Shown: piece after piece, positions 1-64,000 of the stretch
Layout of the letters: each line of letters starts with the position of its first letter
Numbering within the stretch: the stretch's first letter is position 1
Assembly: GCA_035502035.1 (NCBI GenBank)
Contig: DATJUZ010000059.1
Span: 6,650-70,649, forward strand
Length of the DNA stretch: 64,000 nt
Source: Thermoplasmata archaeon
GTDB taxonomy: Archaea > Thermoplasmatota > Thermoplasmata > Lutacidiplasmatales > UBA184
Direction: 5' to 3'
The notes under the pieces: generated by a model
The model's database searches: none
The model's input: only the letters and a program-made list of their open reading frames with translations
What the model was told of the DNA's origin: nothing
Program-made: the position numbers and the translations under genes

Positions 1-88
1 GGCTGCGCCCGCAGGAGGTGCACTTCAGGTCCGCCCGGTTCCCCAGCATCGACAGTGACCCGCTCGACCGATCCCCGAGAGGCGGGCC

Positions 89-958
89 CTAGCGGCGCAC
101 CGCCCCCCGACGCCGTGCGGCGACCCGGGTGGCGTATATAAACAGCACGGCGATGAACGTCACCGCACCGAGGACGTACCACACGATGTTGTTCGTCGGC
201 GCCGCGCCGACGTAGAACGTCGTCGTCAGGACCGTGCGGCCGTTCGAGAACGCGACCAGCCCGTGCGCGTTGCTGATCGTCAGCGTGAACGTATGGTAGC
301 CGGCCGAGAGCCCGAGGCTCGCGTAGCGGTAGACGAGGTCGTACGTCGACTTCGCGGCGAGCTCCGGGACGCTGACCTGCCCGACGACCGTCCCGTCCAG
401 CGTGACCGTGACGCCGAACGGCAGGACCGCCGCCTTCGCCCCGGCGACCAGCGTGGCGCGCACCGTGTACGGGGTGACGGAGCGGAACGACCGCGTGAGG
501 TTGGCCGTCGAGTTGTTGCCGGCGAGCGTGCTCGTGACGGAGACGACGAGCGTCAGGCTCTCCGGGTGCGGGCCGACCGTGACGACGGTCGAGACCGGCT
601 GGCTCGTCGTGTTGACGAGCGTCCCGTTGTCCGGGCTGACCGAGGAGCTCGTCAGGTTCGCCCCGGAGAGCTTCGCCGTCCAGGTGAACTGCCCGACGAA
701 CGTTCCGCTCACGTACGCCGGCCCGCCGGAGACGTTGAAGTAGAACGTGGCGTTGCCGCTCGTCGCGACCAGCGACGGTCCGCTGACGTTGCCCTTGATC
801 GGGGTGGCGCCGGACGAGGCCGCGGGCACGAGCGCCGCCGGCCCGGCGGCGCGCGCGGGGGGCGCCGCGACGAGGAGCGCGAGCGTCCCGAGGACGCACA
901 GGAGCGCGAGGAGGGCGGCCGCGAGCTTCACCGGCGCGTCCACCTCCGGGTCCGCCAC
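89..958 (-). CDS. Secreted, C-terminally membrane-anchored, sequon-rich surface protein (hypothetical)
   Basis: 289-aa ORF. N-terminal signal-like hydrophobic stretch (LAAALLALLCVLGTLALLVAAPPARA), Thr/Ser/Val-rich beta-type body with about 9 N-x-S/T sequons, C-terminal TM helix plus RRRG tail. Overlaps the end of aglB by 31 nt on the same strand. Confidence 0.6.
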   Translation of the reverse strand: MADPEVDAPVKLAAALLALLCVLGTLALLVAAPPARAAGPAALVPAASSGATPIKGNVSGPSLVATSGNATFYFNVSGGPAYVSGTFVGQFTWTAKLSGANLTSSSVSPDNGTLVNTTSQPVSTVVTVGPHPESLTLVVSVTSTLAGNNSTANLTRSFRSVTPYTVRATLVAGAKAAVLPFGVTVTLDGTVVGQVSVPELAAKSTYDLVYRYASLGLSAGYHTFTLTISNAHGLVAFSNGRTVLTTTFYVGAAPTNNIVWYVLGAVTFIAVLFIYATRVAARRRGAVRR

Positions 959-3900
959 CAGCGGTAGACGACGATCGCGGCCAGCAGGGCGATCGTCGGG
1001 CCGAACGCCGCGACCGGCAGGATCCAGCTCGGGACCGCCGGCGGACCGGACTGCACGCGCGTGCCGGTGACGCTCAGGGAGCCGGCGAGGGTGCCGACCG
1101 ACGGGTGCGGCACGACCAGGACGACCTCCGCGGTCGCCGTCGGTCGCCCCTGGACGGAGGCGAGGACGGTCACGGAGCCCGGGGCGATCGCCGCGGCGAG
1201 CGAGGTCGTGAGGTTGAGGGCGAGCGAGGCGTTCTCCCCGGCGGAGAGGTCGACCGTGTCGCCGCTGAGCGTCTTGTTGTTCTGCATCCAGCCGACGGTC
1301 CAGCCGTAGGAGGCGAGCCGCGCGGCGTCCACGGCCGTCAGCACGACGGTCTCGTTGGTGTTGCCGCGGTTCGTCAGGTAGAACGGCAGGATCGCCTGGG
1401 CGCTGCCGACCTTCGGCAGCGCGCTCGCGCTCGTCGAGGCGAGCAGTCCGTACGTCGCGAGGACGTTGACGACCGGGGTCGGGGCGACGACCCCGATCTG
1501 CGTGCCGTTCGGGAGGTCGAAGCCGAGGCTCACCGCCGGGTGGGCGACGCCGGTCCCGGCCGGCACGAAGATCCGGACCTCGCCGGTGAGGCTCGCGCCC
1601 GGGGCGAGCGTGACGTGGGAGAACGAGAAGTTGAACGTCCAGGTCGAGGGCGCCCCGGCGGGCGTGATCGTGACGGGGACGTTGCCGGTGTTGCGGACGG
1701 TGAAGCTGAACGTCGCCGAGCCGCGCGGGGCGACGCTGGCCGAGGTCGGTCCGCTCACCACTCCGGCGACCGTCGCGGCGACCGGCACCGCGATGCTGAG
1801 GCCCCGGATGACGTTGCCGTTCGCGACCGAGAGCTTCCCGGAGGCGACCGCGGTGCCGGCGACGCCGTTGCGGGTGCCGTTCCCGCTCGCCTTGACCGTG
1901 TAGTTGCCGAGCGGGAGCGCGACGACGACCGAGGATCCCGGGACGACGTTCGGGAACGCGGTGTAGGTCCCGAAGGCGTTGCGGACCGTGAGCGTCGCCG
2001 GTCCGGCGGTCGTGTTACCGGCGCCGAGGCTGAGGTTGAGCGACGCCTGCCAGGTCGGCTTGAGCGCGAACGTCACCGTGCTCGGCTCGGCCGGCAGGGC
2101 GAGGAGCTTCGTGAGCACCGCGAGGCGCGGGCTTGAGGTCGACACCGCGTAGACGTTGTAGGCGCCGGGCGCCAGCACGGCCGTGAACGTGCCGTTGGAC
2201 GCGGAGAGGACCTCGACCGCGTGGGACGGGTACGGCCCCGCGAGGCGCACGGTGCCGCCGAGCGGCGTGGTGCCTCCCGCCGCGGCGAGCGTGCCGTGGA
2301 TCGTGACCGGCAGCGTGGTGCTCGTCGTCGGGACGGCGCACCGTGTCAGGTTGGCGGCGAGCGTGCACGTCGCCCCGGTCGCCGTCGACCAGCTCGTCGC
2401 GTAGGTGCCGTTCGGTCCGTTCGTCCCGCCGGTCGCGTTCGCGAAGACGCGGTACGTCCCCTCGGGCAGCGTTCCGTGGAACGTTCCGGCGACCGCGTTC
2501 TCGTGGATCACGAGGCCGCTGCCGGTGAGAAGCGTCACGCTCGTGTTCACCTGGAGCGTTGTGCCGCTCTTCTCGTCCAGCGTGCCGGTGAACGGGATCC
2601 CCGCCTGGGCGAGGACGAGCTTCGGGTGGATCGCGCCGGCGTCGGAGATGCTGATGTGGCTGACGTTGACGAACTCGACCCCGCTGATGTTCGTCGTCAC
2701 GGTCGCCGTGTAGTTCGCGGGCGTCGCGCGGAACTGGCTCGTGTACTGCTTGCCGGTGAGCGTGAGGTTCAGCTCGGGGGAGGTGAGGCTCACCGTGACG
2801 TTGGAGAGCCCGACGTGCGCCGGCACGACCAGCTTGCCGCTCGCGTTGATCTCGGGGACGACGACGAGCGTGAGGTTGGAGTACGTCGCGCCGAGCGGGA
2901 TGCGCGTGGAGAGCACGGAGGACGGCAGGTAGACGGTCGTGCCGTTGCCGATGACCGCACGGGCCCCGACACCGTAGACGCCGGGCGTCAGCTCGAGCGC
3001 GAACGTCGGATGGCCGTGGAGGCTGACGGTCGACGTTCCGGTGCTCTCGCCGGTGATGTTCACGGTGATCGGCGTCTTGGACGGGAGCCCGACGACCCGC
3101 AGGCTCACGCTCACGGGACGGACCGACAGCGGGAACGTCCCGAGGTTCGAGAGCTCGGAGGCGCTCCAGCCGCAGCTTCCGTTCGCGACGAAGCCGAAGG
3201 CGCTCGCGCCGAGGCAGAACCCGCCGCTGGTCGCACCGGCGGAGGACGGGACGACGAAACCGACCGTGCCGTTGACGTCCGAGGTCGCCCGGAACGACGC
3301 GCCGCCGGGGACCGACAGCTCCACCGAGGCGTTCGGCGCCGCGAGGACCGAGCCGGAGGAGGCCGGGGTCCCGACCTGCAGCGTGACGGTCGCGGACGGG
3401 CCGAGGGGGAGCGTCATCGCGGTGGCGGCGGTGTCGTTGACCGTCGCGAACGCGGAGAGCGCGGTCGCGTCGGCGTTCGTCGAGCCGCTCAGGCCGAGGA
3501 GGCTGTAGTCGCCGGCCGGCAGCTCGAGCGTCGCGCTCGAGCTGTTGGCGGCGGTCCACGCGACGACCTGCGCGCCGTCCGCCGTGTAGGCGAGCACGGC
3601 GGTGCGGTTCGCGGCCGCGGCGGGCGAGGTGTGCGTGAGCGTGACGGTGAGCGGGGCGGTCGGCGTCAGCACGACGGAGACGTCCGTGACGGAGCCGGGG
3701 ACGCTGACGTTCACCGTGGTGAGGCCGGAGTAGAGCACCCCGCCGACCCGGCCGGTCGCCTCGACCGTGTACTCCCCGAGCCCGAGGCCGGCGGAGGCGA
3801 CGCCGTCGACCGTCGACCGGGCGAGGGTCGTGTTGCCGGTCACGGTGAGGACCGCCTGGAGCGGGGAGGTCGGCCGGTGACCGAAGTCGACCATCGGAAC

Positions 3901-6900
3901 GAACGTGACGGTCGCGTTCGCGACCGACGTCCCGGCGGCCTCCACGCCGACGTCGACCGCCCCGCGGGGCTGCACGGTGAGGTTGACGGACGCCGACTCC
4001 CCCGGTTGGGCGAGCGTGAGGCTCACGCGCGGGCTCGAGCTCGTCGGGACGTTGCCGATCGCCTCGACCTCGTAGTGGCCCGGCGGGACGCTCGGGAACC
4101 GGAACTCTCCGGAGGTGTTCGTGGTCGTGGTCGCGTAGATCCCGGTGGCGTTCAGCAGCGAGACCGGGACGCCGATGTAGGCGGCCTGGGACGGCCGCTT
4201 CACCGTACCCGTGACGACCCCGGGCGAGAGCGCCAGCGAGAGGTTCTTCGACCCGCCCGCGGCCAGATAGGCCGTCTTCTGCGGGTAGGTGACGTTGCCG
4301 ACGCGCACGCTGACGTTGTACTGGCCCGGCGCCAGGCCGGGGAGGGAGAACGTGCCGCTCGGGTCCGTCGTCGCGTTCAGCACCGTCGCGCCGTTGGCCC
4401 CCGTGAGCGTCACGACCGCACCATGGACGACCGGGTCGGCCTCGGCGACGTACGTCCCGTTCCCCGAGACGTTCCAGAAGACGAGCCCGTTCGCGCTCGA
4501 GTTGCCCACGGTGTAGGTCTGGACCATCGTCGGCGAGCTCGGGCTGTAGCCGAGCGCGTCGGAGACCTTCTCGGGGATCGACGCGATGAGGTCGGTGCCG
4601 GACTCGTTGAGCTTCGCGAACTTGCCGGTCGTGATGTTGACGGTGTCGTTGCCGGGCGGAAGGACGACCGAGAACTCCCCCTGCGCGTTCGTGACGTTGA
4701 CCATGTGGGGGATCCCCCAGCCGTCGTAGACGGTCACCCAGACCCCCGCGACCGGCTTACCGGACGGCAGCGCGACGCGGCCGTCCAGCGTGACCCCGGG
4801 GTAGTAGGTGAGGATCGACTCGCCGCCCTGGAAGTAGTCGAACGCCGAGACGTTGCTCGAGCCGTTCGTGGCGTTGGCGATGCGGATCGCCGCCGGGCGG
4901 TTCACCGCGTGGTAGCACGGGGAGGACGGCGGGGCGTTCGCGACGCCGGGGCAGACGTAGGCCGTCTGGTACTCGACCTCGAAGTGCTGGAGCATCCAGC
5001 CCGGCTTGATCGCGTCGCTCTGCGCGGAGCCGCTCAGGCCCGGGATGCCGGGGCTTTGGCCGACATCGGTACCGTTGTAGCCGATGTAGATGCGGTAGAG
5101 CATCGTGTTGTAGAACGGCGCGGAATAGTTGATGTTGTACCGGACCGCGGAGACCCCCTCGGGGAGCGGGCCGAGCGGGTAGGTGTTGCCGTCCGAGCCG
5201 AGGATCGTGACGTTGTAGAACGTCGTCGGGACCCCCTCGGCGCTGATGACGCGGCCGGTGAGGTCGGCCGGCGCGTAGAAGATCCCCGTGTTGGTCCCGC
5301 TGAAAGGGAACAGGCGGGTGTCGGTCGCCGCGTAGCGGATCGACCAGCCGGTGTAGCCCTCCAGGTCGTCGTAGACGCGCGCGACGCCAGCGAGGGGCAG
5401 GTGGGTGGCGAGGTAGTAGGACGTGACGAGGTACATCGCGTTGTCCTCCGTCAGCGTCGCCGGGTTCACCGGGAGGTAGGTGCGGGGGTGGGCGACGACG
5501 AGCTGGTAGTCCGCCCGCTCGTCGTCCAGGATCTGGTGGAGACGGGTGACGTTCACGTTGTCGTCGGCGAGGATGTGGTTGAGCGACGCCGGGAGCGTCG
5601 GGTCGTGGGTCAGCTGGATCTCCCCCTGGAGCAGGGTCGTGGCGAGGATCCCGATCGCGAGCGACTCGTTCTGGCTCAGGAGGAACTGGCCGGCCGGGTC
5701 GATCCCGTTCTGGAAGTTGTCCGCGACGCTCGGATGCTCGCCCTGGTCGATCGCCTGGAACCCGTAGTCCCACCAATCGACGAACGCGGGGCGCTGCGGC
5801 TCCGGTACCGACGTATCCTGGTGCGCGAGCCAGTTGTAGCCGGCGCTGTCGTACTGGTTCGGCGTGTCGAGCCCGCTCCCCGCCGCCCCCAGGTAGTTGG
5901 ACGCCGGCGCGGAGGAGTTCAGCTTGAGCCAGGACGGGATCGTCTTGTTGATCTGGGTCTCGAAGGCGCCCTTCGCGTTGCTCGGGATCCCGGCGTCGAT
6001 CGCGACCCAGACGTTCGGCAGCAGGATCCCGACGACCAGGACCATCACGAGGACGTGGCGGGCCTTGAACGACCGCCGGAACGCCCCGAGGCTCCCCGTC
6101 CGGTCGCTCAGCGACGCGACCGCGCGCCGGAGCTTGCCGTAGCCGCCGACGTCCAGCATCCGGTGGAACGCCTCGGCGGAGAGCAGCGCGAACGCCGGGG
6201 CGCCGACCAGGAAGAACTTGGTCGCCGACATCGGCAGGTAGACGGAGACGACGGCGAAGACGAGGAACGCGATGTGGTAGCGCTTGAAGCGGTGGTGCGC
6301 GAGGTAGTAGCCGTAGAGCGCGAGCCCCACGAACGCGAGGAAGAACGTCACGACGCCGTAGCCGACGACGAGGGCGTCGAACGACGGGGCCTGGGCCTCG
6401 GCGACGGTCGAGTAGATCAGGTTCTTCACGAAGTAGCCGTTCCCCGTGATCGCCGCCGTGAAGAGCGTCGGGCTCAGGAACCGGAGCGCGAGGACGCCTC
6501 CGACCACGACCGCGAGCAGCGTCGGGATCGAGAACACCCACGGCACGTCCCTCAGGAGCAGGAACGGCAGCAGGATCGCGAGCGAGCCGAACAGCAGGAT
6601 CGCCGGCAGCTCGAGGAACGCCTTGAGCTGGTGCTGGACGATGTAGTAGGGCGCGCTCATCCCGAGCCCGACCACGGCGATGATCCAGGTGACGACGTAG
6701 AGGCTGAACGAGTCGACGCGACGGATCCGCTCGATCACCATCGCGACGATGAGCGTGAAGATCACGACGACGATCGCGTAGGTGTAGCCCTGCCAGGAGA
6801 GCGCGAACGCCCCGAGCGCGACACCGGTGAACACGGCCCATTTCACGGCGGTCTGTTCGCTGCGCCAGACCCCCCGGAGGCCGGCGAGGATCTGGCGCGG

Positions 6901-7506
6901 CTCGCGGTAGCTCTCCACCCAGCGCCGGTGGCCGACGGCCTTCACCGTCCGCAGGTAGGCGTAGACGACGACGAGCAGCATGAACGTGTAGAACGACTGG
7001 TAGTCGGCGTAGCCGAACGTCGACGTGTTGATGCTCGCGCTGAAGAACGGGTAGACGAGCGCGGCGATGAGGCCGGTCCGCCGCCCGCCGACCTCGCGGC
7101 CGATCAGGTAGAGCGGGAACACCTCGAGCGCCGCCCAGAGCGGGGCCTGGAGGTCGAGGAACCAGGCGCCCGCGCTGTTGGCGTTTCCGCCGAACAGCGG
7201 GGCGAAGAGGATCCCGAGGATCGCGTTCATCCAGTCGAACAGCGGCTCCCGCGGGTTCGTCGCCCCGATCGGGAACTTGAGCATCGGGTCGTGCTTCAGG
7301 TTCGAGTGGGTCTGGATGATGTAGGTCATCACCCGCGAGTGGTAGTACGAGTCCGAGCCACCCGCGTAGGTGTACAGCGCCCCCCACTTCTCGACGATGG
7401 GGTACGTCCAGATCGTGCGGAGCGCGAGGGCGATGCCGAAGGCGAGCAGCAGCAGGCCGATCGTCCAGCCGTGACGTCGCCACCAGTCGGCAGTCCCGGA
7501 GTCCAT
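928..7506 (-). CDS. aglB: Archaeal oligosaccharyltransferase AglB/STT3 fused to a very large C-terminal array of Ig-like/carboxypeptidase-regulatory-like and CARDB/NEW3-like domains with a C-terminal TM anchor
   Basis: 2192-aa ORF. The N-terminal ~830 aa are polytopic membrane protein with the STT3 WWDYG motif (AFVDWWDYGF, nt 5761-5775). The remainder is repetitive beta-sandwich-like sequence (e.g. GEFSVVLPPGN, SGEFRFPSVPPGHYEVEA, FSFTVRNTGN, FYLTNRGNT) with more than 40 N-x-S/T sequons by eye. Ends in a hydrophobic helix plus RWWRTRRWTRR. Confidence 0.85.
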   Translation of the reverse strand: MDSGTADWWRRHGWTIGLLLLAFGIALALRTIWTYPIVEKWGALYTYAGGSDSYYHSRVMTYIIQTHSNLKHDPMLKFPIGATNPREPLFDWMNAILGILFAPLFGGNANSAGAWFLDLQAPLWAALEVFPLYLIGREVGGRRTGLIAALVYPFFSASINTSTFGYADYQSFYTFMLLVVVYAYLRTVKAVGHRRWVESYREPRQILAGLRGVWRSEQTAVKWAVFTGVALGAFALSWQGYTYAIVVVIFTLIVAMVIERIRRVDSFSLYVVTWIIAVVGLGMSAPYYIVQHQLKAFLELPAILLFGSLAILLPFLLLRDVPWVFSIPTLLAVVVGGVLALRFLSPTLFTAAITGNGYFVKNLIYSTVAEAQAPSFDALVVGYGVVTFFLAFVGLALYGYYLAHHRFKRYHIAFLVFAVVSVYLPMSATKFFLVGAPAFALLSAEAFHRMLDVGGYGKLRRAVASLSDRTGSLGAFRRSFKARHVLVMVLVVGILLPNVWVAIDAGIPSNAKGAFETQINKTIPSWLKLNSSAPASNYLGAAGSGLDTPNQYDSAGYNWLAHQDTSVPEPQRPAFVDWWDYGFQAIDQGEHPSVADNFQNGIDPAGQFLLSQNESLAIGILATTLLQGEIQLTHDPTLPASLNHILADDNVNVTRLHQILDDERADYQLVVAHPRTYLPVNPATLTEDNAMYLVTSYYLATHLPLAGVARVYDDLEGYTGWSIRYAATDTRLFPFSGTNTGIFYAPADLTGRVISAEGVPTTFYNVTILGSDGNTYPLGPLPEGVSAVRYNINYSAPFYNTMLYRIYIGYNGTDVGQSPGIPGLSGSAQSDAIKPGWMLQHFEVEYQTAYVCPGVANAPPSSPCYHAVNRPAAIRIANATNGSSNVSAFDYFQGGESILTYYPGVTLDGRVALPSGKPVAGVWVTVYDGWGIPHMVNVTNAQGEFSVVLPPGNDTVNITTGKFAKLNESGTDLIASIPEKVSDALGYSPSSPTMVQTYTVGNSSANGLVFWNVSGNGTYVAEADPVVHGAVVTLTGANGATVLNATTDPSGTFSLPGLAPGQYNVSVRVGNVTYPQKTAYLAAGGSKNLSLALSPGVVTGTVKRPSQAAYIGVPVSLLNATGIYATTTTNTSGEFRFPSVPPGHYEVEAIGNVPTSSSPRVSLTLAQPGESASVNLTVQPRGAVDVGVEAAGTSVANATVTFVPMVDFGHRPTSPLQAVLTVTGNTTLARSTVDGVASAGLGLGEYTVEATGRVGGVLYSGLTTVNVSVPGSVTDVSVVLTPTAPLTVTLTHTSPAAAANRTAVLAYTADGAQVVAWTAANSSSATLELPAGDYSLLGLSGSTNADATALSAFATVNDTAATAMTLPLGPSATVTLQVGTPASSGSVLAAPNASVELSVPGGASFRATSDVNGTVGFVVPSSAGATSGGFCLGASAFGFVANGSCGWSASELSNLGTFPLSVRPVSVSLRVVGLPSKTPITVNITGESTGTSTVSLHGHPTFALELTPGVYGVGARAVIGNGTTVYLPSSVLSTRIPLGATYSNLTLVVVPEINASGKLVVPAHVGLSNVTVSLTSPELNLTLTGKQYTSQFRATPANYTATVTTNISGVEFVNVSHISISDAGAIHPKLVLAQAGIPFTGTLDEKSGTTLQVNTSVTLLTGSGLVIHENAVAGTFHGTLPEGTYRVFANATGGTNGPNGTYATSWSTATGATCTLAANLTRCAVPTTSTTLPVTIHGTLAAAGGTTPLGGTVRLAGPYPSHAVEVLSASNGTFTAVLAPGAYNVYAVSTSSPRLAVLTKLLALPAEPSTVTFALKPTWQASLNLSLGAGNTTAGPATLTVRNAFGTYTAFPNVVPGSSVVVALPLGNYTVKASGNGTRNGVAGTAVASGKLSVANGNVIRGLSIAVPVAATVAGVVSGPTSASVAPRGSATFSFTVRNTGNVPVTITPAGAPSTWTFNFSFSHVTLAPGASLTGEVRIFVPAGTGVAHPAVSLGFDLPNGTQIGVVAPTPVVNVLATYGLLASTSASALPKVGSAQAILPFYLTNRGNTNETVVLTAVDAARLASYGWTVGWMQNNKTLSGDTVDLSAGENASLALNLTTSLAAAIAPGSVTVLASVQGRPTATAEVVLVVPHPSVGTLAGSLSVTGTRVQSGPPAVPSWILPVAAFGPTIALLAAIVVYRWWRTRRWTRR

Positions 7507-7554
7507 GCACGGCCGGCGACCCTCGGGCCGGCGGCGCGCGAGACCTAGGCGCGG

Positions 7555-7562
7555 TATAAATA
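7555..7562 (-). promoter_or_regulatory. TATA-like box upstream of aglB
   Basis: Isolated AT-rich octamer TATAAATA in a GC-rich intergenic region, about 50 nt upstream of the aglB ATG at 7506. Near-palindromic, so orientation is not certain. Confidence 0.4.
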
Positions 7563-7629
7563 GCCGCGCCCCGCGCGCGCTCCGGCCGCCGGTCCGGGAC
7601 GCTCCGCGCCGCCCCGGACCGACCCGGGA

Positions 7630-8154
7630 CTAGCGGGCCGTCGCGCTCGCCCGGAAGCGGTAGTAGTATCGGCCGTCCGGGGCGGCGTACGTCTCGACCG
7701 TCACCGGCTCTCCGACCGAAAGCTCGGTCCAGGACCGGCCGACGATGCGCCCGAACAGCCGCAGGGGGGCCCCGTCGAGGTCGACGAGGCCGACGGCGAA
7801 CGGCACCTCTCCTTCCATGCCGAGCGGCGCTCCGCCGAGGACGGCGCTGAACGCGTAGATGCGGCCGGTCCCCGGCAGGTCGACCCAGGCGAGCTCGGCG
7901 GTGTGGCAGCGCGGGCAGACGGTTCGGGGCGGCCAGGTGACCGTGCCGTCGCGCGTGCAGCGGGTCGTCGAGAGGCGGCCGTCGCGCAGCCGGTCGAAGA
8001 ACCGGTGGAGCCGCGTGTCGCGCTCGCTTTCCCGAGGCAGGAAGTCGAGCAGGAACGGCACCCCACCCTCGGGGGGCGGGGACGGGGGAGGCGGCGCCGG
8101 GGGAGCGGCGGACGCTAGGCGGGCGCGGGAGCGGGCCGGGCGCGCCTCGCTCAC
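7630..8154 (-). CDS. DUF35 OB-fold / zinc-ribbon protein (thiolase-associated scaffold family)
   Basis: C-terminal part of track ORF 7630..9075. Contains the ...RCTRDGTVTWPPRTVCPRCH ribbon-like segment followed by an OB-fold-like region (RIYAFSAV...VPFAVGLVDLDGAPLRLFGRIV). Start chosen at the GTG that forms a GTGA overlap with the thiolase stop (8151-8154). Pro/Ala-rich N-terminus. Confidence 0.7.
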   Translation of the reverse strand: MSEARPARSRARLASAAPPAPPPPSPPPEGGVPFLLDFLPRESERDTRLHRFFDRLRDGRLSTTRCTRDGTVTWPPRTVCPRCHTAELAWVDLPGTGRIYAFSAVLGGAPLGMEGEVPFAVGLVDLDGAPLRLFGRIVGRSWTELSVGEPVTVETYAAPDGRYYYRFRASATAR

Positions 8155-9332
8155 GACGCCTCCCCGCGCTCGTAGACCATCACGGAGTGGACGTTGGCGC
8201 TGCCGGAGAGGTTGTGGACAAGCGCCCATCCCGGGTCGCTGACCTGGCGGGCCGCCGGGACCTTCCCGGCGAACTGCTCGTAGACCTCGACCGCCTGGGC
8301 GATGCCGGTCGCGCCGAGCGGATGGCCGCAGCCGAGCAGCCCCCCGCGCAGGTTGACCGGCAGCCGGCCCCCGAGGTCGGAGTTCCCGTCGAGCGCCCAG
8401 CGCCCCCCCTCGCCCGCCGGACAGAGGCCGAGCGCCTCGTACTCGACGATCTCGGAGATCGTGAAGCAGTCGTGGAGCTCGGCGAGGTCGAGCTGGCCGA
8501 CCTCGACCTTCGCCGACCGGAGCGCCTCGCGCACGGCGTGCTTCATGCCGACCCAGTCGGTGAGCGAGCCCGCGTTCGCGAGGTTGTGGAACTCCGAGTA
8601 CTGGCCCGTCCCGCGGAGCCATGCGACCGGTCCCCGGAAGGTCCCTAGGTGGTCCTCGGAGGCGAGCACGACCGCGGCGGCGCCGTCGGTCATCGACGAG
8701 CAGTCGCCGAGCCGCAACGGGGGAGCGACGAGCGGAAGCCCGAGGAGCTTCTCGCGCGAGAACGTCTTCCGGTAGAACTGCGCATGCGGGTTCGTGTTCG
8801 CCAGGCGGTGGTTCTTCTCCGAGACGGCCGCGAGCTGCTCGGCGGTCGTCCCGTGCTCGAGCATGTGGCGCTGGGCGACCATCGCGAAGAACGGGGGCGC
8901 GGTCGCGCCGGCCGGCCCGTCCCAGGGCCGGTCCATGACGCAGGCCATCGCGGTGTTCGCCTCGGCCATCGACGGGAGGTTCATCTTCTCGACGCCCACC
9001 GCGACCGCGACGTCGGAGAGCCCGGCGGCGATCGCGGCGTAGGCGGAGCGGATCGCCGACTGGCCCGAGGCGCACGCGAGCTCCGTGCGTTGCAGGATGC
9101 GGTGCGGCCGCAGCCCCATCTGCTCGGCGGCGAGCGGCGCGACGTGCGACTGGAAGGCGAACCGCTCGGGCATCGCCGCCCCGACGAACAGCGAGTCGAC
9201 GTCCTCGGCGCGCAGCCCCGGCACCGCGCCGAAGAGCGCCATCCCGACCTCCTGGGCGAGCTCCGGCCAGGTGCTCGGCAGGACCCCGAAGTCGGTCGTC
9301 GCTCCGCCGACGACGGCGACCCGGCGGGTCAT
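8151..9332 (-). CDS. Thiolase-family acetyl-CoA acetyltransferase-like protein (SCP-x type)
   Basis: 393 aa starting MTRRVAVVGGATTDFG. Catalytic motifs ELACASG, HDCF and GCGHPLGATG. The ATG shares one nt with the stop of the upstream dehydrogenase (TGATG at 9330-9334). Confidence 0.85.
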   Translation of the reverse strand: MTRRVAVVGGATTDFGVLPSTWPELAQEVGMALFGAVPGLRAEDVDSLFVGAAMPERFAFQSHVAPLAAEQMGLRPHRILQRTELACASGQSAIRSAYAAIAAGLSDVAVAVGVEKMNLPSMAEANTAMACVMDRPWDGPAGATAPPFFAMVAQRHMLEHGTTAEQLAAVSEKNHRLANTNPHAQFYRKTFSREKLLGLPLVAPPLRLGDCSSMTDGAAAVVLASEDHLGTFRGPVAWLRGTGQYSEFHNLANAGSLTDWVGMKHAVREALRSAKVEVGQLDLAELHDCFTISEIVEYEALGLCPAGEGGRWALDGNSDLGGRLPVNLRGGLLGCGHPLGATGIAQAVEVYEQFAGKVPAARQVSDPGWALVHNLSGSANVHSVMVYERGEAS

Positions 9333-10468
9333 CAGCTGCTCAGCCCCCGGACCGCGGCGGCGACCCGGTCGCCGGCCTCGCTCGTGCTCGACCGTCCGCC
9401 CTGGTCGTAGGTCTGCGCGCCCCCGGCGGCGAGCGTGGTGGCGACGGCGCGCTCGAGGCGGTCGGCCTGCTGCGCGAGCCGCCGGTCGTCGTGGCGCGAG
9501 CCGAGCCAGCGCAGCATCTGCTCGAGCGCCAGGAACGTCGCGTACGGATTGACCTGGTTCTTCCCGGCGTGCTTCGGGGCGCTGCCGTGGACCGGCTCGA
9601 ACATCGCGTGCTCGGCGCCGATGTTCGCGCCCGAGGCGAACCCCATCCCCCCCTGCAGGACGGCGGCGAGGTCGGTGATGATGTCGCCCATCATGTTCGG
9701 CGCGACGACGACGTTGTAGTGCTCCGGTCCGCGGATCAGCCACTGGGTGAACGCGTCGACGTAGGCGTAGTCGCGGGCGATCTCGGGGAACTCCGCGGCG
9801 CCGATCCGGTCGAACGTCTCGCGGAAGAACCGGCAGCCCTCGAGGACGTTCGACTTGTCGACGCACGTGACGCGGCGGACCCCGTCCTCGGGCGCGCCCC
9901 GGCCCCTTTGGCGGGCGAGCTCGAAGGCGAAGCGGACGATCCGCTCCGTGCCCTTCTGCGTGACGACCCGAGTGTCGATCGCGACCTCGGTGGCCCCGGC
10001 GCGCCGCAGCCGACCCCGCGCGGGGGTGTAGAGGTCCTCGGTGTTCTCGCGGACGATGACGAGGTCGACGTTCTTCGGCTCCCAGACCGCACGGAACCCT
10101 CCGCTGATCCGGTGGGTGACGCCCGGATAGAGACGGCACGGCCGGACGTTCGCGTAGAGGTCGAGCCCCTCGCGCAGCCCGAGGACGAGCGCCCGGCCGG
10201 CGAGGTCCCCGTTCGGGAGCGTCGCCCCCGGCCAGCCGACGGCCCCAACGAGGACCGCGTCCGCCTCCTTCGCCGCCTGCTCCGCCTCCGGCTCCCACTC
10301 CCGGCCCCGCGCAAGGTAGTACTGGCCGCCCCCCGGATACTCCCGGACGTGCCAGGGGGCCGGGCCGCCCTCGGCGAGCGCGCCGAGGACCTTGAGCCCC
10401 TCGCGGATCACCTCGGGTCCGGTCCCATCCCCGGCGAAGACCGCGATCGCGTAGCCGGCGTCCTTCAT
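9332..10468 (-). CDS. leuB: 3-isopropylmalate / isocitrate / tartrate dehydrogenase family (beta-decarboxylating dehydrogenase)
   Basis: 378 aa starting MKDAGYAIAVFAGDGTGPEV. Contains VRENTEDLY, NMMGDIITDLAA and FEPVHGSAPKHAGK motifs. ATGA overlap with leuD (10465-10468). Substrate (isopropylmalate versus homoisocitrate or tartrate) cannot be decided by eye. Confidence 0.8.
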   Translation of the reverse strand: MKDAGYAIAVFAGDGTGPEVIREGLKVLGALAEGGPAPWHVREYPGGGQYYLARGREWEPEAEQAAKEADAVLVGAVGWPGATLPNGDLAGRALVLGLREGLDLYANVRPCRLYPGVTHRISGGFRAVWEPKNVDLVIVRENTEDLYTPARGRLRRAGATEVAIDTRVVTQKGTERIVRFAFELARQRGRGAPEDGVRRVTCVDKSNVLEGCRFFRETFDRIGAAEFPEIARDYAYVDAFTQWLIRGPEHYNVVVAPNMMGDIITDLAAVLQGGMGFASGANIGAEHAMFEPVHGSAPKHAGKNQVNPYATFLALEQMLRWLGSRHDDRRLAQQADRLERAVATTLAAGGAQTYDQGGRSSTSEAGDRVAAAVRGLSS

Positions 10469-10995
10469 GCGCCCGGCCCCGGTGCCGCGGTGCCGCGCGC
10501 CGCGAGCTCCCGTCGCACCTTCTCCACGAGTCCTCCCGCCTCGAGGAGGTCGAGGAGGTGGTGGGGGAGCGGCGGGAACGGGACGGAGGCGCCGGTGCTG
10601 ACGTTCGTGACCCGGCCGCTCGTCAGGTCGACGCGGCCGGTGTCCCCCGGCGAGAAGATCGCCCGCACCCCGGGTGCCTCGATCGCCGGGATGCCGAGGT
10701 TGATCGCGTTGCGGAAGAAGATCCGGGCGAACGAGTCCGCGATGACGGCACCGACCCCGATCGCGCGCATCGCCTGGGGGGCGTGCTCGCGGCTCGAGCC
10801 GGAGCCGAAGTTCTCGCCGGCGACGATCAGGTCCCCCGCGCGGGCGCCCGCGGCGAACTCCGGCAGCGCGATCTCGAAGACGTGCTTCTTCAGCTCGTTC
10901 GGGTCGAGGATCGTGAGGTACTTGCCCGAGATGATCTGGTCGGTGTCGACGTCGCGGCCGAGCGTCCAGACCCGTCCCTCGATCACCGAGCGCAT
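10465..10995 (-). CDS. leuD: 3-isopropylmalate (or homoaconitate) dehydratase small subunit
   Basis: 176 aa. Contains DVDTDQIISGKYL and GENFGSGSSREHAPQA motifs typical of short archaeal LeuD/HacB. Confidence 0.85.
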   Translation of the reverse strand: MRSVIEGRVWTLGRDVDTDQIISGKYLTILDPNELKKHVFEIALPEFAAGARAGDLIVAGENFGSGSSREHAPQAMRAIGVGAVIADSFARIFFRNAINLGIPAIEAPGVRAIFSPGDTGRVDLTSGRVTNVSTGASVPFPPLPHHLLDLLEAGGLVEKVRRELAARGTAAPGPGA

Positions 10996-11004
10996 CGCCC
11001 CCTC

Positions 11005-12288
11005 CTACGCGAGCGCTCGCGGGTCGGCGACCTCGCCGGCGACGGCGCTCGCGACCACCGCCGCCGGGCTCATGAGGTAGATCCGGGCCTCCTTCGCCCC
11101 CATGCGGCCGGGGAAGTTCCGGTTCGAGGAGGAGGCGCACGCCTCCTCCGGCGCGAGGATGCCCAGGTTGCCGCCGAAGCACGCCGAGCAGCTCGAGTTC
11201 GTGAACACCGCGCCGGCTTCGGTGAAGACGTCGATCAGCCCCTCCTTCAGGCACTGCTCGTAGATCCGCGTCGAGGCGGGCGTCACGATGAAGCGGACCC
11301 CCTTCGCGACCTTGCGGCCCTTCATCAGCGCCGCGCCCTCGCGCAGGTCCTCGATGCGGGCGTTCGTGCACGAGCCGAGGAACGCTTGATCGATGCGGAC
11401 GTGCTCGCGCGCGACCTCCGAGAGGGGTCGGACGTTGTCCGGGGAGTACGGACAGGCGACCATCGGGGGCATCCCGTCGACGTCGACCTCGACCGTCCGC
11501 TCGTACCGAGCATCCGCGTCCGGCAGCAGCGGGCGCATCGGATGCTTGGCGATCGGCGCGAGGTACTCGCGCGTCGTCGCGTCCGGAGCGACCATCCCGG
11601 TCTTCGCCCCCATCTCCGTGGTCATGTTGCAGAGCGTGAACCGCTCCGGCATCGACAGTCGCTCGATCGTCGGGCCGGAGAACTCGACCGCCCGGTACTG
11701 CGCCCCGGTGGTACGGATCTCCCCGAGGATCCGGAGCACGAGGTCCTTCGCGGTGACCCCGGGGGAGAAGCGTCCCCGCACCTTCACGGAGATCGTGGTG
11801 GGGACCTTGAGCCAGAGCCGGCCGAGGGCGAGCACCGCGGCCATCTCGGTCGGGCCGATCCCCGTCGCGACCGCGCCCATCGCGCCGAGCATGTTCGTGT
11901 GGGAGTCGGTCCCGACGGCGAGGTCCCCCGGAACGACCCAGCCGTCCTCGGCGAGGATCTGGTGGCAGATCCCGTGGCGCCCGACGTCGTAGAAGTGGGG
12001 GAGCCCCACCTCGGCCGCGAACGTGCGCAGGATCCGATGCAGGACCGCGGCGCCCTCGGTGGAGGCCGGAACCCAGTGGTCGATCGCGATGACGACGCGG
12101 TCGGGGTCCCAGACGCTCGTCGCGCCCATCTGGTGGAACGGCCCGACGGTCTGGGCTCCCTGCTCGTGCATCATGGCGAGGTCGACCTGGCCCTCCACGA
12201 TCTGGCCAGGGACGGCCCGCTCGAGGCCGCCGGAGCGGGCGAGGATCTTCTCGGCGAGCGTCGCGCCCGAACCGCGGGAGGCGCTCAT
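11005..12288 (-). CDS. leuC: 3-isopropylmalate (or homoaconitate) dehydratase large subunit, aconitase family
   Basis: 427 aa. Contains VGTDSHT, FLGSCTNARIEDL and SSNRNFPGRMG motifs. ATGA overlap with the upstream synthase (12285-12288). Confidence 0.9.
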   Translation of the reverse strand: MSASRGSGATLAEKILARSGGLERAVPGQIVEGQVDLAMMHEQGAQTVGPFHQMGATSVWDPDRVVIAIDHWVPASTEGAAVLHRILRTFAAEVGLPHFYDVGRHGICHQILAEDGWVVPGDLAVGTDSHTNMLGAMGAVATGIGPTEMAAVLALGRLWLKVPTTISVKVRGRFSPGVTAKDLVLRILGEIRTTGAQYRAVEFSGPTIERLSMPERFTLCNMTTEMGAKTGMVAPDATTREYLAPIAKHPMRPLLPDADARYERTVEVDVDGMPPMVACPYSPDNVRPLSEVAREHVRIDQAFLGSCTNARIEDLREGAALMKGRKVAKGVRFIVTPASTRIYEQCLKEGLIDVFTEAGAVFTNSSCSACFGGNLGILAPEEACASSSNRNFPGRMGAKEARIYLMSPAAVVASAVAGEVADPRALA

Positions 12289-13532
12289 GCGCTCACCGGC
12301 CGGAGCCCGACCTCGTCGACCATGCGCCAGAACTCCTCGTCCGAGATCCCCGGCCGGTCGAAGCGGCCCCGGTACTCAGCGATGAAGGCAGTCGTCTCGT
12401 CCTTGGACTGCCGCTCCGCGCCGTCCTTGAGGCGGGCGAGCAGGGCGGCAAGACGCTCCTCGGGCGCCGCGATCCCCCGCTCTCGGAGCTTCTCCACGAC
12501 CGCGGCGCGCCCGGTATGCTTGCCGAGGATCAGCGCGCGCCGCCGCCCGAGCGTCTCCGGCTGGAGCGGCTCGTACGTCAGCGTGTGCGCGAGCACGCCG
12601 TGGGCGTGGATGCCGGCCTCGTGCGAGAAGGCGTTGTAGCCGACGAGCGCCTTGTTCGGGGCGACGGGAACGCCGCTCAGCTCCTCGACCAGGCGCGACA
12701 GCTCGTAGAGCCGCTCGACCCGGACGCCGGTCCGGTAGCCGTAGAGCGTCTCCAGAGCGAGGACGACCTCCTCGAGCGCGGCGTTGCCCGCGCGCTCACC
12801 CAGCCCGTTCACGCAGACGTGGGGGGCGCACGCGCCCGCCTCGAGCGCCGTGAGCGTGTTCGCCGTGGCGAGGCCGAAGTCGTTGTGGCAGTGGACCGAG
12901 AGGTCCTTCGGTTGGACGCGGCGACGGAACTCGTCCAGGTACCAGCGAAACGTGAGCGGGGTCATCACGCCGACCGTGTCGGCGACGACCAGGCGGTCGG
13001 CGCCGGCGTCCTGGACGTCGCGGTAGAGCCGCTCGACGAAGGCGAACGGGGCCCGCACGGTGTCCTCCGTCACGAAGGCGACGTGGAGGCCGGCCTCTTT
13101 CGCGCGGCGGACGGAGGCGAGGGAAGCGGCGAGGACCTCCTCCTCCGTCATCTTGAGCTTGTACTGCAGGTGGACCTGGCTTGCGGCGACGAAGATCGCG
13201 ATGTGGCTCACGCCGGTCGCGATCACCGCCTCGACATCGCGCGGGACGGTGCGCGCCGCCGCGAGGACCTTCGCGCGCAGGCCGGCCTCGGCGACGCGAC
13301 GCACCGCCTTCGCCTCCTCCGGCGAGACGACCGGGATCCCCGCGTTGATCACGCTCACGCCGACGTCCGAGAGCACCTCGGCGATGCGGAGTTTCTCTTC
13401 CGGGGAGAAACGGACCCCCGGCGCCTGCTCCCCGTCGCGCAGCGTCTCGTCCCAGAGGACGAGCTTCTCGGGGAGGTGACGCTGCGCGGCCGTCGCCGGG
13501 TGGTAATCCTCGACCAGCGGACGCGCCGCCAC
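12285..13532 (-). CDS. leuA: 2-isopropylmalate synthase / homocitrate synthase / citramalate synthase family (short form)
   Basis: 415 aa. HMGL-like motifs LWDETLRDGEQAPG, HCHNDFGLATANT and GLGERAGNAALEEV. Lacks a long LeuA regulatory domain, so specificity is ambiguous. Confidence 0.8.
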   Translation of the reverse strand: MAARPLVEDYHPATAAQRHLPEKLVLWDETLRDGEQAPGVRFSPEEKLRIAEVLSDVGVSVINAGIPVVSPEEAKAVRRVAEAGLRAKVLAAARTVPRDVEAVIATGVSHIAIFVAASQVHLQYKLKMTEEEVLAASLASVRRAKEAGLHVAFVTEDTVRAPFAFVERLYRDVQDAGADRLVVADTVGVMTPLTFRWYLDEFRRRVQPKDLSVHCHNDFGLATANTLTALEAGACAPHVCVNGLGERAGNAALEEVVLALETLYGYRTGVRVERLYELSRLVEELSGVPVAPNKALVGYNAFSHEAGIHAHGVLAHTLTYEPLQPETLGRRRALILGKHTGRAAVVEKLRERGIAAPEERLAALLARLKDGAERQSKDETTAFIAEYRGRFDRPGISDEEFWRMVDEVGLRPVSA

Positions 13533-13680
13533 GACCGTTCGAGGACCCGGGCGGACTAAAGCCCTTCGCGGAGCGCCCCGGCTCGGTGCGCTGCCGGGGG
13601 CCGGCTCCGACGCCCTCCGGCCGGCGCGGCCCCGCGCGGTCCTCGTCCGCGGTGGCCGGGCGCCCGGCCGAGGTCGGCCC

Positions 13681-13688
13681 TTAAATAC
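13681..13688 (+). promoter_or_regulatory. TATA-like box upstream of the oxidoreductase alpha subunit
   Basis: TTAAATAC AT-rich island in the 209-nt divergent intergenic region, about 55 nt upstream of the ATG at 13742. Confidence 0.35.
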
Positions 13689-13741
13689 GCACCGAACCTC
13701 GAACTACCGACGGGCGCTCTCGCGTTCGTCCGCCCCCACAA

Positions 13742-15535
13742 ATGACCACCCCTGCCGCACGCACCGGCCCCCTCCCGACGGAAGCGACGCCCCAGGCGCC
13801 GAGCCGTCCGCGAGAACTCGCCGACGTCGCCGTGATGATCGGTGGCCAGGGGGGCGACGGGACGCTGACGGTCAGCGACCTTCTCGGGCGGTACTTCCGC
13901 AAGCGCGGCCTCTACGTCTACACCTCCCGGAACGTGCTGTCCCGCATCCGGGGGGGCCACGCCGACGCCTCCGTCCGCGCATCGCGCGACCCGACCGCGG
14001 CCGTGAAGGCGCACGTCGATGTCCTGGTCGCGTTCGACCAGCAGGCGATCGACCTCGGCCGCGCCGAGCTCGCTCCCCACGCCTTCATCCTCTACGACTC
14101 CACGGCGTTCCGCAGCGACCTGCCGAACGCGGCCGGCTTCCCGTTCGCGACGCTCGTCGGCGGCCCCCTCGGCCAGCCGATCTTCAAGAACACGGCCGCC
14201 TACGGCGCCCTTTCCGTCGTCTTCGGGTTCGACGCGGTCCAGACCCGCGAAGTGATCGAGGAGCGGTTCCGTCGGCGCGGGGGGGAAGCGCTCGAGAAGA
14301 ACCTCAAGGCGCTCGAGATCGGCCGCAAGGCAGCGGTCGAGGCGGACGGGGTCGCCGGAAGGTTCAGCGTCGTCGACGGCGACGCCCACGATCTCATCCT
14401 GACGACCGGAAACCAGGCGGTCGCGCTCGGTTTCACCGTGGGCGGAGGCCGGTTCTTCGCCGGTTATCCGATCACGCCGGCGACCGAGGTCATGGAGTAC
14501 CTGCAGCGGTACCTTCCTCCGCTCGGCGGGGTCGTGCGCCAGGCGGAGGACGAGCTCGCGGCGATCAACATGGTGATCGGCGCCTCCTACGCCGGCGCCC
14601 GCGTGATGACGAGCACGAGCGGGCCCGGCCTGTCGCTCATGACCGAGGGGATCGGCCACGCCGGCGCCGCGGAGATCCCGGTGCTCGTCGCCGACTGCCA
14701 GCGGGTCGGCCCGTCGACCGGTGAGCCGACGCGGCACGAGCAGTCCGACCTGTCGCATCTCGCCAACCTCGGTCACGGGGAGTTCCCGCGGTTCATCGTC
14801 GCGCCGTCCGACCCGGTCGACGCCTTCGGCATGACCGTCCAGGCGCTCAACCTCGCCGAGCGCTGGCGGCTGCCGGTGATCCTCCTGCTCGACCAGGCGC
14901 TCTGCCAGAACACGACGACCTCGCCCCGGTTCGACCTCGCCCACGTCGCGATCGACCGCGGCGCCCGGCTCTCGCCGGAGAAGGCCGCGGCGCTCGCGGA
15001 GTACAAGGTCTACGGGCACGCCGAGGAGGGCATCAGCCCCTGGGCGATCCCCGGCACGCCGGGGATCTGGTCGGAGGTCACCGGCAACGAGCACGACGAG
15101 TGGGGCCACGTCTCGGTCGACCCGGTCAACCGTCGCAAGATGATGCGCAAGCGCATGGAGAAGATGCACCGGGCGCGCGACGAGCTCCCCGCCGGCCGGC
15201 TCTTCGGACCGGCGCGGGCCAAGGTCGGGCTGATCGGCTACGGCAGCACCTCCGGGCCGATCCTCGAGGCGCAACGGCTCCTGGAGGCACGGAGCATCCC
15301 CAGCCGGTACTACCAGGCCCGGACGCTCTACCCCGTGCCGGCGCACGAGCTCGACCCGTTCCTCGCGTCGGTCGACGTCGCCTACGTCGTCGAGCACAAC
15401 TACACCGGCCAGTTCGCCCGGCTCCTGCGCGAGACCGTTCCGTGGCATCACGCCAAGCTGCGCTCGATCACCAAGTACGACGGCTCGACGTTCCGGGCCC
15501 CCGAGCTGATCGCCGAGATCCCGGAGGCGGCCTAG
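13742..15535 (+). CDS. 2-oxoacid:ferredoxin oxidoreductase subunit alpha (fused gamma-alpha type)
   Basis: 597 aa. N-terminal gamma-like IGGQGGDGTLTV segment followed by an alpha domain (FFAGYPITPATEVMEY, SGPGLSLM). Two-subunit architecture like Sulfolobus-type OFOR. Confidence 0.85.
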   Translation: MTTPAARTGPLPTEATPQAPSRPRELADVAVMIGGQGGDGTLTVSDLLGRYFRKRGLYVYTSRNVLSRIRGGHADASVRASRDPTAAVKAHVDVLVAFDQQAIDLGRAELAPHAFILYDSTAFRSDLPNAAGFPFATLVGGPLGQPIFKNTAAYGALSVVFGFDAVQTREVIEERFRRRGGEALEKNLKALEIGRKAAVEADGVAGRFSVVDGDAHDLILTTGNQAVALGFTVGGGRFFAGYPITPATEVMEYLQRYLPPLGGVVRQAEDELAAINMVIGASYAGARVMTSTSGPGLSLMTEGIGHAGAAEIPVLVADCQRVGPSTGEPTRHEQSDLSHLANLGHGEFPRFIVAPSDPVDAFGMTVQALNLAERWRLPVILLLDQALCQNTTTSPRFDLAHVAIDRGARLSPEKAAALAEYKVYGHAEEGISPWAIPGTPGIWSEVTGNEHDEWGHVSVDPVNRRKMMRKRMEKMHRARDELPAGRLFGPARAKVGLIGYGSTSGPILEAQRLLEARSIPSRYYQARTLYPVPAHELDPFLASVDVAYVVEHNYTGQFARLLRETVPWHHAKLRSITKYDGSTFRAPELIAEIPEAA

Positions 15536-15536
15536 G

Positions 15537-16406
15537 ATGCCGGCGCGGTCCGCGAAGCCGGTCCAGCCGATCTGGTGCCCGGGCTGCGGGGACTTCGGCG
15601 TGCTCGCGGCGGTGAAGAAGGCGGCGGCGAACCTCAAGATCCCGACCCACGAGCTCGTGCTCGTCGGTGGGATCGGTTGCTCCGGCTCGATCCACAACTT
15701 CCTCGAGATCAACGGGATCCACGCGCTGCACGGCCGCCTCCTCGCCCAGGCGGTCGGGGTCAAGCTCGCCAATCCGTCCCTCACGGTCGTCGCCGCCGGC
15801 GGCGACGGCGACGGCTACGCCATCGGGATGGGCCACTTCCTGCACGCGTTCAAGAAGAACGCATCGATCCTCTATCTCGTCATGAACAACGAGACGTACG
15901 GCCTGACGAAGGGACAGGCCTCCCCGACGAGCCAGATCGGGTTCGAGGGGAACGTCGAGCCGCCGTTCCACGCGATGCTCACGGCGCTCTCGGTACCGGC
16001 GCCGAACTTCCTCGCGCGGACGTTCTCGGGGGACCCGAAGGGGATGACGGCGATCCTCGAGGAGGCGCTCACGTTCAACCGCGCCGGGCGGGGGTTCGCG
16101 TTCGTCGAGGACCTCTCTCCCTGCGTGACGTACAACGACACCTACAAGCTCTGGCGCGAGAAGGTCGTGGACGTCAGCACGCTCCCCGGCTACGACCCGA
16201 CCGACCGACGCGCGATGTTCGGGATCTGCCTCGACCAGATCGAGCAGGGCCGGCTGCCGGTCGGCGTCCTCCACCGCCCGAGCAACGCGGAGAAGGAAGG
16301 CCTCGAGGTCAAGCTGCTCGGGGACCGGCCGGGGCCGGTCCTCGGCGCGACCGACCTCGCCTCGAACCGGCCGTACTACGAAAAGCTCCTCGCGGCGCTC
16401 GCGTAG
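15537..16406 (+). CDS. 2-oxoacid:ferredoxin oxidoreductase subunit beta (TPP-binding)
   Basis: 289 aa. Contains WCPGCGDFG, GGDGDGYAIGMGH and MNNETYGLTKGQ motifs. Starts 2 nt after the alpha subunit stop. Confidence 0.9.
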   Translation: MPARSAKPVQPIWCPGCGDFGVLAAVKKAAANLKIPTHELVLVGGIGCSGSIHNFLEINGIHALHGRLLAQAVGVKLANPSLTVVAAGGDGDGYAIGMGHFLHAFKKNASILYLVMNNETYGLTKGQASPTSQIGFEGNVEPPFHAMLTALSVPAPNFLARTFSGDPKGMTAILEEALTFNRAGRGFAFVEDLSPCVTYNDTYKLWREKVVDVSTLPGYDPTDRRAMFGICLDQIEQGRLPVGVLHRPSNAEKEGLEVKLLGDRPGPVLGATDLASNRPYYEKLLAALA

Positions 16407-16442
16407 GCCTCCGCGTCGGGCCCCCTCCGGCCTCGGACGAAC

Positions 16443-17741
16443 GTGCTGCTCGGGATCGACGACACGGACAGCCCCGAGGGGGGCTGCACGACCTGGGTGC
16501 TCTCCGAGGTCGTCCGCCGGACGCGCGAGCTCGGCCTCGACCTGATCGGCGAGCCCCGGCTCGTACGGCTGAACCCGAACATCGCGTGGAAGACGCGCGG
16601 CAACGCGGCGCTCGCGCTGCGCGCCGGTCACGGGAGCGGCGTGCCTCGCGCCGTCGGCGAGATCGGCGGCGCCCCGGTCCTGGCGTTCGACCGCGGCCGA
16701 CCGCTCCGTCCCCGGGAGCAGGCCGATCTCGTGGAGGCCGCCTGGGAGGCGGTGCTCGAGGGGGCCCCTCGCGCGCCGGGGACGGACCCGGCGCTGGTCG
16801 CGGTCCCCCGGCCGCTCCCCGCGTCGCTCTACTGGTCGGCGGTGCGGGACGTCGTCACGGTTCCGGCGGTGCTCGCCCTGCTCCGTCGGGAGCGTGCGAC
16901 GTTCCGGACGCGGGGCGGCCGGCGCGGGCTGGTCGGCGCCGCGGCGGCGGTCGCCTGGCCGGGCCGTCGTCGCACGTGGGAGTTGTTGGCCTACCGGCGG
17001 CGCGACGTGTGGGGCACGCCCCGGTACGTGGACGCGGGAAGCGTCCGCGACGCCGAACGGGCCGAGCCGTCGCTCTTCCTCTGCCAGGACCCGCGCACTC
17101 GCCGCCTCCTCGTGGCGCCCCATACTCCCTGTCCGATCCTCTTCGGGCTCCGGGCACGCGAGGCGGGAGCAGCGCGACGGGCGCTCGGCCGGGTCCGGAG
17201 CGAGCCGATCGAACGGTGGGTGCTCTACCGCACCAACCAGGGGACCGGGGACCACCTTGCGCGGCATCCGATCTCTGCCCTTGCCGCGGGGCGCAGCGCG
17301 TTCGTCCTCGGAGCGGTCGCCGGGCCGGCGGTCGCGCTGCGGGGCGGCCACGCTCGCTTCCCGCTCCGGGACGCCGCCGGCGATCGGCTGAGCTGCCTCG
17401 CGTTCGAGCCCACGAAGACCCTGCCGGCGCTCGTCCGGCGGCTCGTCCCCGGTGATCGGCTCGAGGTCTGGGGCAGCCTGCGGCGGCGCCGCTCGTTCCA
17501 TCTCGAGGGAATCCGCCTCGTCTCCGCCGCCGACCGGCGACGCTGGCTCCCGCCGCGCTGCCCGGGGTGCGCGCGGACCGCCGGCTCGATGGGCCGGGGG
17601 CGCGGCTGGCGATGCCCGGGCTGTCGCCGACGCTTCCCGCCCGAGGCGGGCCGCCGCGACGGCGGGCCGCCCGCTCCCTCCCTGGGCGTCTACCACCCGA
17701 CGCGCTCCGCGCGCCGACATCTCGCCCCGCTCGGCGACTGA
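16443..17741 (+). CDS. tiaS: tRNA(Ile2) 2-agmatinylcytidine synthetase TiaS
   Basis: 432 aa. N-terminus LLGIDDTDSPEGGCTTW...PRLVRLNPNIAWKTRGNAA closely resembles TiaS/DUF1743. C-terminal CPGC...CPGC zinc ribbon. GTG start. Confidence 0.85.
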   Translation: MLLGIDDTDSPEGGCTTWVLSEVVRRTRELGLDLIGEPRLVRLNPNIAWKTRGNAALALRAGHGSGVPRAVGEIGGAPVLAFDRGRPLRPREQADLVEAAWEAVLEGAPRAPGTDPALVAVPRPLPASLYWSAVRDVVTVPAVLALLRRERATFRTRGGRRGLVGAAAAVAWPGRRRTWELLAYRRRDVWGTPRYVDAGSVRDAERAEPSLFLCQDPRTRRLLVAPHTPCPILFGLRAREAGAARRALGRVRSEPIERWVLYRTNQGTGDHLARHPISALAAGRSAFVLGAVAGPAVALRGGHARFPLRDAAGDRLSCLAFEPTKTLPALVRRLVPGDRLEVWGSLRRRRSFHLEGIRLVSAADRRRWLPPRCPGCARTAGSMGRGRGWRCPGCRRRFPPEAGRRDGGPPAPSLGVYHPTRSARRHLAPLGD

Positions 17742-17805
17742 CGCCGCCGGCGTTCGGCCAAGAGCTTTTACGGGATGCCCCGGTGACTTTCGGCGGAGGC
17801 GCTTC

Positions 17806-18729
17806 GTGGCCGGCTCCGCCGTCAAGACCGGCGCACTGTTCGCGGCCGTCGCCGCGCTCTTCGTCGCGATCGGGGGCCTCGTCGGCGAGTACCTGTTCGG
17901 CTCGTGGCTTTACGGACTCCTCATCGCCCTCGGCCTGTCGGTCGTGCTCAACGCCGTCGCGTATGCGGCGAGCGACCGCATCGTCCTCTGGTCGACGCGG
18001 GCGCGGATCGTCAGTGCCGCCGAGGCGCCCCGGCTCGCGCGGGCCGTGGAGGAGCTGGCCCCGCGCTTCGGCCTGGTCGCGCCCCGCCTCGCGATCGTCC
18101 CGAGCCCGACGCCGAACGCCTTCGCCACCGGACGCAACGAGCGTCACGCGGTCGTCGCGGCGACCGCGGGGATCCTCACGCTCCTGGACGACCGCGAGCT
18201 CCGGGGGGTCCTCGCCCACGAGCTCGCCCACGTCCGCGACCGCGACGTGCTCGTCATGACGGTCGCCGCGACGCTCGCGGGCGCGATCGCCTACGCCGCG
18301 CAGCTGCTGTTCTTCTCCTCGGTCTTCGGTGGGGGGCGGGGGCGCGGGGTCAACCCGATCGTCCTCGTCGTTGCCGCCGCCACGGCCCCGATCGCGGCGC
18401 TCCTGCTCCGCCTCGCGATCTCGAGGGGCCGGGAGCTGCGCGCGGACGAGGTCGGGGCGTCGACGATCGGCGACCCCGAGGCGCTCGCCTCCGCCCTCGA
18501 AAAGCTCGAGCAGGCGAACGCCCGCCGGCCGCTCGCGGTCGGCTCGCCGGCCCAGGCGAGCCTCTACATCGTCAACCCGCTCCGGGGGGGCGGGCTCGCG
18601 GGCCTGTTCTCGACCCATCCCCCGATCGCGGAGCGCATCCGGCGTCTTCGCGCGATGCGCCGGGACCCGAGGTATCGACCCGCGGTCCGGTCGGTCACCC
18701 TCGGGCCGTCGCGTCCGAGCCGGAGCTAG
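17806..18729 (+). CDS. htpX: HtpX-like M48 zinc metalloprotease
   Basis: In-frame GTG within track ORF 17452..18729 gives 307 aa with N-terminal TM helices, an HELAHVRDRD (HExxH) motif and a STHPPIAERI C-terminal motif. The upstream part of the track ORF is Arg/Ala-rich and overlaps tiaS. Confidence 0.8.
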   Translation: MAGSAVKTGALFAAVAALFVAIGGLVGEYLFGSWLYGLLIALGLSVVLNAVAYAASDRIVLWSTRARIVSAAEAPRLARAVEELAPRFGLVAPRLAIVPSPTPNAFATGRNERHAVVAATAGILTLLDDRELRGVLAHELAHVRDRDVLVMTVAATLAGAIAYAAQLLFFSSVFGGGRGRGVNPIVLVVAAATAPIAALLLRLAISRGRELRADEVGASTIGDPEALASALEKLEQANARRPLAVGSPAQASLYIVNPLRGGGLAGLFSTHPPIAERIRRLRAMRRDPRYRPAVRSVTLGPSRPSRS

Positions 18730-18738
18730 CCCGCGACG

Positions 18739-19851
18739 ATGGCGAGCTGTCCGGCGTGCGGCGCGGACGTTCCCGCCTCCCTCGCCGAGTGCCCGGGCTG
18801 CAAGCTCTCCACGTCGCTCTTCGAGGCGGTCCGGGACGCCGCCGGTCGCACGTCGGACACCGACCCCGCCTACCTCGCGACCGTCGCCGAGCTGATCCGC
18901 TCGATCGACCTGACGGGCGCCCCGGAGCCGGCGCCGCCGCCCCTCCTCCGGCCCTCCCCGGTCGGCAAGGGCCCGGCCGTCCTCGACCTCCCGCGGAGCG
19001 AACCCGAGCTCCACCCGGAGCCGCTCGCCTCCCTCGCGACGCTTCCCCAGCTGCCCCCGCCGGACGGCGGCGATGCCGTCCGCCAACGGGCGCAGGAGTA
19101 CCTGCGGCTCGGGCGGCGCCTCGGCCTCGACCTCGCCGCGCTCGCGACGCGCGTCAGCGCCGCTGAGGTCTCCGGAGACGACCGGGCCCTGGACGCGGTG
19201 CTCCGCGAGCTGTTCGTGAACGTCGCGAGCGCGCTCGCCGTCGCGTTCGAGGAGCAGCTCACCCGGCGCCGCGAGATCGGTCAGCTCGTGCCGACCCCGA
19301 GCGCGGACGTCGAGCTGAACGCGATCCGCGGCTCGATCGAGGCGGGCGACCTCGTCGGCGCCGACCGCCGGCTCGCCCACGTCCAGGACGAGCTCGCGCG
19401 CCTCGAGGACGTCTGGGCGACCGGACGGATCCTGATCGCGAGCTGCGACATGCTCGCCGAGACCGCGCGGGAGCTCGGCGCCGACCCCGAGCCCGCCCTC
19501 GGACCGGTCCGGGAGGGCCGTCACGCCCTCGGCGCCGGCCACCGGGAGCTCGCCGAGCGCCTCCTCGCGCGGGGCGCGCTCGCCCTCTGGGCGATCGCCG
19601 AGCCACGGTTCTTCGACGAGCTCAAGCGGCTGCGCAACCGGCTGCTCGAGCTGCGCGACGGTGGCACCGAGCTCGCGCCGGCGCTCGCCGAGCTGCGGAT
19701 CGTCTCCACGGAGCTCCGGCGTCGGAACTTCGTCGGCACGATCAGTGCCTACCGCCAGCTCCGCACGTTCGTCGGCCCGGCCGACGCCGCCGAGCCCTCC
19801 GCCGCCGTGGGGCCGGACCCGAGCGGCGTCCGCTCGTCGCCGCACGCGTAG
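18739..19851 (+). CDS. Hypothetical protein with N-terminal zinc ribbon and long helical region
   Basis: 370 aa. Starts MASCPACGADVPASLAECPGCKL, then Leu/Ala/Glu/Arg-rich helical sequence. GC3-rich frame. Starts 10 nt after the htpX stop. Confidence 0.55.
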   Translation: MASCPACGADVPASLAECPGCKLSTSLFEAVRDAAGRTSDTDPAYLATVAELIRSIDLTGAPEPAPPPLLRPSPVGKGPAVLDLPRSEPELHPEPLASLATLPQLPPPDGGDAVRQRAQEYLRLGRRLGLDLAALATRVSAAEVSGDDRALDAVLRELFVNVASALAVAFEEQLTRRREIGQLVPTPSADVELNAIRGSIEAGDLVGADRRLAHVQDELARLEDVWATGRILIASCDMLAETARELGADPEPALGPVREGRHALGAGHRELAERLLARGALALWAIAEPRFFDELKRLRNRLLELRDGGTELAPALAELRIVSTELRRRNFVGTISAYRQLRTFVGPADAAEPSAAVGPDPSGVRSSPHA

Positions 19852-19882
19852 GTTAAAGAGCCATAGCTCGCTCGTTCGCCCG

Positions 19883-21172
19883 ATGAGCCCGGGCCCGCTG
19901 CGCGGCTTCCGCGACTACCCTCCGCCGGACGCCGGCGCGCGCTCGGAGCTCCGCCGCCGCATGCGCGCGGCGGCCCGGCGCTCGGGGTTCGTCGAGCTCG
20001 AGGTCCCGAGCGTGGAGAGCTTCGAGCTCTACCAGCGGAAGAGCGGCGAGGGGATCGCGGCAGAGACCTGGAGCTTCAGCGACAAGGGCGACCGGCCGGT
20101 CGCGCTCGTCCCGGAGCAGACCCCGTCGCTCGCGAGGGTGTTCGTCGAGCGCGGGAAGTCCGAGCCGCTGCCGGTGAAGTGGTTCACGGTCGGCAAGAGC
20201 TGGCGCTACGAGGAGCCCCAGGCCGGCCGGACCCGCGAGTTCGTCCAGTTCAACCTCGACATCCTCGGCGCCGAGGGTCCCGAGGCGGAGGTCGACCTGC
20301 TGACGACCGCCTCGCTCCTCATGGACGAGGTCGGGGCGAAGGGCCTCTACGCGTTCCGCCTCAACGACCGCGCGATCGCCGAGGGGCTCGGCCGCCTCTA
20401 CGGGGCGACCGACGGGGCCCGGTTCTTCCGCGCCGTCGACCGGTTCCGCAAGGCTCCGCCCGCGGAGTTCGCCGGCGAGCTGGAGGCGGCGGGGGTCCCG
20501 ACGTCGCGCACGGCCGAGCTCGCCGAGCTGCTCCGCAGCGCCGGCGGCGGGGTCGCCCCCTCGGAGGTCGAGCGGTTCCTCTCCGGCCTCGGCTCGCGCG
20601 GCTTCGACGCCGCCGCGACCGCCGGGGTCGCGCGCCTCACGCGGCTCTTCGCGCTCCTCGAGAAGGTCGGCCTGGACGATCGCGTCGTCTACGACCCGAC
20701 GGTCGTCCGGGGCCTCGCTTACTACACGTCGACGGTCTTCGAGGCGTTCAGCCGCCGGGGGGAGGGCCGGTCGGTCTTCGGCGGAGGGCGCTACGACCAT
20801 CTCGTCGAGCTGTTCGGGGGGGCACCGACCCCCGCGGCCGGCCTCGCGATCGGCGACCAGACGCTCGAGCTGCTGCTGCGGGACGGCGGTCGCTGGCCGG
20901 ACGGGGAGCCGCCGCTCGACACCTACGTGGTCGTCGCCCGGCCGGAGCTCGTCCCGGACGCGCTCGCCCTGGTCGAGCGCCTGCGTCGGAGCGGGGTGTC
21001 GGCCGACGCCGACCTCCTCGGCCGGTCGCTCTCGCGCCAGCTCAGGGAGGCGGCGCGTCGAAGGAGCCGTCGGGCGCTGATCCTGGGTCTTCGGGAGGCG
21101 CCCCCGGGGGCGGTGGTCGAGCGTGATCTGGCCTCGGGTGCGCAGCGTGAGCTCGCGCCGGGGGCTCTTTGA
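19883..21172 (+). CDS. hisS: Histidyl-tRNA synthetase
   Basis: 429 aa from ATG 19883 inside track ORF 19661..21172. Contains GFRDYPPPD, LVPEQTPSLARV, REFVQFNLDILG and GGGRYDHLV motifs plus an anticodon-binding-like C-terminus. TTAAAG box 25-30 nt upstream. Confidence 0.9.
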   Translation: MSPGPLRGFRDYPPPDAGARSELRRRMRAAARRSGFVELEVPSVESFELYQRKSGEGIAAETWSFSDKGDRPVALVPEQTPSLARVFVERGKSEPLPVKWFTVGKSWRYEEPQAGRTREFVQFNLDILGAEGPEAEVDLLTTASLLMDEVGAKGLYAFRLNDRAIAEGLGRLYGATDGARFFRAVDRFRKAPPAEFAGELEAAGVPTSRTAELAELLRSAGGGVAPSEVERFLSGLGSRGFDAAATAGVARLTRLFALLEKVGLDDRVVYDPTVVRGLAYYTSTVFEAFSRRGEGRSVFGGGRYDHLVELFGGAPTPAAGLAIGDQTLELLLRDGGRWPDGEPPLDTYVVVARPELVPDALALVERLRRSGVSADADLLGRSLSRQLREAARRRSRRALILGLREAPPGAVVERDLASGAQRELAPGAL

Positions 21173-21926
21173 TGAACGGGTTCATCGACTCGAACATCTC
21201 GGCGTCCCAGAGCAGGATGCCGGGCGGCGACTCGGCGCCGTCCACGAACCCGTACCAGTAGACGACCGCCCCCTCGCCGAAGATCTCGGTGTACGGACCG
21301 AGCTGGCGCCGGAGGTTCTTGCGCAGCTCGACGTCGTCCCCGAAGTTCGCCTTCGACTCGATCCACGTCAGCTTCTGGCCGTAGATCACGATCGGCTCGT
21401 CCAGGAGGGCGTCCGGGGTCTTCTGGTACTTGCCGCGGAGGTCCTTCTCCGTCCGGAAGCCGATCCCGTGGCGGTCGAGCCAGCGGTGCATGCGCTCCTC
21501 CCCCTTGCGGCCCCGCTCCCGCTGGAGCTCGAGCCCCTGGGGGGAGTAGATCATGTCGTGCGCGAGGAGGGCCTCGACCTCCTTGCGGAGGCGTGGGTCC
21601 GGCGCGGTCTCCGGGTGGAGGAACGCCTGCCAGACCTTCTTGCGCGGCACGCCGAGCTCGGCGATCATGATCTGGCCCATCAGCACCGGCGGGAACCGCC
21701 ACTCCCGGGCGATGTCGAGCATCGAGCGCCCGTGCTTGTACTGCGCGACGAGCTTCGGGACCTGGCGCTTCACGACGTAGAAGCGGCGGGTCGCATCCCG
21801 CGTGACCCGGTGCGTGTGGATCACCATGAGGAGCTCCTCGTCGCGGTGCTCCTCGTGGGCGACGCGGTGCACATCCTCGTACGTCGCGAGGGTCTCGGAG
21901 AGACGCTGGTAGGTGGCGCGGTCCAT
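21042..21926 (-). CDS. TPD-motif PD-(D/E)xK nuclease-like protein (CDIN1/C15orf41-like)
   Basis: Contains YQKTPDALLDEPIVIYGQKLTWIESKANFG (TPD motif plus an E-S-K nuclease-like motif), preceded by HTH-like segments. Start ambiguous: ATG 21926 (MDRATYQRL) or GTG 21977. The low-complexity C-terminal tail overlaps the hisS 3' end. Confidence 0.6.
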   Translation of the reverse strand: MDRATYQRLSETLATYEDVHRVAHEEHRDEELLMVIHTHRVTRDATRRFYVVKRQVPKLVAQYKHGRSMLDIAREWRFPPVLMGQIMIAELGVPRKKVWQAFLHPETAPDPRLRKEVEALLAHDMIYSPQGLELQRERGRKGEERMHRWLDRHGIGFRTEKDLRGKYQKTPDALLDEPIVIYGQKLTWIESKANFGDDVELRKNLRRQLGPYTEIFGEGAVVYWYGFVDGAESPPGILLWDAEMFESMNPFIKEPPARAHAAHPRPDHARPPPPGAPPEDPGSAPDGSFDAPPP

Positions 21927-21989
21927 GCAGGGTTCCCGGGGGCGGTGGTGGCGGCGAGACCCGGGCGGGCTTAACACCTCGCCGGCGCG

Positions 21990-22796
21990 CTACTCCCGCC
22001 AGTCGAGCCCGACCGTCCGCAGTCCGAGCTTGGCGACCGGCGGCGTCCGGCGCTTGTGACGGTGCTGCGCGACCCGCGCGAGAACGGCGCGGACGAGCTC
22101 CGGGGGGAGCCCGGTCGAACGGACGACCTCCTCCTCGCGCTCGAGGAGCTCGACGCGCCGCAGGACCCGGTCGACGTCGGCGTACGTGCTCCCGAGCTCC
22201 CCCTCGTCGGTCTGGCCGACCCAGAAGCCGGCCGTCGGCGGGCGCTCGCGGACCTCGGCGGGCAGGCCGAGCTGCGCTGCGAGCGCGTAAACGTCCGTCT
22301 TGTACAGGTCGCCGATCGGCAGCAGGTCGACGCCCCCGTCGCCGTACTTGGTGAAGTAGCCGAGCAGCAGCTCGGACTTGTTGCCGGTCCCGGCCACGAG
22401 GCGCCGCTCCTCGCGGGCGATCGCGTAGAGGAGCGTCATCCGGATGCGCGCCGCGGTGTTGCCGACCGTCACGCGGTCGTCGATCGCCGGCAGCGCCGTC
22501 CGGAACGCTCGCTCGATCGGGTCGATCGGCAGCGTGCGGTGGCCGATCCCCAGCGCGTCGGCGTACCGCTCGGTCTCCGCTACGACCTCCGGGGCGACAT
22601 GAACGTTCGGCAGCAGCACCCCGAGGACCTGCGCCGGGCCGAGCGCGTCGCGCGCGAGGCGCGCGACCAGCGCGCTGTCGACCCCGCCGGAGAGCCCGAC
22701 CACGACCCCCCGCCGGCCGTTCCCGAGCGCGTGGGCCCGCAGGAACGCGGAGATCGTCTCGACCGCGTGGGGGGGAGGCGGCGGGGGGCCGCTCAC
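21990..22796 (-). CDS. nadE: NH3-dependent NAD+ synthetase
   Basis: 268 aa. Contains VVGLSGGVDSALVA (PP-loop), GTGNKSELLLGYFTKYGDGG and DLLPIGDLYKTDV motifs. GTG start forms a GTGA overlap with the upstream gene stop (22793-22796). Confidence 0.85.
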   Translation of the reverse strand: MSGPPPPPPHAVETISAFLRAHALGNGRRGVVVGLSGGVDSALVARLARDALGPAQVLGVLLPNVHVAPEVVAETERYADALGIGHRTLPIDPIERAFRTALPAIDDRVTVGNTAARIRMTLLYAIAREERRLVAGTGNKSELLLGYFTKYGDGGVDLLPIGDLYKTDVYALAAQLGLPAEVRERPPTAGFWVGQTDEGELGSTYADVDRVLRRVELLEREEEVVRSTGLPPELVRAVLARVAQHRHKRRTPPVAKLGLRTVGLDWRE

Positions 22797-23815
22797 GCCT
22801 CGACCCCGGCCGCCTCGTAGCGGCCGGCGGCCTCCCAGGTCGACCGGCAGTCGCACGAGAGCTCGGCGAGCGGCTCGAAGCGCTGGGCGAGCGACGCCTC
22901 CTCGATCGCGGCAAGGACCCGGCGGTCGCACGCCCCGCAGTTGTGCGGGCCCCGGGGCAGGCCCCCGGCGGTCGGGAACGAGACGAGGCGGCTCCCGCCC
23001 CTCGCGCTGGCGCCGGCGCGGAGCACCTCGACGACCGACCAGAGCCACGGCGGGCGGTACCGACCCCGCCGGAACAGCCACTCGACGACCGTCCCCCCCT
23101 GGATGTGGACCGGGTTGACCGACATCGCGTCGAACCGCGGCGCTGCCTCGCGTACCGAGCGGACGACGTCGGCGATGGATTCCGCCTCGGTCAGGTACGG
23201 CGGCTTGAGCAAAAGGTAGGCCTTCGCCCGCGCCCCGAGCCGACGCACGCGGTCGGCGGCGTCCAGGTAGGCCGACGGCGGGGCGTTCTTGTGGACGTAG
23301 CGGGCGAGCACGACCGGGTCGGTCGACTCGAGCCCGAGCGCGACCTCGAGCTCTCCCGAGAACGCCTCCCGGAGCGGTCCGACCGCTTCGTCGGTCGCGA
23401 ACTCGGGGAGCGTCTCGAACAGCAGGCGCCGGGCGCGCCCGGAGAACGCCCGGACGATCGCCTCGCGGCTCGCCGGGTCGACCTCCCGGTCGTCCAGGAA
23501 GCTCCCGCTCGTGTACAGCTTCACGTACGGCTCGTCGCGGTAGCGGCCGAGCGCGTGCGCGAGCTGACGGGCGAGCTCCGCCGGCGTCGCCGAGCGGCCG
23601 AGCGTGTCGCGCGCGTAGCCGCACATCGAGCAGCCCTTCGCGTCCGCCCAGTAGCACCCCCGGGTCCTCAGGATCAGCACGAACGCCGGGACGCGCTCGG
23701 AGCCGAGCGCCTCCGCCTCGACCCAGGCGTTGACGTAGCGCGACGCCCCGTCCGGGGACGCCGGCTCCGGGCGCCGCTCCCGGGCGACGCTCCGCGCGAG
23801 CGACTCGGGGCTCAC
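22793..23815 (-). CDS. Radical SAM protein, TIGR01210 / RaSEA-like (archaeosine biosynthesis partner of ArcS)
   Basis: 340 aa. Contains the RTRGCYWADAKGCSMCGY cysteine cluster, LGLESTD and a C-terminal Cys cluster (HNCGACD...CDC). GTGA overlap with ribK (23812-23815). Family call is from memory of the motif. Confidence 0.65.
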   Translation of the reverse strand: MSPESLARSVARERRPEPASPDGASRYVNAWVEAEALGSERVPAFVLILRTRGCYWADAKGCSMCGYARDTLGRSATPAELARQLAHALGRYRDEPYVKLYTSGSFLDDREVDPASREAIVRAFSGRARRLLFETLPEFATDEAVGPLREAFSGELEVALGLESTDPVVLARYVHKNAPPSAYLDAADRVRRLGARAKAYLLLKPPYLTEAESIADVVRSVREAAPRFDAMSVNPVHIQGGTVVEWLFRRGRYRPPWLWSVVEVLRAGASARGGSRLVSFPTAGGLPRGPHNCGACDRRVLAAIEEASLAQRFEPLAELSCDCRSTWEAAGRYEAAGVEA

Positions 23816-24519
23816 CGTTCCTCCAGCTCGGCGGTGACGGCGTCCCCGTCCTTGAGACGGAGCCGCGTGCGCAGGCGCTCGCGGGCGACGAACTCCACGA
23901 CGTCCTGGTAGTGGGAGCGGTCCGGCCGGATGAGGTGGCAGGCGTGGCCGTTGAGCTTCGCCGGGTAGCACGTCGCCCCCCCGAACGTGCGCCCGGCCGC
24001 CTCGAACCCGTCGATCCGCAGGCCGCTCCAGTCCCGGAGCGCCCCGAGACGCCGGCCCTCGGCCGGGCGGACGCGGACGTTGAGCGTTCCCGGGTACGGC
24101 TCGTAGCCGAGGCGCTCGGCGAACTGCACGACGTACCCCGGCTGGCTGAGGTAGTAGCGGCCCTCCCCGAGCCCGCTCGCGACCTCCCCCGCGAGCGACG
24201 TCCGCGCGGGACCCTCGAAGATCCGCCGGTAGCTGCGATACTCCGCGCGCAGCTGCTCGAGGGCGGCGGGGGTCAGGCTGAGCCGCTGGCGACGGTTCGC
24301 GAGCGAGCGGGCGAGGAAGCCGCGACGCTCGAGCTCGAGCAGGTAGCGGTCCGCGGCCTGCTGGCTGACCCCGAGCCGCTCGCCGAGGTCGCGGGAGGTG
24401 AGGACGACCGGCGTGTGGTCGGCGCCGGCGAGCGCGAGCAGCTTGAGCACGGCCAGGAGCTCGCCGCGCGTGCGGGGGGTCGCCGGCTCGTCGGTCGACG
24501 GACGACGGTCGGCGCTCAC
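23812..24519 (-). CDS. ribK: CTP-dependent riboflavin kinase with N-terminal winged-HTH domain
   Basis: 235 aa. N-terminal wHTH-like segment (LTSRDLGERLGVSQQAADRYLLELERRGFL). C-terminal archaeal riboflavin kinase-like segment (YPGTLNVRV...GATCYPAKLNGHACHLIRP). GTGA overlap with the Sm gene. Confidence 0.8.
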   Translation of the reverse strand: MSADRRPSTDEPATPRTRGELLAVLKLLALAGADHTPVVLTSRDLGERLGVSQQAADRYLLELERRGFLARSLANRRQRLSLTPAALEQLRAEYRSYRRIFEGPARTSLAGEVASGLGEGRYYLSQPGYVVQFAERLGYEPYPGTLNVRVRPAEGRRLGALRDWSGLRIDGFEAAGRTFGGATCYPAKLNGHACHLIRPDRSHYQDVVEFVARERLRTRLRLKDGDAVTAELEER

Positions 24520-24764
24520 CGACCCTTCGCGTGGCCGGGGGCGGCGTTCGCCGCGTTGAGCGAGACGATGTTCGACCCTCGGACGACCAGGCGCCCGAGG
24601 TGGCGGGCGACGTCGGCACCCCGCTCGTTCGCGTCGTCAAGGACGAGGTTCAGGTGGTCGTCCGTCCCGAGGAGCTTCCCGTCGAGCTCGCGTCCGTCCT
24701 TCAGCCGCAGGGTGACCGGCTGGCCGACCAGACGCTCGACCACGGCGAGGGGGGCATCGACCAT
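24516..24764 (-). CDS. Sm-like (LSm) archaeal RNA-binding protein
   Basis: 82 aa. Sm1/Sm2-like pattern VTLRLKDGRELDGKLLGTDDHLNLVLDDA...LVVRGSNIVSL. CTTTAG-type AT island about 25-30 nt upstream. Confidence 0.8.
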   Translation of the reverse strand: MVDAPLAVVERLVGQPVTLRLKDGRELDGKLLGTDDHLNLVLDDANERGADVARHLGRLVVRGSNIVSLNAANAAPGHAKGR

Positions 24765-24861
24765 CGCCGCGGCGACCGGTCCCCCCGCTTTAGGGTTTCT
24801 CGGCCGCCCCGACCCCCACCGCCTCCGCTGACGCTATGGCCGCCGGCTCGTCGGTCGGCCG

Positions 24862-26055
24862 ATGCCCCGCGTCGCCCGCAGGCCCCCGCCCGCGCCGGCC
24901 GTCGCTCCCCCCTCGACCGACGCCGGCCTCACGGGGGTCGTTGTCGGGCGGTCGGCGATCAGCTGGGTCGGGGGGGAGTCGAGCGACCTCGTCTTCCGGG
25001 GGTTCGACGTGCGCGAGCTCGTCCCCGGCGTGCCGTTCGAGTCGGTCGCGCACCTGCTCCTGTTCGGCGACCCTCCCGGCTCCGACCCGTCCCCGATCGT
25101 CACCACGGCGCTGGCCGCGGCCCGCGCCGCCCCGAGCCCGGCCGCCGCCGTCGTCGACAGCCTCCCCCCCACGCTCCCGCCGCTGGAGGCGCTGCGGACG
25201 ATCCTCTCGGCGCTGGGCGACGGCTCGTTCGGCTATCCGCCCCGCCTGGAGGACGGCTACCGGCTGATCGCGCTCAGCCCCGTGCTCCTCGCCCGGTTCG
25301 TGCAGCGCAGCCGGGGCCTGCCCGCCATCGCCCCGCGGCCCGAGCTCGGGCACGTCGCCAACTACCTCTGGATGCTGCGGGGGCGCGAGCCGTCGCCTCG
25401 CGAGGTCGCCGCGCTGGAGGCGTACTTCGACCTCCTCGCCGACCACGGGATGAACGCCTCGACGTTCGTGCTGCGGATCGCGATCTCGACCCACTCCGAC
25501 CTCGCGAGCGCCGCGACCGCCGCGCTCGCGACGCTGAAGGGACCGCTCCACGGGGGCGCGCCGAGCCGGGTCGTGGAGATGCTCAACGCGGTCGGCTCGC
25601 CGGACGCCGCCGAGGGCTGGGTCCGCGAGCGGCTCGCGCGTCGCGAGCTGCTCTACGGCTTCGGCCACCGGGCCTACAAGTCCGAGGACCCGCGGGGCCT
25701 CCTCCTCCACGCGGTCGCGCGCGAGGTCGCCGACCCGAAGCGCCTCGAGCTCGCCGAGACCGTCGAGCGCGTCGGGCTCGCCGCGCTGCGGGCGGCCCAC
25801 CCGGAGGCGCGCATCTTCGCCAACGTCGAGTTCTACAGCGCGGTCGTCCTCGAGGCGATCGGCCTGCGGCCGGAGCTGTTCACGCCGACGTTCGCGCTGG
25901 CGCGGACCGTGGGGTGGACCGCCCACGCGCTCGAGCAGGCCGCGGAGAACAAGCTGATCCGGCCCGATGTCGCCTACGTCGGTCCGGCAAAGGGCCGCGC
26001 GTGGCCGCGTCCCCGGGGCCGGGCCGTGTCCGCCCGCCGCCGGCCCGACGCCTAG
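24862..26055 (+). CDS. Citrate synthase (or 2-methylcitrate synthase)
   Basis: 397 aa. Contains [17 protein letters not shown] and [13 protein letters not shown] motifs. Confidence 0.85.
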
Positions 26056-27950
26056 GACGAGCCTTTCTCGCCGTCGTCGTGGACGACCTTGAAGTCGGCG
26101 TCGACCGGGCCCCCGCTGGGCGGAGCCCCGCCGGAAGGCGGCGGGGGGCCCGCGTCCGCGCCGCTCGGCGGCGCGTCCTCGCCCCCGGGTCCCCCCGGCG
26201 GCCGGTAGAGCTTCTGGGCGACGGCGTGGAGGGCCTGGGTCAGCTCCTCGGTCTTCTCCCGGACCTGGCTGACCGTCGCGTCCGATCGCTGGACGGCCTC
26301 GCGGACCGCCTTGACCCGCTCGCGGATCTGGTCGGACTCGGCGGCGTCGAGCTTCTCCTTCGCGTCGGTGAGGAGCCGCTCGGCCTCGTAGGCGAGCGCC
26401 TCCGCCTGGTTCTTCGCCTCGATCAGCTCGGCCCGCTCCCGGTCCTTCGAGGCGAACTCCTCCGCCTGGCGGATCATCTTCGCGACGTCGTCCTTTGAGA
26501 GCTTGTTGGAGGCGGTGATCGTGATCCCCTGCTTCCGGCCGCTGGCGAGGTCCTTCGCCGAGACGTTGAGGATCCCGTTCGCGTCGATGTCGAAGCTGAC
26601 CTCGATCTGGGGAACGCCGCGCGGCGCCGGCGGGATCCCGGTCAGGAGGAAGCTGCCGAGCGGTACGTTGTCGGCGGCGATCGGCCGCTCCCCCTGGAAG
26701 ACCTTGATCTCGACCGTCGACTGGTTGTCCGAGGGGGTCGTGAACGTCTGGCTCTTACGCGTCGGGATCGTCGTGTTGCGCTCGATGAGGTGCGTGTGCA
26801 CCCCGCCGAGCGTCTCGACCCCGAGCGACAGCGGCGTGACGTCGAGCAGCAGGACGTCCTTCACCTCGCCGGCGAGGACCCCGCCCTGGATCGCCGCCCC
26901 CATCGCGACGCACTCCATCGGATCGACGCCGCGCTCGATCGGCCGCCCGATCGCCTGCTCGAGGAACTTCTGGACGATCGGCATGCGCGTCGGGCCGCCG
27001 ACGAGGACGACGCGCGCGATCTCCTCCTTCGGGATCTTCGCGTCGCGGACCGCCTGATCGACCGGTGCCCGGCACCGCTCGATGATCGGGCGGACGAGCT
27101 CCTCGAGCTTCGCCCGCGTCACCTGGAGCGCGAGATGCTTCGGACCGTCCTGGGTCGCGGTCAGGAACGGGAGGTTGACCTGGGTGTCGATCGTCGAGGA
27201 GAGCTCGATCTTCGCCTTCTCGGCGGCGTCGCGCACCCGCTGCATCGCCATCTTGTCGGAGCGGATGTTCACGCCGGAGTCCTTCTGGAACTCGCCGACG
27301 ATCCAGTCGGTGATCGCGTTGTCCATGTCCGTCCCGCCGAGCTGGGTGTCGCCGGCCGTCGCGAGGACCTCGAAGACCCCGTCGCCGAACTCCATGAGCG
27401 TGACGTCGAGCGTCCCGCCCCCGAGGTCGAAGACGAGGATCTTCTGGTTCTTGCCGGCCTTGTCGAGGCCGTAGGCGAGGGAGGCGGCCGTCGGCTCGTT
27501 GATGATCCGCACGACCTCGAGGCCCGCGATCGAGCCGGCGTCCTTGGTCGCCTGGCGCTGGTTGTCGTTGAAGTAGGCCGGAACGGTGATGACCGCCTTG
27601 TCGACCTTCTCGCCGAGGAACGCCTCGGCGTCCCGCTTGATCTTCTGGAGCAGGAACGCGCTGAGCTGCTGCGGGGTGTACGACTTCCCGTAGAGGGAGT
27701 ACTTGTGGTCCGTCCCCATCTTCCGCTTGAACGCGGTGACGGTCCCCTCGGGGTTGGAGATCGCCTGGCGGCGGGCGGGCTCTCCGACGATCAGCTGGCC
27801 GTCCTTGGTGAACGCGACGTACGACGGGAACGCCTTCCCGCCGCCGACGGTCGTCCCCTCGGCGCTGGGGACGATCTGGGGCCGCCCGCCTTCGAGGACC
27901 GCCGCCGCCGAGTTGCTCGTTCCGAGGTCGATTCCGAGGATCTTGGCCAT
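26052..27950 (-). CDS. dnaK: Molecular chaperone DnaK (Hsp70)
   Basis: 632 aa from [18 protein letters not shown]. Contains [10 protein letters not shown] and [10 protein letters not shown] motifs and a Gly/Pro-rich C-terminus. The track ORF extends 31 codons further upstream. Confidence 0.95.
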
Positions 27951-28027
27951 GTTACCCTGCTCCCGGCAGGCCCGCGGCGAACGATCGTTCCCGGCGTGGC
28001 CCGCTCGTTGGGATAAGAAAGCACTGC

Positions 28028-28034
28028 TATAAAA
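28028..28034. promoter_or_regulatory. TATA box (TATAAAA on plus, TTTTATA on minus) between dnaK and the unassigned region
   Basis: Strong AT island about 80 nt upstream of the dnaK ATG. In plus orientation it could drive a transcript starting near 28058. Confidence 0.4.
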
Positions 28035-28057
28035 GCGCGCCACCCTCGACGCCGGAC

Positions 28058-28600
28058 GGAACGTTCAACGGCGCCGATCCGGCTCCTCGGTCCATCGTCT
28101 GGACGTGCGTCTCGTGGACCCGGGAGAGCCGTCCATCCAACCCCGGGGTCGCGTCGTTCTCCTTGTGCTATGCCCGGAAAGCGGACAGCGAGAACCCTCG
28201 GTCCCGAGCCCATCAGAGATCGCGCCCTAGCGCCCGTAGGCGTCCGAGGGAGCGTCCGTGCCGGTCGACCTTCTGCCTGCCGTTGGGATATTTCGGCAAG
28301 CGGTCGAGATACGACCGCCGGGCGGGCGTGCTACGAACGCCCTCAGGACCGGATCGTCTGCTCGGTCTAGGGTAGTGGAGCTCCCCGGGCGGATACTCCG
28401 CTCCGTCCGACCCGTCCAAGGCGAGGCCGGCCGCCCACAAGGCCGGGGCTACGGAGTGGCAGGCGGTCCATCGATCTCCCCCGGGCGGAGCGCCTTGCCC
28501 AGGATGGTCTACGCCAGGACAGGAGTCTCGAGGGCAACCGGGGCGACGTATAGGACGAAATCGTCCCGCCCCGATAGGGTCTGGGGGAGCGGACGGCCGC
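28058..28600. ncRNA. Candidate structured non-coding RNA, class unresolved
   Basis: About 540 nt with no credible ORF and locally lower GC, bounded by the dnaK and amidohydrolase promoters. Has an internal AT island (GGGATATTTCGG near 28286-28297) and verified helices: 28398-28406 with 28451-28459; 28427-28432 with 28441-28446; 28540-28545 with 28567-28572 enclosing 28453-28466-type hairpin GGACG/CGUCC at 28553-28566; possible long-range 28380-28392 with 28566-28590. Confidence 0.25.
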
Positions 28601-28605
28601 GCGAG

Positions 28606-28611
28606 TTATAG
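28606..28611 (+). promoter_or_regulatory. TATA-like box for a leaderless amidohydrolase transcript
   Basis: TTATAG lies 23 nt upstream of the GTG start at 28634. Confidence 0.45.
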
Positions 28612-28633
28612 CGCACGCGCGGCTCGCGCGGCG

Positions 28634-29833
28634 GTGTCGACCGCGACGGTCGCCTGGAGCCGGGTCGCTCGCCTCGCGCTGCCGGCGATGCGGGTCTGGC
28701 GGGCCTCGATCCACGAGGAGCCCGAGCTCTCCGGCGAAGAGGTGCTGACCCGAGAGAAGATCCTGCGGGCGCTCGAGGAGCTCGGGGTTCGGACCCGGAC
28801 GTTCCCCGGCCACCTCCGGGGGGTCGTGGGCATGATCGGCGAGGACGTGCCGGGACCGGTGGTGGCGCTGCGCGCGGACATGGACGCTCTCCCCGTCGTC
28901 GAGGCGACCGGTCTCGCGTTCCGGTCGAAGCGGCCGGGGGTGATGCACGCGTGCGGGCACGACATCCACATGGCCTCCCTGCTCGGCGCCGCCCAGATCC
29001 TCTCGAAGGAGCGCCGTGCGCTCGCCGGCCCGGTCAAGCTGCTGTTCCAGCCGTCCGAGGAGGACGGCACGGTCGGCGGCGCGCAGCCGATGATCGACCG
29101 GGGCTGCCTCGAGCGCCCGAAGGTCGATTTCGTGGTCGGGCAGCACGTCGACCCCGGGCTCCCGCTCGGCCGGATCGGCTGGGGGGCGGGCCCGTTCATG
29201 GCCGCTGCCGACGCCTTCCGCATCACGGTCCGCGGTCGCGGGGGCCACGCGTCGACGCCGCACCAGGGGCCGGATGCGATCCTGGTCGCGAGCGAGATCG
29301 TCACGGGCCTCCAGGCGCTCGCGAGCCGCGTGCGCGACCCGACCGAGCCGGTCGTCGTCAGCGTCGGTTCGATCCACGGAGGGACGCGGCACAACATCCT
29401 GCCCGAGACGGTCGTCCTCGAGGGAACGGTCCGCACGGTGACCGCCGCGACGCGCGAGCTCATGGAGCGCTCGCTCCGCCGCCGCGTCCGCGCGATTGCC
29501 GCAAGCCTCGGAGCCCGGACGACGATCGTCTACCAACGCGGCTACCCGGCGCTGATCAACCCCCCCGAGGCGACCGCCCGCGTCGTGCGGGCGCTCGAGG
29601 TCGAGTTCGGCCGCTCGGCGCTCGTCCGGGTCGACCGGCCGCTGATGGGAGCGGAGGATTTCGCCCGCTACCTCGAGCACGTCCCCGGGACGTTCCTGCG
29701 GCTCGGGGTCGGCGGCACGGGACCACCGGCGAGCCTCCACTCGTCGTCGTTCGCCCCGGACGAGCGGGCGATGGTCGTGGGGGCCGCGACGCTCGCCGCG
29801 GCGGCGGTCGGGCTCCAGCGCGGCGCCCGATGA
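28634..29833 (+). CDS. M20D family amidohydrolase (N-acyl-amino acid amidohydrolase / peptidase)
   Basis: 399 aa. Contains IHEEPELSGEE, ALRADMDALPV, HACGHDIH and FQPSEE motifs. Confidence 0.85.
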   Translation: MSTATVAWSRVARLALPAMRVWRASIHEEPELSGEEVLTREKILRALEELGVRTRTFPGHLRGVVGMIGEDVPGPVVALRADMDALPVVEATGLAFRSKRPGVMHACGHDIHMASLLGAAQILSKERRALAGPVKLLFQPSEEDGTVGGAQPMIDRGCLERPKVDFVVGQHVDPGLPLGRIGWGAGPFMAAADAFRITVRGRGGHASTPHQGPDAILVASEIVTGLQALASRVRDPTEPVVVSVGSIHGGTRHNILPETVVLEGTVRTVTAATRELMERSLRRRVRAIAASLGARTTIVYQRGYPALINPPEATARVVRALEVEFGRSALVRVDRPLMGAEDFARYLEHVPGTFLRLGVGGTGPPASLHSSSFAPDERAMVVGAATLAAAAVGLQRGAR

Positions 29834-31206
29834 TCGAACCCGGCCTGCGGGGGGAGTTCCCGGCGCTCGCGGGCGGTCCCGGCCGAGATCCTCCCGCCTA
29901 CCTCGACTCCGCCTGCCTCTCGCTCACCCCGCGGGCGACCCTGCGCGCGATGGAGGAGTACTACACCGACTACCCCGGCTGCGCGGGCCGCAGCGTGCAT
30001 CGGTTCTCGGCCGAGGTCGGCCGACGGTTCGAGGAGGCGCGCGAGCGGTTCGCCCGGTTCTTCGGCCAACGGGACGCGGGCGGCGTCGTCTTCCTCCGGA
30101 ACGCGACCGAGGGGCTCAACCTCGTCGCCCAGGGCCTCGCGTGGAAGCGGGGGGACCGGGTCCTGATCACCGACCGCGAGCACAACTCCAACCTCGTCGT
30201 CTGGCAGCGCCTCGCCCGCGAGCGGGGGATCCGGCTCGAGATCCTCCCGCTGGACGACGCGGGAGGCTTCGACGGGGAGGCGCTGGACGCCCGGCTCGCC
30301 CGGGGCGTCCGGCTCGTCAGCGTGTTCCACACGTCGAACCTCGACGGGCGGACGCTGCCGCTCGAGGAGATCACCGAGCGGGCGCACGACCGCGGCGCCT
30401 TCGTGCTCGCCGACGGCTGCCAGGCCGCGCCCCACCGGCGCGTCGACCTCGAGCGCCTCGGGGTCGACGCCTACGCCGTCAGCGCCCACAAGATGCTCGG
30501 CCCGAACGGCGTCGGCCTCCTGCTCGCGGCCCCCGGCGTCCTCGACCGCGTGCGCCCCCTCGTCCTCGGAGGGGAGACGGTCGTCTCGACGACCACGACC
30601 GACCACGTGCTCCGGCCCCCGCCGCACCGCTTCGAGGCCGGCCTCCAGAACTACGCGGGCATTCTCGGGGCCCGGGCCGGCCTCGACGTGCTCGAGCGGG
30701 TCGGGCTCGAGGCGATCGAGGAGCACCAGACCCGGCTGAACCGGACGGTGACGGCCGCGCTCGCGGACGAGCCCCGCGTCCGGCTGATCGGGCCGGCGTC
30801 GCCCGACGATCGCCCGAGCATCTACGCGTTCACCGTGGACGGCGTCGACCCGAACGACGCCGCGCTGTTCCTGGACGAGGGACACGGGGTCCTCGTCCGG
30901 TCCGGGATGCACTGCGTCCACTCCTACTACGCCGCCCGCGGGCTCCCGGGGAACGTGCGGGCGTCGTTCTACCTCTACAACGACCGCCGCGACGCCGAGC
31001 GCCTCGTCGACGGAGTGCGCGAGCTGCTGGAGCGCGTGCCGGGCCGGCCCGTCAGCGGTACATCGGCTGCGAGGGGGGGCTCGCGACGTCCGGGCGCTGT
31101 CGGTCGGCGGCGCGCCGCTGGATCTGGAGCAGCTGCTGCTCGATCCGCTCGGCCTCGGCGTAGAGCGGAACGGCGTCCAGCGGGCTCCGCAGCAGGATCC
31201 GGCTGA
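29830..31206 (+). CDS. Class V aminotransferase / cysteine desulfurase-like (SufS/NifS family)
   Basis: 458 aa from MIEPGLRGEFPAL (ATGA overlap 29830-29833). Contains YLDSACLSL, HNSNLVVWQ, SAHKMLGP (PLP lysine) and SGMHCVH motifs. The Arg/Ala/Gly-rich C-terminal tail overlaps the convergent PAC2 gene by 155 nt. Confidence 0.8.
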   Translation: MIEPGLRGEFPALAGGPGRDPPAYLDSACLSLTPRATLRAMEEYYTDYPGCAGRSVHRFSAEVGRRFEEARERFARFFGQRDAGGVVFLRNATEGLNLVAQGLAWKRGDRVLITDREHNSNLVVWQRLARERGIRLEILPLDDAGGFDGEALDARLARGVRLVSVFHTSNLDGRTLPLEEITERAHDRGAFVLADGCQAAPHRRVDLERLGVDAYAVSAHKMLGPNGVGLLLAAPGVLDRVRPLVLGGETVVSTTTTDHVLRPPPHRFEAGLQNYAGILGARAGLDVLERVGLEAIEEHQTRLNRTVTAALADEPRVRLIGPASPDDRPSIYAFTVDGVDPNDAALFLDEGHGVLVRSGMHCVHSYYAARGLPGNVRASFYLYNDRRDAERLVDGVRELLERVPGRPVSGTSAARGGSRRPGAVGRRRAAGSGAAAARSARPRRRAERRPAGSAAGSG

Positions 31207-31864
31207 TCGTCTCGATGACCTTCGCGGCCGCCCGCGCGTCCGGGTAGTCGGCCTGCGCCTCGGCGAGGAACGTCAGGACGTCGAACCCCCGGCGCCGGCC
31301 CTCGTTCAGGAGGACCCCGGCGATGCCGGTGATGACCCCCTCGTTGAACGGCACCGTGTTCGGGTCGATGTAGAGGTCGCGCGCCTTGCGCGTGCTCGCG
31401 ATGCCGAAGACCTTCACCTCGCCGAGGCCGCCGCGGCCTTTCCGCGGCGCCGTCGCGGGCGCCTCGACGACGAGCCCCTCGGGCGAGACGAGCAGCGAGC
31501 AGCGCTGCTCCTGGACCCAGTCGAGGATCGCCGTCGCGAGGGGGCTGATCACCGCGGGCGCCGGGTGGAACTCGGAGACGAACGCGACGATCTTGTCGGC
31601 GCCCTTCCCCGTCCGGTCGACCTTCGGACGCCCGGCGTAGATCCGGACCGGATGCTGCGGGATCCCGTTGCGGACGAGGGAGACCGTCGGGAACGACGGC
31701 GACTCCACGATGCCGATCTGCTCCATCTGGAGGGTGTCGATGAGGTAGTTCGCGACGATCGAGCTGACGAGGCCTACCGACGGGAAGCCGTCGATGACGA
31801 TCGCCCCCTCGACGTCGACGCGCTTGATCTCGTAGATGCGGACCTGATCCGGTGCGACGACCAT
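31052..31864 (-). CDS. PAC2 family protein (proteasome assembly chaperone-like)
   Basis: 270 aa. Contains GAIVIDGFPSVGLVSSIVANYL near the N-terminus and GVITGIAGVLLNEG...AEAQADYPDARAAAKV, typical of archaeal PAC2/PbaA-B-like proteins. Confidence 0.75.
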   Translation of the reverse strand: MVVAPDQVRIYEIKRVDVEGAIVIDGFPSVGLVSSIVANYLIDTLQMEQIGIVESPSFPTVSLVRNGIPQHPVRIYAGRPKVDRTGKGADKIVAFVSEFHPAPAVISPLATAILDWVQEQRCSLLVSPEGLVVEAPATAPRKGRGGLGEVKVFGIASTRKARDLYIDPNTVPFNEGVITGIAGVLLNEGRRRGFDVLTFLAEAQADYPDARAAAKVIETISRILLRSPLDAVPLYAEAERIEQQLLQIQRRAADRQRPDVASPPSQPMYR

Positions 31865-31867
31865 CGG

Positions 31868-32227
31868 CTAGAGCGACCTCTCGACGATCTGGCCGAGCTC
31901 CTTGGAGACGAGCTCCACGAGGTCCTTGGTCAGCGCGCGGCGCACCTCCGGAGGAAGCGCGGCGAGGCCGAGGCGCGCGGTCGCCGTCCCGACGCGCAGG
32001 ACCGCGGCGTACTCGGCGGCGCGGGCGGCGAGCAGGTCGCGGACCGCCTCGCGCAGGTCGTGCTCGAGCTTCGGGTCGTCGTGGAGGGTCTTGTCGAGGT
32101 GGCGGCGGATCTCGTCCTTGACGATGTCGCGCGTCACCTCGCGCACGAGCTCCTCGGGCCGGAGCAGCTCGCGGGAGCTGCGCACGAGCACGTCGATCGG
32201 CTCGCCGGAGGAGCGGTCGTCGGCCAT
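31868..32227 (-). CDS. Hypothetical small helical protein
   Basis: 119 aa from ATG 32227 (MADDRSSGEPIDVL...). Charged helical sequence in a GC3-rich frame. Ends 3 nt before the PAC2 start. The longer track ORF (to 32440) would run through the tRNA-Ala gene. Confidence 0.5.
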   Translation of the reverse strand: MADDRSSGEPIDVLVRSSRELLRPEELVREVTRDIVKDEIRRHLDKTLHDDPKLEHDLREAVRDLLAARAAEYAAVLRVGTATARLGLAALPPEVRRALTKDLVELVSKELGQIVERSL

Positions 32228-32335
32228 CGGCGGCGGGAGCGGCGCTGGGACGATAAGCGTTCGCTCGGAGCGGCCGCTCAGGGCGTTCCCTCGACACGAA
32301 GCCGTTAATGCTCGGGGCTCCTCGCCGCCGACGGT

Positions 32336-32439
32336 GGGCCGGTAGATCAGCGGAAGATCGCGACCTTGGCAAGGTAGAGGTCGCGAGTTCAAAGGGCGCC
32401 CGGGACGGTTCCCGGGGCCGGAAGTTCTCGCCCGGTCCA
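32336..32439 (+). tRNA. tRNA-Ala (anticodon GGC) with a 32-nt intron in the T-loop (between positions 59 and 60)
   Basis: - Acceptor GGGCCGG/CCGGUCC with a G3:U70 pair and discriminator A73.
- U8, A14, G18G19 and A21 present. D-stem GAUC/GAUC.
- Anticodon loop UUGGCAA (anticodon 32368-32370).
- T-stem GCGAG/CUCGC. T-loop UUCAAA + U is restored by removing 32394-32425.
- One G:A mismatch in the anticodon stem.
- No encoded CCA. Confidence 0.75.
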
Positions 32440-32504
32440 CTCCCGCCGGTCCCTCGGGACCTTCGGCACCTGTCGAAACCGGCGAACGACACGAAGGTCA
32501 GCGA

Positions 32505-32510
32505 TTTATA
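32505..32510 (+). promoter_or_regulatory. TATA box for a leaderless XRE-regulator/mevalonate operon transcript
   Basis: TTTATA lies 24 nt upstream of the GTG start at 32534. Confidence 0.45.
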
Positions 32511-32533
32511 GCGGGGTCGGCTCGTTCGGTCCC

Positions 32534-33208
32534 GTGCAACCGGAGATCCGCGAGAAGATCGCCGGCGAGGTCGTCCTCTCGCCGCATCCGGGCCGGACCC
32601 TGCGCAAGTGGCGCGAGGACTTCCACGTCTCGCAGCGCGACCTCGCGAAGCAGCTCGCGACCGTCCCGAGCGTCATCAGCGACTACGAGAGCGAGCGCCG
32701 CAGCAGCCCTGGCGCCGGCTTCATTCGCCGCTACGTCGACGGGCTCCTCGCCCTCGACCAGCGCCACGGAGGCCATCTCGGAGCCCCGGGGGCGCCCGAG
32801 CACTCGGACGGCATTCTCGGCCTGCGCGAATTCGCGGTCGCGATGCCCCTGAAGAGCTTCGCCGACCGCCTCGAGGCGCGCGCGGTGAGCCGCGTCGACC
32901 TCCACCGCGACCTCCACGGGTTCACCGTCGTCGACGCCCCGCGCGCGATCCTGTCGATGGACGCGAGCCGGTTCGTCGAGGTCTACGGCTGGACGACCCA
33001 GCGGGCGATCGTCTTCGCGAACGTCAAGTACGGGCGCTCCCCGATGGTCGCCATCCGCGCGCACCCGTTGAAGCCCGCAGCGGTCGTCTTCGCCAACCCG
33101 GGCCGCATCGACGCGCTCGCCATCCGCCTCTCCGAGGTGGAGAACATCCCGCTCCTCACCACGTCGCTCGCCGCTCCGGCGGTGTTGGAGCGTCTCGAGG
33201 AGCTGTAG
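32534..33208 (+). CDS. XRE-family helix-turn-helix transcriptional regulator with uncharacterised C-terminal domain
   Basis: 224 aa. HTH segment [34 protein letters not shown]. The opposite-strand ORF 32498..33229 is Arg/Asp-rich and is rejected. Confidence 0.7.
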
Positions 33209-33227
33209 AGGAGGAAGGACGACGTCC

Positions 33228-34280
33228 ATGGACGCAGGGATCGTGAGCTACGGGGCCTACGTGCCGCGCTACCGCATCACGCCGGGGGAGATCGGTCGCG
33301 TCTGGGGCTCGGACGGCGAGAGCGTGGGCCAGGGGCTGAACGTCGAGCGCAAGAGCGTGCCGGCCCCGGACGAGGACACGATCACGATCTCGACCGAGGC
33401 GCTGCGCACCGCGCTCGCCCGGGGCGGGATCGACCCGCAGCAGATCGGAGCGGTCTACGTCGGATCGGAGTCCCACCCGTACGCCGTCAAGCCGACCGCG
33501 ACCGTCGTCGCCCAGGCGGTCGGGGCGACGCCCCACCTGACCGCCGCCGACTTCGAGTTCGCCTGCAAGGCCGGCACCGCGGCGATCCAGACCTGCCTCG
33601 GCCTCGTCGGCGCGGGGATGGTCCGCTACGGGGTCGCGATCGGCACCGACACCTCGCAGGGGGCTCCCGGCGACGCGCTCGAGTACTCCGCGAGCGCCGG
33701 CGGCGCGGCGTTCGTGATCGGGCGCGAGCGGGTGATCTGCCGGGTCCACCGGACCCTCTCCTACACGACGGACACTCCGGACTTCTGGCGCCGCGAGGGC
33801 CAGCGGTACCCGAGCCACAGCGGCCGGTTCACGGGCGAGCCGGCATACTTCCGGCACGTCACCGAGTGCGCGCGCTCCCTGTTCGAGGCCGCCGGCACCA
33901 GCCCGAAGGACTACGTCCACGTCGTCTTCCACCAGCCGAACGGCAAGTTCCCCCAGCGCGTCGGCAAGCAGCTCGGCTTCACGGACGCCCAGATGCGCTG
34001 GGGGCTCGTGACGCCGTACATCGGCAACACCTACTCCGGGGCGGCGCTCATCGGCCTCGCGAACGTCCTCGACCACGCCGGTCCGAACGAGCGCGTGCTC
34101 GTCGTCGGCTACGGCTCGGGGGCCGGCTCGGACGCCTTCGACCTCGAGACGACCGACGAGCTCCCCCGCTTCGAACGCCAGCACGGGCGGCCCGTCCAGT
34201 ACTATCTCGAGAACGGCGTCGAGATCCCCTACGCCGTCTACGCGAAGTTCCGCGGCAAGATCCGCATGGCGGAGGGCTAG
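33228..34280 (+). CDS. Hydroxymethylglutaryl-CoA synthase (archaeal type)
   Basis: 350 aa. Starts [17 protein letters not shown]. Contains [21 protein letters not shown] (catalytic Cys) and [10 protein letters not shown] motifs. Confidence 0.9.
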
Positions 34281-34283
34281 CCG

Positions 34284-35453
34284 ATGCGGGAGGTCGCCGT
34301 CCTCGGCGTCGGCCAGACGAAGTTCGGCGAGCTCTGGGACCGCTCGTTCCGCGAGATCGGCATCGAAGCCGGCCTCCAGGCGCTGGTCGACGCGAAGCTC
34401 TCGAGCGCCGACCTGGGGGCGCTGTTCCTCGGGAACATGGCGAGCGGGACGCTGATCGACCAGGAGCACATCGCCCCCCTCATCGCCGACTACGCGGGGC
34501 TCGCGGGGCGCCACCTGCCCGCGATGCGCGTCGAGGGAGGCGGGGCGTCCGGCGCCCTCGCGCTCCACCAGGGCTACCTCGCGGTCGCGAGCGGCCGCTA
34601 CGACTACGTCGTCGTCGGGGGCGCCGAAAAGCTCACGGATGTGCCGGACACGGCGGCGACGCAGGTCACCGCGTCCACCGCCGACCACGAGTGGGAGGTC
34701 GTCTTCGGCGCGACGCTCCCGGCGCTCTGGGGGCTGGTCGCGCGTCGACACATGCATCTTTACGGGACGACGCGCGAGCAGCTCGCGCGCGTGTCGGTCC
34801 ACGCGCACGAGATGGGCGCGAAGAACCCGAACGCGCACTACCGCAACCGGCTGACCGTCGAGCAGGTCGTCGGCGCGCCGCCGATCGCCGAGCCGCTCGG
34901 GGTCCTCGACTGCGCGCCGTTCTCGGACGGTGCCGCCGCGGTCGTCCTCGGCCCGCTCGAGCAGGCCCGGCGCCATACCGACACCCCGGTCCGCCTCGCG
35001 GCGAGCGTCGTCGCCTGCGACACGATGGCGCTCCAGCACCGTGCCGACGTCACGAGCGTCGGCGCCACCGTCGAGGCGGCCCGGCAGGCGTTCGCCCAGG
35101 CGCGCCGGGCGCCGGCCGACGTCTCGGTCGCCGAGATCCACGACGCCTACTCGATCTGCCCGCTCGTCGGCCTCGAGGACCTTGGGTTCGTCGAGCGCGG
35201 CCAGGCCGGCCCGGAGTTCGCGAGCGGACGGTTCGGCGTCGGCGGGCGTCCGACGGTCAACCCCTCCGGCGGCACGAAGGCCCAGGGACGTCCGTTCGGG
35301 GCGGTCGGCGTCGCGCAGGTCGTCGAGCTCGTCCGCCAGCTGCGCGGAGAGGCGAAGGACCGGCAGGTCGCCGGCGCGTCGCTCGGGCTCGCCCACGACC
35401 TCGGGGGCACGGGGGCGACGAGCGTCGTCCACCTGCTGGAGCGGGCGAGCTGA
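34284..35453 (+). CDS. Acetoacetyl-CoA thiolase (archaeal mevalonate-pathway thiolase)
   Basis: 389 aa. Starts MREVAVLGVGQTKFGE. Contains GGGASGALA, EIHDAYSI and SGGTKAQGRPFGAVG motifs. Immediately follows the HMG-CoA synthase. Confidence 0.9.
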   Translation: MREVAVLGVGQTKFGELWDRSFREIGIEAGLQALVDAKLSSADLGALFLGNMASGTLIDQEHIAPLIADYAGLAGRHLPAMRVEGGGASGALALHQGYLAVASGRYDYVVVGGAEKLTDVPDTAATQVTASTADHEWEVVFGATLPALWGLVARRHMHLYGTTREQLARVSVHAHEMGAKNPNAHYRNRLTVEQVVGAPPIAEPLGVLDCAPFSDGAAAVVLGPLEQARRHTDTPVRLAASVVACDTMALQHRADVTSVGATVEAARQAFAQARRAPADVSVAEIHDAYSICPLVGLEDLGFVERGQAGPEFASGRFGVGGRPTVNPSGGTKAQGRPFGAVGVAQVVELVRQLRGEAKDRQVAGASLGLAHDLGGTGATSVVHLLERAS

Positions 35454-35462
35454 GGGGGGACG

Positions 35463-35951
35463 GTGTCGATCGCACGGTTCTGGCGCGAGACGCCGCGCCG
35501 CTACAACCTCGGAGGCTCGAAGTGCACCGTCTGCGGGACCGTCTACTTCCCGCCGCGGGGGGTCTGCCCGAAGTGCACCCACCACCGGCAGTCGATCGAG
35601 AAGATGGTGCCGTTCCAGCTCTCCGGCGCCGGGGAGGTCTTCTCCTACACCATCGTCCACGAGGCCGCCGAGGGGTTCGAGATGCAGGTCCCGTACGTCG
35701 TCGCGCTCGTCCGGACCGAGGAGGGGCCGATCCTCACCGGCCAGGTCGTCGACGTCGAGCCGGCGACGGTGCGGATCGGGCTCAAGGTCCGCGCGACGTT
35801 CCGCAAGCTGCGCGAGGAAGGCCGCGCCGGGGTCATCCACTACGGCTACAAGTTCGCCCCCGCGGAGGAGGTCGAGCCCGACCGCGCCCCGGGACCGCCG
35901 ATCGCGGCGGCCCGGGGGGCCCCGGCGACGCCCGACCGGGCGTCGACGTGA
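35463..35951 (+). CDS. DUF35 OB-fold / zinc-ribbon protein (HMGCS-thiolase complex scaffold)
   Basis: 162 aa. Complete four-Cys ribbon KCTVCGTVYFPPRGVCPKC, followed by an OB-fold-like region. Third gene of the canonical archaeal trio. Pro/Ala-rich C-terminal tail. Confidence 0.85.
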   Translation: MSIARFWRETPRRYNLGGSKCTVCGTVYFPPRGVCPKCTHHRQSIEKMVPFQLSGAGEVFSYTIVHEAAEGFEMQVPYVVALVRTEEGPILTGQVVDVEPATVRIGLKVRATFRKLREEGRAGVIHYGYKFAPAEEVEPDRAPGPPIAAARGAPATPDRAST

Positions 35952-36739
35952 GCGGCCCGGACCCCGCCGCGTCGGGCCGGTCGGCCCCGGACGAGCCGCC
36001 GGCCGACGAGGAGTACGCGCGCACCTACGCGGCCGGCTACGAGGAGGGGGTCCGCACCGCCCTGCGGGAGCTGCTCGCCCACGCCTCCCGTGGCCGGACG
36101 AACCAGGAGCTCCGGGCGCTGATCCTCAGCCGGCTCGCCCGGCTCCGCGAGGAGGTCGACCTGAAGCGGCGGAGCCTGCTGGCGCCTCCCCGGCCCCGTC
36201 CGTTCGGCGAGCTCGTCCGACCGGCGCTCGGCCTGCCGAGCGGCGGCCCGCCGTCGGCGGCGGTCCGCCCGGTGCCCCCGGGGGGGAGCGTCCTCGTCCG
36301 CGAGGCGCGGCCGGAGCACGCGATCGAGCTGCTGCTCGCCTCGCGGGCCGGTTTCCCGCGGACCGTCCTCGTCTCGCTCCGTCCCCCGGCGCTCCCCGCC
36401 GGCGGGGAGACGATCGTCGTCCCGCTGCGCGGCTCCGGCGAGCTCGCGGGGGAGCGCCTCGAGCTCGGCCAGGTCAGCGGCCGCCTGCGCGAGCCGATCG
36501 GGCTCCCCGGCGGCGCGCTCGTCTACGTCGACGCGCTCGAGTTCTTCGTCGCGGAGTCGAGCCCGGACCTCGCGATGCGGTTCGCGCGGTGGCTGGTCAC
36601 GGAGGTCCAGGAGCACGCCGGCGGCCTCATCGTCTCCTACGACCCGCGGGCGCTCGTCCTGACGGACGTCGGGCGGCTCGAGCGCCTGTTCGGCGAGGTC
36701 GTCAACCGCTCCCCCGCGGCGCCGCTGTCGCCGCCGTAG
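35948..36739 (+). CDS. DUF835-like protein (uncharacterised)
   Basis: 263 aa from a GTG forming a GTGA overlap with the DUF35 stop. The C-terminal half (GGALVYVDALEFFVAESSPDLAMRFARWLVTEVQEHAGGLIVSYDPRALVLTDVGRLERLF) resembles the DUF835 pattern. Assignment is from memory. Confidence 0.55.
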   Translation: MSGPDPAASGRSAPDEPPADEEYARTYAAGYEEGVRTALRELLAHASRGRTNQELRALILSRLARLREEVDLKRRSLLAPPRPRPFGELVRPALGLPSGGPPSAAVRPVPPGGSVLVREARPEHAIELLLASRAGFPRTVLVSLRPPALPAGGETIVVPLRGSGELAGERLELGQVSGRLREPIGLPGGALVYVDALEFFVAESSPDLAMRFARWLVTEVQEHAGGLIVSYDPRALVLTDVGRLERLFGEVVNRSPAAPLSPP

Positions 36740-36766
36740 CGGGCGAGGGTCGGGCTCGAGGGGCGC

Positions 36767-37972
36767 GTGCGGATCGCCTACTTCTCCGACTCCTACCCGC
36801 CGATGCGCGACGGCGTCGCGCACGTCGCGAGCGACCTCGCCCGCACGGTCGCCGCGCAGGGCCACGAGGTCCGCGTGTACGCCCCCCGGCCCGGTCCGAG
36901 CGACCGGGTCCCGCGCGAGGAGGTGAGCGACGGCGTGACCGTCCGCCGCCTCGCGTCGCTGCCGGTCCCGCTCTACGGCCAGTACCGCTGGCCGGTGTTC
37001 CCGTTCCGCGTCGTCCGCGAGGCCGCCCGGGACGCCGAGGTCGTCCACCTCCACACGCCGGGGCTGCTCGGCACGAGCGGCTTCCTCGCCGCACGCCACG
37101 CGCGCCGGCCGCTGGTCGGCACGTTCCACACGAACCTGGACGCGATGCGCGCGAGCGTCCCGCGCAAGCTGCTCGTCCCGCTGTTCTTCCGCGTCGCCTG
37201 GTGGTACAACCTCGGGACGTACTACCGCTGCACCGTCACGACCGCCCCGAGCGAGGCGGCCCGCGCGACGCTCCTGGCGAGCTCGAGCAAGCCGTTCCGC
37301 CGCCCGGTGGAGGTCGTGCCGAACGGGATCGATCTGGACCGCTTCCGTCCGGGGGCGGCGGTGCCGGACTGGCGCTCGCGCTGCGGGCTCGGCGGCGGTC
37401 CGCTCGTCACGTTCCTCGGCCGGCTCACGGTCGACAAGGGGGTGCTACGGTTCCTGGACGGGTTCGCGCGCGCGGCCGAGGAGACCGACGTCGTCGGGAT
37501 CGTCGGCGGCTCCGGCCCCGAGGAGGCCGCGGTGCGCGCGCGGATCGCCTCCGACCCGCGCCTCGCCGCCCGCCTGCGCTACGTCGGGCCGGTCGCCGAG
37601 GAGGAGAAGGCGGCGCTCCTCGGCCAGTCGGACCTGTTCGTCCTCCCGTCGACGAGCGACACGTCGAGCGTCGCCCTCCTCGAGGCGATGGCGTGCGGCG
37701 CCGCGGTCGTCGCCCCGAGCGAGGGGGGCGCCTCCGAGGTCGTGCAGGACGGCCGGACCGGCCGGGTCGGGAACGCCCGCTCGGCCGACGACCTCGGGCG
37801 GCTGCTGGTCGAGCTCGCGGGGGCGCCGGCCGAACGCGCGCGCCTCGGCCGCGCCGCCGCCGCGTGGGTCCGCGAGAACCGCTCCCTGGAGGCGATGGCT
37901 CGGCGCTTTATCTCCCTCTACCGCTCGGTGCTCGAGGAGCAGGGTCAGCGTGGCCACGGTCTCGTCGGTTGA
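36767..37972 (+). CDS. Glycosyltransferase family 4 (GT-B, Glycos_transf_1)
   Basis: 401 aa. Starts MRIAYFSDSYPPMRDGVAHV. C-terminal FVLPSTSDTSSVALLEAMACGAAVVA (E-x7-E-like) motif. Confidence 0.8.
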   Translation: MRIAYFSDSYPPMRDGVAHVASDLARTVAAQGHEVRVYAPRPGPSDRVPREEVSDGVTVRRLASLPVPLYGQYRWPVFPFRVVREAARDAEVVHLHTPGLLGTSGFLAARHARRPLVGTFHTNLDAMRASVPRKLLVPLFFRVAWWYNLGTYYRCTVTTAPSEAARATLLASSSKPFRRPVEVVPNGIDLDRFRPGAAVPDWRSRCGLGGGPLVTFLGRLTVDKGVLRFLDGFARAAEETDVVGIVGGSGPEEAAVRARIASDPRLAARLRYVGPVAEEEKAALLGQSDLFVLPSTSDTSSVALLEAMACGAAVVAPSEGGASEVVQDGRTGRVGNARSADDLGRLLVELAGAPAERARLGRAAAAWVRENRSLEAMARRFISLYRSVLEEQGQRGHGLVG

Positions 37973-38999
37973 GCTCCAGGGCGTCGCCCGTCGCCTCGCG
38001 GCCGAGCGGTTCGACGAGCACGCCGAGCGCGGGCTCGCGCGGGCCTACGAGGAGTTCGTCGGCCGCCGCCGGCGCGCCGTCGGCCCGATCTCGCTGACGG
38101 TCGACGGCCGACCGTTCCCGAACCTCTACGCCGTCCTGGCCGACCCGACCGCGAAGTTCGCCACCGGCGAGCTCCGCTTCGAGGGTCGGTCGGTCGCGCC
38201 GTCCGACTGGGAGTTCCTGCCGACGTTCGAGCGGGTCGTCTTCCATGACGACGGCTCCGCCGACCTCGTCCCGGCCGACGGCTCGGCCCCCCGGCGGGCG
38301 ATCGCCCGCGTGCTCCTGCGGGAGCACTATCTCGTCCGCTCCCGCTCCGAGGACGCCCCGGAAGGGCCGACGGCGGCGCCGAAGGTCCCGAGCCTGGTCG
38401 GGACGCTCCAGCAGGGGACCGCGATCTGTCGGGCCGCGGGGGTCCTGCCGTTCGCGGTCGCGCTCCTGCTCTACCTCGCCGAGGAGCGGGCGCGGCTCGA
38501 GATCGACATCGTCCACGGCGAGCTCCTCCGCGACCCGAGGGCCGGGCGCCTCGCCGCGGCGCGGCGGGTCCCCCGCCCCTCCCGGCTCGCCTGGGGGCTC
38601 GACCGGAAGCTCGGGCGCGGCCACCTGTCGCTGCTCGCGGCGCGGTCGCTCGAGGTGCTCGTCGAGTCGAACGGGCTGACGAGCGTCGACCTCGCCCACG
38701 TCTTCGGGGGGGTCCGCGAGCTGGTCGACTCGGCGCTCCAGGCGCTCGTCCAACAGCGCCTCGCGACGTTCGACGGCCGGACCGGCATCTACCGCGCCCG
38801 GCTCGAGGCGTTCTCCCCGGCCGCCGAGGAGACCGGGAGACCGATCGCGCCGGTCCGGCCGGAGCTCCGCTCGAGCGTGCAGGAGCTGCTCGCCGCCGCG
38901 GACGCGAAGGCGCTCTGCCCCCTGTGCGGGATCCGCGTCCCGACCGGTCCGAGCTACCTGCTCTGCGACGAGTGCGCGAGCAGCGTCGGTCTCCCGTAG
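37950..38999 (+). CDS. Hypothetical protein with wHTH-like segment and C-terminal zinc ribbon
   Basis: 349 aa in a GC3-rich frame with no internal Met (GTG start, uncertain). Contains LTSVDLAHVFGGVRELVDSALQALVQQRLATFDGRTGIYRA and the terminal CPLCGIRVPTGPSYLLCDEC. No family recognised. Confidence 0.5.
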   Translation: MATVSSVELQGVARRLAAERFDEHAERGLARAYEEFVGRRRRAVGPISLTVDGRPFPNLYAVLADPTAKFATGELRFEGRSVAPSDWEFLPTFERVVFHDDGSADLVPADGSAPRRAIARVLLREHYLVRSRSEDAPEGPTAAPKVPSLVGTLQQGTAICRAAGVLPFAVALLLYLAEERARLEIDIVHGELLRDPRAGRLAAARRVPRPSRLAWGLDRKLGRGHLSLLAARSLEVLVESNGLTSVDLAHVFGGVRELVDSALQALVQQRLATFDGRTGIYRARLEAFSPAAEETGRPIAPVRPELRSSVQELLAAADAKALCPLCGIRVPTGPSYLLCDECASSVGLP

Positions 39000-39007
39000 G
39001 GTGCGGG

Positions 39008-39114
39008 CGGGCCTGTCGGGAGTTCCCGTCCCGGGGCGCGCGTCCCCGGGACCTTTGAACCCGAGATTGCTGGCTTAGAAGGCCAGTACTTTGTCCAGGC
39101 TAAGCTACAGGCCC
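39008..39114 (-). tRNA. tRNA-Arg (anticodon UCU) with a 32-nt intron in the T-loop (between positions 59 and 60)
   Basis: Read on the minus strand:
- Acceptor GGGCCUG/CAGGCCC with discriminator G. U8 and A9 present.
- D-arm GCUU-AGCCUGGACA-AAGU.
- Anticodon arm CUGGC-CUUCUAA-GCCAG (anticodon 39079-39077).
- T-stem UCGGG/CCCGA. T-loop UUCAAA + U is restored by removing 39053-39022.
- No encoded CCA. Confidence 0.75.
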
Positions 39115-39233
39115 GCGGCCCTCGGAGGGAGGACGAACCGTAAGAACCTGCCGGGGGAGCGGCAGGGGCGTCGGCCGCCGGCGGGGCGGGCCGGGTCTCC
39201 TCGCGCGCGTGCAACGACGCCGGGTCCGTCGGG

Positions 39234-39899
39234 CTACCGCCGGTTCGGGTTGCTCCGGCGCCGGGGAGCGCGCGGTCGCCCGGTGCGGGAGGAGCCTCGG
39301 CGGTCGGACGGAACCGGCACCGTCCGGCGCCCCGGGGCGGCGGAGGAGGCGACGAGGTGGGCGAGGCGGAGCGGCTCCGGCCAGAACCCGCGGGCCGCCG
39401 CCCGGCGGAGCAGCCACGCCGCGTCCTCCGCGCGGCACCCGGCGCTCGCCGCGAGGATCGGCTTACCGCCGGTCGGCACGGGCGCGAGCCGGTGCGCTCG
39501 GAGAAGGCCGAGACGCGCCTCGGCGCTCCGCGGGAACCAGCGACGGAGCGCGGCGGCGATCCTCGAGAACTCCGGCGGGCGCCGGGTCACCGCGACGACC
39601 GGTAGGCGAGTCGCCTCGTGCAAGAGATCGAGGTCGAGGACATTGAACCCGCCGACGACCGCGCCGTCGAGCAGGAGCGCCCGCGCGCCTTCGAGCGGGC
39701 CGAGGGAGCGGACGAGACGGAGCACCTGGCGGGTCCCGTCGGTCCCATCGACCCGCACCCGGCCGACGCGGGCCGCCTCGAGACGCTCGGGGAGGCGCAC
39801 GACGACCGCGGCGATCGGGGCGTAGACGTCCCCCCGGCGGAACGCCCCGTCGTCGACCGCGACGACCGTCGGATGGGGCTTGGCGAGCGCGCGCCGCAA
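39234..39899 (-). CDS. DUF99 / UPF0215 family protein (endonuclease V-like fold)
   Basis: C-terminal part of track ORF 39234..40847: ...PTVVAVDDGAFRRGDVYAPIAAVVVR...RVDGTDGT...LLLDGAVVGGFNVLDLDLLHEATRLPVVAVTRRPPE. Start tentatively placed at TTG 39899. Low-complexity basic C-terminal tail. Confidence 0.6.
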   Translation of the reverse strand: MRRALAKPHPTVVAVDDGAFRRGDVYAPIAAVVVRLPERLEAARVGRVRVDGTDGTRQVLRLVRSLGPLEGARALLLDGAVVGGFNVLDLDLLHEATRLPVVAVTRRPPEFSRIAAALRRWFPRSAEARLGLLRAHRLAPVPTGGKPILAASAGCRAEDAAWLLRRAAARGFWPEPLRLAHLVASSAAPGRRTVPVPSDRRGSSRTGRPRAPRRRSNPNRR

Positions 39900-39932
39900 C
39901 GCTAAGACCCCGGAGCCGGTTCTCGGGGGAGG

Positions 39933-40862
39933 ATGGGAGCGCCGACGGCCTCGATGCGGTGCCCGCGCTGCGGGACCCCGCTGCGCGCCGCGCTCGCCCC
40001 GGCGCCGTCGACCCAGTGGTTCCCGTGCCCGCACTGTCGGACGCCGGTCCCGTTCCTCGTCCCGCGGGACCTCCCGGCGCTGTACTCGTGGGAGGTGCTG
40101 CCGGGACTTTACCCCATGGTCTCGGTCCCGCGTCGCCCCCGATGGTCGTGGAGGCGGTCGGTCTCGGTCGCGCTCGTGGCGGCGGCGGTCCTCGCGGCCG
40201 TCGCCGCGGCGCTTCTCGCCGAGGCCGGCGTGACGGGGTCCGAGCCGACCCACTACGTCGTCTCGGGGATCGTCTACGAGCACCTCGCCAACGGCCACGT
40301 CGCCCGGGCGGTCGGGGCGAGCGTCGTGCTGAGCACGGACGACAACGCCTCGGTACGTCGTCTCGTCACCGGACCGAACGGCTCGTTCACGTTCGCGGGC
40401 GTCCCCGACGGCGGGATCGAGCTGAACGTCACCGCCGCGAGCTTCGCCCCGACCGTCGTCTACACGTTCGCCTCGCGGGCGTACGCCGACCCGACCCGCG
40501 GGTTGAACGTCAGCCTCTACCCGGCCCCGGCGAACACGACGTACGACGTCCTCACCGACTTCCCCGACCTCGCGAGCTTCCTCGCCTACGCCGGAGGGGC
40601 CGCGACGCTCGTCGGGATCGCCGCGGTCGCCGCGAGCGTCGGCGCCTATCTCGTCCGACGTCCGGAGGGGACCGTCGCGGCGGTCGTCGGGAGCGCGGCC
40701 GTGATCACGGTCCCCGCGATCGTCCTGCTGTTCTCGCTCGACCAGGCGTTCCCGCTGGTGACCGCCGTGGGCTCGCTCGCCGGGGCGTTCGGCGCGTTCG
40801 CGGTCGTGCTCGCCGCGGCCGACCTCGCGAACGGGACCGACCGCCACCCGCGTCCGGTCTAG
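39933..40862 (+). CDS. Membrane protein with N-terminal double zinc ribbon, an extracytoplasmic carboxypeptidase-regulatory-like domain and C-terminal TM helices (hypothetical)
   Basis: 309 aa. Starts MRCPRCGTPL...WFPCPHCRTPV, then one TM helix. Followed by YVVSGIVYEHLANGHV...VTGPNGSFTFAGVPDGGIELNVTAASFAP with several sequons, then 2-3 C-terminal TM helices. GGAGG precedes the ATG. Confidence 0.55.
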   Translation: MGAPTASMRCPRCGTPLRAALAPAPSTQWFPCPHCRTPVPFLVPRDLPALYSWEVLPGLYPMVSVPRRPRWSWRRSVSVALVAAAVLAAVAAALLAEAGVTGSEPTHYVVSGIVYEHLANGHVARAVGASVVLSTDDNASVRRLVTGPNGSFTFAGVPDGGIELNVTAASFAPTVVYTFASRAYADPTRGLNVSLYPAPANTTYDVLTDFPDLASFLAYAGGAATLVGIAAVAASVGAYLVRRPEGTVAAVVGSAAVITVPAIVLLFSLDQAFPLVTAVGSLAGAFGAFAVVLAAADLANGTDRHPRPV

Positions 40863-40866
40863 CCGC

Positions 40867-41364
40867 TCAGCCCGGCTCCGGCGCGTCGGACGCCATCGAC
40901 CGCGCCCGGGACGGGAGCGGGCGGCGGCCGGCGAACCCCGACTCGAGGGTGTGGTAGAACCCGACCTCGCCCTCGTCCAGGCGCCAGCAGAGGTAGACGA
41001 GCTCGCCGTCGAGGAGCCCGTAGAAGTCGACCAGCCCGCTCTCGAGCTGTTTCACCTCGATCCCCTCGGCGGCGAGCGCCCGTACCGACTCGTCCAGCCG
41101 TCGGGTCAGGTTGCGCCACTCCGCCTCGAGGCGCTCCTTCAGCCCGTGGTCGGGGTGGTCGCGCGCGCCGAGCTCCTCGCCCCAGAAGCGGGCGAGCCGG
41201 GCGAGCTCCCCGTGGACCTCGGTAAGGCGGCCGGCCCAGGCCCGCAGGTTCGGCAGCAGCTCCCGCAGCGCGGGCAGCCGCGCGTTCGCCTCCTCGGCGG
41301 TCCAGAGCCGTCCCGGCCCGTCGCTCGTCTCCCGGCGAGCGGCGGGTGTCCCCCGCGCGGGCAT
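40867..41364 (-). CDS. DUF2203 family protein
   Basis: 165 aa from ATG 41364. Contains LWTAEEANARLPAL... and C-terminal GIEVKQLESGLVDFYGLLDGELVYLCWRLDEGEVGFYHTLESGFAGRRPL, matching the DUF2203 pattern from memory. Confidence 0.65.
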   Translation of the reverse strand: MPARGTPAARRETSDGPGRLWTAEEANARLPALRELLPNLRAWAGRLTEVHGELARLARFWGEELGARDHPDHGLKERLEAEWRNLTRRLDESVRALAAEGIEVKQLESGLVDFYGLLDGELVYLCWRLDEGEVGFYHTLESGFAGRRPLPSRARSMASDAPEPG

Positions 41365-41463
41365 CCCGTCCGTCCGATGCCGGAGCCGGTATTTAGGCGC
41401 GCGATGGCCGCCGCGTAATCGCCCAACCGTTAAAGACGGACCGGGGCTCGCTCGGCGACCATC

Positions 41464-42525
41464 GTGCAGGCCGTCGTGAAATCGCGCCGCGGCCCGGGCG
41501 GGGAGATCCGCACGGTCCCGACGCCCAGCCCCCAGGAGGACGAGGTGCTCGTCCGCGTGCGGGCCTCCTCCGTCTGCGGGACCGACGTCCACCTCTGGGA
41601 CTGGAACCCGTGGGCGGAGGCACGCGTCCGCCGTCTCCCGCTGATCCTCGGCCACGAGCTCAGCGGGGAGGTCGTGGAGCTCGGCCGCGCCGTCCGCAGC
41701 CTCGCGGTCGGGGACCACGTCTCCGCCGAGACCCACATCGTCGACGGGACGTGCTACCAGTGCCGGACGGGGCGGATGCACGTCTGCGAGAACGTCCAGG
41801 TCCTCGGGGTCGACCACGACGGGGTCTTCGCCGAGTTCGCGCTCCTTCCGGAGCGGAACGCCTGGAAGAACGACCCGGCGCTCGAGCCGGAGATCGCGAG
41901 CGTCCAGGAGCCGCTCGGCAACGCCGTGCACTCCCTCCTCCCGGAGGACACGGTCGAGGACCTCGCCGGCAAGCGCCTGCTCGTCACCGGCTGCGGGCCG
42001 ATCGGCCTCATGGCGATCGCCGCGGCGAAGACGTTCGGCGCGGAGACGGTCGTCGCGACGGAGGTCAACCCGCTGCGGGCCGAGCTCGCGCGCACGATGG
42101 GCGCGGACGCGGTCCTCGACCCGACCGAAGAGCCGGCGGGGCTCGCCGAGCGCGTCCGCGCGGCCAGCGGGGGCCGGGGCGTCGACGTCGCGCTCGAGAT
42201 GAGCGGGCACCCGGCCTCGCTCGCGCTCGTCTTCGAGGCGCTCACCGCGGGCGGCCGGGTCTCGCTGCTCGGCCTGTTCGACCGCCCGGCGACCCTGGAC
42301 GTCGACAACGCGCTCGTCCTGAAGGCCGCCCAGGTCCACGGGATCTTCGGTCGGCGGATGTTCGCGACGTGGTACCAGGTCAAGAGCCTCCTCGCGCGCG
42401 CGGCGTTCCGCGAGAAGGTCCGCTCGATCATCACCCACCGCGTGCCGATCCCCGAGGTCGGCCGCGCGATGGAGCTGATCGCCTCGAAGCAGGCGGCCAA
42501 GGTCTCGCTGGAGGCGCGCTGGTGA
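41464..42525 (+). CDS. tdh: L-threonine 3-dehydrogenase (zinc-dependent MDR family)
   Basis: 353 aa. Contains VCGTDVHLWDWNPWA, GHELSGEVVELG and a CYQCRTGRMHVC structural-zinc loop, followed by kbl. GTG start with a TTAAAG box about 30 nt upstream. Confidence 0.85.
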   Translation: MQAVVKSRRGPGGEIRTVPTPSPQEDEVLVRVRASSVCGTDVHLWDWNPWAEARVRRLPLILGHELSGEVVELGRAVRSLAVGDHVSAETHIVDGTCYQCRTGRMHVCENVQVLGVDHDGVFAEFALLPERNAWKNDPALEPEIASVQEPLGNAVHSLLPEDTVEDLAGKRLLVTGCGPIGLMAIAAAKTFGAETVVATEVNPLRAELARTMGADAVLDPTEEPAGLAERVRAASGGRGVDVALEMSGHPASLALVFEALTAGGRVSLLGLFDRPATLDVDNALVLKAAQVHGIFGRRMFATWYQVKSLLARAAFREKVRSIITHRVPIPEVGRAMELIASKQAAKVSLEARW

Positions 42526-43724
42526 CGGCCGCGCGGCACCCGACCGACTTCCTCGCCCGCGAGTACCGCGAGCTCGTCGACGCCGACCTGGACTGGAAGC
42601 TCCGCGTCCTCTCCGGCCCGAGCGTCCCGTCGTGCACCATCGACGGCCGGACGGTGCTGATGCTCTGCTCGAACAACTACCTCGGCCTCTCCGACCATCC
42701 GAAGCTGAAGGCGGCGGCGATCGAGGCGGTCCGCACGCACGGCGCCGGTTCGGGGTCGGTGCGGCCGATCGCGGGCACGATGGACCTGCACGTCGAGCTG
42801 GAGCGGCGCCTGGCCCGCTTCAAGGAGGCGGAGGGCTCCCTCGTCTACCAGACCGGCTTCGCGGCGAACGCCGGCCTCATCCCGCAGCTCGCGGGCGAGG
42901 GGGACCTGATCGTCAGCGACGAGCTGAATCACGGGAGCATCATCGACGGCGTCCGGCTCGCGCGCGCCGAGCGGGCGGTCTTCCGCCACGCCCAGCCGGA
43001 CGACCTCGCGCGCGTGCTCGGCGAGGCGGAACGGCACGTCCCGGCGTACCGCCGGATCCTCGTGATCACGGACGGGGTCTTCTCGATGGACGGCGACATC
43101 GCGCCGCTCGACCGGATCGCCCCGCTCTGCTCCGAGCACGGCGCGATGCTCTACGTCGACGACGCGCACGGCGAGGGGGTCCTCGGCCGGGGCGGCCGGG
43201 GGATCGTCAGCCACTTCGGCCTCTCGCGCGAGCTCGTGCACGTCGAGATGGGAACGTTCTCGAAGGCGTTCGGCGTCGTCGGCGGCCACGTCTCCGGCTC
43301 GCAGGACCTCGTGCGGTTCGCCCTCAACAAGTCGAGGACCTGGCTGCTGAGCGGCTCGCACCCGCCGGCGGTCGCGGCGGCGTGCACGGCAGCGATCGAC
43401 GTCCTCGAGCAGGAGCCCCAGCACGTCGAGCGCCTCTGGAGCCTCACGCGTCGTTTCCGCTCCGCGCTCCAGCAGCGGGGGTTCGACACCGGTGGCAGCG
43501 CGACCCCGATCGTCCCGGTGATCATCGGCGACAGCGCCCGGGCGAAGCGGATGAGCCAGCGCTTGTTCGAGCTCGGGGTCTTCGCCCTCCCGATCGTCTT
43601 CCCGATGGTCGCCCGCGACCGGGCGCGGATCCGCACGATCATGAACGCGGCGCTCACCGACGAGCAGCTGGGGGCGGCGATCGACGCCTTCGGCCAGGCC
43701 GGGGCCGAGCTCGGGGTCGTGTAG
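42522..43724 (+). CDS. kbl: 2-amino-3-ketobutyrate CoA ligase (glycine C-acetyltransferase)
   Basis: 400 aa from a GTG in a GTGA overlap with the tdh stop. Contains CSNNYLGLSDHP, DELNHGSIIDG, VDDAHGEGVLG and GTFSKAFG (PLP lysine) motifs. Confidence 0.9.
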   Translation: MTAARHPTDFLAREYRELVDADLDWKLRVLSGPSVPSCTIDGRTVLMLCSNNYLGLSDHPKLKAAAIEAVRTHGAGSGSVRPIAGTMDLHVELERRLARFKEAEGSLVYQTGFAANAGLIPQLAGEGDLIVSDELNHGSIIDGVRLARAERAVFRHAQPDDLARVLGEAERHVPAYRRILVITDGVFSMDGDIAPLDRIAPLCSEHGAMLYVDDAHGEGVLGRGGRGIVSHFGLSRELVHVEMGTFSKAFGVVGGHVSGSQDLVRFALNKSRTWLLSGSHPPAVAAACTAAIDVLEQEPQHVERLWSLTRRFRSALQQRGFDTGGSATPIVPVIIGDSARAKRMSQRLFELGVFALPIVFPMVARDRARIRTIMNAALTDEQLGAAIDAFGQAGAELGVV

Positions 43725-43828
43725 GGCGGACCGCCGGTCCCTCTACGCGCGCGTTCGGGAGCCCGCCGACCCCGCGCGCGCGGACCGGGCCGTTCCCTCT
43801 CGGAGAAACGTCGAATTTATCCGGGCCG

Positions 43829-43835
43829 TTATATA
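43829..43835 (+). promoter_or_regulatory. TATA box of the ribosomal protein operon
   Basis: TTATATA (with a second AATTTAT 10 nt upstream) lies about 50 nt before the rpl3 ATG. It is the only AT island in the 162-nt intergenic region. Confidence 0.5.
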
Positions 43836-43886
43836 CCGAACCTTTCTCCCCCGTCCCCACCTGAAGGGGGGGACCCCTATCGACCC

Positions 43887-44888
43887 ATGGCACGACGTCA
43901 CCGACCGAGGCGCGGCTCGCTGGCGTACTCGCCGCGCTCGCGCTCGGTCCGGCCCGTCCCCCGCATCCGCTCCTGGCCACCCGGCCCGAAGGCCCCGGCG
44001 ATCGAGGGGTTCGCCGGCTTCAAGGTCGGGATGACCCACGCCTTCCTGGTCGACTACCGCAAGCGGTCGACGACCGCCGGCCAGGAGGTCGCCGTCCCCG
44101 TCACCGTCGTCGAGGTGCCGCCGCTGAAGGTCGTCGGCGCCCGCCTCTACGCCCGGGCGCCGTACGGTCTGCGCATCGTCGGGGAGGTCTGGAGGGAGGA
44201 CGGCTCGGCCGAGCTCGCGCGCCGCCTGCCGCACCACCCGAGCTCCTCGGCGGAGGCGGTCGCGCGGTTCGGCTCGACGGTCGGGGACGAGGTCCGCCTG
44301 ATCGCTCGGACGCACCCGGAGCACGTCACCGGCGTGCCGTCCAAGACCCCGACGCTCTTCGAGCTCCGGGTCTCCGGCGAGGCGTTCGCGGACCGCCGCT
44401 CCTTCGCCCTCGCCCAGCTGGGCGAGGAGCTCTCCGTCGACAAGATGGCGCACGAGGGGGAGTTCGTCGACGTCATCGGCGTGACGAAGGGGTTCGGCTT
44501 CCAGGGCCACATCCAGCGCTGGGGCGTCAAGCTCCAGCCCCGAAAGAACTCGAAGCACCGGCGCATGATCGGCACGCTCGGGCCCCACAACCCGAGCTTC
44601 GTCACCTACCGCATCCCCCAGGCCGGCCAGCAGGGCTACCACCGAAGGACGCAGTTCAACCTCCGCGTCCTCAAGGTCGTCCGCGACCCGAAGTCCGACC
44701 CGATCACCCCGGCGGGAGGGTTCCCGCACTACGGCGAGGTGCGGAGCGCCTGCGTCGTCCTCCACGGCTCGATCCCGGGTCCGGCGAAGCGCCTGCTTCG
44801 GTTCCGCAGCCCGATCCGCAGCCGCGTCGCCTCCGTCGAAAAGGTCGACGTGCGCTATCTGAGCACGCGCTCCAAGCAGGGAGGATGA
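43887..44888 (+). CDS. rpl3: 50S ribosomal protein L3 (uL3)
   Basis: 333 aa. Contains RRGSLAYSPR, FAGFKVGMTH and GFQGHIQRWG motifs. First gene of the conserved cluster. Confidence 0.95.
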   Translation: MARRHRPRRGSLAYSPRSRSVRPVPRIRSWPPGPKAPAIEGFAGFKVGMTHAFLVDYRKRSTTAGQEVAVPVTVVEVPPLKVVGARLYARAPYGLRIVGEVWREDGSAELARRLPHHPSSSAEAVARFGSTVGDEVRLIARTHPEHVTGVPSKTPTLFELRVSGEAFADRRSFALAQLGEELSVDKMAHEGEFVDVIGVTKGFGFQGHIQRWGVKLQPRKNSKHRRMIGTLGPHNPSFVTYRIPQAGQQGYHRRTQFNLRVLKVVRDPKSDPITPAGGFPHYGEVRSACVVLHGSIPGPAKRLLRFRSPIRSRVASVEKVDVRYLSTRSKQGG

Positions 44889-45718
44889 GCCCCGCACGCG
44901 CACCGGCGGGGACGCCGCCGGCCGAGCCGACCTCGCCCCACCACCGGGCGCACCTCCTCGGGCTGGACGGCAAACCCCGCTCGACCGTCGCGCTTCCTCT
45001 CGCGTTCTCCCAGGCGTTCCGCCCCGACCTGATCGAGCGGGCGGTCGTCGCCGCGCAGTCGCACCGGCGCCAGCCGTACGGGACGAGCCCGACGGCCGGG
45101 CTCCGCCACTCGACGGAGTGGAGCGGCAAGGGCCGCGGCGTCGCCCGAACGCCGCGCCTGATGGGCTCGATGCGCGGCGCGCAGTCCCCCAACACGGTCG
45201 GCGGCCGCCCTGCCCACCCGCCGCGCGTGGAGCGGATCTGGGGCAAGAAGATCAACCGCACCGAGCGCCGCCTCGCGTTCGCCTCGGCGCTCGCCGCGAC
45301 GCGCGAGCCGAAGCTCGCGAGCGCGCGGGGCCACCTCGTCCCCCACGGGACGAGCCTTCCGCTCGTCCTGGACGACCCGGTCGAGGAGCTGCGCTCGGCG
45401 AAGGACGCCCGCGAGCTCCTCCAGCAGCTCAAGCTCTGGTCGGACGTCCAGCGGGCCCAGGACGGCACCCATCTCCACACCTCCGGTCGGGCCCGGCGGC
45501 GCGGGCGGGTGCGGCGCACGCCCCGGAGCCTGCTGGTCGTCACCGGAGCGCCCGGCAAGGCGCTCGGCTTCCGCAACCTCGCCGGCGTCGACGTCGTTCC
45601 GGTCGGCCGCCTCGCGACCGAGGACCTCGCCCCGGGCGGGGTCGCCGGCCGCCTCACGCTGTTCTCCCACGCCGCGGTCGAGCGGCTCCGCGCCCGCCTC
45701 GGGGAGGCGAGCCCGTGA
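44885..45718 (+). CDS. rpl4: 50S ribosomal protein L4 (uL4)
   Basis: 277 aa. GGAGGATGA junction with rpl3. Contains FRPDLIERAV and HSTEWSGKGRGVARTPR motifs. About 20 aa Pro/Ala-rich N-terminal extension. Confidence 0.9.
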   Translation: MSPARAPAGTPPAEPTSPHHRAHLLGLDGKPRSTVALPLAFSQAFRPDLIERAVVAAQSHRRQPYGTSPTAGLRHSTEWSGKGRGVARTPRLMGSMRGAQSPNTVGGRPAHPPRVERIWGKKINRTERRLAFASALAATREPKLASARGHLVPHGTSLPLVLDDPVEELRSAKDARELLQQLKLWSDVQRAQDGTHLHTSGRARRRGRVRRTPRSLLVVTGAPGKALGFRNLAGVDVVPVGRLATEDLAPGGVAGRLTLFSHAAVERLRARLGEASP

Positions 45719-45978
45719 CGCAGCTGCAGCACCGCATCATCCTGCACGCCTACGTCACCGAGAAGTCGATGGACGAGATGGAGCGGCAGAACAAGCTCGA
45801 GTTCGTCGTCGACCGCCGCGCGAACCGCGCCGAGATCCGGCGCGCCGTCGAGGAGACGTACCAGTGCAAGGTCGCCAAGGTGACGACCAAGACGGTGCAA
45901 TCCGGCAAGATCGCGACCGTCCGCTTCTCGAAGGGGTTCTCGGCCGAGGACATCGGCTCGCGGGCCGGGGTGTTCTGA
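45715..45978 (+). CDS. rpl23: 50S ribosomal protein L23 (uL23)
   Basis: 87 aa from a GTG in a GTGA overlap. Contains HAYVTEKSMDEMERQNKLEFVVDRRANRAEIRRAVEETY. Confidence 0.9.
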   Translation: MTQLQHRIILHAYVTEKSMDEMERQNKLEFVVDRRANRAEIRRAVEETYQCKVAKVTTKTVQSGKIATVRFSKGFSAEDIGSRAGVF

Positions 45979-46694
45979 TGGGAAAGCGGATCGGCTCGCG
46001 TCGCCGGGGCGCCGGCAGCGGCGCCTGGACCTCCCCGAGCCACCGGCACCACGGGCCGGTCTACCATCCCGGCCCGCAGCTGGTCGGCGAGGCGCGCGTC
46101 CTCACGATCTCGCCCGCGCCGGGACGGACCGCCCCGGTCGCCGAGCTCGCGACGCCGGACGGCGGCCGCCTCCGCATCCTCGCCCCCGCGGGGCTCGCGA
46201 CCGGGGACGCCGTCTCCCTCGGCGAGGGGCGGGTCGACCGCGGCTCGATCCTACCGCTCGCGCGCATCCCGGACGGGACGCTGGTGTCCAACCTCGAGGT
46301 CAAGCCGTTCGACGGGGGCCGGCTCGTCCGCGCCGCCGGAACGAGCGCGCTCGTCGTCGCCCACACGGGCGCCGAGGTCACGGTCCAGCTGCCGAGCGGC
46401 TCGTTCAAGCAGTTCCTCGCGACCTGCCGCGCCGAGGTCGGCGGGATCGCCGGCGGGGGCCGGCACGAGCGCCCGATCATCAAGGCCGGCAAGAAGGTCT
46501 GGACGACCCGATCGCTCGCGCGCGCGCCGTTCAAGGTCCGCGGCGTCGCGATGAACCCGGTCAACCACCCGTTCGGCGGCGGGGCGCACCAGCACGTCGG
46601 CCGCCCGAGCACCGTGAAGAGCGGGACGTGGCCGGGGGCGAAGGTCGGACGGTTCTCGCGCTCCGCGCGCAAGAAGCGCGCCGGGAGGCGCTAG
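45978..46694 (+). CDS. rpl2: 50S ribosomal protein L2 (uL2)
   Basis: 238 aa starting MGKRIGSRRRGAGS. Contains GVAMNPVNHPFGGG. TGATG junction with rpl23. Confidence 0.95.
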   Translation: MGKRIGSRRRGAGSGAWTSPSHRHHGPVYHPGPQLVGEARVLTISPAPGRTAPVAELATPDGGRLRILAPAGLATGDAVSLGEGRVDRGSILPLARIPDGTLVSNLEVKPFDGGRLVRAAGTSALVVAHTGAEVTVQLPSGSFKQFLATCRAEVGGIAGGGRHERPIIKAGKKVWTTRSLARAPFKVRGVAMNPVNHPFGGGAHQHVGRPSTVKSGTWPGAKVGRFSRSARKKRAGRR

Positions 46695-46697
46695 GCG

Positions 46698-47123
46698 ATG
46701 GCGAAGGCGCGGCGGGCGAAGAAGGTCGAGGCGCGACGCAAGCGCGAGTTCAGCTACCGGGGCAAGTCGCTCGAGGAGCTCCGCGCGCTGAGCCTCGAGC
46801 AGCTCGGCTCGATCCTCGGGGCGCGCGCCCGACGCTCGATCCGTCGCGGGTTCAACACGGAGACGAGCCGCTTCTTCGAGCGGATGGCGGCGACGCCCAC
46901 CGAGAAGGTCGTACGGACGCACTGCCGCGACGCGCTCGTGCTGCCGGCGCACGTCGGGCGCCGGGTCGCGATCCACACGGGCAAGGAGTTCAAGGAGGTC
47001 GAGATCCGGCCGGAGATGATCGGCCACTACTACGGCGAGTTCGCCCTCACCCGCCGGTTCGAGAAGCACTCGGGCCCGGGCGTCGGCGCGACGCGCTCCT
47101 CCAAGTTCATGCCGCTCAAGTAG
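46698..47123 (+). CDS. rps19: 30S ribosomal protein S19 (uS19)
   Basis: 141 aa. Contains HTGKEFKEVEIRPEMIGHYYGEFALTR. Confidence 0.95.
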   Translation: MAKARRAKKVEARRKREFSYRGKSLEELRALSLEQLGSILGARARRSIRRGFNTETSRFFERMAATPTEKVVRTHCRDALVLPAHVGRRVAIHTGKEFKEVEIRPEMIGHYYGEFALTRRFEKHSGPGVGATRSSKFMPLK

Positions 47124-47141
47124 GGAGGTGGCGGTCGGTCG

Positions 47142-47600
47142 ATGCGAGGCTACACCTACGCGGGGGAGAGCGGGGTCAACGTCGCCCGCGCCCGCGGCAT
47201 CGAGCTGCCGATCTCCCCGAAGAAGACCTACGAGCTCCTCAACGCCATCCGGGGCCTCCCGGTCGAGAAGGCGCGCACGCTCCTCGAGGAGGTCGTCGCG
47301 CTGAAGCGTCCGATCCCGTTCCGCCGGTACAACCAGGAGACCGCCCACCACCGCGGGGCCGGACCGAGCCGCTACCCGAAGAAGGTCGCGCGCTCCGTGC
47401 TCGCCGTCCTGAAGAACGCCGAGGAGAACGCCGAGTACGACGGCCTGGACGCCGAGCGGCTGTTCGTGAAGGTCGCCGCGAGCGGCCGCGGGCGGATCCG
47501 CGAGGCGTCGATGCCCCGCGCGCACGGCCACGGGGACCCGTGGAACGAGCAGACGACCAACGTCGAGATCGTCCTGGGCGAGCGGGAGGTCGGCTCGTGA
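47142..47600 (+). CDS. rpl22: 50S ribosomal protein L22 (uL22)
   Basis: 152 aa. Contains ISPKKTYELLNAIRG and the ...NVEIVL C-terminal pattern. Position in the cluster supports the call. Confidence 0.9.
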   Translation: MRGYTYAGESGVNVARARGIELPISPKKTYELLNAIRGLPVEKARTLLEEVVALKRPIPFRRYNQETAHHRGAGPSRYPKKVARSVLAVLKNAEENAEYDGLDAERLFVKVAASGRGRIREASMPRAHGHGDPWNEQTTNVEIVLGEREVGS

Positions 47601-48274
47601 GCAGCGAGCGCAAGGTGATCCAGGAGCGGATGCGGCGCGTCCTGCTCAAGGACTACCTCGTCCAGGAGAGCGCCCGCGCCGGCTTCGGCGGGCTCGACAT
47701 CGTCCGCACCCCGATGGGCACGCGCGTCACGCTCGTGTGCGAGCGGCCGGGGATCCTGATCGGCCACCGCGGCGAGCTGATCAAGCGCCTCACGGAGGAC
47801 ATCCAGGCCCGGTTCGCCCTCGACAACCCCCAGATCGAGGTCCAGGAGGAGCGCCAGCCGAGCCTCAACGCCCAGCTGATGAGCGAGAAGCTCGCCTCGA
47901 CCCTCGAGCGGGGCTGGCACTTCCGCCGCGCCGGTCACTCGACCGTCCGCCGCATCATGGAGGCGGGCGCGCGGGGCTGCCAGGTGATCCTTTCCGGGAA
48001 GCTCACCGGCGAGCGGCACCGGACCGAGCGGTTCAAGGCCGGGACGATCAAGTACTGCGGTGAGGCGGTCCATCTCTGGATGGACAAGGGGTTCTACCAG
48101 GCCCGGCTCAAGCCCGGGGTCATCGGCGTCAACGTCTGGATCATGCGCGCGAGCGCGAAGCTTCCGGACGAGATCGTCGTGAAGGGCGCGGTGCCGGCGG
48201 CCCCGCCGGCCGAGCCACCGGTCGTCTCCGGCCCGCCGCCGCCGGCGGACAGCGGCGCCGCGGAGGCGGTGTGA
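47597..48274 (+). CDS. rps3: 30S ribosomal protein S3 (uS3)
   Basis: 225 aa from a GTG in a GTGA overlap. KH-domain-like LIGHRGELIKRL, and GCQVILSGKLTGER. Pro/Ala-rich C-terminal tail. Confidence 0.95.
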   Translation: MSSERKVIQERMRRVLLKDYLVQESARAGFGGLDIVRTPMGTRVTLVCERPGILIGHRGELIKRLTEDIQARFALDNPQIEVQEERQPSLNAQLMSEKLASTLERGWHFRRAGHSTVRRIMEAGARGCQVILSGKLTGERHRTERFKAGTIKYCGEAVHLWMDKGFYQARLKPGVIGVNVWIMRASAKLPDEIVVKGAVPAAPPAEPPVVSGPPPPADSGAAEAV

Positions 48275-48516
48275 CGCTCCTGAGGATGCGCGAGCTGCGC
48301 AGCCTCTCCGACGAGGACCTGCGGAGCAAGATCGCCGACGCCGAGAACGACCTGCTGCGGGAACGCGGGGTCGCGGCGATGGGCGGCGCGCCGCCCAGCC
48401 CCGGGCGCATGCGCGCGCTCCGCACGAACGTCGCGCGCGCGCTCACGGTCCTGCGCGAGCGCTCGCTCGCGTCGACGGCCTCCGCGGTCCGGGGGCGCCC
48501 GGAGGGGCCGAGGTGA
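48271..48516 (+). CDS. rpl29: 50S ribosomal protein L29 (uL29)
   Basis: 81 aa. Contains MRELRSLSDEDLRSKIADAENDLLRER. GTGA overlap with rps3. Confidence 0.85.
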   Translation: MTLLRMRELRSLSDEDLRSKIADAENDLLRERGVAAMGGAPPSPGRMRALRTNVARALTVLRERSLASTASAVRGRPEGPR

Positions 48517-48520
48517 ACCG

Positions 48521-48853
48521 GTGGGGCGCGCGCACTCCGAGTCTCCAATGCTCGAGCTCTCCCCGGCCGAGCGCCTCGCCCTCGCCGGGGAGCTGATCGG
48601 CGCCGGCGTCGCGCTGCCGGCCGGGCCGGGACGCGCGGGCCCCGTCTCGGGCACGATCGTGGACGAGACGCTCGGCACGTTCGTCGTCCGTCTCGCCGGC
48701 TCGCGCCGGCGGGTCCGGATCGGCAAGAGCGGCCTCTCCGGCGCGCTCGCCCTCGGCGAACGAGAGTTACCGTTAAGAGGCGACCTCCTTCGCGTGCGTC
48801 CCGAGGACCGGACCAAGCGGCTGCTCGCCGGAGGTCCTCGGAGGATCCGATGA
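48521..48853 (+). CDS. rnp1: RNase P protein component 1 (Rpp29/Pop4)
   Basis: Contains [15 protein letters not shown]...RIGKSG...[16 protein letters not shown]. Canonical position between rpl29 and rps17. Start uncertain (48521 GTG or ATG near 48548). Confidence 0.8.
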
Positions 48854-49284
48854 CCCCCGCACGTACCGCGAAGGCTCCCCGGGCCCGGGACATCGGCCTG
48901 GACGTCCGCGCGCCGAAGGCGCGGTGCGACGATCGGCACTGTCCGTTCCACGGCCGCCTGCCGGTCCGGGGCCAGTCGCTCGAGGGGGTCGTCGTCTCGA
49001 CCGCGATGCAGCGGACGGCGGTCGTAGAGCGGACGCTCCTGCACTACGTCCCGAAGTACGAGCGCTACGAGAAGCGGCGACGGCGCTACCTCGCCCACAG
49101 CCCGCCGTGCCTGAACGTGCCGGTCGGCCACCGCGTCCGCATCTCCGAGACCCGCCCGCTCTCCAAGCTCGTCGCCTTCTGCATCGTCGCCGACCTGGGG
49201 GAGGCGGCGCGCCGCGTCCAGGGCGAGGAGCCGGTCGTGCGCGCGGAGCCCGCCCCCGAGGCGGCGACGGAGGGCTCGACGTGA
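48850..49284 (+). CDS. rps17: 30S ribosomal protein S17 (uS17)
   Basis: 144 aa. Contains [28 protein letters not shown] and [13 protein letters not shown] overlap. Has a C-terminal extension. Confidence 0.9.
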
Positions 49285-49679
49285 AGGGCCTCGCGGGCCG
49301 ACGCGGCCGGGGGCTCCCGAAGGGGGCCCGGCTCGACTGCGTCGACAACACCGGAGCGAAGGTCGTCGAGATCATCGCCGTCCGCAACTGGCACGGCACG
49401 CACCGCCGCTACCCGCGCGCCGGGATCGCCGACCTCGTGATCGTCTCCGTGAAGAAGGGGACCCCCGAGATGCGCCGGCAGGTCCTGCACGCCGTGATCG
49501 TCCGCGCGCGCTCGCCGATGCGCCGTCCGGACGGCACCCGCCTCCAGTTCGAGGACAACGCCGCCGTGATCACGACGGAGACGGGCGAGATCAAGGGCTC
49601 TCAGATCAAGGGGCCGGTGGCGAAGGAGGCCGCCGAGCGCTGGCCGCGCATCGCGGCCGCCTCGTCGATCATCCTGTAG
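49281..49679 (+). CDS. rpl14: 50S ribosomal protein L14 (uL14)
   Basis: 132 aa from a GTG in a GTGA overlap. Contains [10 protein letters not shown] and [15 protein letters not shown]. Confidence 0.95.
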
Positions 49680-49693
49680 GAGGAGCGATTTCG

Positions 49694-50245
49694 GTGCGCG
49701 CGTCCCCCCACTCCCCGCGGCGTCAGCGACGCGCCGTCTTCACCGCCACGACCGCCGAGCGCCGCCGGCGCATGACCGTCCTGCTCTCCCGCGAGCTCCG
49801 CCGGCGGTTCGGTCGCCGCAACGTGCCGGTCCGCAAGGGCGACACCGTCCGCGTCCTCTCCGGCAGCTACGCCGGCCGCGAGGAGCGGGTCGCGAGGATC
49901 TCGCGCCGGGACTACTCCGTCACGCTCGACAACGTCACCCTCAAGACCGCCGAGGAGAAGCTGAAGCCGCTCGCGCTCCGGCCGGCGCACCTCGTGATCA
50001 CGCGGCTGAACCTCGCCGACCCCTGGCGCCGCCGCTCGCTCCGCGTCCGCGAAGAGGACACCACGGCCGAGGAGCGGGGCGAGAGCCCCGAGCCGGCGGA
50101 GGCGACGACCCCGGCCGCCGCGCCGCCGGAGGCCGCCTCCCCGTCGACGGAAGAGGGGCCGGACGAGCCCGAGGGCTCGGAGGCGGACGCCGAGGAGCCG
50201 CCCGCGCCGAAGCGCCGTCGTGCGTCCCCCCCGGAGGCGCGATGA
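49694..50245 (+). CDS. rpl24: 50S ribosomal protein L24 (uL24) with acidic/Pro-rich C-terminal extension
   Basis: 183 aa. KOW region VPVRKGDTVRVLSGSYAGREERV. The last ~70 aa are a Glu/Pro/Ala-rich tail. Confidence 0.85.
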   Translation: MRASPHSPRRQRRAVFTATTAERRRRMTVLLSRELRRRFGRRNVPVRKGDTVRVLSGSYAGREERVARISRRDYSVTLDNVTLKTAEEKLKPLALRPAHLVITRLNLADPWRRRSLRVREEDTTAEERGESPEPAEATTPAAAPPEAASPSTEEGPDEPEGSEADAEEPPAPKRRRASPPEAR

Positions 50246-50958
50246 CGTTCCGTCTCAAGCGGCGGGCCGCCCCCCGCGCCTGGACCGTCCCGCGCAAGGG
50301 AACGAAATGGGTGCTCCGCCCGCGTCCCGGTCCCCATCCGACCGACCGGTCGATCCCGCTCCTGCTCGTCCTGCGCGACCTGCAGCACGTCGCCGCGAGC
50401 GCCCGCGAGGCGCGCATCCTGCTCCGCGGCGGGGCGGTGAAGGTCGACGGCGCGGTCGCGGACGACCTCGCCCGCGGCATCGGGCTCATGGACACCGTCT
50501 CGCTCGCCGCGCCGCTCGACCGTCACTTTCGGCTCGTCACGGACCGGCGCGGCAAGCTCGTGCTGGCGTCGATCCCGTCGACCGAGGCCGGCGTGAAGAT
50601 CGGACGGATCCGCGCGAAGCACTCGGTCCGCGGCGGCAAGGTCGAGGTGACGCTCCACGACGGCCGCAACCTGCTCGTCGAGCGCTCCTCGCCGTACCGG
50701 GTCGGCGACTCGCTCAAGATCGAGGTGCCGGGCCAGAAGGTGCTCGAGCACTTCGTCCTCAAGCCCGGGACCCTCGCCTACGTCGCGGGCGGCTCGCACG
50801 TCGGCGAGCTGGGGCGCGTCGAGCGGATCGAGGTGCGCAACTCTCCGCAGCCGAACCTCGTCCACTTCAAGGAGGGGTTCTCGACGATCAAGGAGTACGT
50901 CTACGTGGTCGGCGAGCAGGCGCCGGGCGTTACGCTCGGCGAGGGGATGGACCGGTGA
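50242..50958 (+). CDS. rps4e: 30S ribosomal protein S4e (eS4)
   Basis: 238 aa. Contains RKGTKWVLRPRPGPH, and VKVDG and KOW-like segments. ATGA overlap. Confidence 0.95.
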   Translation: MTFRLKRRAAPRAWTVPRKGTKWVLRPRPGPHPTDRSIPLLLVLRDLQHVAASAREARILLRGGAVKVDGAVADDLARGIGLMDTVSLAAPLDRHFRLVTDRRGKLVLASIPSTEAGVKIGRIRAKHSVRGGKVEVTLHDGRNLLVERSSPYRVGDSLKIEVPGQKVLEHFVLKPGTLAYVAGGSHVGELGRVERIEVRNSPQPNLVHFKEGFSTIKEYVYVVGEQAPGVTLGEGMDR

Positions 50959-51515
50959 GCGCCCCGTCCCACAGCGCCGCCCCCCCGAGCGGTTCGGCGA
51001 CCTCCGAGAACCCGCTCCGCGCGGTCCGCGTCCTCAAGGCGGTCGTCAACGTCGGGGTCGGCGACTCCGGCGAGGCGCTCTCGAAGGCCGAGAAGGTCCT
51101 GCAGATGGTCACCGGCCAGAAGCCGATCCAGACGCGGGCGCACTCGACCAACCGCGATTTCGGCATCCGCAAGGGCCAGGCGATCGGGGCGAAGGTGACG
51201 CTCCGCGGCCCGACCGCGGTCGAGTTCCTCGGGCGGGCGTTCGAGGCGCGCGACCGTCAGCTGGACGGCGACTCGATCGACCGCAACGGCAACTTCTCGT
51301 TCGGCATCGCCGACTACACCGACTTTGCCGGGATGAAGTACGACCCGGCGATCGGGATCCACGGGATGGACATCGCGGTCGAGATCGGCCGCGCCGGCTA
51401 CCGGGTCCGCCAGCGGCGCCAGCAGGCCCGGCCGCTCCCCCGCCGCATGCACCCGAGCCCGGAGGAGACGCGCGAGCTGCTCGTGCGCGCGTTCGGCGTC
51501 ACGGTCGTGGAGTGA
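50955..51515 (+). CDS. rpl5: 50S ribosomal protein L5 (uL5)
   Basis: 186 aa from a GTG in a GTGA overlap. Contains [29 protein letters not shown] and GNFSFGI. Confidence 0.95.
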
Positions 51516-51528
51516 GGGGGGGAACGCG

Positions 51529-51675
51529 GTGAAGCCGAAGCGCCATTTCGGGAGGAAGGAGGGCTGCCTGCGGTGCGACCGCAAGCGCGGCATCGTCCGG
51601 CGCTACGGGCTCCACCTCTGCCGGCAGTGCTTCCGCGAGGTCGCCTTCGACCTCGGCTTCCGCAAGTACCAGTAG
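51529..51675 (+). CDS. rps14: 30S ribosomal protein S14 (uS14, zinc-ribbon type)
   Basis: 48-aa ORF not listed in the supplied track (too short): [48 protein letters not shown]. CxxC...CxxC pattern. Canonical position between rpl5 and rps8. Confidence 0.85.
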
Positions 51676-51687
51676 GGGAGGACGATC

Positions 51688-52077
51688 ATGGTTCGCGACC
51701 TGCTCAACGACGCCCTGACGACGCTCCGCCACGCCGACCGGGACGGACGTCCGAAGGCCGAGATCGCCCCGACCTCCAAGCTGATCGGCGAGGTGCTCGC
51801 GCTGTTCCGCACCCACGGCTACCTCTCGGAGTTCGCGTTCGTCCCCGGCGCCCGTGGCGGCAAGTACGACGTCGCCCTGTCGCGCCGCATCAACTCGTGC
51901 GGGGTCGTCAAGCCCCGCCTCGCCGTGCGCTACGACGACCTCGAGCGGTTCGAGGCACGGTTCCTCCCCGCGCAGGACTTCGGCCTGCTCGTCCTCTCCA
52001 CGAACCGCGGCGTCATCGGCCAGGCCGAGGCCCGCGAACTGAAGATCGGAGGTCGGCTGCTCGCCTATGTCTACTGA
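51688..52077 (+). CDS. rps8: 30S ribosomal protein S8 (uS8)
   Basis: 129 aa. Contains DLLNDALTTLRHADRDGR and the ...GGRLLAYVY terminus. Confidence 0.95.
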   Translation: MVRDLLNDALTTLRHADRDGRPKAEIAPTSKLIGEVLALFRTHGYLSEFAFVPGARGGKYDVALSRRINSCGVVKPRLAVRYDDLERFEARFLPAQDFGLLVLSTNRGVIGQAEARELKIGGRLLAYVY

Positions 52078-52627
52078 GGCTCCCTCCCAGGCCGAGGTCG
52101 AGGTCCCCGCCGGGGTCCGCTTCTCGGTCGCGGGGCGCACGCTCACCGCCGAGAGCTCCCGCGGCAAGGTCGTCCGGCCGTTCCCGGCCGACGTCCTCCG
52201 CCTGACGATCGCCCCCGGCAAGCTCTCGCTCGAGCTGCTGCTGCCGCCCCACCGCAAGAGCTCGCGCGCGCTCCTGCAGACGTGGGCCGCGCACCTCCGG
52301 AACATCGGCGGCGGGCTGAGCCGCGGCGTCGAGGCCCGCCTCAAGGTCGTCGCCGCCCACTTCCCGATGAAGGTCTCGGTGAAGGACGACCAGCTCGTGA
52401 TCGAGAACTTCCTCGGCGAGAAGTACCCGCGCTCGACGCGCCTCACCGCCGGGACGACCGCGAAGGTCGACGGGGAGTTCGTGACGATCGAGGGCTACGA
52501 CGTCGAGCACGTCGGCCAGAGCGCCGCCGCGATCGAGCGGACGACGCGGATCCGCGACTACGACCCGCGCGTCTTCCAGGACGGCATCTACCTGATCGAG
52601 CGCGCGCACCTCAAGGAGGCGAGCTAG
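52067..52627 (+). CDS. rpl6: 50S ribosomal protein L6 (uL6)
   Basis: 186 aa. Contains AHFPMKVSVKDDQLVIENFLGEKYPR and DPRVFQDGIY. Confidence 0.95.
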   Translation: MSTEAPSQAEVEVPAGVRFSVAGRTLTAESSRGKVVRPFPADVLRLTIAPGKLSLELLLPPHRKSSRALLQTWAAHLRNIGGGLSRGVEARLKVVAAHFPMKVSVKDDQLVIENFLGEKYPRSTRLTAGTTAKVDGEFVTIEGYDVEHVGQSAAAIERTTRIRDYDPRVFQDGIYLIERAHLKEAS

Positions 52628-52629
52628 CG

Positions 52630-53232
52630 ATGGCGGAGGAGGGCCCGACGCCCGCCGAGCCGAGCGCGGAGAAGCCCGCGGCCCCGAAGCGCCGCCGGTC
52701 GGCCCCGCCCGCCGCGCCCGCCGCGACCGAGACGAAGACGGCCGCCCCGGCTCCGGCGAAGGCCCCGGCGAAGCCGGCCCCCGCCGCGAACGACGAGCCG
52801 GCGGCGAAGGCGCCCCGGCGCGCGACGCTCGCCGCGGAGCTCGCGGTCCTGCTCGCCACGCGCCGCTACCTGGACGACAAGCGCCCCCGCTTCGTCCGCC
52901 AGGCGGCGCATCGGTATGCCCGCATCGGTCGGGACGGCGCGTGGCGCCGGCCCCGCGGCCTCCAGTCGAAGCAGCGGCGCCACTACGGCTACCGTTCCCA
53001 GATCGTCCGCGTCGGCTACCGCTCGCCGGCCGCGGTCCGCGGCCTCGTCCCGAGCGGCTTCCGCCCGGTGCTCGTCCGCAACCGCGCCGACATGGACGGG
53101 CTGGACGCCCGCCGGGACGCCGCGATCATCGCGCGGACCGTCGGCACCCGCCGCCGCCTCGTCCTCGAGGAGGAGGCGCGCCGCCTCGGGATCCGCGTCC
53201 TGAACCCGGTCGTCAAGGGCGAGGAGAGGTAG
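52630..53232 (+). CDS. rpl32e: 50S ribosomal protein L32e (eL32) with Ala/Pro/Lys-rich N-terminal extension
   Basis: 200 aa from ATG 52630. Core is RFVRQAAHRYARIGRDGAWRRPRGLQSKQRR...VGYRSP. The first ~65 aa are low complexity (PAKAPAKPAP). Confidence 0.9.
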   Translation: MAEEGPTPAEPSAEKPAAPKRRRSAPPAAPAATETKTAAPAPAKAPAKPAPAANDEPAAKAPRRATLAAELAVLLATRRYLDDKRPRFVRQAAHRYARIGRDGAWRRPRGLQSKQRRHYGYRSQIVRVGYRSPAAVRGLVPSGFRPVLVRNRADMDGLDARRDAAIIARTVGTRRRLVLEEEARRLGIRVLNPVVKGEER

Positions 53233-53238
53233 CGTTCG

Positions 53239-53700
53239 ATGCCCGACCTTGCGAACCAGCGCCGGCTCGCCGCCGCCCTGCTCCGGTGCGGCGAGGGGCG
53301 CGTGTGGATCGACCCGGCGAGCCAGGAGGAGCTCGAGGACGCCGTGACGCGGGCGGACATCCGCAGCGCGATCAAGTCCGGGGTCATCCGCCGCAAGCCG
53401 GTCCGCGGGACCTCGCGCGGGCGCGCCCGGCGCCACGCCGCCGAGGTCGCCCGGGGGCGCCATGCCGGTCCGGGCTCGCGCCGGGGGACGCCGTCCGCGC
53501 GGCTCCCGCGCAAGGACCGCTGGATGCGCCGGATCCGCGCGCAGCGCCAGCTCCTCCGCGAGCTCCGCGACGGGAAGAAGATCCCGGTGGCGGTCTACCG
53601 CGAGTTCTACCGGCGCGCGAAGGGCGGCATGTTCCGGAGCCGCTCGCACCTGCTCGTCAACCTCCGCCTCGCCGGCCACCTCCCGGAGGGCGCCGCATGA
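53239..53700 (+). CDS. rpl19e: 50S ribosomal protein L19e (eL19)
   Basis: 153 aa. Contains [23 protein letters not shown] and [13 protein letters not shown]. Confidence 0.95.
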
Positions 53701-54221
53701 GCACCGGTCCCCGCTATCGGGTCCACTTCCGCCGCCGCCGCGAGGGCCGGACCGACTACCGCGTCCGGCTCGCGCTGCTCTCCTCCGGCCGCTCCCGGGC
53801 CGTCGTCCGCGCCTCGGGCCGCCGGGTGCGCGTCTCGCTCGTCGACTTCGAGCCGGGGGGGGACCGCGTCGTCGCCGCGGCGGACAGCGCGGAGCTCGGC
53901 CGCATCGCGTTCCCCCCGGTGAGCCTCGCGTCGACCCCCGCCGCCTACCTCACCGGCTACCTCGCCGGCCTCCGCGCGAAGGCGCAGGGGACGGAGGAGG
54001 CGGTCCTGGACGCCGGGCTGCACCGCCCGACCGCCGGGGGCCGCCTCGCCGCCGCGCTCAAGGGCCTCCTGGACGCGGGGGTCGCTATCCCCCACGGGGG
54101 AGAGCAGTTCCCGTCCGCCGACCGGCTCGGCGGCGCGCACCTGCCGAAGCCGCTGCCGGAACCCCTCGAAAGCTACAAGCAGAAGCTCCCCAGCCTCCTC
54201 GCGAAGGAGGCGAAGGCATGA
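53697..54221 (+). CDS. rpl18: 50S ribosomal protein L18 (uL18)
   Basis: 174 aa from an ATG in an ATGA overlap. Contains [17 protein letters not shown] and [11 protein letters not shown]. Confidence 0.95.
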
Positions 54222-55084
54222 GCGCCGCGTTCCCCGCGCCCCGCCCCGGCCCCGAGGGGGGCCCGTCGGTCCCGGCGGCGCCGGTCTGGGTCCCGAGGAC
54301 GGAGCTCGGCCGCAAGGTCGCCTCCGGCGAGATCGCCTCCATGAGCGAGGCGCTCGCGACCGGGCTGCCGCTCCGCGAGGCGCCGATCGTCGACAAGCTC
54401 CTCCCCGGGCTGCACGACGAGGTGCTGGACGTCAACATGGTCCAGCGGATGACCGACTCCGGTCGGCGGTTCAAGTTCGCCGTCACGGTCGTCGTCGGCA
54501 ACGGCGACGGGTTCGTCGGTCTCGGGCGGGCGAAGGGACGCGAGGTCGGCCCGACGATCCGCCGCGCGATCGACCGCGCCAAGCTCGAGATCGTCGAGGT
54601 CCAGCGCGGGTGCGGCAGCTGGGAGTGCGGCTGCGGCCGGCCCCACACGCTGCCGTACGTGACGAGCGGCCGCGCCGGCTCGGTCGACGTGACGTTCAAG
54701 CCGGCGCCGCGCGGCGTCGGGCTCGCCGTCGGCGACGTCGCGAAGCCGATCCTGCGCTTCGCCGGCTTCACGGACGCCTGGGGGTTCACCGAGGGCCACA
54801 CGAAGACGACCGTCAACTACGCCCAGGCGGCGTTCGGCGCCCTCGTCCGCCTCTCCGAGCTCAAGGTCCCTCCCGAGGACGCGAGCCGGCTGAAGATCGT
54901 CCGCGGCCCGACCGGCACGTCGATCCTGCCTCCCAAGGAGGAGGGCGCGCCGCGGCCGATGCGCGGCGGCCGCCGCCGGGGCCCGCCGCCCCGCGGGGGC
55001 CCGCGCGGTCCGCCCGGGCGCGGCCCGCCCGGAAGGGGCCCGCCGGGACGGGCGCCGCCGGCCGGGGGTCCGGGTCGGCGATGA
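54218..55084 (+). CDS. rps5: 30S ribosomal protein S5 (uS5) with C-terminal Arg/Gly/Pro repeat tail
   Basis: 288 aa from an ATG in an ATGA overlap. Contains [33 protein letters not shown]. Terminal ~50 aa: [40 protein letters not shown]. Confidence 0.95.
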
Positions 55085-55545
55085 GCTGGGTCGTCGTCCG
55101 CGTGCGCGGGGAGATCCACGCGAAGCGCGAGATCGCCGCGACGCTGCGGTTCCTGCACCTGACGCGCGCCAACCACGCGACGGTGATCCCGGAGGAGCCG
55201 TCGTTCCGCGGGATGCTGATGCGCGTCCAGGGCTACGTCACCTGGGGGGAGGCGGAGGAGGCGACCGTCGCGCGCCTGATCTCCGCCCGCGGCAAGAGCC
55301 CGGACGGCAAGGCGCTCGGGCCGGCGGACGGCGCGGGCGCCGCCGCCGCTCCGACGCCCGAGGTCGCCGCGCTCGCGAAGACGGTCCTCGAGAACGGCCT
55401 ACCGGCCTCCGGCGCCCTGCGGCCGCTGTTCCGCCTGAAGGCGCCGACCGGCGGCTGGCGGTCGACGAAGAAGCCGTTCGCGCTCGGCGGGGCGCTCGGC
55501 TACCGCGGCCGGGCGATCAACGACCTCGTCCAGAGGATGCTGTAG
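55081..55545 (+). CDS. rpl30: 50S ribosomal protein L30 (uL30)
   Basis: 154 aa from an ATG in an ATGA overlap. Starts [33 protein letters not shown]. Confidence 0.9.
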
Positions 55546-55557
55546 GGGGATCGGAGG

Positions 55558-55992
55558 ATGCCGTCGCGCACGCGGAAGTTCCGGGGGCTTCGGACGCACG
55601 GTCGGGGGATCAAGGCCGGCCGCGGCGCCGGCAAGCAGGGCGGCCGCGGGAACGCCGGGCTCCACAAGTACAAGTTCAAGTCGATGCTGATCTACGCGCC
55701 GGACCACTTCGGCCGCCACGGCTTCGTGCGGCCGGACGCGGTCACGGAGCGTCCGACCTCGCTCAACGTCGGGGAGCTCGAGGCGTTCGTCCCGACCCTC
55801 GAGGCGGCCGGCGCCGTGGCGCGCGACGGCGAGACGTTCGTCGCCGACCTCACGAAGGCCGGGGTCGACCGGCTCCTCGGCGGCGGCGCCCCCGAGCGGC
55901 CGTGGAAGGTGAAGGTCGGCTACGCCTCGCGGCACGCCCGCGAGAAGGTCGAGGTGCTCGCCCCCGACGGCGCGAAGGCGCCCGCGGCCTAA
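55558..55992 (+). CDS. rpl15: 50S ribosomal protein L15 (uL15)
   Basis: 144 aa. Contains RKFRGLRTHGRGIKAGRGAGKQGGRGNAG. Confidence 0.95.
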   Translation: MPSRTRKFRGLRTHGRGIKAGRGAGKQGGRGNAGLHKYKFKSMLIYAPDHFGRHGFVRPDAVTERPTSLNVGELEAFVPTLEAAGAVARDGETFVADLTKAGVDRLLGGGAPERPWKVKVGYASRHAREKVEVLAPDGAKAPAA

Positions 55993-56005
55993 CGCCCCCG
56001 CCGGC

Positions 56006-56221
56006 CTACAGCTTCGTCAGGATATCGTCGATCTCCCGCGCCGCCGCCTCGAGCTCCTTGGCGGCGCGGCGCGCGGCGGCCTGGGCGGAGCGCTTCGGGT
56101 CCTTCGCGATCCGCTCGGCGTGCTCCAGCACGCGGCGGGCGAGCTTCGCGCTCTCGCGCGCGAGCTCCTGCGCGGCCCGCTTCGCCTCTCCCAGCGCGGC
56201 GTCCAGGCTCTGCTCCTCCAT
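56006..56221 (-). CDS. Small coiled-coil protein (hypothetical)
   Basis: 71 aa, Ala/Glu/Arg/Lys-rich helical sequence. Downstream of and co-oriented with nikR. Convergent with rpl15 (13-nt gap). Confidence 0.45.
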   Translation of the reverse strand: MEEQSLDAALGEAKRAAQELARESAKLARRVLEHAERIAKDPKRSAQAAARRAAKELEAAAREIDDILTKL

Positions 56222-56259
56222 CGTCGTCCTCGTCGTCGGTCCCCAGCCCGCGGGCGGGC

Positions 56260-56745
56260 TTAGGCCCTGCGGGGGGCCCCCGCGACCGGCCGGGACGCCG
56301 CGTGGGGATGGCGGTGGCCCGTCCGGCCCCCGGCGACGCGCGGGGTCCCGACCAGGTAGTCGCCCTCGACGATCCCCTTCACCCCGCGCAGGTCCTCGGC
56401 GGCCGCCTCGACCTCGGAGCGCCTCCCGGCGAGGATCAGGACCTCGAGGCAGGCGTCCCCGCGCAGGTGGAGGTGCGTCGAGAAGCGGAGGTGCTCGCCC
56501 CAGCGGTGCTGCGCGGCCGTGAGGCGGCGCAGGACGTTCGGCGCGGTGTGGCGGTAGAGGAGCATGACGACCCCGACCGCGTCCGCGTCCGGGTCGGCGA
56601 GCGCCGTCTCGGAGAGCTCCTTGCGCACGAGGAACCGCAGCGCCTCCGAGCGGCTCGGGGAGTTGCGCCGCTCGACCCAGCGGTCGAGCGCGGCGAGGAG
56701 CTCCGGCTCGAGGGAGACGCCGAGACGGACGACGCGGTCGGTCAT
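56260..56745 (-). CDS. nikR: Nickel-responsive transcriptional regulator NikR (ribbon-helix-helix plus nickel-binding ACT-like domain)
   Basis: 161 aa from an ATG in an ATGA overlap with the transporter stop. N-terminal RHH segment (VRLGVSLEPELLAALDRWV). THLHLRGDAC matches the H-x-H-x5-C nickel site pattern. Confidence 0.8.
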   Translation of the reverse strand: MTDRVVRLGVSLEPELLAALDRWVERRNSPSRSEALRFLVRKELSETALADPDADAVGVVMLLYRHTAPNVLRRLTAAQHRWGEHLRFSTHLHLRGDACLEVLILAGRRSEVEAAAEDLRGVKGIVEGDYLVGTPRVAGGRTGHRHPHAASRPVAGAPRRA

Positions 56746-57851
56746 CCCTCCGCGCCCCCGGAGCCTCCCGGCGGAGGCGGCGCGGCGAAGGCGAGCTTCT
56801 CGTAGCCCTTCCACCGATAGATCCCGAGGGCGATCGCCCAGCAGCCGAGGAACAGGAGGACGACGCCGATCCCGAGCGACTCGAAGTCGAGGCCCTGGAG
56901 GGCGGCCCAGAACGGTCCCCCCCAGCCGAACTCTCCCGCGAGGACCTGCAGCAGCTCGACGCCCCCGATCGCGAACGCGACCAGGACGGAGATCACGGTG
57001 AGGGTCAGGTTGTAGAAGATCTTCCGGATCGGGTGGCTGAACGCCCAGCCGTAGGCGTACCGCATCGAGACGCCGTCGGTCGTGTCGGAGAGGACCATCC
57101 CGCACGTGAACAGGGCCGGCAGGAACAGCACGGCCCACAGCGGGACGCCCGAGTACGCCGCGCCGACCGCGAGCCCGATGAGGAGCACCTCGGTCGCCGT
57201 ATCGAAGCCGAGCCCGAACAGCACGCCGACCGGGTAGATCTGCCACGGCTCCTCGATGACGCGGAAGAGCCGGCCGAAGTAGCGGTAGAGGAACCCGCGC
57301 TTGTTCATCTGCTCGTCCAGCGCGCGCTGGTCGAGCGCGCCGCTCCGCAGCCCGCGGAACAGCCGGTAGACCTCGAGGACGATCAGGACGTTGACGATCC
57401 CGATCAGGAACAGGAACGTCCCCGAGATCAGCGTCCCGAGGACCGCGCCGACGGAGGCGAACGTCGCCCAGGTGCGGCTGATGAAGTCGACGGCGACCAC
57501 GAGCGCGACGATCATCGCGCCGACGATCGTCGAGTGTCCGAGCGAGAACCACGTCCCGACGGTCAGGGGCCGCTTGCCGTCGTGCAGGAGCTTGCGCGTC
57601 GTGTTGTCGATGGCAGCGATGTGGTCGACGTCGAAGCCGTGCCGGAGGCCGAGGATGTAGGCGGTGAGCGCGAGCCCGGTGAAGACGAGCGCTCCCCCCG
57701 CGACCTGGCCGGAGTAGTGCGCGGGCAGGAAGCGGTAGGCGCCATAGAACGACGCGAGGGTCGCCGCGGCGATCAGGCCGTAGATCAGCCCCAGCCGGAG
57801 CTGCTCCCCGCGGGAGAGCGCGAGGTCTCCGGGCGGCCGCGGGGAGCTCAT
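56742..57851 (-). CDS. HoxN/HupN/NixA family nickel/cobalt permease (NiCoT)
   Basis: 369 aa from ATG 57851. Signature motifs RHGFDVDHIAAIDNTTRKL, WFSLGHSTIV and LFGLGFDTATEV. Confidence 0.85.
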   Translation of the reverse strand: MSSPRPPGDLALSRGEQLRLGLIYGLIAAATLASFYGAYRFLPAHYSGQVAGGALVFTGLALTAYILGLRHGFDVDHIAAIDNTTRKLLHDGKRPLTVGTWFSLGHSTIVGAMIVALVVAVDFISRTWATFASVGAVLGTLISGTFLFLIGIVNVLIVLEVYRLFRGLRSGALDQRALDEQMNKRGFLYRYFGRLFRVIEEPWQIYPVGVLFGLGFDTATEVLLIGLAVGAAYSGVPLWAVLFLPALFTCGMVLSDTTDGVSMRYAYGWAFSHPIRKIFYNLTLTVISVLVAFAIGGVELLQVLAGEFGWGGPFWAALQGLDFESLGIGVVLLFLGCWAIALGIYRWKGYEKLAFAAPPPPGGSGGAEG

Positions 57852-58000
57852 CGGCCCCGGCGCGGACGGCCGGGGGGTGGATAAGGTATGCCCTTTTTTG
57901 GATTCGTAACACGGGGGCGTCGCGGGAGCCGCCGGGCGGGAGGCCGAGCGGGGCCCGGGGGCCGGGTCGGGCCGGCCACGGCCGGCGGCCGCCCAAAGAC

Positions 58001-58007
58001 TATATAA
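58001..58007 (+). promoter_or_regulatory. TATA box for secY (near-leaderless)
   Basis: TATATAA lies 29 nt upstream of the secY ATG at 58036. Confidence 0.5.
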
Positions 58008-58035
58008 TGCGGGCTCAGGCTGCGCGCCCTGCCCG

Positions 58036-59805
58036 ATGGCGGACGAGGAGATCCCCCGCGACCCGCGGTGGGCGGTGCCGCTCGCGATCCTCGGCGTCCT
58101 CATCGTCGGGCTCGTCTGGTTCTGGGACAAGCCGACCTACCTCGCCCTCGGGCTGATGGCGCTCGGCGTCTTCGTCGTCCTCGGGCTGATCTACCTCGGG
58201 CTCTCCTACGACGGGCCGAAGTCGCGGCTGTACGGGCTGAAGCCGATCACGGGCCGGATGCCCGCCGTCTCCCAGCCGAAGGGCCACGTCCACTTCCGGA
58301 CCAAGCTGTTCTGGACGATCGGTGTCCTGCTGATGTACTTCCTGCTCGCGAACATCTACCTCTTCGGCGTCGACCAGGCGACGGTCATCGACCTGTTCGC
58401 CAGCTACCGCGCGATCCTCGCGGGGGCGCAGGGGACGCTGATGCACCTCGGGATCGGGCCGATCGTCACCGGCTCGATCATCATGCAGCTGTTCACGGGG
58501 GCGAAGATCATCGACCTCGACCTCACGGACGACGAGGACAAGGGGATGTACCAGGGGACCCAGAAGGTCCTCGTCGTCGCGATGATCTTCGTCGAGGCGA
58601 TCCCCCAGGTCTTCGGCTACCTGACCCCCTCCGCGACGCTCGTCACCCGGCTCGGCGCCTCCTCCGCCGGCAACGGCCTCCTGCTCGCCAACAGCGTGAT
58701 CGTCGCCCAGCTCGTCTTCGGCAGCTACCTCGTCTTCCTGATGGACGAGGTCGTCTCCAAATGGGGGATCGGCAGCGGGGTCTCGCTGTTCATCGCCGCG
58801 GGCGTCTCCCAGCAGATCATCCAGGGGACGCTCAATTGGGTCCCGGGGACCCCCGGGAGCCCGCTCTCGGCGCAGAATCCGCCGAGCGGCACGATCCCGA
58901 AGACCCTGTGGTTCCTGACCCACTACAGCGCGCAGCAGATGGCCAGCGGCGGCTGGGAACAGGTGCTCTTGCGTCAGCCGAATCCGGTCGTCGCGCTCGT
59001 GGGGACGGCGGCGATCTTCTTCCTGGTCGCGTGGACCGAGTCGACCCGCATCGAGCTGCCGCTCTCGCACGCCGAGGCGCGCGGGGCCCGTGGGCGCTAC
59101 CCGCTGCGGCTGATCTACGCGTCGAACATCCCGGTCATCCTGATGAGCGCCCTGCTCGCCAACGTCTCGATGGTCTCGATCCTGCTCTGGTCGAACCCCA
59201 CGCTCTCCCGCTTCCCCCTCCTCGGGCACCAGTGGTGGGTCGGTTCGTACTACAGCGCCGCCCAGTCCGTCGCGAAAGGGGGCGTGAGCCAGACGCAACC
59301 GATCACCGGCGGAGCGTTCTACCTGTCGACGCCGAGCGGGCTCGAGTCCTGGCTGCTGCCGATCCTCAATTTCCAGCAGTACGGGTCCTACCTGTACGGC
59401 CACACGTGGTGGGAGGGGCTGATCCATGTCGGGGTCTACTTCGGCGCCATGGTCGGCGGCTCGATCCTGTTCGCCAAGTTCTGGATCCAGACGACGAACA
59501 TGGGACCGGAGGCGGTCGCGCGCCAGATCGAGGCGACCGGCATGCAGATCCCCGGGTTCCGGCGCGAGCCGAGGGTGCTCCGTCGCGTCCTGGAGCGCTA
59601 CATCCCCGTCATCACCGTGATCAGCGGTGCGGCCGTCGGGGCGCTCGCCGCCGGCGCGGACCTCATCGGTACGCTCGGCAACGCGAGCGGTACCGGGGTG
59701 CTGCTGATGGTCGGGATCATCATCAACCTCTACGAGGCGATGGGCCGCGAGCAGCTGATGGAGATGAACCCGCTCCTGCGGCGTTTCCTCGGCGGCGAGG
59801 GCTGA
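58036..59805 (+). CDS. secY: Protein translocase subunit SecY (Sec61-alpha type), long form
   Basis: 589 aa. Contains GIGPIVTGSIIMQL, VSKWGIGSGVSLFIAAGVS, IELPLSHAEARGARGRYPLRLIYASNIPVIL and GTGVLLMVGII. About 62 aa N-terminal extension with two hydrophobic helices, plus enlarged loops. Confidence 0.9.
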   Translation: MADEEIPRDPRWAVPLAILGVLIVGLVWFWDKPTYLALGLMALGVFVVLGLIYLGLSYDGPKSRLYGLKPITGRMPAVSQPKGHVHFRTKLFWTIGVLLMYFLLANIYLFGVDQATVIDLFASYRAILAGAQGTLMHLGIGPIVTGSIIMQLFTGAKIIDLDLTDDEDKGMYQGTQKVLVVAMIFVEAIPQVFGYLTPSATLVTRLGASSAGNGLLLANSVIVAQLVFGSYLVFLMDEVVSKWGIGSGVSLFIAAGVSQQIIQGTLNWVPGTPGSPLSAQNPPSGTIPKTLWFLTHYSAQQMASGGWEQVLLRQPNPVVALVGTAAIFFLVAWTESTRIELPLSHAEARGARGRYPLRLIYASNIPVILMSALLANVSMVSILLWSNPTLSRFPLLGHQWWVGSYYSAAQSVAKGGVSQTQPITGGAFYLSTPSGLESWLLPILNFQQYGSYLYGHTWWEGLIHVGVYFGAMVGGSILFAKFWIQTTNMGPEAVARQIEATGMQIPGFRREPRVLRRVLERYIPVITVISGAAVGALAAGADLIGTLGNASGTGVLLMVGIIINLYEAMGREQLMEMNPLLRRFLGGEG

Positions 59806-59809
59806 GGCG

Positions 59810-60652
59810 GTGCCGACCCCCGAGGACGATACCCCCCTCGCGAGCGAGGCTCCGCCCGCCGCGGACGACGACGACGAGGAGGACGAGGACGACACCCCGG
59901 CGCCCGTGCCGGACTCGCCGCGGCCCCGTCCCCCGGCGCCGACGTTCAGCTGGACGGCGTTCATCTACGTCTTCCTCGGCCTCCTCGGCATCTGGATGCT
60001 GTTCGACACGACCCTCCGCAACACGATCGCCGGGGGGCTCGGGATCAATCCCGCGAGCACCTGGTTCTACGGCACCCCGGGGCCGCTCTACGACGCGATC
60101 GGGTTCAGTTCGGACTACCTCTTGCTGACGATGGCGCTCGCCGGCGCCATCGAGATGGCGGTCACGTCGCTCGCCTACAACTTCACCACCGACTGGATCA
60201 AGGCGGCGAAGGTCCAGAAGTGGAACGCCGCCTTCCGCAAGGTCCAGATGGCGGCGATCCGCTCCGGCAAGAAGGACCGCATCGAGGCGCTGAAGCCCCA
60301 CCAGGAGCGGCTCGCCCGGCTCTCCGGCTCGGTCTCGATCGGCCAGTTCAAGGGGATGGCGATCACCTACTTCCTGCTCATCCTGATCTACACGTGGGTC
60401 GGGCTCGTGATCGCCCAGGCCCCGCTCGCCTCCCAGACGCTCCACCTCAACGGCTCGACGATCATCCTCACCCAGCGCGTCATCCACGCGCTGCCAGTCG
60501 CCTGGTGGTTCCTGATCTTCAGCGTCTACACCATCCCGTTCTCGATGGTGTTCCGGCGCGTCCTCAAGCACTGGTGGCTCCGCCGCTACCTCGAGGAGCA
60601 CCCGCCGGTCCCTGGCGCTTCCGCCCCGGGAGCGGCCGGGGGTACGGCGTGA
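59810..60652 (+). CDS. DUF106 / EMC3-TMCO1-like membrane protein (archaeal YidC/Oxa1-like insertase candidate)
   Basis: 280 aa. Acidic N-terminal tail (DDDDEEDEDD), TM helices and a coiled segment (KVQKWNAAFRKVQMAAIRSGKKDRIEALKPHQERL), then further TM helices. Conserved archaeal position after secY. Confidence 0.7.
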   Translation: MPTPEDDTPLASEAPPAADDDDEEDEDDTPAPVPDSPRPRPPAPTFSWTAFIYVFLGLLGIWMLFDTTLRNTIAGGLGINPASTWFYGTPGPLYDAIGFSSDYLLLTMALAGAIEMAVTSLAYNFTTDWIKAAKVQKWNAAFRKVQMAAIRSGKKDRIEALKPHQERLARLSGSVSIGQFKGMAITYFLLILIYTWVGLVIAQAPLASQTLHLNGSTIILTQRVIHALPVAWWFLIFSVYTIPFSMVFRRVLKHWWLRRYLEEHPPVPGASAPGAAGGTA

Positions 60653-61197
60653 TCCCGGCCGTCGTCACCCTCGAAGGGCCCCCGGGGAGCGGCAAGTCGA
60701 CCGCCGGAAGGCTGGTCGCCCAGCGGCTGGGCCTCGACTACCGTTCGGTCGGGGAGGTGTTCCGCGAGGAGGCCCGGCGGCGCGGCATGAGCCTCGCCGA
60801 GTTCGGACGGTACGCCGAGGCGCACCCGGAGGTCGACCAGGAGCTCGACCGGTCGATGCAGGCCTACGCCCGCCCGGGGTTCCTGCTGGACGGCCGCGTG
60901 CAGGGGGCCCTCTGCCGACGGCGCGGGATACCGGTGATCGCGATCGAGGTCACCGCCGACGAGGAGGTCCGGGCCCGGCGCCTCGCCGGTCGGGACCAGC
61001 TCAGCGCGGAGGCGGCGCTCGAGGCGCTGCGGGAGCGCGAGGAGAGCGAGGCGACGCGCTTCGAGCGGTTCTACGACATCGACCTCGACCTCGAGGAGCC
61101 GGACCTCCTGGTCGACGCGACCTCGCGCACCCCGCAGGAGGTCGCCGACGCGATCGTCGCCTTCCTGGAGCACCCGCCCCCGCGAGCGCCGGCGTGA
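60649..61197 (+). CDS. cmk: Cytidylate kinase, archaeal type
   Basis: 182 aa from a GTG in a GTGA overlap. P-loop LEGPPGSGKST, and ...REREESEATRFERFYDIDLDL. Conserved position. Confidence 0.8.
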   Translation: MIPAVVTLEGPPGSGKSTAGRLVAQRLGLDYRSVGEVFREEARRRGMSLAEFGRYAEAHPEVDQELDRSMQAYARPGFLLDGRVQGALCRRRGIPVIAIEVTADEEVRARRLAGRDQLSAEAALEALREREESEATRFERFYDIDLDLEEPDLLVDATSRTPQEVADAIVAFLEHPPPRAPA

Positions 61198-62144
61198 GCG
61201 CGTCGGTCCCCCCGCCCGCGGTCGTGGAGCGGATCGCCCAGGGGGCGTTCCTCCTCGTCGACAAGCCGCGGGGACCGACCTCCCACCAGGTGACGGCGTG
61301 GGCCCGCGACCTGCTCGGCGCGGCGGTCGCCGGCCACGCGGGAACGCTCGACCCGAACGTCTCGGGCGTCCTCTGGGTCGGGGTCGAGAAGGCGGCCCGG
61401 CTCGTGCCCCTCGTCCTCGAGTTCCCGAAGACCTACGTCGGGGTCCTCACGCTCCACGGCGAGGTCTCCGCGGCGCGGCTGGGCGACGCCCTCGCCGAGT
61501 TCGTCGGTCCGGTCTTCCAGACCCCGCCCGTGCGCTCGGCGGTCAAGCGGGAGCGACGGGTCCGCGTCATCCGCGCGCTCGAGCTCGTCGAGCGGGACGG
61601 GACGCGGCTCCTCGTGCGCGTCGTCGCGGACTCCGGGACCTACGTCCGCACCCTCGCGGTCGACCTCGGGGACGCGCTCGGGGTCGGTGCCCACCTCGAG
61701 GAGCTCCGCCGGACCGCGACCGGCCCGTTCGACGAGCGGGGGGCCGTCACGCTCTCGGAGCTGGCCGATGCGCGATCGCTCGCCGCCGCCGGCGAGTCGG
61801 CCCCGCTCCTGCGTCTCCTGCATCCGGCCGAGGAGGTCTGGCGCGAGTTCCCGACGCTCGTCCTGAAGGACCCGGCGGCGAGCGCCGTCGTCCACGGCGC
61901 ACGGCTCGCCCCCGGGGGCGTCGCCTCGGCGTCCCGCCCGTTCGACCGCGGGGAGCGCGTCGTGCTCGTCTCGCGCCACCGGGAGCTGCTCGCGGTCGGG
62001 CTCGCGCTCCGGGGCTCCTCGGAGACCGGCGCGCCGGCCGACGACTGGCTCGTCGGCTCGACCAAGGTCTTCGGCGACCCCGTCCGCTTTCCCCCCCGCT
62101 GGAAGCGCTCCGCTCCCACCCCCGTCGCTCCGCGCGAAGGCTAG
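61194..62144 (+). CDS. cbf5: tRNA/rRNA pseudouridine synthase Cbf5 (H/ACA RNP catalytic subunit, TruB family with PUA domain)
   Basis: 316 aa. Contains LLVDKPRGPTSHQV, AGHAGTLDPNVSGVL (catalytic Asp), GTYVRTL and a PUA-like C-terminus. GTGA overlap with cmk. Confidence 0.9.
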   Translation: MSASVPPPAVVERIAQGAFLLVDKPRGPTSHQVTAWARDLLGAAVAGHAGTLDPNVSGVLWVGVEKAARLVPLVLEFPKTYVGVLTLHGEVSAARLGDALAEFVGPVFQTPPVRSAVKRERRVRVIRALELVERDGTRLLVRVVADSGTYVRTLAVDLGDALGVGAHLEELRRTATGPFDERGAVTLSELADARSLAAAGESAPLLRLLHPAEEVWREFPTLVLKDPAASAVVHGARLAPGGVASASRPFDRGERVVLVSRHRELLAVGLALRGSSETGAPADDWLVGSTKVFGDPVRFPPRWKRSAPTPVAPREG

Positions 62145-62174
62145 GGTTATCCCCCGGCCGCTTCCCGGGAGGCC

Positions 62175-64000
62175 ATGGCCGTCGGCCCGGGCCGGCACCG
62201 AGGCGAGCCCCGGACGCCGCGGTTCGGGCGGCTCGGCGCCGCGGTCGTGCGACGTCCGATCGTCCCGGTCGTGCTCTGGATCGTCCTGGTCGTCGTCGCC
62301 GTGCCGTTCCTCTCCCGCCTCGGCTCGGTGACGACGAGCTCGACCGAGACGCTCCCGTCGAACGCCCCGAGCGCGGTCGCCGACGCGAAGTTCGCCCAGC
62401 TGTTCCCGAACGAGTCGGGAGGTTCGTCGACGATCCTGCTGTTCACCGGGGCGGGGATCGAAGGGCCCGCGGGGCAGGGGCTGGTGCTCAACGTCACGGC
62501 GGCGCTCCTCCGCGACCGCGGGCTGGTCGACGTCGCCGCGATCGCGAGCGTCTACACCGCCTACGCCGCCTACCTTGCGGGGGAGACGACGCTCGCCGGG
62601 GCGGCGATCGGCGCGGCGGAGGCGGGCTCTCCGAACGTCACGTACGCGGTCAACGCGACCGCCGGACTCCTCTGGGGTCCGCCGGCGCGGTTCCTCGTGA
62701 CGTGGGAGGGGCTCGTCAACGCCTCCGGTCCTCCGGCCTCTGCGTCCAACGCCCCCGCGTTCAACGCGACCGTGGCGGCGCTCGCCGGCTCGCCCGAGGA
62801 GGTCGCGGTCCTTGGGGCGTTCTACAACGGCTCGACCGGCTTCAACGGCAGCGCCGCCGCCTGCGCCTCGCTCTACCCGTCGTTCGCCGCCGTGCGGTCC
62901 TGCGCCGACACGAGCGCGCGCACGAACCTTCCGGGCCTCTTCCCGAGCCTGAGCGGGCTGAACGGCACGGTCGCGCGGGCCTCGCTCGCCGGTCTCGGGA
63001 GCGGCAACGCGTCCGAGCTCAGCAGCCAGCAGGCGGTCGCGGCGGCCCTGGTCGGCGCGAGCGCCGGTCTCTCGGCCCGGTGGGTCGGTACGGTTTGGGC
63101 GTGGGAACGGGCGCAGGCGATCCCGCCGGGCGCTCCGACCGCGGCCGAGGCCGGCGCGTTCGCCAATGCGAGCGTGGCCTCGACCACCCTCGCCGCCGAG
63201 CCGCTGCCGGTGCCCCCCGCGCTCGCCGCACCGTTCGTCAACGCCGCCGGGACGGCGAGCCTGATCAGCGTCTCGTTCACGGTCGCCGACGACGCCACCA
63301 ACGCCTCCGGCGGAGCGCCGGTCGACCACGACCTCGGGGCGATCGACACGGTGGTCCGCGGGCTCCTCTCCGCGGACGGGCCGCCGGGCCGGTTCGCCTA
63401 CTACCAGACCGGACCGGCGCCGCTGGACGAGCTGTCGAGCTCGTCGGTGAGCTCCTCGCTCGCGCTCGTCCTGCCGCTGACGGTCGGCCTACTGCTCGGG
63501 ATCACGATGCTCTACTTCCGCTCGCCGCTCGCCCCGCTGGTCGCCTTCGCCGGGCTCGGGATGGCGCTGCTGCTCGGCCTCGCGGCGACCGTCCTGGTCG
63601 GGACCCTCGTGACCCACGTCGACAGCACGGCGATCGTCCTCGAGGAGGTGTTCGTGCTCGGGGTCGGGACCGATTACTCGATCTTCCTGATGGCCCGCTA
63701 CCGGGAGGAGCTCGTCCGGGGCCGCAGCTCCGAGGAGGCGATCGTCGCCTCGGTGACGTGGGCGGGCCAGTCGATCGCGACGAGCGGCTCGACCGCGATC
63801 ATCGTCACGGTCGCGCTGGCGCTGAGCGGGGTCGCCCTCCTCTCGCAGTGGGGGATCGTCCTGTCGATCGCGATCCTCGTCACGCTCCTGATCTCGCTCA
63901 CGCTCCTGCCGGCCCTGCTGCGCTGGTTCGGTCCCCGGATCTTCTGGCCGACGACCGGCGAGCGGTTCGCCCGCGCGGCGCGGTCGGCCAACGCCCGGGC
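62175..64000 (+). CDS. MMPL/RND-superfamily membrane transporter (partial, runs off the window)
   Basis: Open frame from ATG 62175 (GGGAGG upstream) with no stop to the window end; absent from the track. N-terminal TM helix, a large sequon-rich extracytoplasmic loop, then a TM bundle with GVGTDYSIFLMARYREE (MMPL signature, checked in frame at 63651 onward). Confidence 0.8.
   Translation, partial: MAVGPGRHRGEPRTPRFGRLGAAVVRRPIVPVVLWIVLVVVAVPFLSRLGSVTTSSTETLPSNAPSAVADAKFAQLFPNESGGSSTILLFTGAGIEGPAGQGLVLNVTAALLRDRGLVDVAAIASVYTAYAAYLAGETTLAGAAIGAAEAGSPNVTYAVNATAGLLWGPPARFLVTWEGLVNASGPPASASNAPAFNATVAALAGSPEEVAVLGAFYNGSTGFNGSAAACASLYPSFAAVRSCADTSARTNLPGLFPSLSGLNGTVARASLAGLGSGNASELSSQQAVAAALVGASAGLSARWVGTVWAWERAQAIPPGAPTAAEAGAFANASVASTTLAAEPLPVPPALAAPFVNAAGTASLISVSFTVADDATNASGGAPVDHDLGAIDTVVRGLLSADGPPGRFAYYQTGPAPLDELSSSSVSSSLALVLPLTVGLLLGITMLYFRSPLAPLVAFAGLGMALLLGLAATVLVGTLVTHVDSTAIVLEEVFVLGVGTDYSIFLMARYREELVRGRSSEEAIVASVTWAGQSIATSGSTAIIVTVALALSGVALLSQWGIVLSIAILVTLLISLTLLPALLRWFGPRIFWPTTGERFARAARSANAR

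Follow-up and report, generated by a model that had tools for sequence, protein, structure and literature searches.

Two tRNA genes were identified in the window, the 64,000-nt stretch of DNA that was analysed, and each is interrupted in its T-loop by an intron of 32 nt between positions 59 and 60. The tRNA-Ala(GGC) gene is encoded on the forward strand at 32336..32439 (pre-tRNA of 103 nt plus discriminator A73) and comprises a 5' exon (32336-32393), the intron (32394-32425), a 3' exon (32426-32438) and the discriminator A (32439). The tRNA-Arg(UCU) gene is encoded on the reverse strand at 39008..39114 (pre-tRNA of 106 nt plus discriminator), with the 5' exon at 39114-39054, the intron at 39053-39022, the 3' exon at 39021-39009 and the discriminator at 39008. 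As read from the sequence and already stated in the first-pass annotation, both introns follow A59 and share one layout, namely G + 25-nt hairpin + GGAA + GU in tRNA-Ala and G + 25-nt hairpin + GGGA + AC in tRNA-Arg. The alanine hairpin has 10 bp with one bulged G and the loop CGGT, the arginine hairpin 9 bp and a 7-nt loop. The richness in CCCGGG that had been noticed is real: the motif occurs twice in each of the two introns, and the nine remaining T-loop introns of the genome lack it. Upstream of each gene, at a distance of about 27-32 nt, lies an A/T-rich box (GTTAAT, 32304..32309, forward strand; TTCTTA, 39141..39146, reverse strand) that may represent an archaeal TATA box. Most of the remaining tRNA genes in this genome of 73% GC are preceded by similar boxes at an equal distance. 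A third ARAGORN call in the window, a 'tRNA-Arg(tcg)' at 55918..56009 on the reverse strand, was rejected as a false positive, since this GC-rich stretch of 92 nt has no Rfam match, no T-loop/D-loop consensus and none of the conserved tRNA nucleotides; the number of two tRNA genes given by the first-pass annotation thus stands.

In-silico removal of the introns yielded a clean 72-nt tRNA-Ala(ggc) and a clean 75-nt tRNA-Arg(tct) in ARAGORN, and a cloverleaf parser also called tRNAs. The alanine tRNA carries G3:U70 and, after intron removal, the T-loop TTCAAA|T. The Rfam tRNA model matched the alanine gene only partially (23.6 bits). A covariance model of T-arm plus intron, R2, scored 59.1 bits for the alanine gene and 67 bits for the arginine gene, the latter being the top match among all genomes searched. 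Both the T-stem and the intron hairpin were retained in the minimum free energy fold of tRNA-Ala, and the centroid fold of tRNA-Arg contained the T-stem, a central helix of 3 bp and the hairpin. The junctions were confirmed independently by one sister family in which the Ala-GGC and Arg-UCU genes are intronless and continue across the junction (...GCGAGTTCAAATCTCGCCCGGTCCA and ...TCGGGTTCAAATCCCGA, respectively); the alanine junction is backed by the orthologues L177-L179, and the orthologues L185-L187 of the arginine gene show TTCAAATCCCGA. A contig of an independent wetland run also spans the arginine intron. Among the joints listed for the DNA contigs of four wetland runs, none represented a joined, intron-less form. 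No RNA run was listed as containing this stretch.

The host, a member of the Thermoplasmata (UBA184 / Lutacidiplasmatales group), is represented by a MAG of 1.66 Mb with 73% GC, and the supposition that it lies outside the Thermoproteales was therefore right. Introns at 59/60 were detected in 11 of its 37 detected tRNA genes, along with two D-loop introns, neither of which forms a strict motif, and four canonical introns (Met, Tyr, Leu-UAA, Trp). The 59/60 site thus accounts for 11 of the 13 non-canonical introns, and the genome-wide expansion that had been proposed from two genes extends well beyond them. The 11 affected genes are the sole genes detected for their anticodons, Ala-GGC and Arg-UCU included. 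All 11 were missed or truncated by Rfam and ARAGORN, a failure which accounts for the incomplete tRNA sets that standard tRNA finders return for such MAGs. The ARAGORN intron search over the whole genome was unusable (90 calls, most of them spurious in DNA of 73% GC and with introns hundreds of bases long), and unfiltered T-arm pattern scans returned thousands of chance matches; they became useful after in-silico splicing and re-calling by ARAGORN. No gene among the 37 had two introns. The assembly, which is 86.6% complete, lacks Lys-UUU and about ten further tRNAs, and the intron census is for this reason a lower bound. Searches for multi-intron genes by exhaustive excision of two motif-like segments, by an anticodon-loop scan for the 12 missing anticodons, by a genome-wide cloverleaf parser and by BLAST with the Lys-UUU gene of a relative, genome G043, returned implausible solutions with three long introns only.

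With 59/60 introns in 11 of 37 genes, and a length of 32 nt in four of these 11 introns, the likeness of the alanine and arginine introns is unremarkable within this genome: for two neighbouring genes, a shared position is expected by chance in about 8% and a shared length in about 11% of cases. It is the frequency of the introns across the genome and the family that is remarkable.

A bulge-helix-bulge (BHB) geometry, in which a helix, a 3-nt bulge, a helix of 4 bp, a second 3-nt bulge and another helix follow each other, fits all 11 T-loop introns of the host. Among these paralogues, 98.3% of the cells were paired and compensatory changes were present in 12 of the 17 pairs; none of 500 shuffles equalled this value, and slid controls reached 38-65%. 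In 65 distinct introns of relatives, positions 54, 55 and 56 were paired in 61 and N60 was T in all 65. At the fourth pair of the central helix, G57 faced C in 17 of 18 introns of relatives, and in tRNAs with A57 an A-G apposition was found in 39 of 47 family introns; the motif in the latter consists of three pairs and a mismatch and is no perfect 4-bp helix. The 65 introns measured most often 32 nt (n=28) or 33 nt (n=16). The canonical introns of the host in Met and Leu-UAA have an equal layout (1 + hairpin + GGAG/GAAG + 2), and alpha'2 splicing endonucleases require this strict motif (PMC3239211). The layout of one nucleotide, hairpin, four and two nucleotides is the standard BHB geometry imposed by the splicing enzyme. 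Being set by the motif, it is no evidence of shared ancestry or of one intron type, as which the first-pass annotation had read it; the canonical 37/38 introns of the host (Met, Tyr, Leu-UAA, Trp) share it.

It is extremely unlikely that the inserts are left unspliced, be it in disrupted pseudogenes, as assembly artefacts or in tRNAs with enlarged T-loops. Not only are the affected genes the sole ones detected for 11 anticodons, but the conservation and compensatory changes recur in at least 34 genomes from different assembling groups, the arginine intron is present in the contig of an independent run, and a tRNA could not adopt its T-loop/D-loop fold with a T-loop of 39 nt. Very probably, the inserts are genuine 59/60 introns that would be removed by protein splicing and that are part of an ancient set passed down vertically in the UBA184 family. 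In the precursor, the T-stem (49-53/61-65) would form the outer helix, U54-U55-C56(-R57) would pair with four intron bases ([C/G]G[A/G][A/G]) in the central helix, and the GC hairpin of 19-26 nt would serve as inner helix. The predicted cut sites lie in the two 3-nt bulges, A58-A59|N1 and N-N|U60. A single alpha'2 EndA would cut both bulges, and RtcB would ligate the exons so that the T-loop again reads UUCRAAU. About a dozen such T-loop introns would have been kept throughout the UBA184 family, their identical architecture being dictated by the motif.

R2 was run on 34 genomes, which represent five genera of the UBA184 family, and found 4-14 copies in each of them. The intron-bearing isoacceptors (Ala-GGC, Arg-UCU, Arg-UCG, Asn, Asp, His, Glu-CUC, Gly-UCC, Gln-CUG and Ser-GCU/GGA/CGA) recur as carriers in the five genera; the lengths have their mode at 32-33 nt, and the hairpin sequences evolve fast. 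Near-identical intron length is hence a property of the lineage. Orthologues of the Ala-GGC intron were present in all four other genera searched and those of the Arg-UCU intron in two (30-39 nt). Since the same tRNAs carry introns in five genera, the set is old and inherited, and these findings together point to long vertical inheritance and not to recent copying. A recent duplication, by which the alanine and arginine introns, 6.7 kb apart, would be copies of each other or of another intron in the genome, might be suspected from their equal length, from CCCGGG being exclusive to the two within the genome and from a common 10-mer, CCCGGGACGG. Yet both have orthologues at the same site in other genera, so each is older than the genus; within the genus, the Arg-UCU orthologues retain their GGUCC.GGG stem and the Ala-GGC orthologues their own, and the identity of the two hairpins is ordinary. 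We regard such a duplication as very improbable.

An origin further back is a different matter. A single ancestral intron of about 32 nt might have spread between tRNA genes by transposition or reverse splicing in the ancestor of the order, its sequence having decayed since. A strikingly uniform length, with its mode at 32-33 nt over 12 isoacceptors in five genera, agrees with such a spread, as do the long-form 59/60 introns of AT-richer sister families, which also measure 31-33 nt (Ala-CGC, Arg-CCG and Lys-UUU in genome G027; Lys-UUU in genome G028). The shared 10-mer has P ~0.03 against arm-shuffled hairpins, but it is lost on correction for 55 pairs and lies in different hairpin arms. The alanine and arginine hairpins are 0.72 identical, which ranks them eighth among the 55 pairs (P = 0.31). 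Transposition, which the first-pass annotation had suggested, drew no support from the comparison of all introns: hairpin identity averaged 0.592 between paralogues in one genome, 0.587 between unrelated pairs and 0.554 between shuffled sequences, as against 0.69 between orthologues within the genus. Between genera, orthologues were down to the background (0.61), and the paralogue identity test is therefore powerless for an old event. We consider an ancient spread possible, though somewhat less probable than its absence; it concerns the origin of the introns and is compatible with their vertical inheritance since.

The persistence of a dozen introns in five genera despite sequence turnover argues against quick loss and could reflect selection, which would retain them because a broken T-arm deprives viruses and plasmids of a 3' integration target, or because they gate the modification of the T-loop. 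For disrupted archaeal tRNA genes the idea is an established one, reportedly through Randau and Soll in 2008. In kin, however, the introns are dispensable, as is seen from the sister family whose Ala-GGC and Arg-UCU genes lack them, and slow loss under weak selection predicts an equal pattern. Retention by selection thus appears rather unlikely.

Sister families have 59/60 introns as well, some of them of only 11-13 nt. R2 detected 0-1 copies there, although genome G027 carries 3 or more and genome G028 10 or more, and, the model being biased to GC hairpins of about 32 nt, its class-wide counts are lower bounds and no map of absence. In relatives, a Lys-UUU gene with both a D-loop and a 59/60 intron was found.

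The EndA of the host, whose type the first-pass annotation had proposed to identify, is encoded by a single gene (contig C3 of the host genome, ~7872-8936) and has 354 aa. Its Pfam domain order N-C-N-C identifies it as the two-repeat alpha'2 type; a second EndA gene was not found in the host genome. RtcB is encoded at C24:10716-12020. The EndA aligns with that of A. fulgidus over its length and lacks any insertion in the place of the Crenarchaea-specific loop (AFU E174-L178, as given in PMC3241643), where the two stretches are of equal length (SRVGDRL vs SEKGDLV) and the proteins of families f1, f2 and f3 are collinear. Its catalytic repeat (residues 187-354) is collinear with residues 4-171 of the M. 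jannaschii enzyme, and the ARMAN-2 EndA (4fz2) matches only residues 253-337. The stretch RDTKSGRPVP (residues 238-246), which is missing in A. fulgidus, was considered as a specificity loop and rejected as an insertion, as the repeat is collinear with M. jannaschii and the stretch is common to f1, f2 and f3. Judged by these alignments, the predicted host EndA is devoid of the known broad-specificity loops. In vitro, the alpha'2 EndA of A. fulgidus 'hardly cleaved' a BHB intron set in the D-loop (PMC3241643), and the competence of plain alpha'2 enzymes at non-anticodon sites is accordingly not to be presumed. A search of the literature retrieved no published T-loop or other non-canonical tRNA introns from Thermoplasmata or Lutacidiplasmatales, in keeping with the surmise that the lineage context may be new.

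Non-canonical BHB introns of Thermoproteales, other Crenarchaeota and Thaumarchaeota are said to have been described in the work of Sugahara and Fujishima. As in the UBA184 family, protein-spliced introns of Crenarchaeota and Thaumarchaeota lie outside the anticodon loop, with 59/60 among the sites (PMC8450103), affect many tRNA genes per genome and are hidden from standard tRNA finders. Their motifs, however, are often relaxed and occur at many positions, a single gene can contain as many as three introns, and their intron families are similar in sequence. In the host, by contrast, 11 of the 13 non-canonical introns share the 59/60 position, those at 59/60 are strict, no gene has more than one intron, and no similarity is seen between paralogues. 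The EndA of those other lineages is heterotetrameric, (alpha-beta)2, and bears the Crenarchaea-specific loop; the host genome encodes neither this type nor the loop with its conserved lysine, but the single alpha'2 protein. Candidatus Micrarchaeum (ARMAN-2) likewise has 59/60 T-loop introns, in pre-tRNA-Cys(GCA) and pre-tRNA-Pro(GGG) (PMC3239211), of which that of Pro(GGG) has the strict hBHBh' form seen here and that of Cys(GCA) the relaxed hBH form, unlike here. ARMAN-2 belongs to the DPANN, has few such introns and a three-unit epsilon2 EndA (alpha-p, alpha, beta) with a specific loop, whereas the host is a member of the Thermoplasmata and its 354-aa chain contains two catalytic-type and two N-domains. 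Enzyme architecture and strict 3-4-3 motif are shared with the 37/38 introns of alpha'2 euryarchaea such as Archaeoglobus, Haloferax and Thermoplasma (PMC5829648, PMC7714728), but there the outer helix is the anticodon stem, while here it is the T-stem and the exon strand of the central helix is the conserved U54-R57.

The lineages which a published survey highlights for their disrupted tRNA genes possess (alpha-beta)2, epsilon2 or loop-bearing EndAs and do not include alpha'2 euryarchaea. Reviews associate non-canonical tRNA introns with two endonuclease types, (alpha-beta)2 and epsilon2, and with the loops inserted in them, and leave alpha'2 euryarchaea out of the lineages rich in disrupted tRNA genes; the UBA184 lineage, by contrast, has a plain alpha'2 enzyme together with T-loop introns in ~30% of its tRNA genes. 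This offers a natural test of whether the type of the enzyme limits intron position, as opposed to the strictness of the motif. Tentatively, and with some doubt, an order-wide repertoire centred on the T-loop may be envisaged in which a plain alpha'2 EndA without the three described specificity loops serves strict 59/60 motifs (UBA184), relaxed D-loop motifs and bulge-helix-loop mini-introns of 11-13 nt (sister family). If so, a feature not described so far would give the EndA its broad specificity, or else the accepted coupling of intron diversity to EndA architecture or loops would be wrong. Since the same 12 tRNAs are affected in five genera, the hairpins evolve fast and sister families have mini-introns or lack introns, the introns also provide a clean data set for the retention, shortening and loss of BHB introns. 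Soil and peat commonly harbour the UBA184 lineage, which comprises dozens of species-level genomes.

Two real tRNA genes lie within the 64-kb window, tRNA-Ala(GGC) at 32336-32439 on the forward strand and tRNA-Arg(UCU) at 39114-39008 on the reverse strand. Direct reading of the sequence placed a 32-nt intron after A59 in both genes (32394-32425 and 39053-39022, respectively). Each intron consists of 1 nt, a 25-nt GC hairpin, GGAA or GGGA and 2 nt, and contains two copies of CCCGGG. ARAGORN recovered the Arg-UCU gene only in a distorted form, and the Rfam tRNA model covered positions 1-59 only in both genes, in Ala-GGC solely at a lax threshold. A third gene called by ARAGORN at window position 55918-56009 was rejected as a false call. 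Removal of the inserts in silico yielded canonical tRNAs of 72 nt (Ala) and 75 nt (Arg) in ARAGORN, with fully paired acceptor and T-stems and a T-loop reading UUCAAAU; the spliced Ala-GGC carries G3:U70. Orthologues lacking the intron in a sister family run uninterrupted through the junctions (...GCGAGTTCAAATCTCGC... and ...TCGGGTTCAAATCCCGA...), and this comparison confirmed the exon junctions of both introns. An independent contig from a wetland metagenome spans the Arg-UCU intron and confirms its presence in DNA. Length, position and architecture of the two introns had been described in the same way by the first-pass annotation, and sequence reading, splicing and intronless orthologues all upheld that description. 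Both tRNA genes have a short A/T-rich box approximately 27-32 nt before their 5' end (window 32304-32309 and 39141-39146). Similar boxes (TTAAT, TTATA, CTTAG, TTCTTA) precede most tRNA genes of this genome, are conspicuous at 73% GC and are probably TATA boxes.

The window introns follow the layout of an archaeal bulge-helix-bulge (BHB) splice motif sited in the T-arm. The T-stem would serve as outer helix and the intron hairpin as inner helix, while U54-U55-C56(-R57) paired with four intron bases would form the central helix. A58-A59 and the first intron base would constitute the 5' 3-nt bulge, and the last two intron bases and U60 the 3' 3-nt bulge, each bearing a cut site. Thermodynamic folding of the Ala and Arg precursors retained T-stem and hairpin in both (z ~ -2 to -3). 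Canonical 37/38 introns of the same genome are built likewise, namely 1 + 21 + GGAG + 2 in tRNA-Met and 1 + 14 + GAAG + 2 in tRNA-Leu(UAA). The shared architecture thus follows from the needs of the enzyme at a fixed position and is no evidence of relatedness, and the earlier reading of a common architecture as one intron type was not sustained.

The census of the MAG containing the window (G000; 1.66 Mb, 61 contigs, 72.8% GC, 86.6% complete) combined a lax-threshold Rfam search, a T-arm pattern scan with in-silico splicing and ARAGORN, and inspection. Among the 37 tRNA genes detected, 11 contain a 59/60 intron of 26-33 nt (Ala-GGC, Arg-UCU, Arg-UCG, Asn, Asp, His, Glu-CUC, Gly-UCC, Ser-GCU, Ser-GGA and Ser-CGA), extending the pair in the window to the genome scale that the first-pass annotation had proposed. 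Two genes have a D-loop intron (initiator Met, Arg-GCG), four a canonical 37/38 intron (Met, Tyr, Leu-UAA, Trp) and 20 are intronless. No second gene was detected for the anticodon of any intron-bearing tRNA. The census is a lower bound, since about ten expected tRNAs including Lys-UUU were not found in the 86.6%-complete assembly. When the 11 T-arms were aligned to the covariance model, 98.3% of the cells were paired and compensatory changes occurred in 12 of 17 pairs, far exceeding shuffled and slid controls.

R2, a covariance model of T-arm and 59/60 intron, was first applied to one genus, where all 24 other species had 7-14 copies. Across the five genera of the family, every one of the 34 genomes searched had the intron, at 4-14 copies each. 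All R2 matches from five genomes were extracted and spliced in silico to assign isoacceptors. The same isoacceptors bear introns in all genera; beyond the G000 set, Gln-CUG and Lys-UUU do so too. Among 65 distinct family introns (loci L018-L096), 28 measure 32 nt and 16 measure 33 nt, positions 54-56 are paired in 61, and position 60 is U in all. G57 stands opposite C in 17 of 18 introns, A57 opposite G in 39 of 47 and opposite U in only three. The A-G apposition is conserved and adjoins the 5' cut site; the canonical Met and Leu-UAA introns have it as well.

The hairpin sequences evolve fast, with a mean identity of 0.69 between orthologues within a genus and 0.61 between genera. Different tRNAs of one genome were as dissimilar as unrelated pairs (0.59 in both cases; shuffled, 0.55), and no recent copying between introns was seen in these identities. 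The window Ala and Arg hairpins are an ordinary pair (identity 0.72, rank 8 of 55), and for the 10-mer they share P is ~0.03 without multiple-pair correction. Uniform length, which also holds in AT-richer sister families (31-33 nt), is the only hint that all 59/60 introns might descend from one ancestor. The recurrence of the same isoacceptors in all genera, together with the hairpin identities, argues that the intron set of the family is ancient and vertically inherited.

R2 yielded 0-1 matches in the sister families, suggesting intron absence. This was rejected as a bias of the model, which is tuned towards GC hairpins of about 32 nt, as direct inspection revealed 59/60 introns in both sister-family genomes. 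The first, G027 (family f2; L190-L207), has them in Ala-CGC, Arg-CCG and Lys-UUU, while Ala-GGC and Arg-UCU lack an intron. Its Asn and His genes carry canonical 37/38 introns, whereas those of the UBA184 family carry 59/60 introns; the position for one tRNA therefore varies between sister families. In the AT-rich G028 (family f3; L208-L227), at least ten tRNAs have 59/60 introns. Eight of these are mini-introns of 11-13 nt that end in ...UGAAAA|U and lack an inner hairpin, and thus adopt a bulge-helix-loop form; the His and Lys-UUU introns are longer, at 19 and 33 nt. A second intron (37/38 or D-loop) interrupts several of these G028 genes. D-loop and 59/60 introns occur together in tRNA-Lys(UUU) of three families of the order (L096 in G043, L195 in G027, L222 in G028). 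Over 150 genomes of the class, R2 counts were 1-4 in several further families and zero in others, all lower bounds.

All close relatives of the EndA protein come from MAGs titled 'Thermoplasmata archaeon' that were recovered from soil, peat or wetland, among them UBA184, UBA61 and AcS/SubAcS genomes. The sequencing runs containing the window sequence are wetland and peat metagenomes, with no RNA run among them. The AcS/SubAcS genomes originate from the study naming Lutacidiplasmatales (formerly TMEG; GTDB UBA184), which makes no mention of introns. From the titles and identities of these relatives, we infer that the window genome belongs to the UBA184 family/genus. Documented cases of 59/60 BHB introns come from Thermoproteales, their relatives and ARMAN-2 (PMC3239211), each with a broad-specificity EndA; our literature search found no report of them in Thermoplasmata. 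The kind of intron is thus known, but its lineage and enzyme context would be unexpected to a specialist.

G000 encodes RtcB and a single EndA gene of 354 aa, whose Pfam order N-C-N-C identifies the alpha'2 type. Aligned throughout with A. fulgidus EndA, the protein is equal to it in length at the stretch matching AFU E174-L178, the graft site of the Crenarchaea-specific loop that broadened specificity (PMC3241643). Residues 187-354, its catalytic repeat, align collinearly with M. jannaschii EndA 4-171, and none of the loop insertions L1-L3 (PMC5829648) was evident in these alignments. Families f1, f2 and f3 share this collinear EndA, and the G028 enzyme (L228) is likewise alpha'2. A strict motif is required by alpha4 and alpha'2 EndA (PMC3239211); judged from their sequences, the 59/60 introns supply it and are predicted to be spliced. 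The D-loop introns of initiator tRNA-Met (~28 nt; G000:C10:10411-10512, reverse strand, L013) and tRNA-Arg(GCG) (~34 nt; G000:C8:~66960-67068, reverse strand, L012) form the central helix, the 5' bulge and the inner hairpin well. Their 3' cut site falls within an internal loop and their outer helix is non-contiguous, a relaxed, HBh'-like form found here despite EndA being only of the plain alpha'2 type. A BHB intron in the D-loop was barely cut by A. fulgidus EndA (PMC3241643).

Two further tRNA genes showed individual features. The 87-nt canonical intron of tRNA-Trp(CCA) (G000:C7:89771-89929, reverse strand) contains ATGACGA and CTGA-like boxes and is a possible source of a C/D box guide RNA, as in other euryarchaea. 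The tRNA-Gly(UCC) at G000:C52:5325-5424 (reverse strand, L009) has C33 instead of the near-universal U33 in its anticodon loop CCTCCAA. C33 is shared by the orthologues in the related genomes G010 and G051 (L055, L075), and the gene in three other genera (L061, L071, L093) has the usual loop CTTCCAA.

Follow-up and report, generated by a model that had tools for sequence, protein, structure and literature searches.

A tRNA-Ala(GGC) gene very probably interrupted by a protein-spliced T-loop intron at position 59/60 in a Thermoplasmata archaeon, and introns of the same design in other tRNA genes of its family

The interrupted gene at positions 32336..32439 (+) of the window, by which we mean the whole 64,000-nucleotide stretch of DNA analyzed, is in all likelihood a functional and probably essential tRNA-Ala(GGC) gene with an archaeal intron, spliced by proteins, between T-loop nucleotides 59 and 60. 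Introns of this kind are already known; what sets this one apart is its host lineage, the plain alpha'2 splicing endonuclease (EndA) of that host and the number of tRNA genes affected. Ten other tRNA genes of the same genome carry an intron of the same design, and matches to a model of the interrupted T-arm were found in every sampled genome of the family. Whether the alanine intron belongs to a burst of T-loop introns, specific to this position, across the family and under a strict alpha'2 EndA is in our estimate an even call.

Organization of the interrupted gene

The unspliced form of the gene is 104 nt long. Exon 1 (58 nt, 32336..32393, +) comprises the 5' strand of the acceptor stem, the D-arm, the anticodon arm with the anticodon GGC at 32368-32370, the variable loop, the 5' strand of the T-stem (32383-32387) and T-loop nucleotides 54-59 (32388-32393), so that it ends in TTCAAA. 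The 32-nt BHB intron (32394..32425, +) lies between T-loop nucleotides 59 and 60. It consists of a single nucleotide, i1 (32394), which is the third base of bulge 1; a 25-nt inner hairpin, h' (intron nucleotides 2-26, 32395-32419); the sequence GGAA, which faces U54-A57 (32420-32423); and GT (32424-32425), the first two bases of bulge 2. Exon 2 (14 nt, 32426..32439, +) supplies U60, the 3' strand of the T-stem (32427-32431), the 3' strand of the acceptor stem (32432-32438) and the discriminator A73 (32439).

Removal of the insert leaves a 72-nt product with a 7-bp acceptor stem that includes G3:U70, with A73, the T-stem GCGAG/CTCGC and the 7-nt T-loop TTCAAAT. The G3:U70 pair is the alanine identity element of tRNA, and the window gene has all the alanine features: G3:T70, A73 and the anticodon GGC. 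A first-pass annotation, made from the DNA letters alone, had described the splice sites, G3:U70, A73 and the T-arm, and the sequence reads as claimed there; also present as claimed are the 25-nt hairpin, a helix of UUC with GAA, and both 3-nt bulges, AA/G and GU/U, divided here at the splice site. The same annotation called the spliced tRNA canonical. This description overlooked a G28.A42 mismatch in the anticodon stem (CGACC/GGTAG; nucleotide 28 is window position 32362). All 22 same-genus relatives that were read have T28, and with it a perfect CTACC/GGTAG stem, so the mismatch is private to this assembly. It could be an assembly or sequencing error, or else a private substitution that yields a slightly impaired allele.

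The locus is intergenic, with a PAC2-family gene (31052-31864, -) on one side and an HTH gene (32534-33208, +) on the other; the long ORFs that overlap the tRNA locus have no Pfam match. The TATA-like element TTAATG (32305..32310, +), which lies upstream of the mature 5' end by about 26-31 nt, is a putative promoter, and in an alignment of 20 orthologous loci a TTATC- or TTTATC-like element is found at the same spacing in most of them. Between the tRNA and the HTH gene there is also an inverted repeat, (C)TGTCG-N11-CGACA(G) (32468-32500, +), with TCGGCA ahead of it and a TATA-like GATTTATAG after it at ~32503-32511. Most of the 20 orthologous loci retain the repeat, which may be a candidate operator of the HTH regulator.

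Behavior of tRNA-finding programs and the level expected by chance

ARAGORN made no call at 32336-32439 on the raw sequence, either with or without its anticodon-loop intron mode, and called tRNA-Ala(ggc) after scripted removal of 32394-32425. The Rfam tRNA model gave the unspliced gene a partial match of 23.6 bits at 32336-32407, against a cut-off of 29 bits. This alignment uses the start of the insert as the 3' end and breaks the T-stem and acceptor pairs; the insert begins with 12 nt similar to exon 2, and for this reason the region is aligned as a full-length tRNA, though a poor one. The first-pass description of the gene as hidden is therefore apt for ARAGORN and for Rfam. It probably does not extend to tRNAscan-SE 2.0 in archaeal mode; with that tool, a study of the Lutacidiplasmatales recorded a tRNA set covering all 20 amino acids in the type genome (PMC9287336).

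The weight of an ARAGORN call on a spliced sequence was gauged by a brute-force BHB-and-splice scan of the whole genome, which has a GC content of 72.8%. This returned 514,295 BHB-like sites, 215 of them with an ARAGORN tRNA that spans the junction. Many of the 215 are noise, being either false alternative splicings of intact tRNAs or matches in coding sequence, so that a lone ARAGORN call on a spliced sequence is insufficient evidence of a gene. The window locus is judged to stand above this chance level by comparison with other genomes. Scan calls were kept when they had the T-loop motif end, a second exon of 12-17 nt and either a partial Infernal match or a match to the covariance model R1 described below.

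Several other calls were discarded. The intron-allowed mode of ARAGORN, run genome-wide, proposed implausible genes by the dozen, their introns running to hundreds or thousands of bases. The candidate at C59:62567-62658 (window 55918-56009, -), a 92-nt 'tRNA-Arg(tcg)' according to ARAGORN, is not tRNA-like and is likely a GC-rich false positive, and the candidates C8:4226-4316, C59:72970-73055, C36:35226-35317, C54:237-334 and C35:29556-29655 were dropped on reading their sequences. None of these six has an Infernal match at E <= 1.

Conservation of the locus in related genomes

Forty relatives were sampled by BLAST, of which 24 are genomes of the same genus. The match runs through the intron region in 23 of these 24. 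All 22 of the loci that were read, including that of the unpublished genome G019, have an intron at 59/60; the 23rd locus is truncated where its contig stops. Across the 22 relatives the exons are nearly invariant and the insert sequence is free to vary, with intron lengths of 28-34 nt in the 19 relatives measured. Exon 2 is invariant in the relatives apart from a single A/G change, which co-varies with C/T at acceptor position 5.

Outside the family, intron-less orthologs provide a direct view of the uninterrupted gene. The spliced product is identical at 65 of 72 positions to the intron-less tRNA-Ala(GGC) of a sister-family genome (G029), which scores 67.5 bits with the Rfam tRNA model, and the two genes agree throughout the last 29 nt, a stretch that runs from the variable loop through the junction to A73. 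The T-loop of tRNA-Ala(GGC) is likewise uninterrupted in order- and class-level relatives; in two genomes of the same order and another family (G026 and G028) it is instead the anticodon loop of this gene that has an insert, of 12-13 nt. Two independent lines bear out the junction proposed in the first-pass annotation: the 3' part of the intron-less genes of sister lineages, which is identical to that of the predicted spliced product, and the combination of variable intron and fixed exons in 22 relatives.

That annotation had also named an intron-free second tRNA-Ala(GGC) as a finding that would count against its reading. No second tRNA-Ala(GGC) was detected in the genome, whose completeness is 86.6%. 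In four Pfam-supported ORFs, GCC and GCT together account for 77 of 154 alanine codons and for 77 of 1287 codons overall.

Structure and covariation of the splice motif

In the interrupted gene the T-stem forms the outer helix, h, and the GC-rich 25-nt intron hairpin the inner helix, h'. The central helix of the window gene has three standard pairs, U54-A, U55-A and C56-G, plus an A57.G mismatch. Bulge 1 is A58-A59-G(i1) and bulge 2 is G-T-U60 (i31-i32-U60); they lie on opposite strands and each contains a splice site. The bulge layout, AA+N on one strand and NN+T on the other, is found in 20 of 20 orthologs (the window gene and 19 others) and in 11 of 11 paralogs. The same 20 orthologs all have an inner hairpin that closes at or near its ends, and in all of them the strand opposite U54-A57 is GGRR, so that only purines face the two U residues.

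Covariation was assessed in an alignment of 27 T-arm-plus-intron sequences, made up of the 11 paralogs of this genome and 16 orthologs. Paired cells amounted to 90.7%, compared with 68.7% in shuffles. The covariation score was 0.565, compared with 0.182 for shuffled alignments; none of 500 shuffles reached 0.565, and sliding the 3' partners gave scores of 0.06-0.18. Two-sided changes occur at all seven h' pairs and at four of the five T-stem pairs. The T-stem is 100% paired and h' 91.5% paired, and both helices belong to the minimum free energy (MFE) structure. Every one of the 27 sequences has the two 3-nt bulges and the two flanking helices in intact form. In the central helix, the four positions are paired in 27, 27, 26 and 4 of the 27 sequences, respectively, with A57.G in the remaining 23. 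None of the four central pairs shows two-sided covariation, because the T-loop strand of this helix never varies.

The MFE structure predicted by ViennaRNA for the T-arm segment of the window gene lacks the central helix, the BHB structure having an energy of -24.9 kcal/mol and the MFE structure -28.3 kcal/mol. For the A57-type genes the energy of the BHB structure exceeds the MFE by 3-6 kcal/mol. Four genes have G at nucleotide 57. In three of these the partner is C and the central helix is a full 4 bp; in the fourth, tRNA-Asn, G57 pairs with C but C56 is opposite C. The full BHB is the MFE structure in tRNA-Asp (-23.0 kcal/mol) and is near it in tRNA-Gly (-22.4 versus -22.5 kcal/mol) and in tRNA-Arg(TCG) (-20.4 versus -22.0 kcal/mol).

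The splicing endonuclease and the ligase

EndA is encoded by a single 354-aa ORF on contig C3, in which the domain tRNA_int_endo (PF01974) is matched twice (90.6 and 57 bits) together with the N domain PF02778. No further EndA gene was found in the genome. Over residues 78-336 the protein can be aligned with the dimeric enzyme of A. fulgidus (1r0v). Residues 187-354, the catalytic repeat, are matched by residues 4-171 of M. jannaschii EndA (1a79), 168 to 168, so that there is no net insertion, and the stretch before the catalytic His has three residues fewer than that of A. fulgidus. Given both the equal length of the catalytic repeat and the shorter stretch before the His, EndA has no specific-loop insertion. 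The first-pass annotation had asked for the EndA subunit type; judged by its sequence, the only EndA found in this genome is of the tandem-repeat alpha'2 type without a specific loop and is predicted to act as a dimer. The genome also encodes RtcB (PF01139, 559 bits). The relatives of this EndA come from MAGs of soil and peat Thermoplasmata, UBA184 and AcS-named genomes among them.

Other interrupted tRNA genes in the genome

The assembly (G000) is 1.66 Mb in 61 contigs and has about 37 recognizable tRNA genes, 11 of which carry a 59/60 intron of the same design, 26-33 nt long. These are the genes for Ala(GGC), Arg(TCT), Arg(TCG), Glu(CTC), Asn(GTT), Asp(GTC), Ser(GCT), Ser(GGA), Ser(CGA), His(GTG) and Gly(TCC). 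Nine of the 11 overlap partial Infernal tRNA matches, seven of which fall below the cut-off. The intron-bearing tRNA-Asp, -His and -Asn genes are the only ones for these amino acids that are recognizable in the assembly. The tRNA-Arg(TCT) gene is also in the window (39005-39115, -); its 32-nt intron at 59/60 has a central helix TTCA/GGGA and the bulges AA+g and ac+T. ARAGORN models this gene wrongly, as a tRNA of 82 nt at 39035-39116, and the Rfam match covers only part of it (59 nt, 32.3 bits).

When the 11 paralogous introns were compared with one another for signs of recent transposition between genes, their mean pairwise identity was 0.614, against 0.574 +/- 0.009 in shuffles; the best pair had an identity of 0.74, a value reached by 10 of 200 shuffles. 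The shared G-rich/C-rich hairpin design may be the source of the raised mean.

Insertions at other positions were also observed. Ordinary 37/38 introns are present in at least four tRNA genes of the genome, with tRNA-Met, -Tyr and -Leu(TAA) among the carriers. Inserts of about 35 nt in the D-loop are found in tRNA-Arg(GCG) (C8:66957-67068, -) and in an initiator-like tRNA-Met(CAT) (C10:10410-10512, -), which have Rfam scores of 26-28 bits. The tRNA-Trp(CCA) gene (C7:89769-89929, -) has an 87-nt intron at the canonical position with ATGACGA and CTGA motifs, which we take to recall the box C/D guide RNA of euryarchaeal tRNA-Trp introns. Such guide RNAs are mentioned in PMC4090602.

Distribution across the Thermoplasmata

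R1 is a covariance model of the T-arm plus intron that was built from the 27 sequences of this lineage. In the genome under study it detects 10 of the 11 intron-bearing genes and misses the 26-nt intron of tRNA-Arg(TCG) on contig C6; its 64.2-bit match at the window gene is not independent evidence, because the window sequence is in the training set. Matches to R1 were found in all 121 sampled genomes of the family, which represent seven genera and include three unpublished genomes, with 4-14 matches in each.

Each genome of one sister family (f2) has two R1 matches at E <= 0.001, and those that were read are tRNA-Arg(CCG) and tRNA-Ala(CGC) genes whose 59/60 inserts are AT-rich and about 20-33 nt long. 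A second sister family (f3) gives weaker matches, to 59/60 inserts of 11-15 nt that have no inner hairpin. In the AT-rich relatives G026 and G028, the loci L141, L142, L146 and L147 have 11-15 nt inserts at 59/60 with TGAA or CGAA opposite the T-loop; these hairpin-less inserts look like a relaxed form, similar to a bulge-helix-loop (BHL). Both genomes give 10-13 weak R1 matches at E <= 1, and one gene has a D-loop insert too.

Class-wide, R1 matches at E <= 0.01 were found in 83 of 151 genomes with a completeness of at least 85%, mostly 1-5 per genome, a count that includes weak matches. The 22 matches outside the family that were inspected by reading are without exception tRNA T-arms with an insert after TTCRAA.

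The order Lutacidiplasmatales, formerly TMEG, includes the UBA184 and AcS genomes and is described as having about 69% GC and a genome of about 2.1 Mb (PMC9287336). Going by the names of its EndA relatives, the window probably comes from an uncultured soil archaeon of this order. In that study, tRNAs were annotated with tRNAscan-SE 2.0.5, and the type genome has tRNAs for all 20 amino acids; the word 'intron' does not occur in the main text of the paper. We found no description of T-loop introns in Thermoplasmata in the literature searched, to which Supplementary Table S7 of PMC8450103, with introns per genome, did not belong.

Proposed splicing pathway and alternative explanations

The intron of the window gene is very probably spliced, to judge from the sequence features presented above. 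We infer transcription of the gene, cleavage at the predicted bonds, ligation and the order of these events as follows. In the precursor, the T-arm would be prolonged into one long irregular hairpin, with the T-stem as the outer helix h, U54-U55-C56(-A57) paired with intron GGAA as the central helix, and the 25-nt hairpin as h'. The bulges A58-A59-i1 and i31-i32-U60 would hold the scissile bonds. The alpha'2 EndA would cut in both bulges and RtcB would then join the exons. The T-loop, and the tertiary contacts between the D- and T-loops, would form only after the exons are joined.

Two other explanations deserve consideration. The locus might be a tRNA pseudogene in decay, or a tRNA gene into which something has inserted (a duplicated attachment site left behind by an integrating element would be one case), and be neither spliced nor used. 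The G28.A42 mismatch of the window copy would suit such a history, as would the likeness of the first 12 nt of the insert to exon 2, which underlies the 23.6-bit Rfam match at 32336-32407. However, this likeness is not conserved among the relatives, and for that reason we reject the specific reading of the insert as a duplicated tRNA 3' end. More generally, decay is hard to reconcile with exons that are almost invariant in 22 relatives around an insert that varies yet keeps its pairing. It would also have silenced the only tRNA-Ala(GGC) found, when half of the sampled alanine codons are GCC or GCT, and the same design recurs in 10 other tRNA genes, including the only recognizable ones for Asp, His and Asn. 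We regard a pseudogene or insertion origin as very improbable.

The other explanation accepts splicing but holds that the motif, with its 3 bp and A.G in the central helix, is relaxed and needs an enzyme of broadened specificity or a helper factor rather than a standard EndA for strict BHB motifs. The prevalence of A57.G (23 of 27 sequences) and the 3-6 kcal/mol by which the BHB lies above the MFE in A57-type genes are in its favor; so are the hairpin-less, BHL-like 59/60 inserts of 11-15 nt in sister family f3, and the reported tie between non-canonical introns, or tRNA gene disruption, and EndA-specific loops (PMC5829648). Against these points stand the two 3-nt bulges and flanking helices, intact in 27 of 27 sequences, and the enzyme itself: just one EndA gene was found, its catalytic repeat matches the M. 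jannaschii enzyme 168 to 168 with no net insertion, and its stretch before the His is three residues shorter than that of A. fulgidus. A need for a broadened enzyme or a helper thus appears unlikely, though somewhat less so than a pseudogene.

A tRNA-Ala(GGC) gene spliced by the plain alpha'2 EndA remains the preferred explanation. The family would then have about one third of its recognizable tRNA genes interrupted off-position with a plain alpha'2 EndA kept, and off-position introns under such an enzyme support the view that EndA constrains the strictness of the motif and not its position. If the burst of 59/60 introns is real and previously undescribed, tRNA introns away from the usual position can multiply with no broadening of the endonuclease, as long as they keep the full 3-4-3 motif, and the T-arm, which mirrors the anticodon arm in structure, would be a favored target of the process that creates introns. 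The lineage would offer a natural set of T-loop substrates for study in vitro. There is a practical consequence as well: such genes are missed or wrongly modeled by ARAGORN and by the Rfam tRNA model, so that the genomes of this abundant soil lineage would seem to be without tRNA-Ala(GGC), -Asp, -His, -Asn and others.

Comparison with known systems

The site 59/60 is among the listed positions of non-canonical tRNA introns, and Euryarchaeota with alpha4 or alpha2 endonucleases are described as having few tRNA introns, all at 37/38 (PMC4090602); these enzymes are reported to need the strict 3-4-3 motif (PMC3239211), a need that counts against our preferred reading where A57.G stands in the central helix. 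Both the lineage and the scale of the present case are unusual for Euryarchaeota. The closest parallel in position is ARMAN-2 (Ca. Micrarchaeum acidiphilum), where pre-tRNA-Pro(GGG) has strict hBHBh' introns at 53/54 and 59/60, and pre-tRNA-Cys(GCA) has a 13-nt relaxed hBH intron at 59/60 that is cut in vitro by the epsilon2 EndA (PMC3239211). The two systems share the T-loop site, a BHB-type motif built on the T-stem, and removal by EndA, which in our case is predicted. They differ in the enzyme, a three-unit epsilon2 EndA of broad specificity in ARMAN-2 and a plain tandem alpha'2 here. The intron described here is also longer (32 nt), with a stable inner hairpin and both bulges, and is one of 11 such genes rather than of one or two.

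Thermoproteales and other Crenarchaeota resemble the present lineage in having protein-spliced BHB introns away from 37/38, in many genes per lineage, which simple gene finders miss (PMC4090602, PMC8450103). According to the same papers, their EndA is an (alpha-beta)2 enzyme with a specific loop, and their introns occupy many positions and often have relaxed motifs, whereas here, in a lineage of the Thermoplasmata, there is mostly one site, 59/60, with what appears to be the full 3-4-3 geometry.

The canonical hBHBh' intron at 37/38 appears from its sequence to have a geometry identical to that of the window intron, set on a 5-bp stem with a 7-nt loop. In both, an intron strand lies opposite loop nucleotides 1-4, cleavage would take place after loop nucleotide 6, and bulge 2 has the final nucleotide of the loop as its third base. 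The canonical intron is built on the anticodon arm and the window intron on the T-arm; because of this, an unspliced intron at 59/60 would block formation of the T-loop and not of the anticodon loop.
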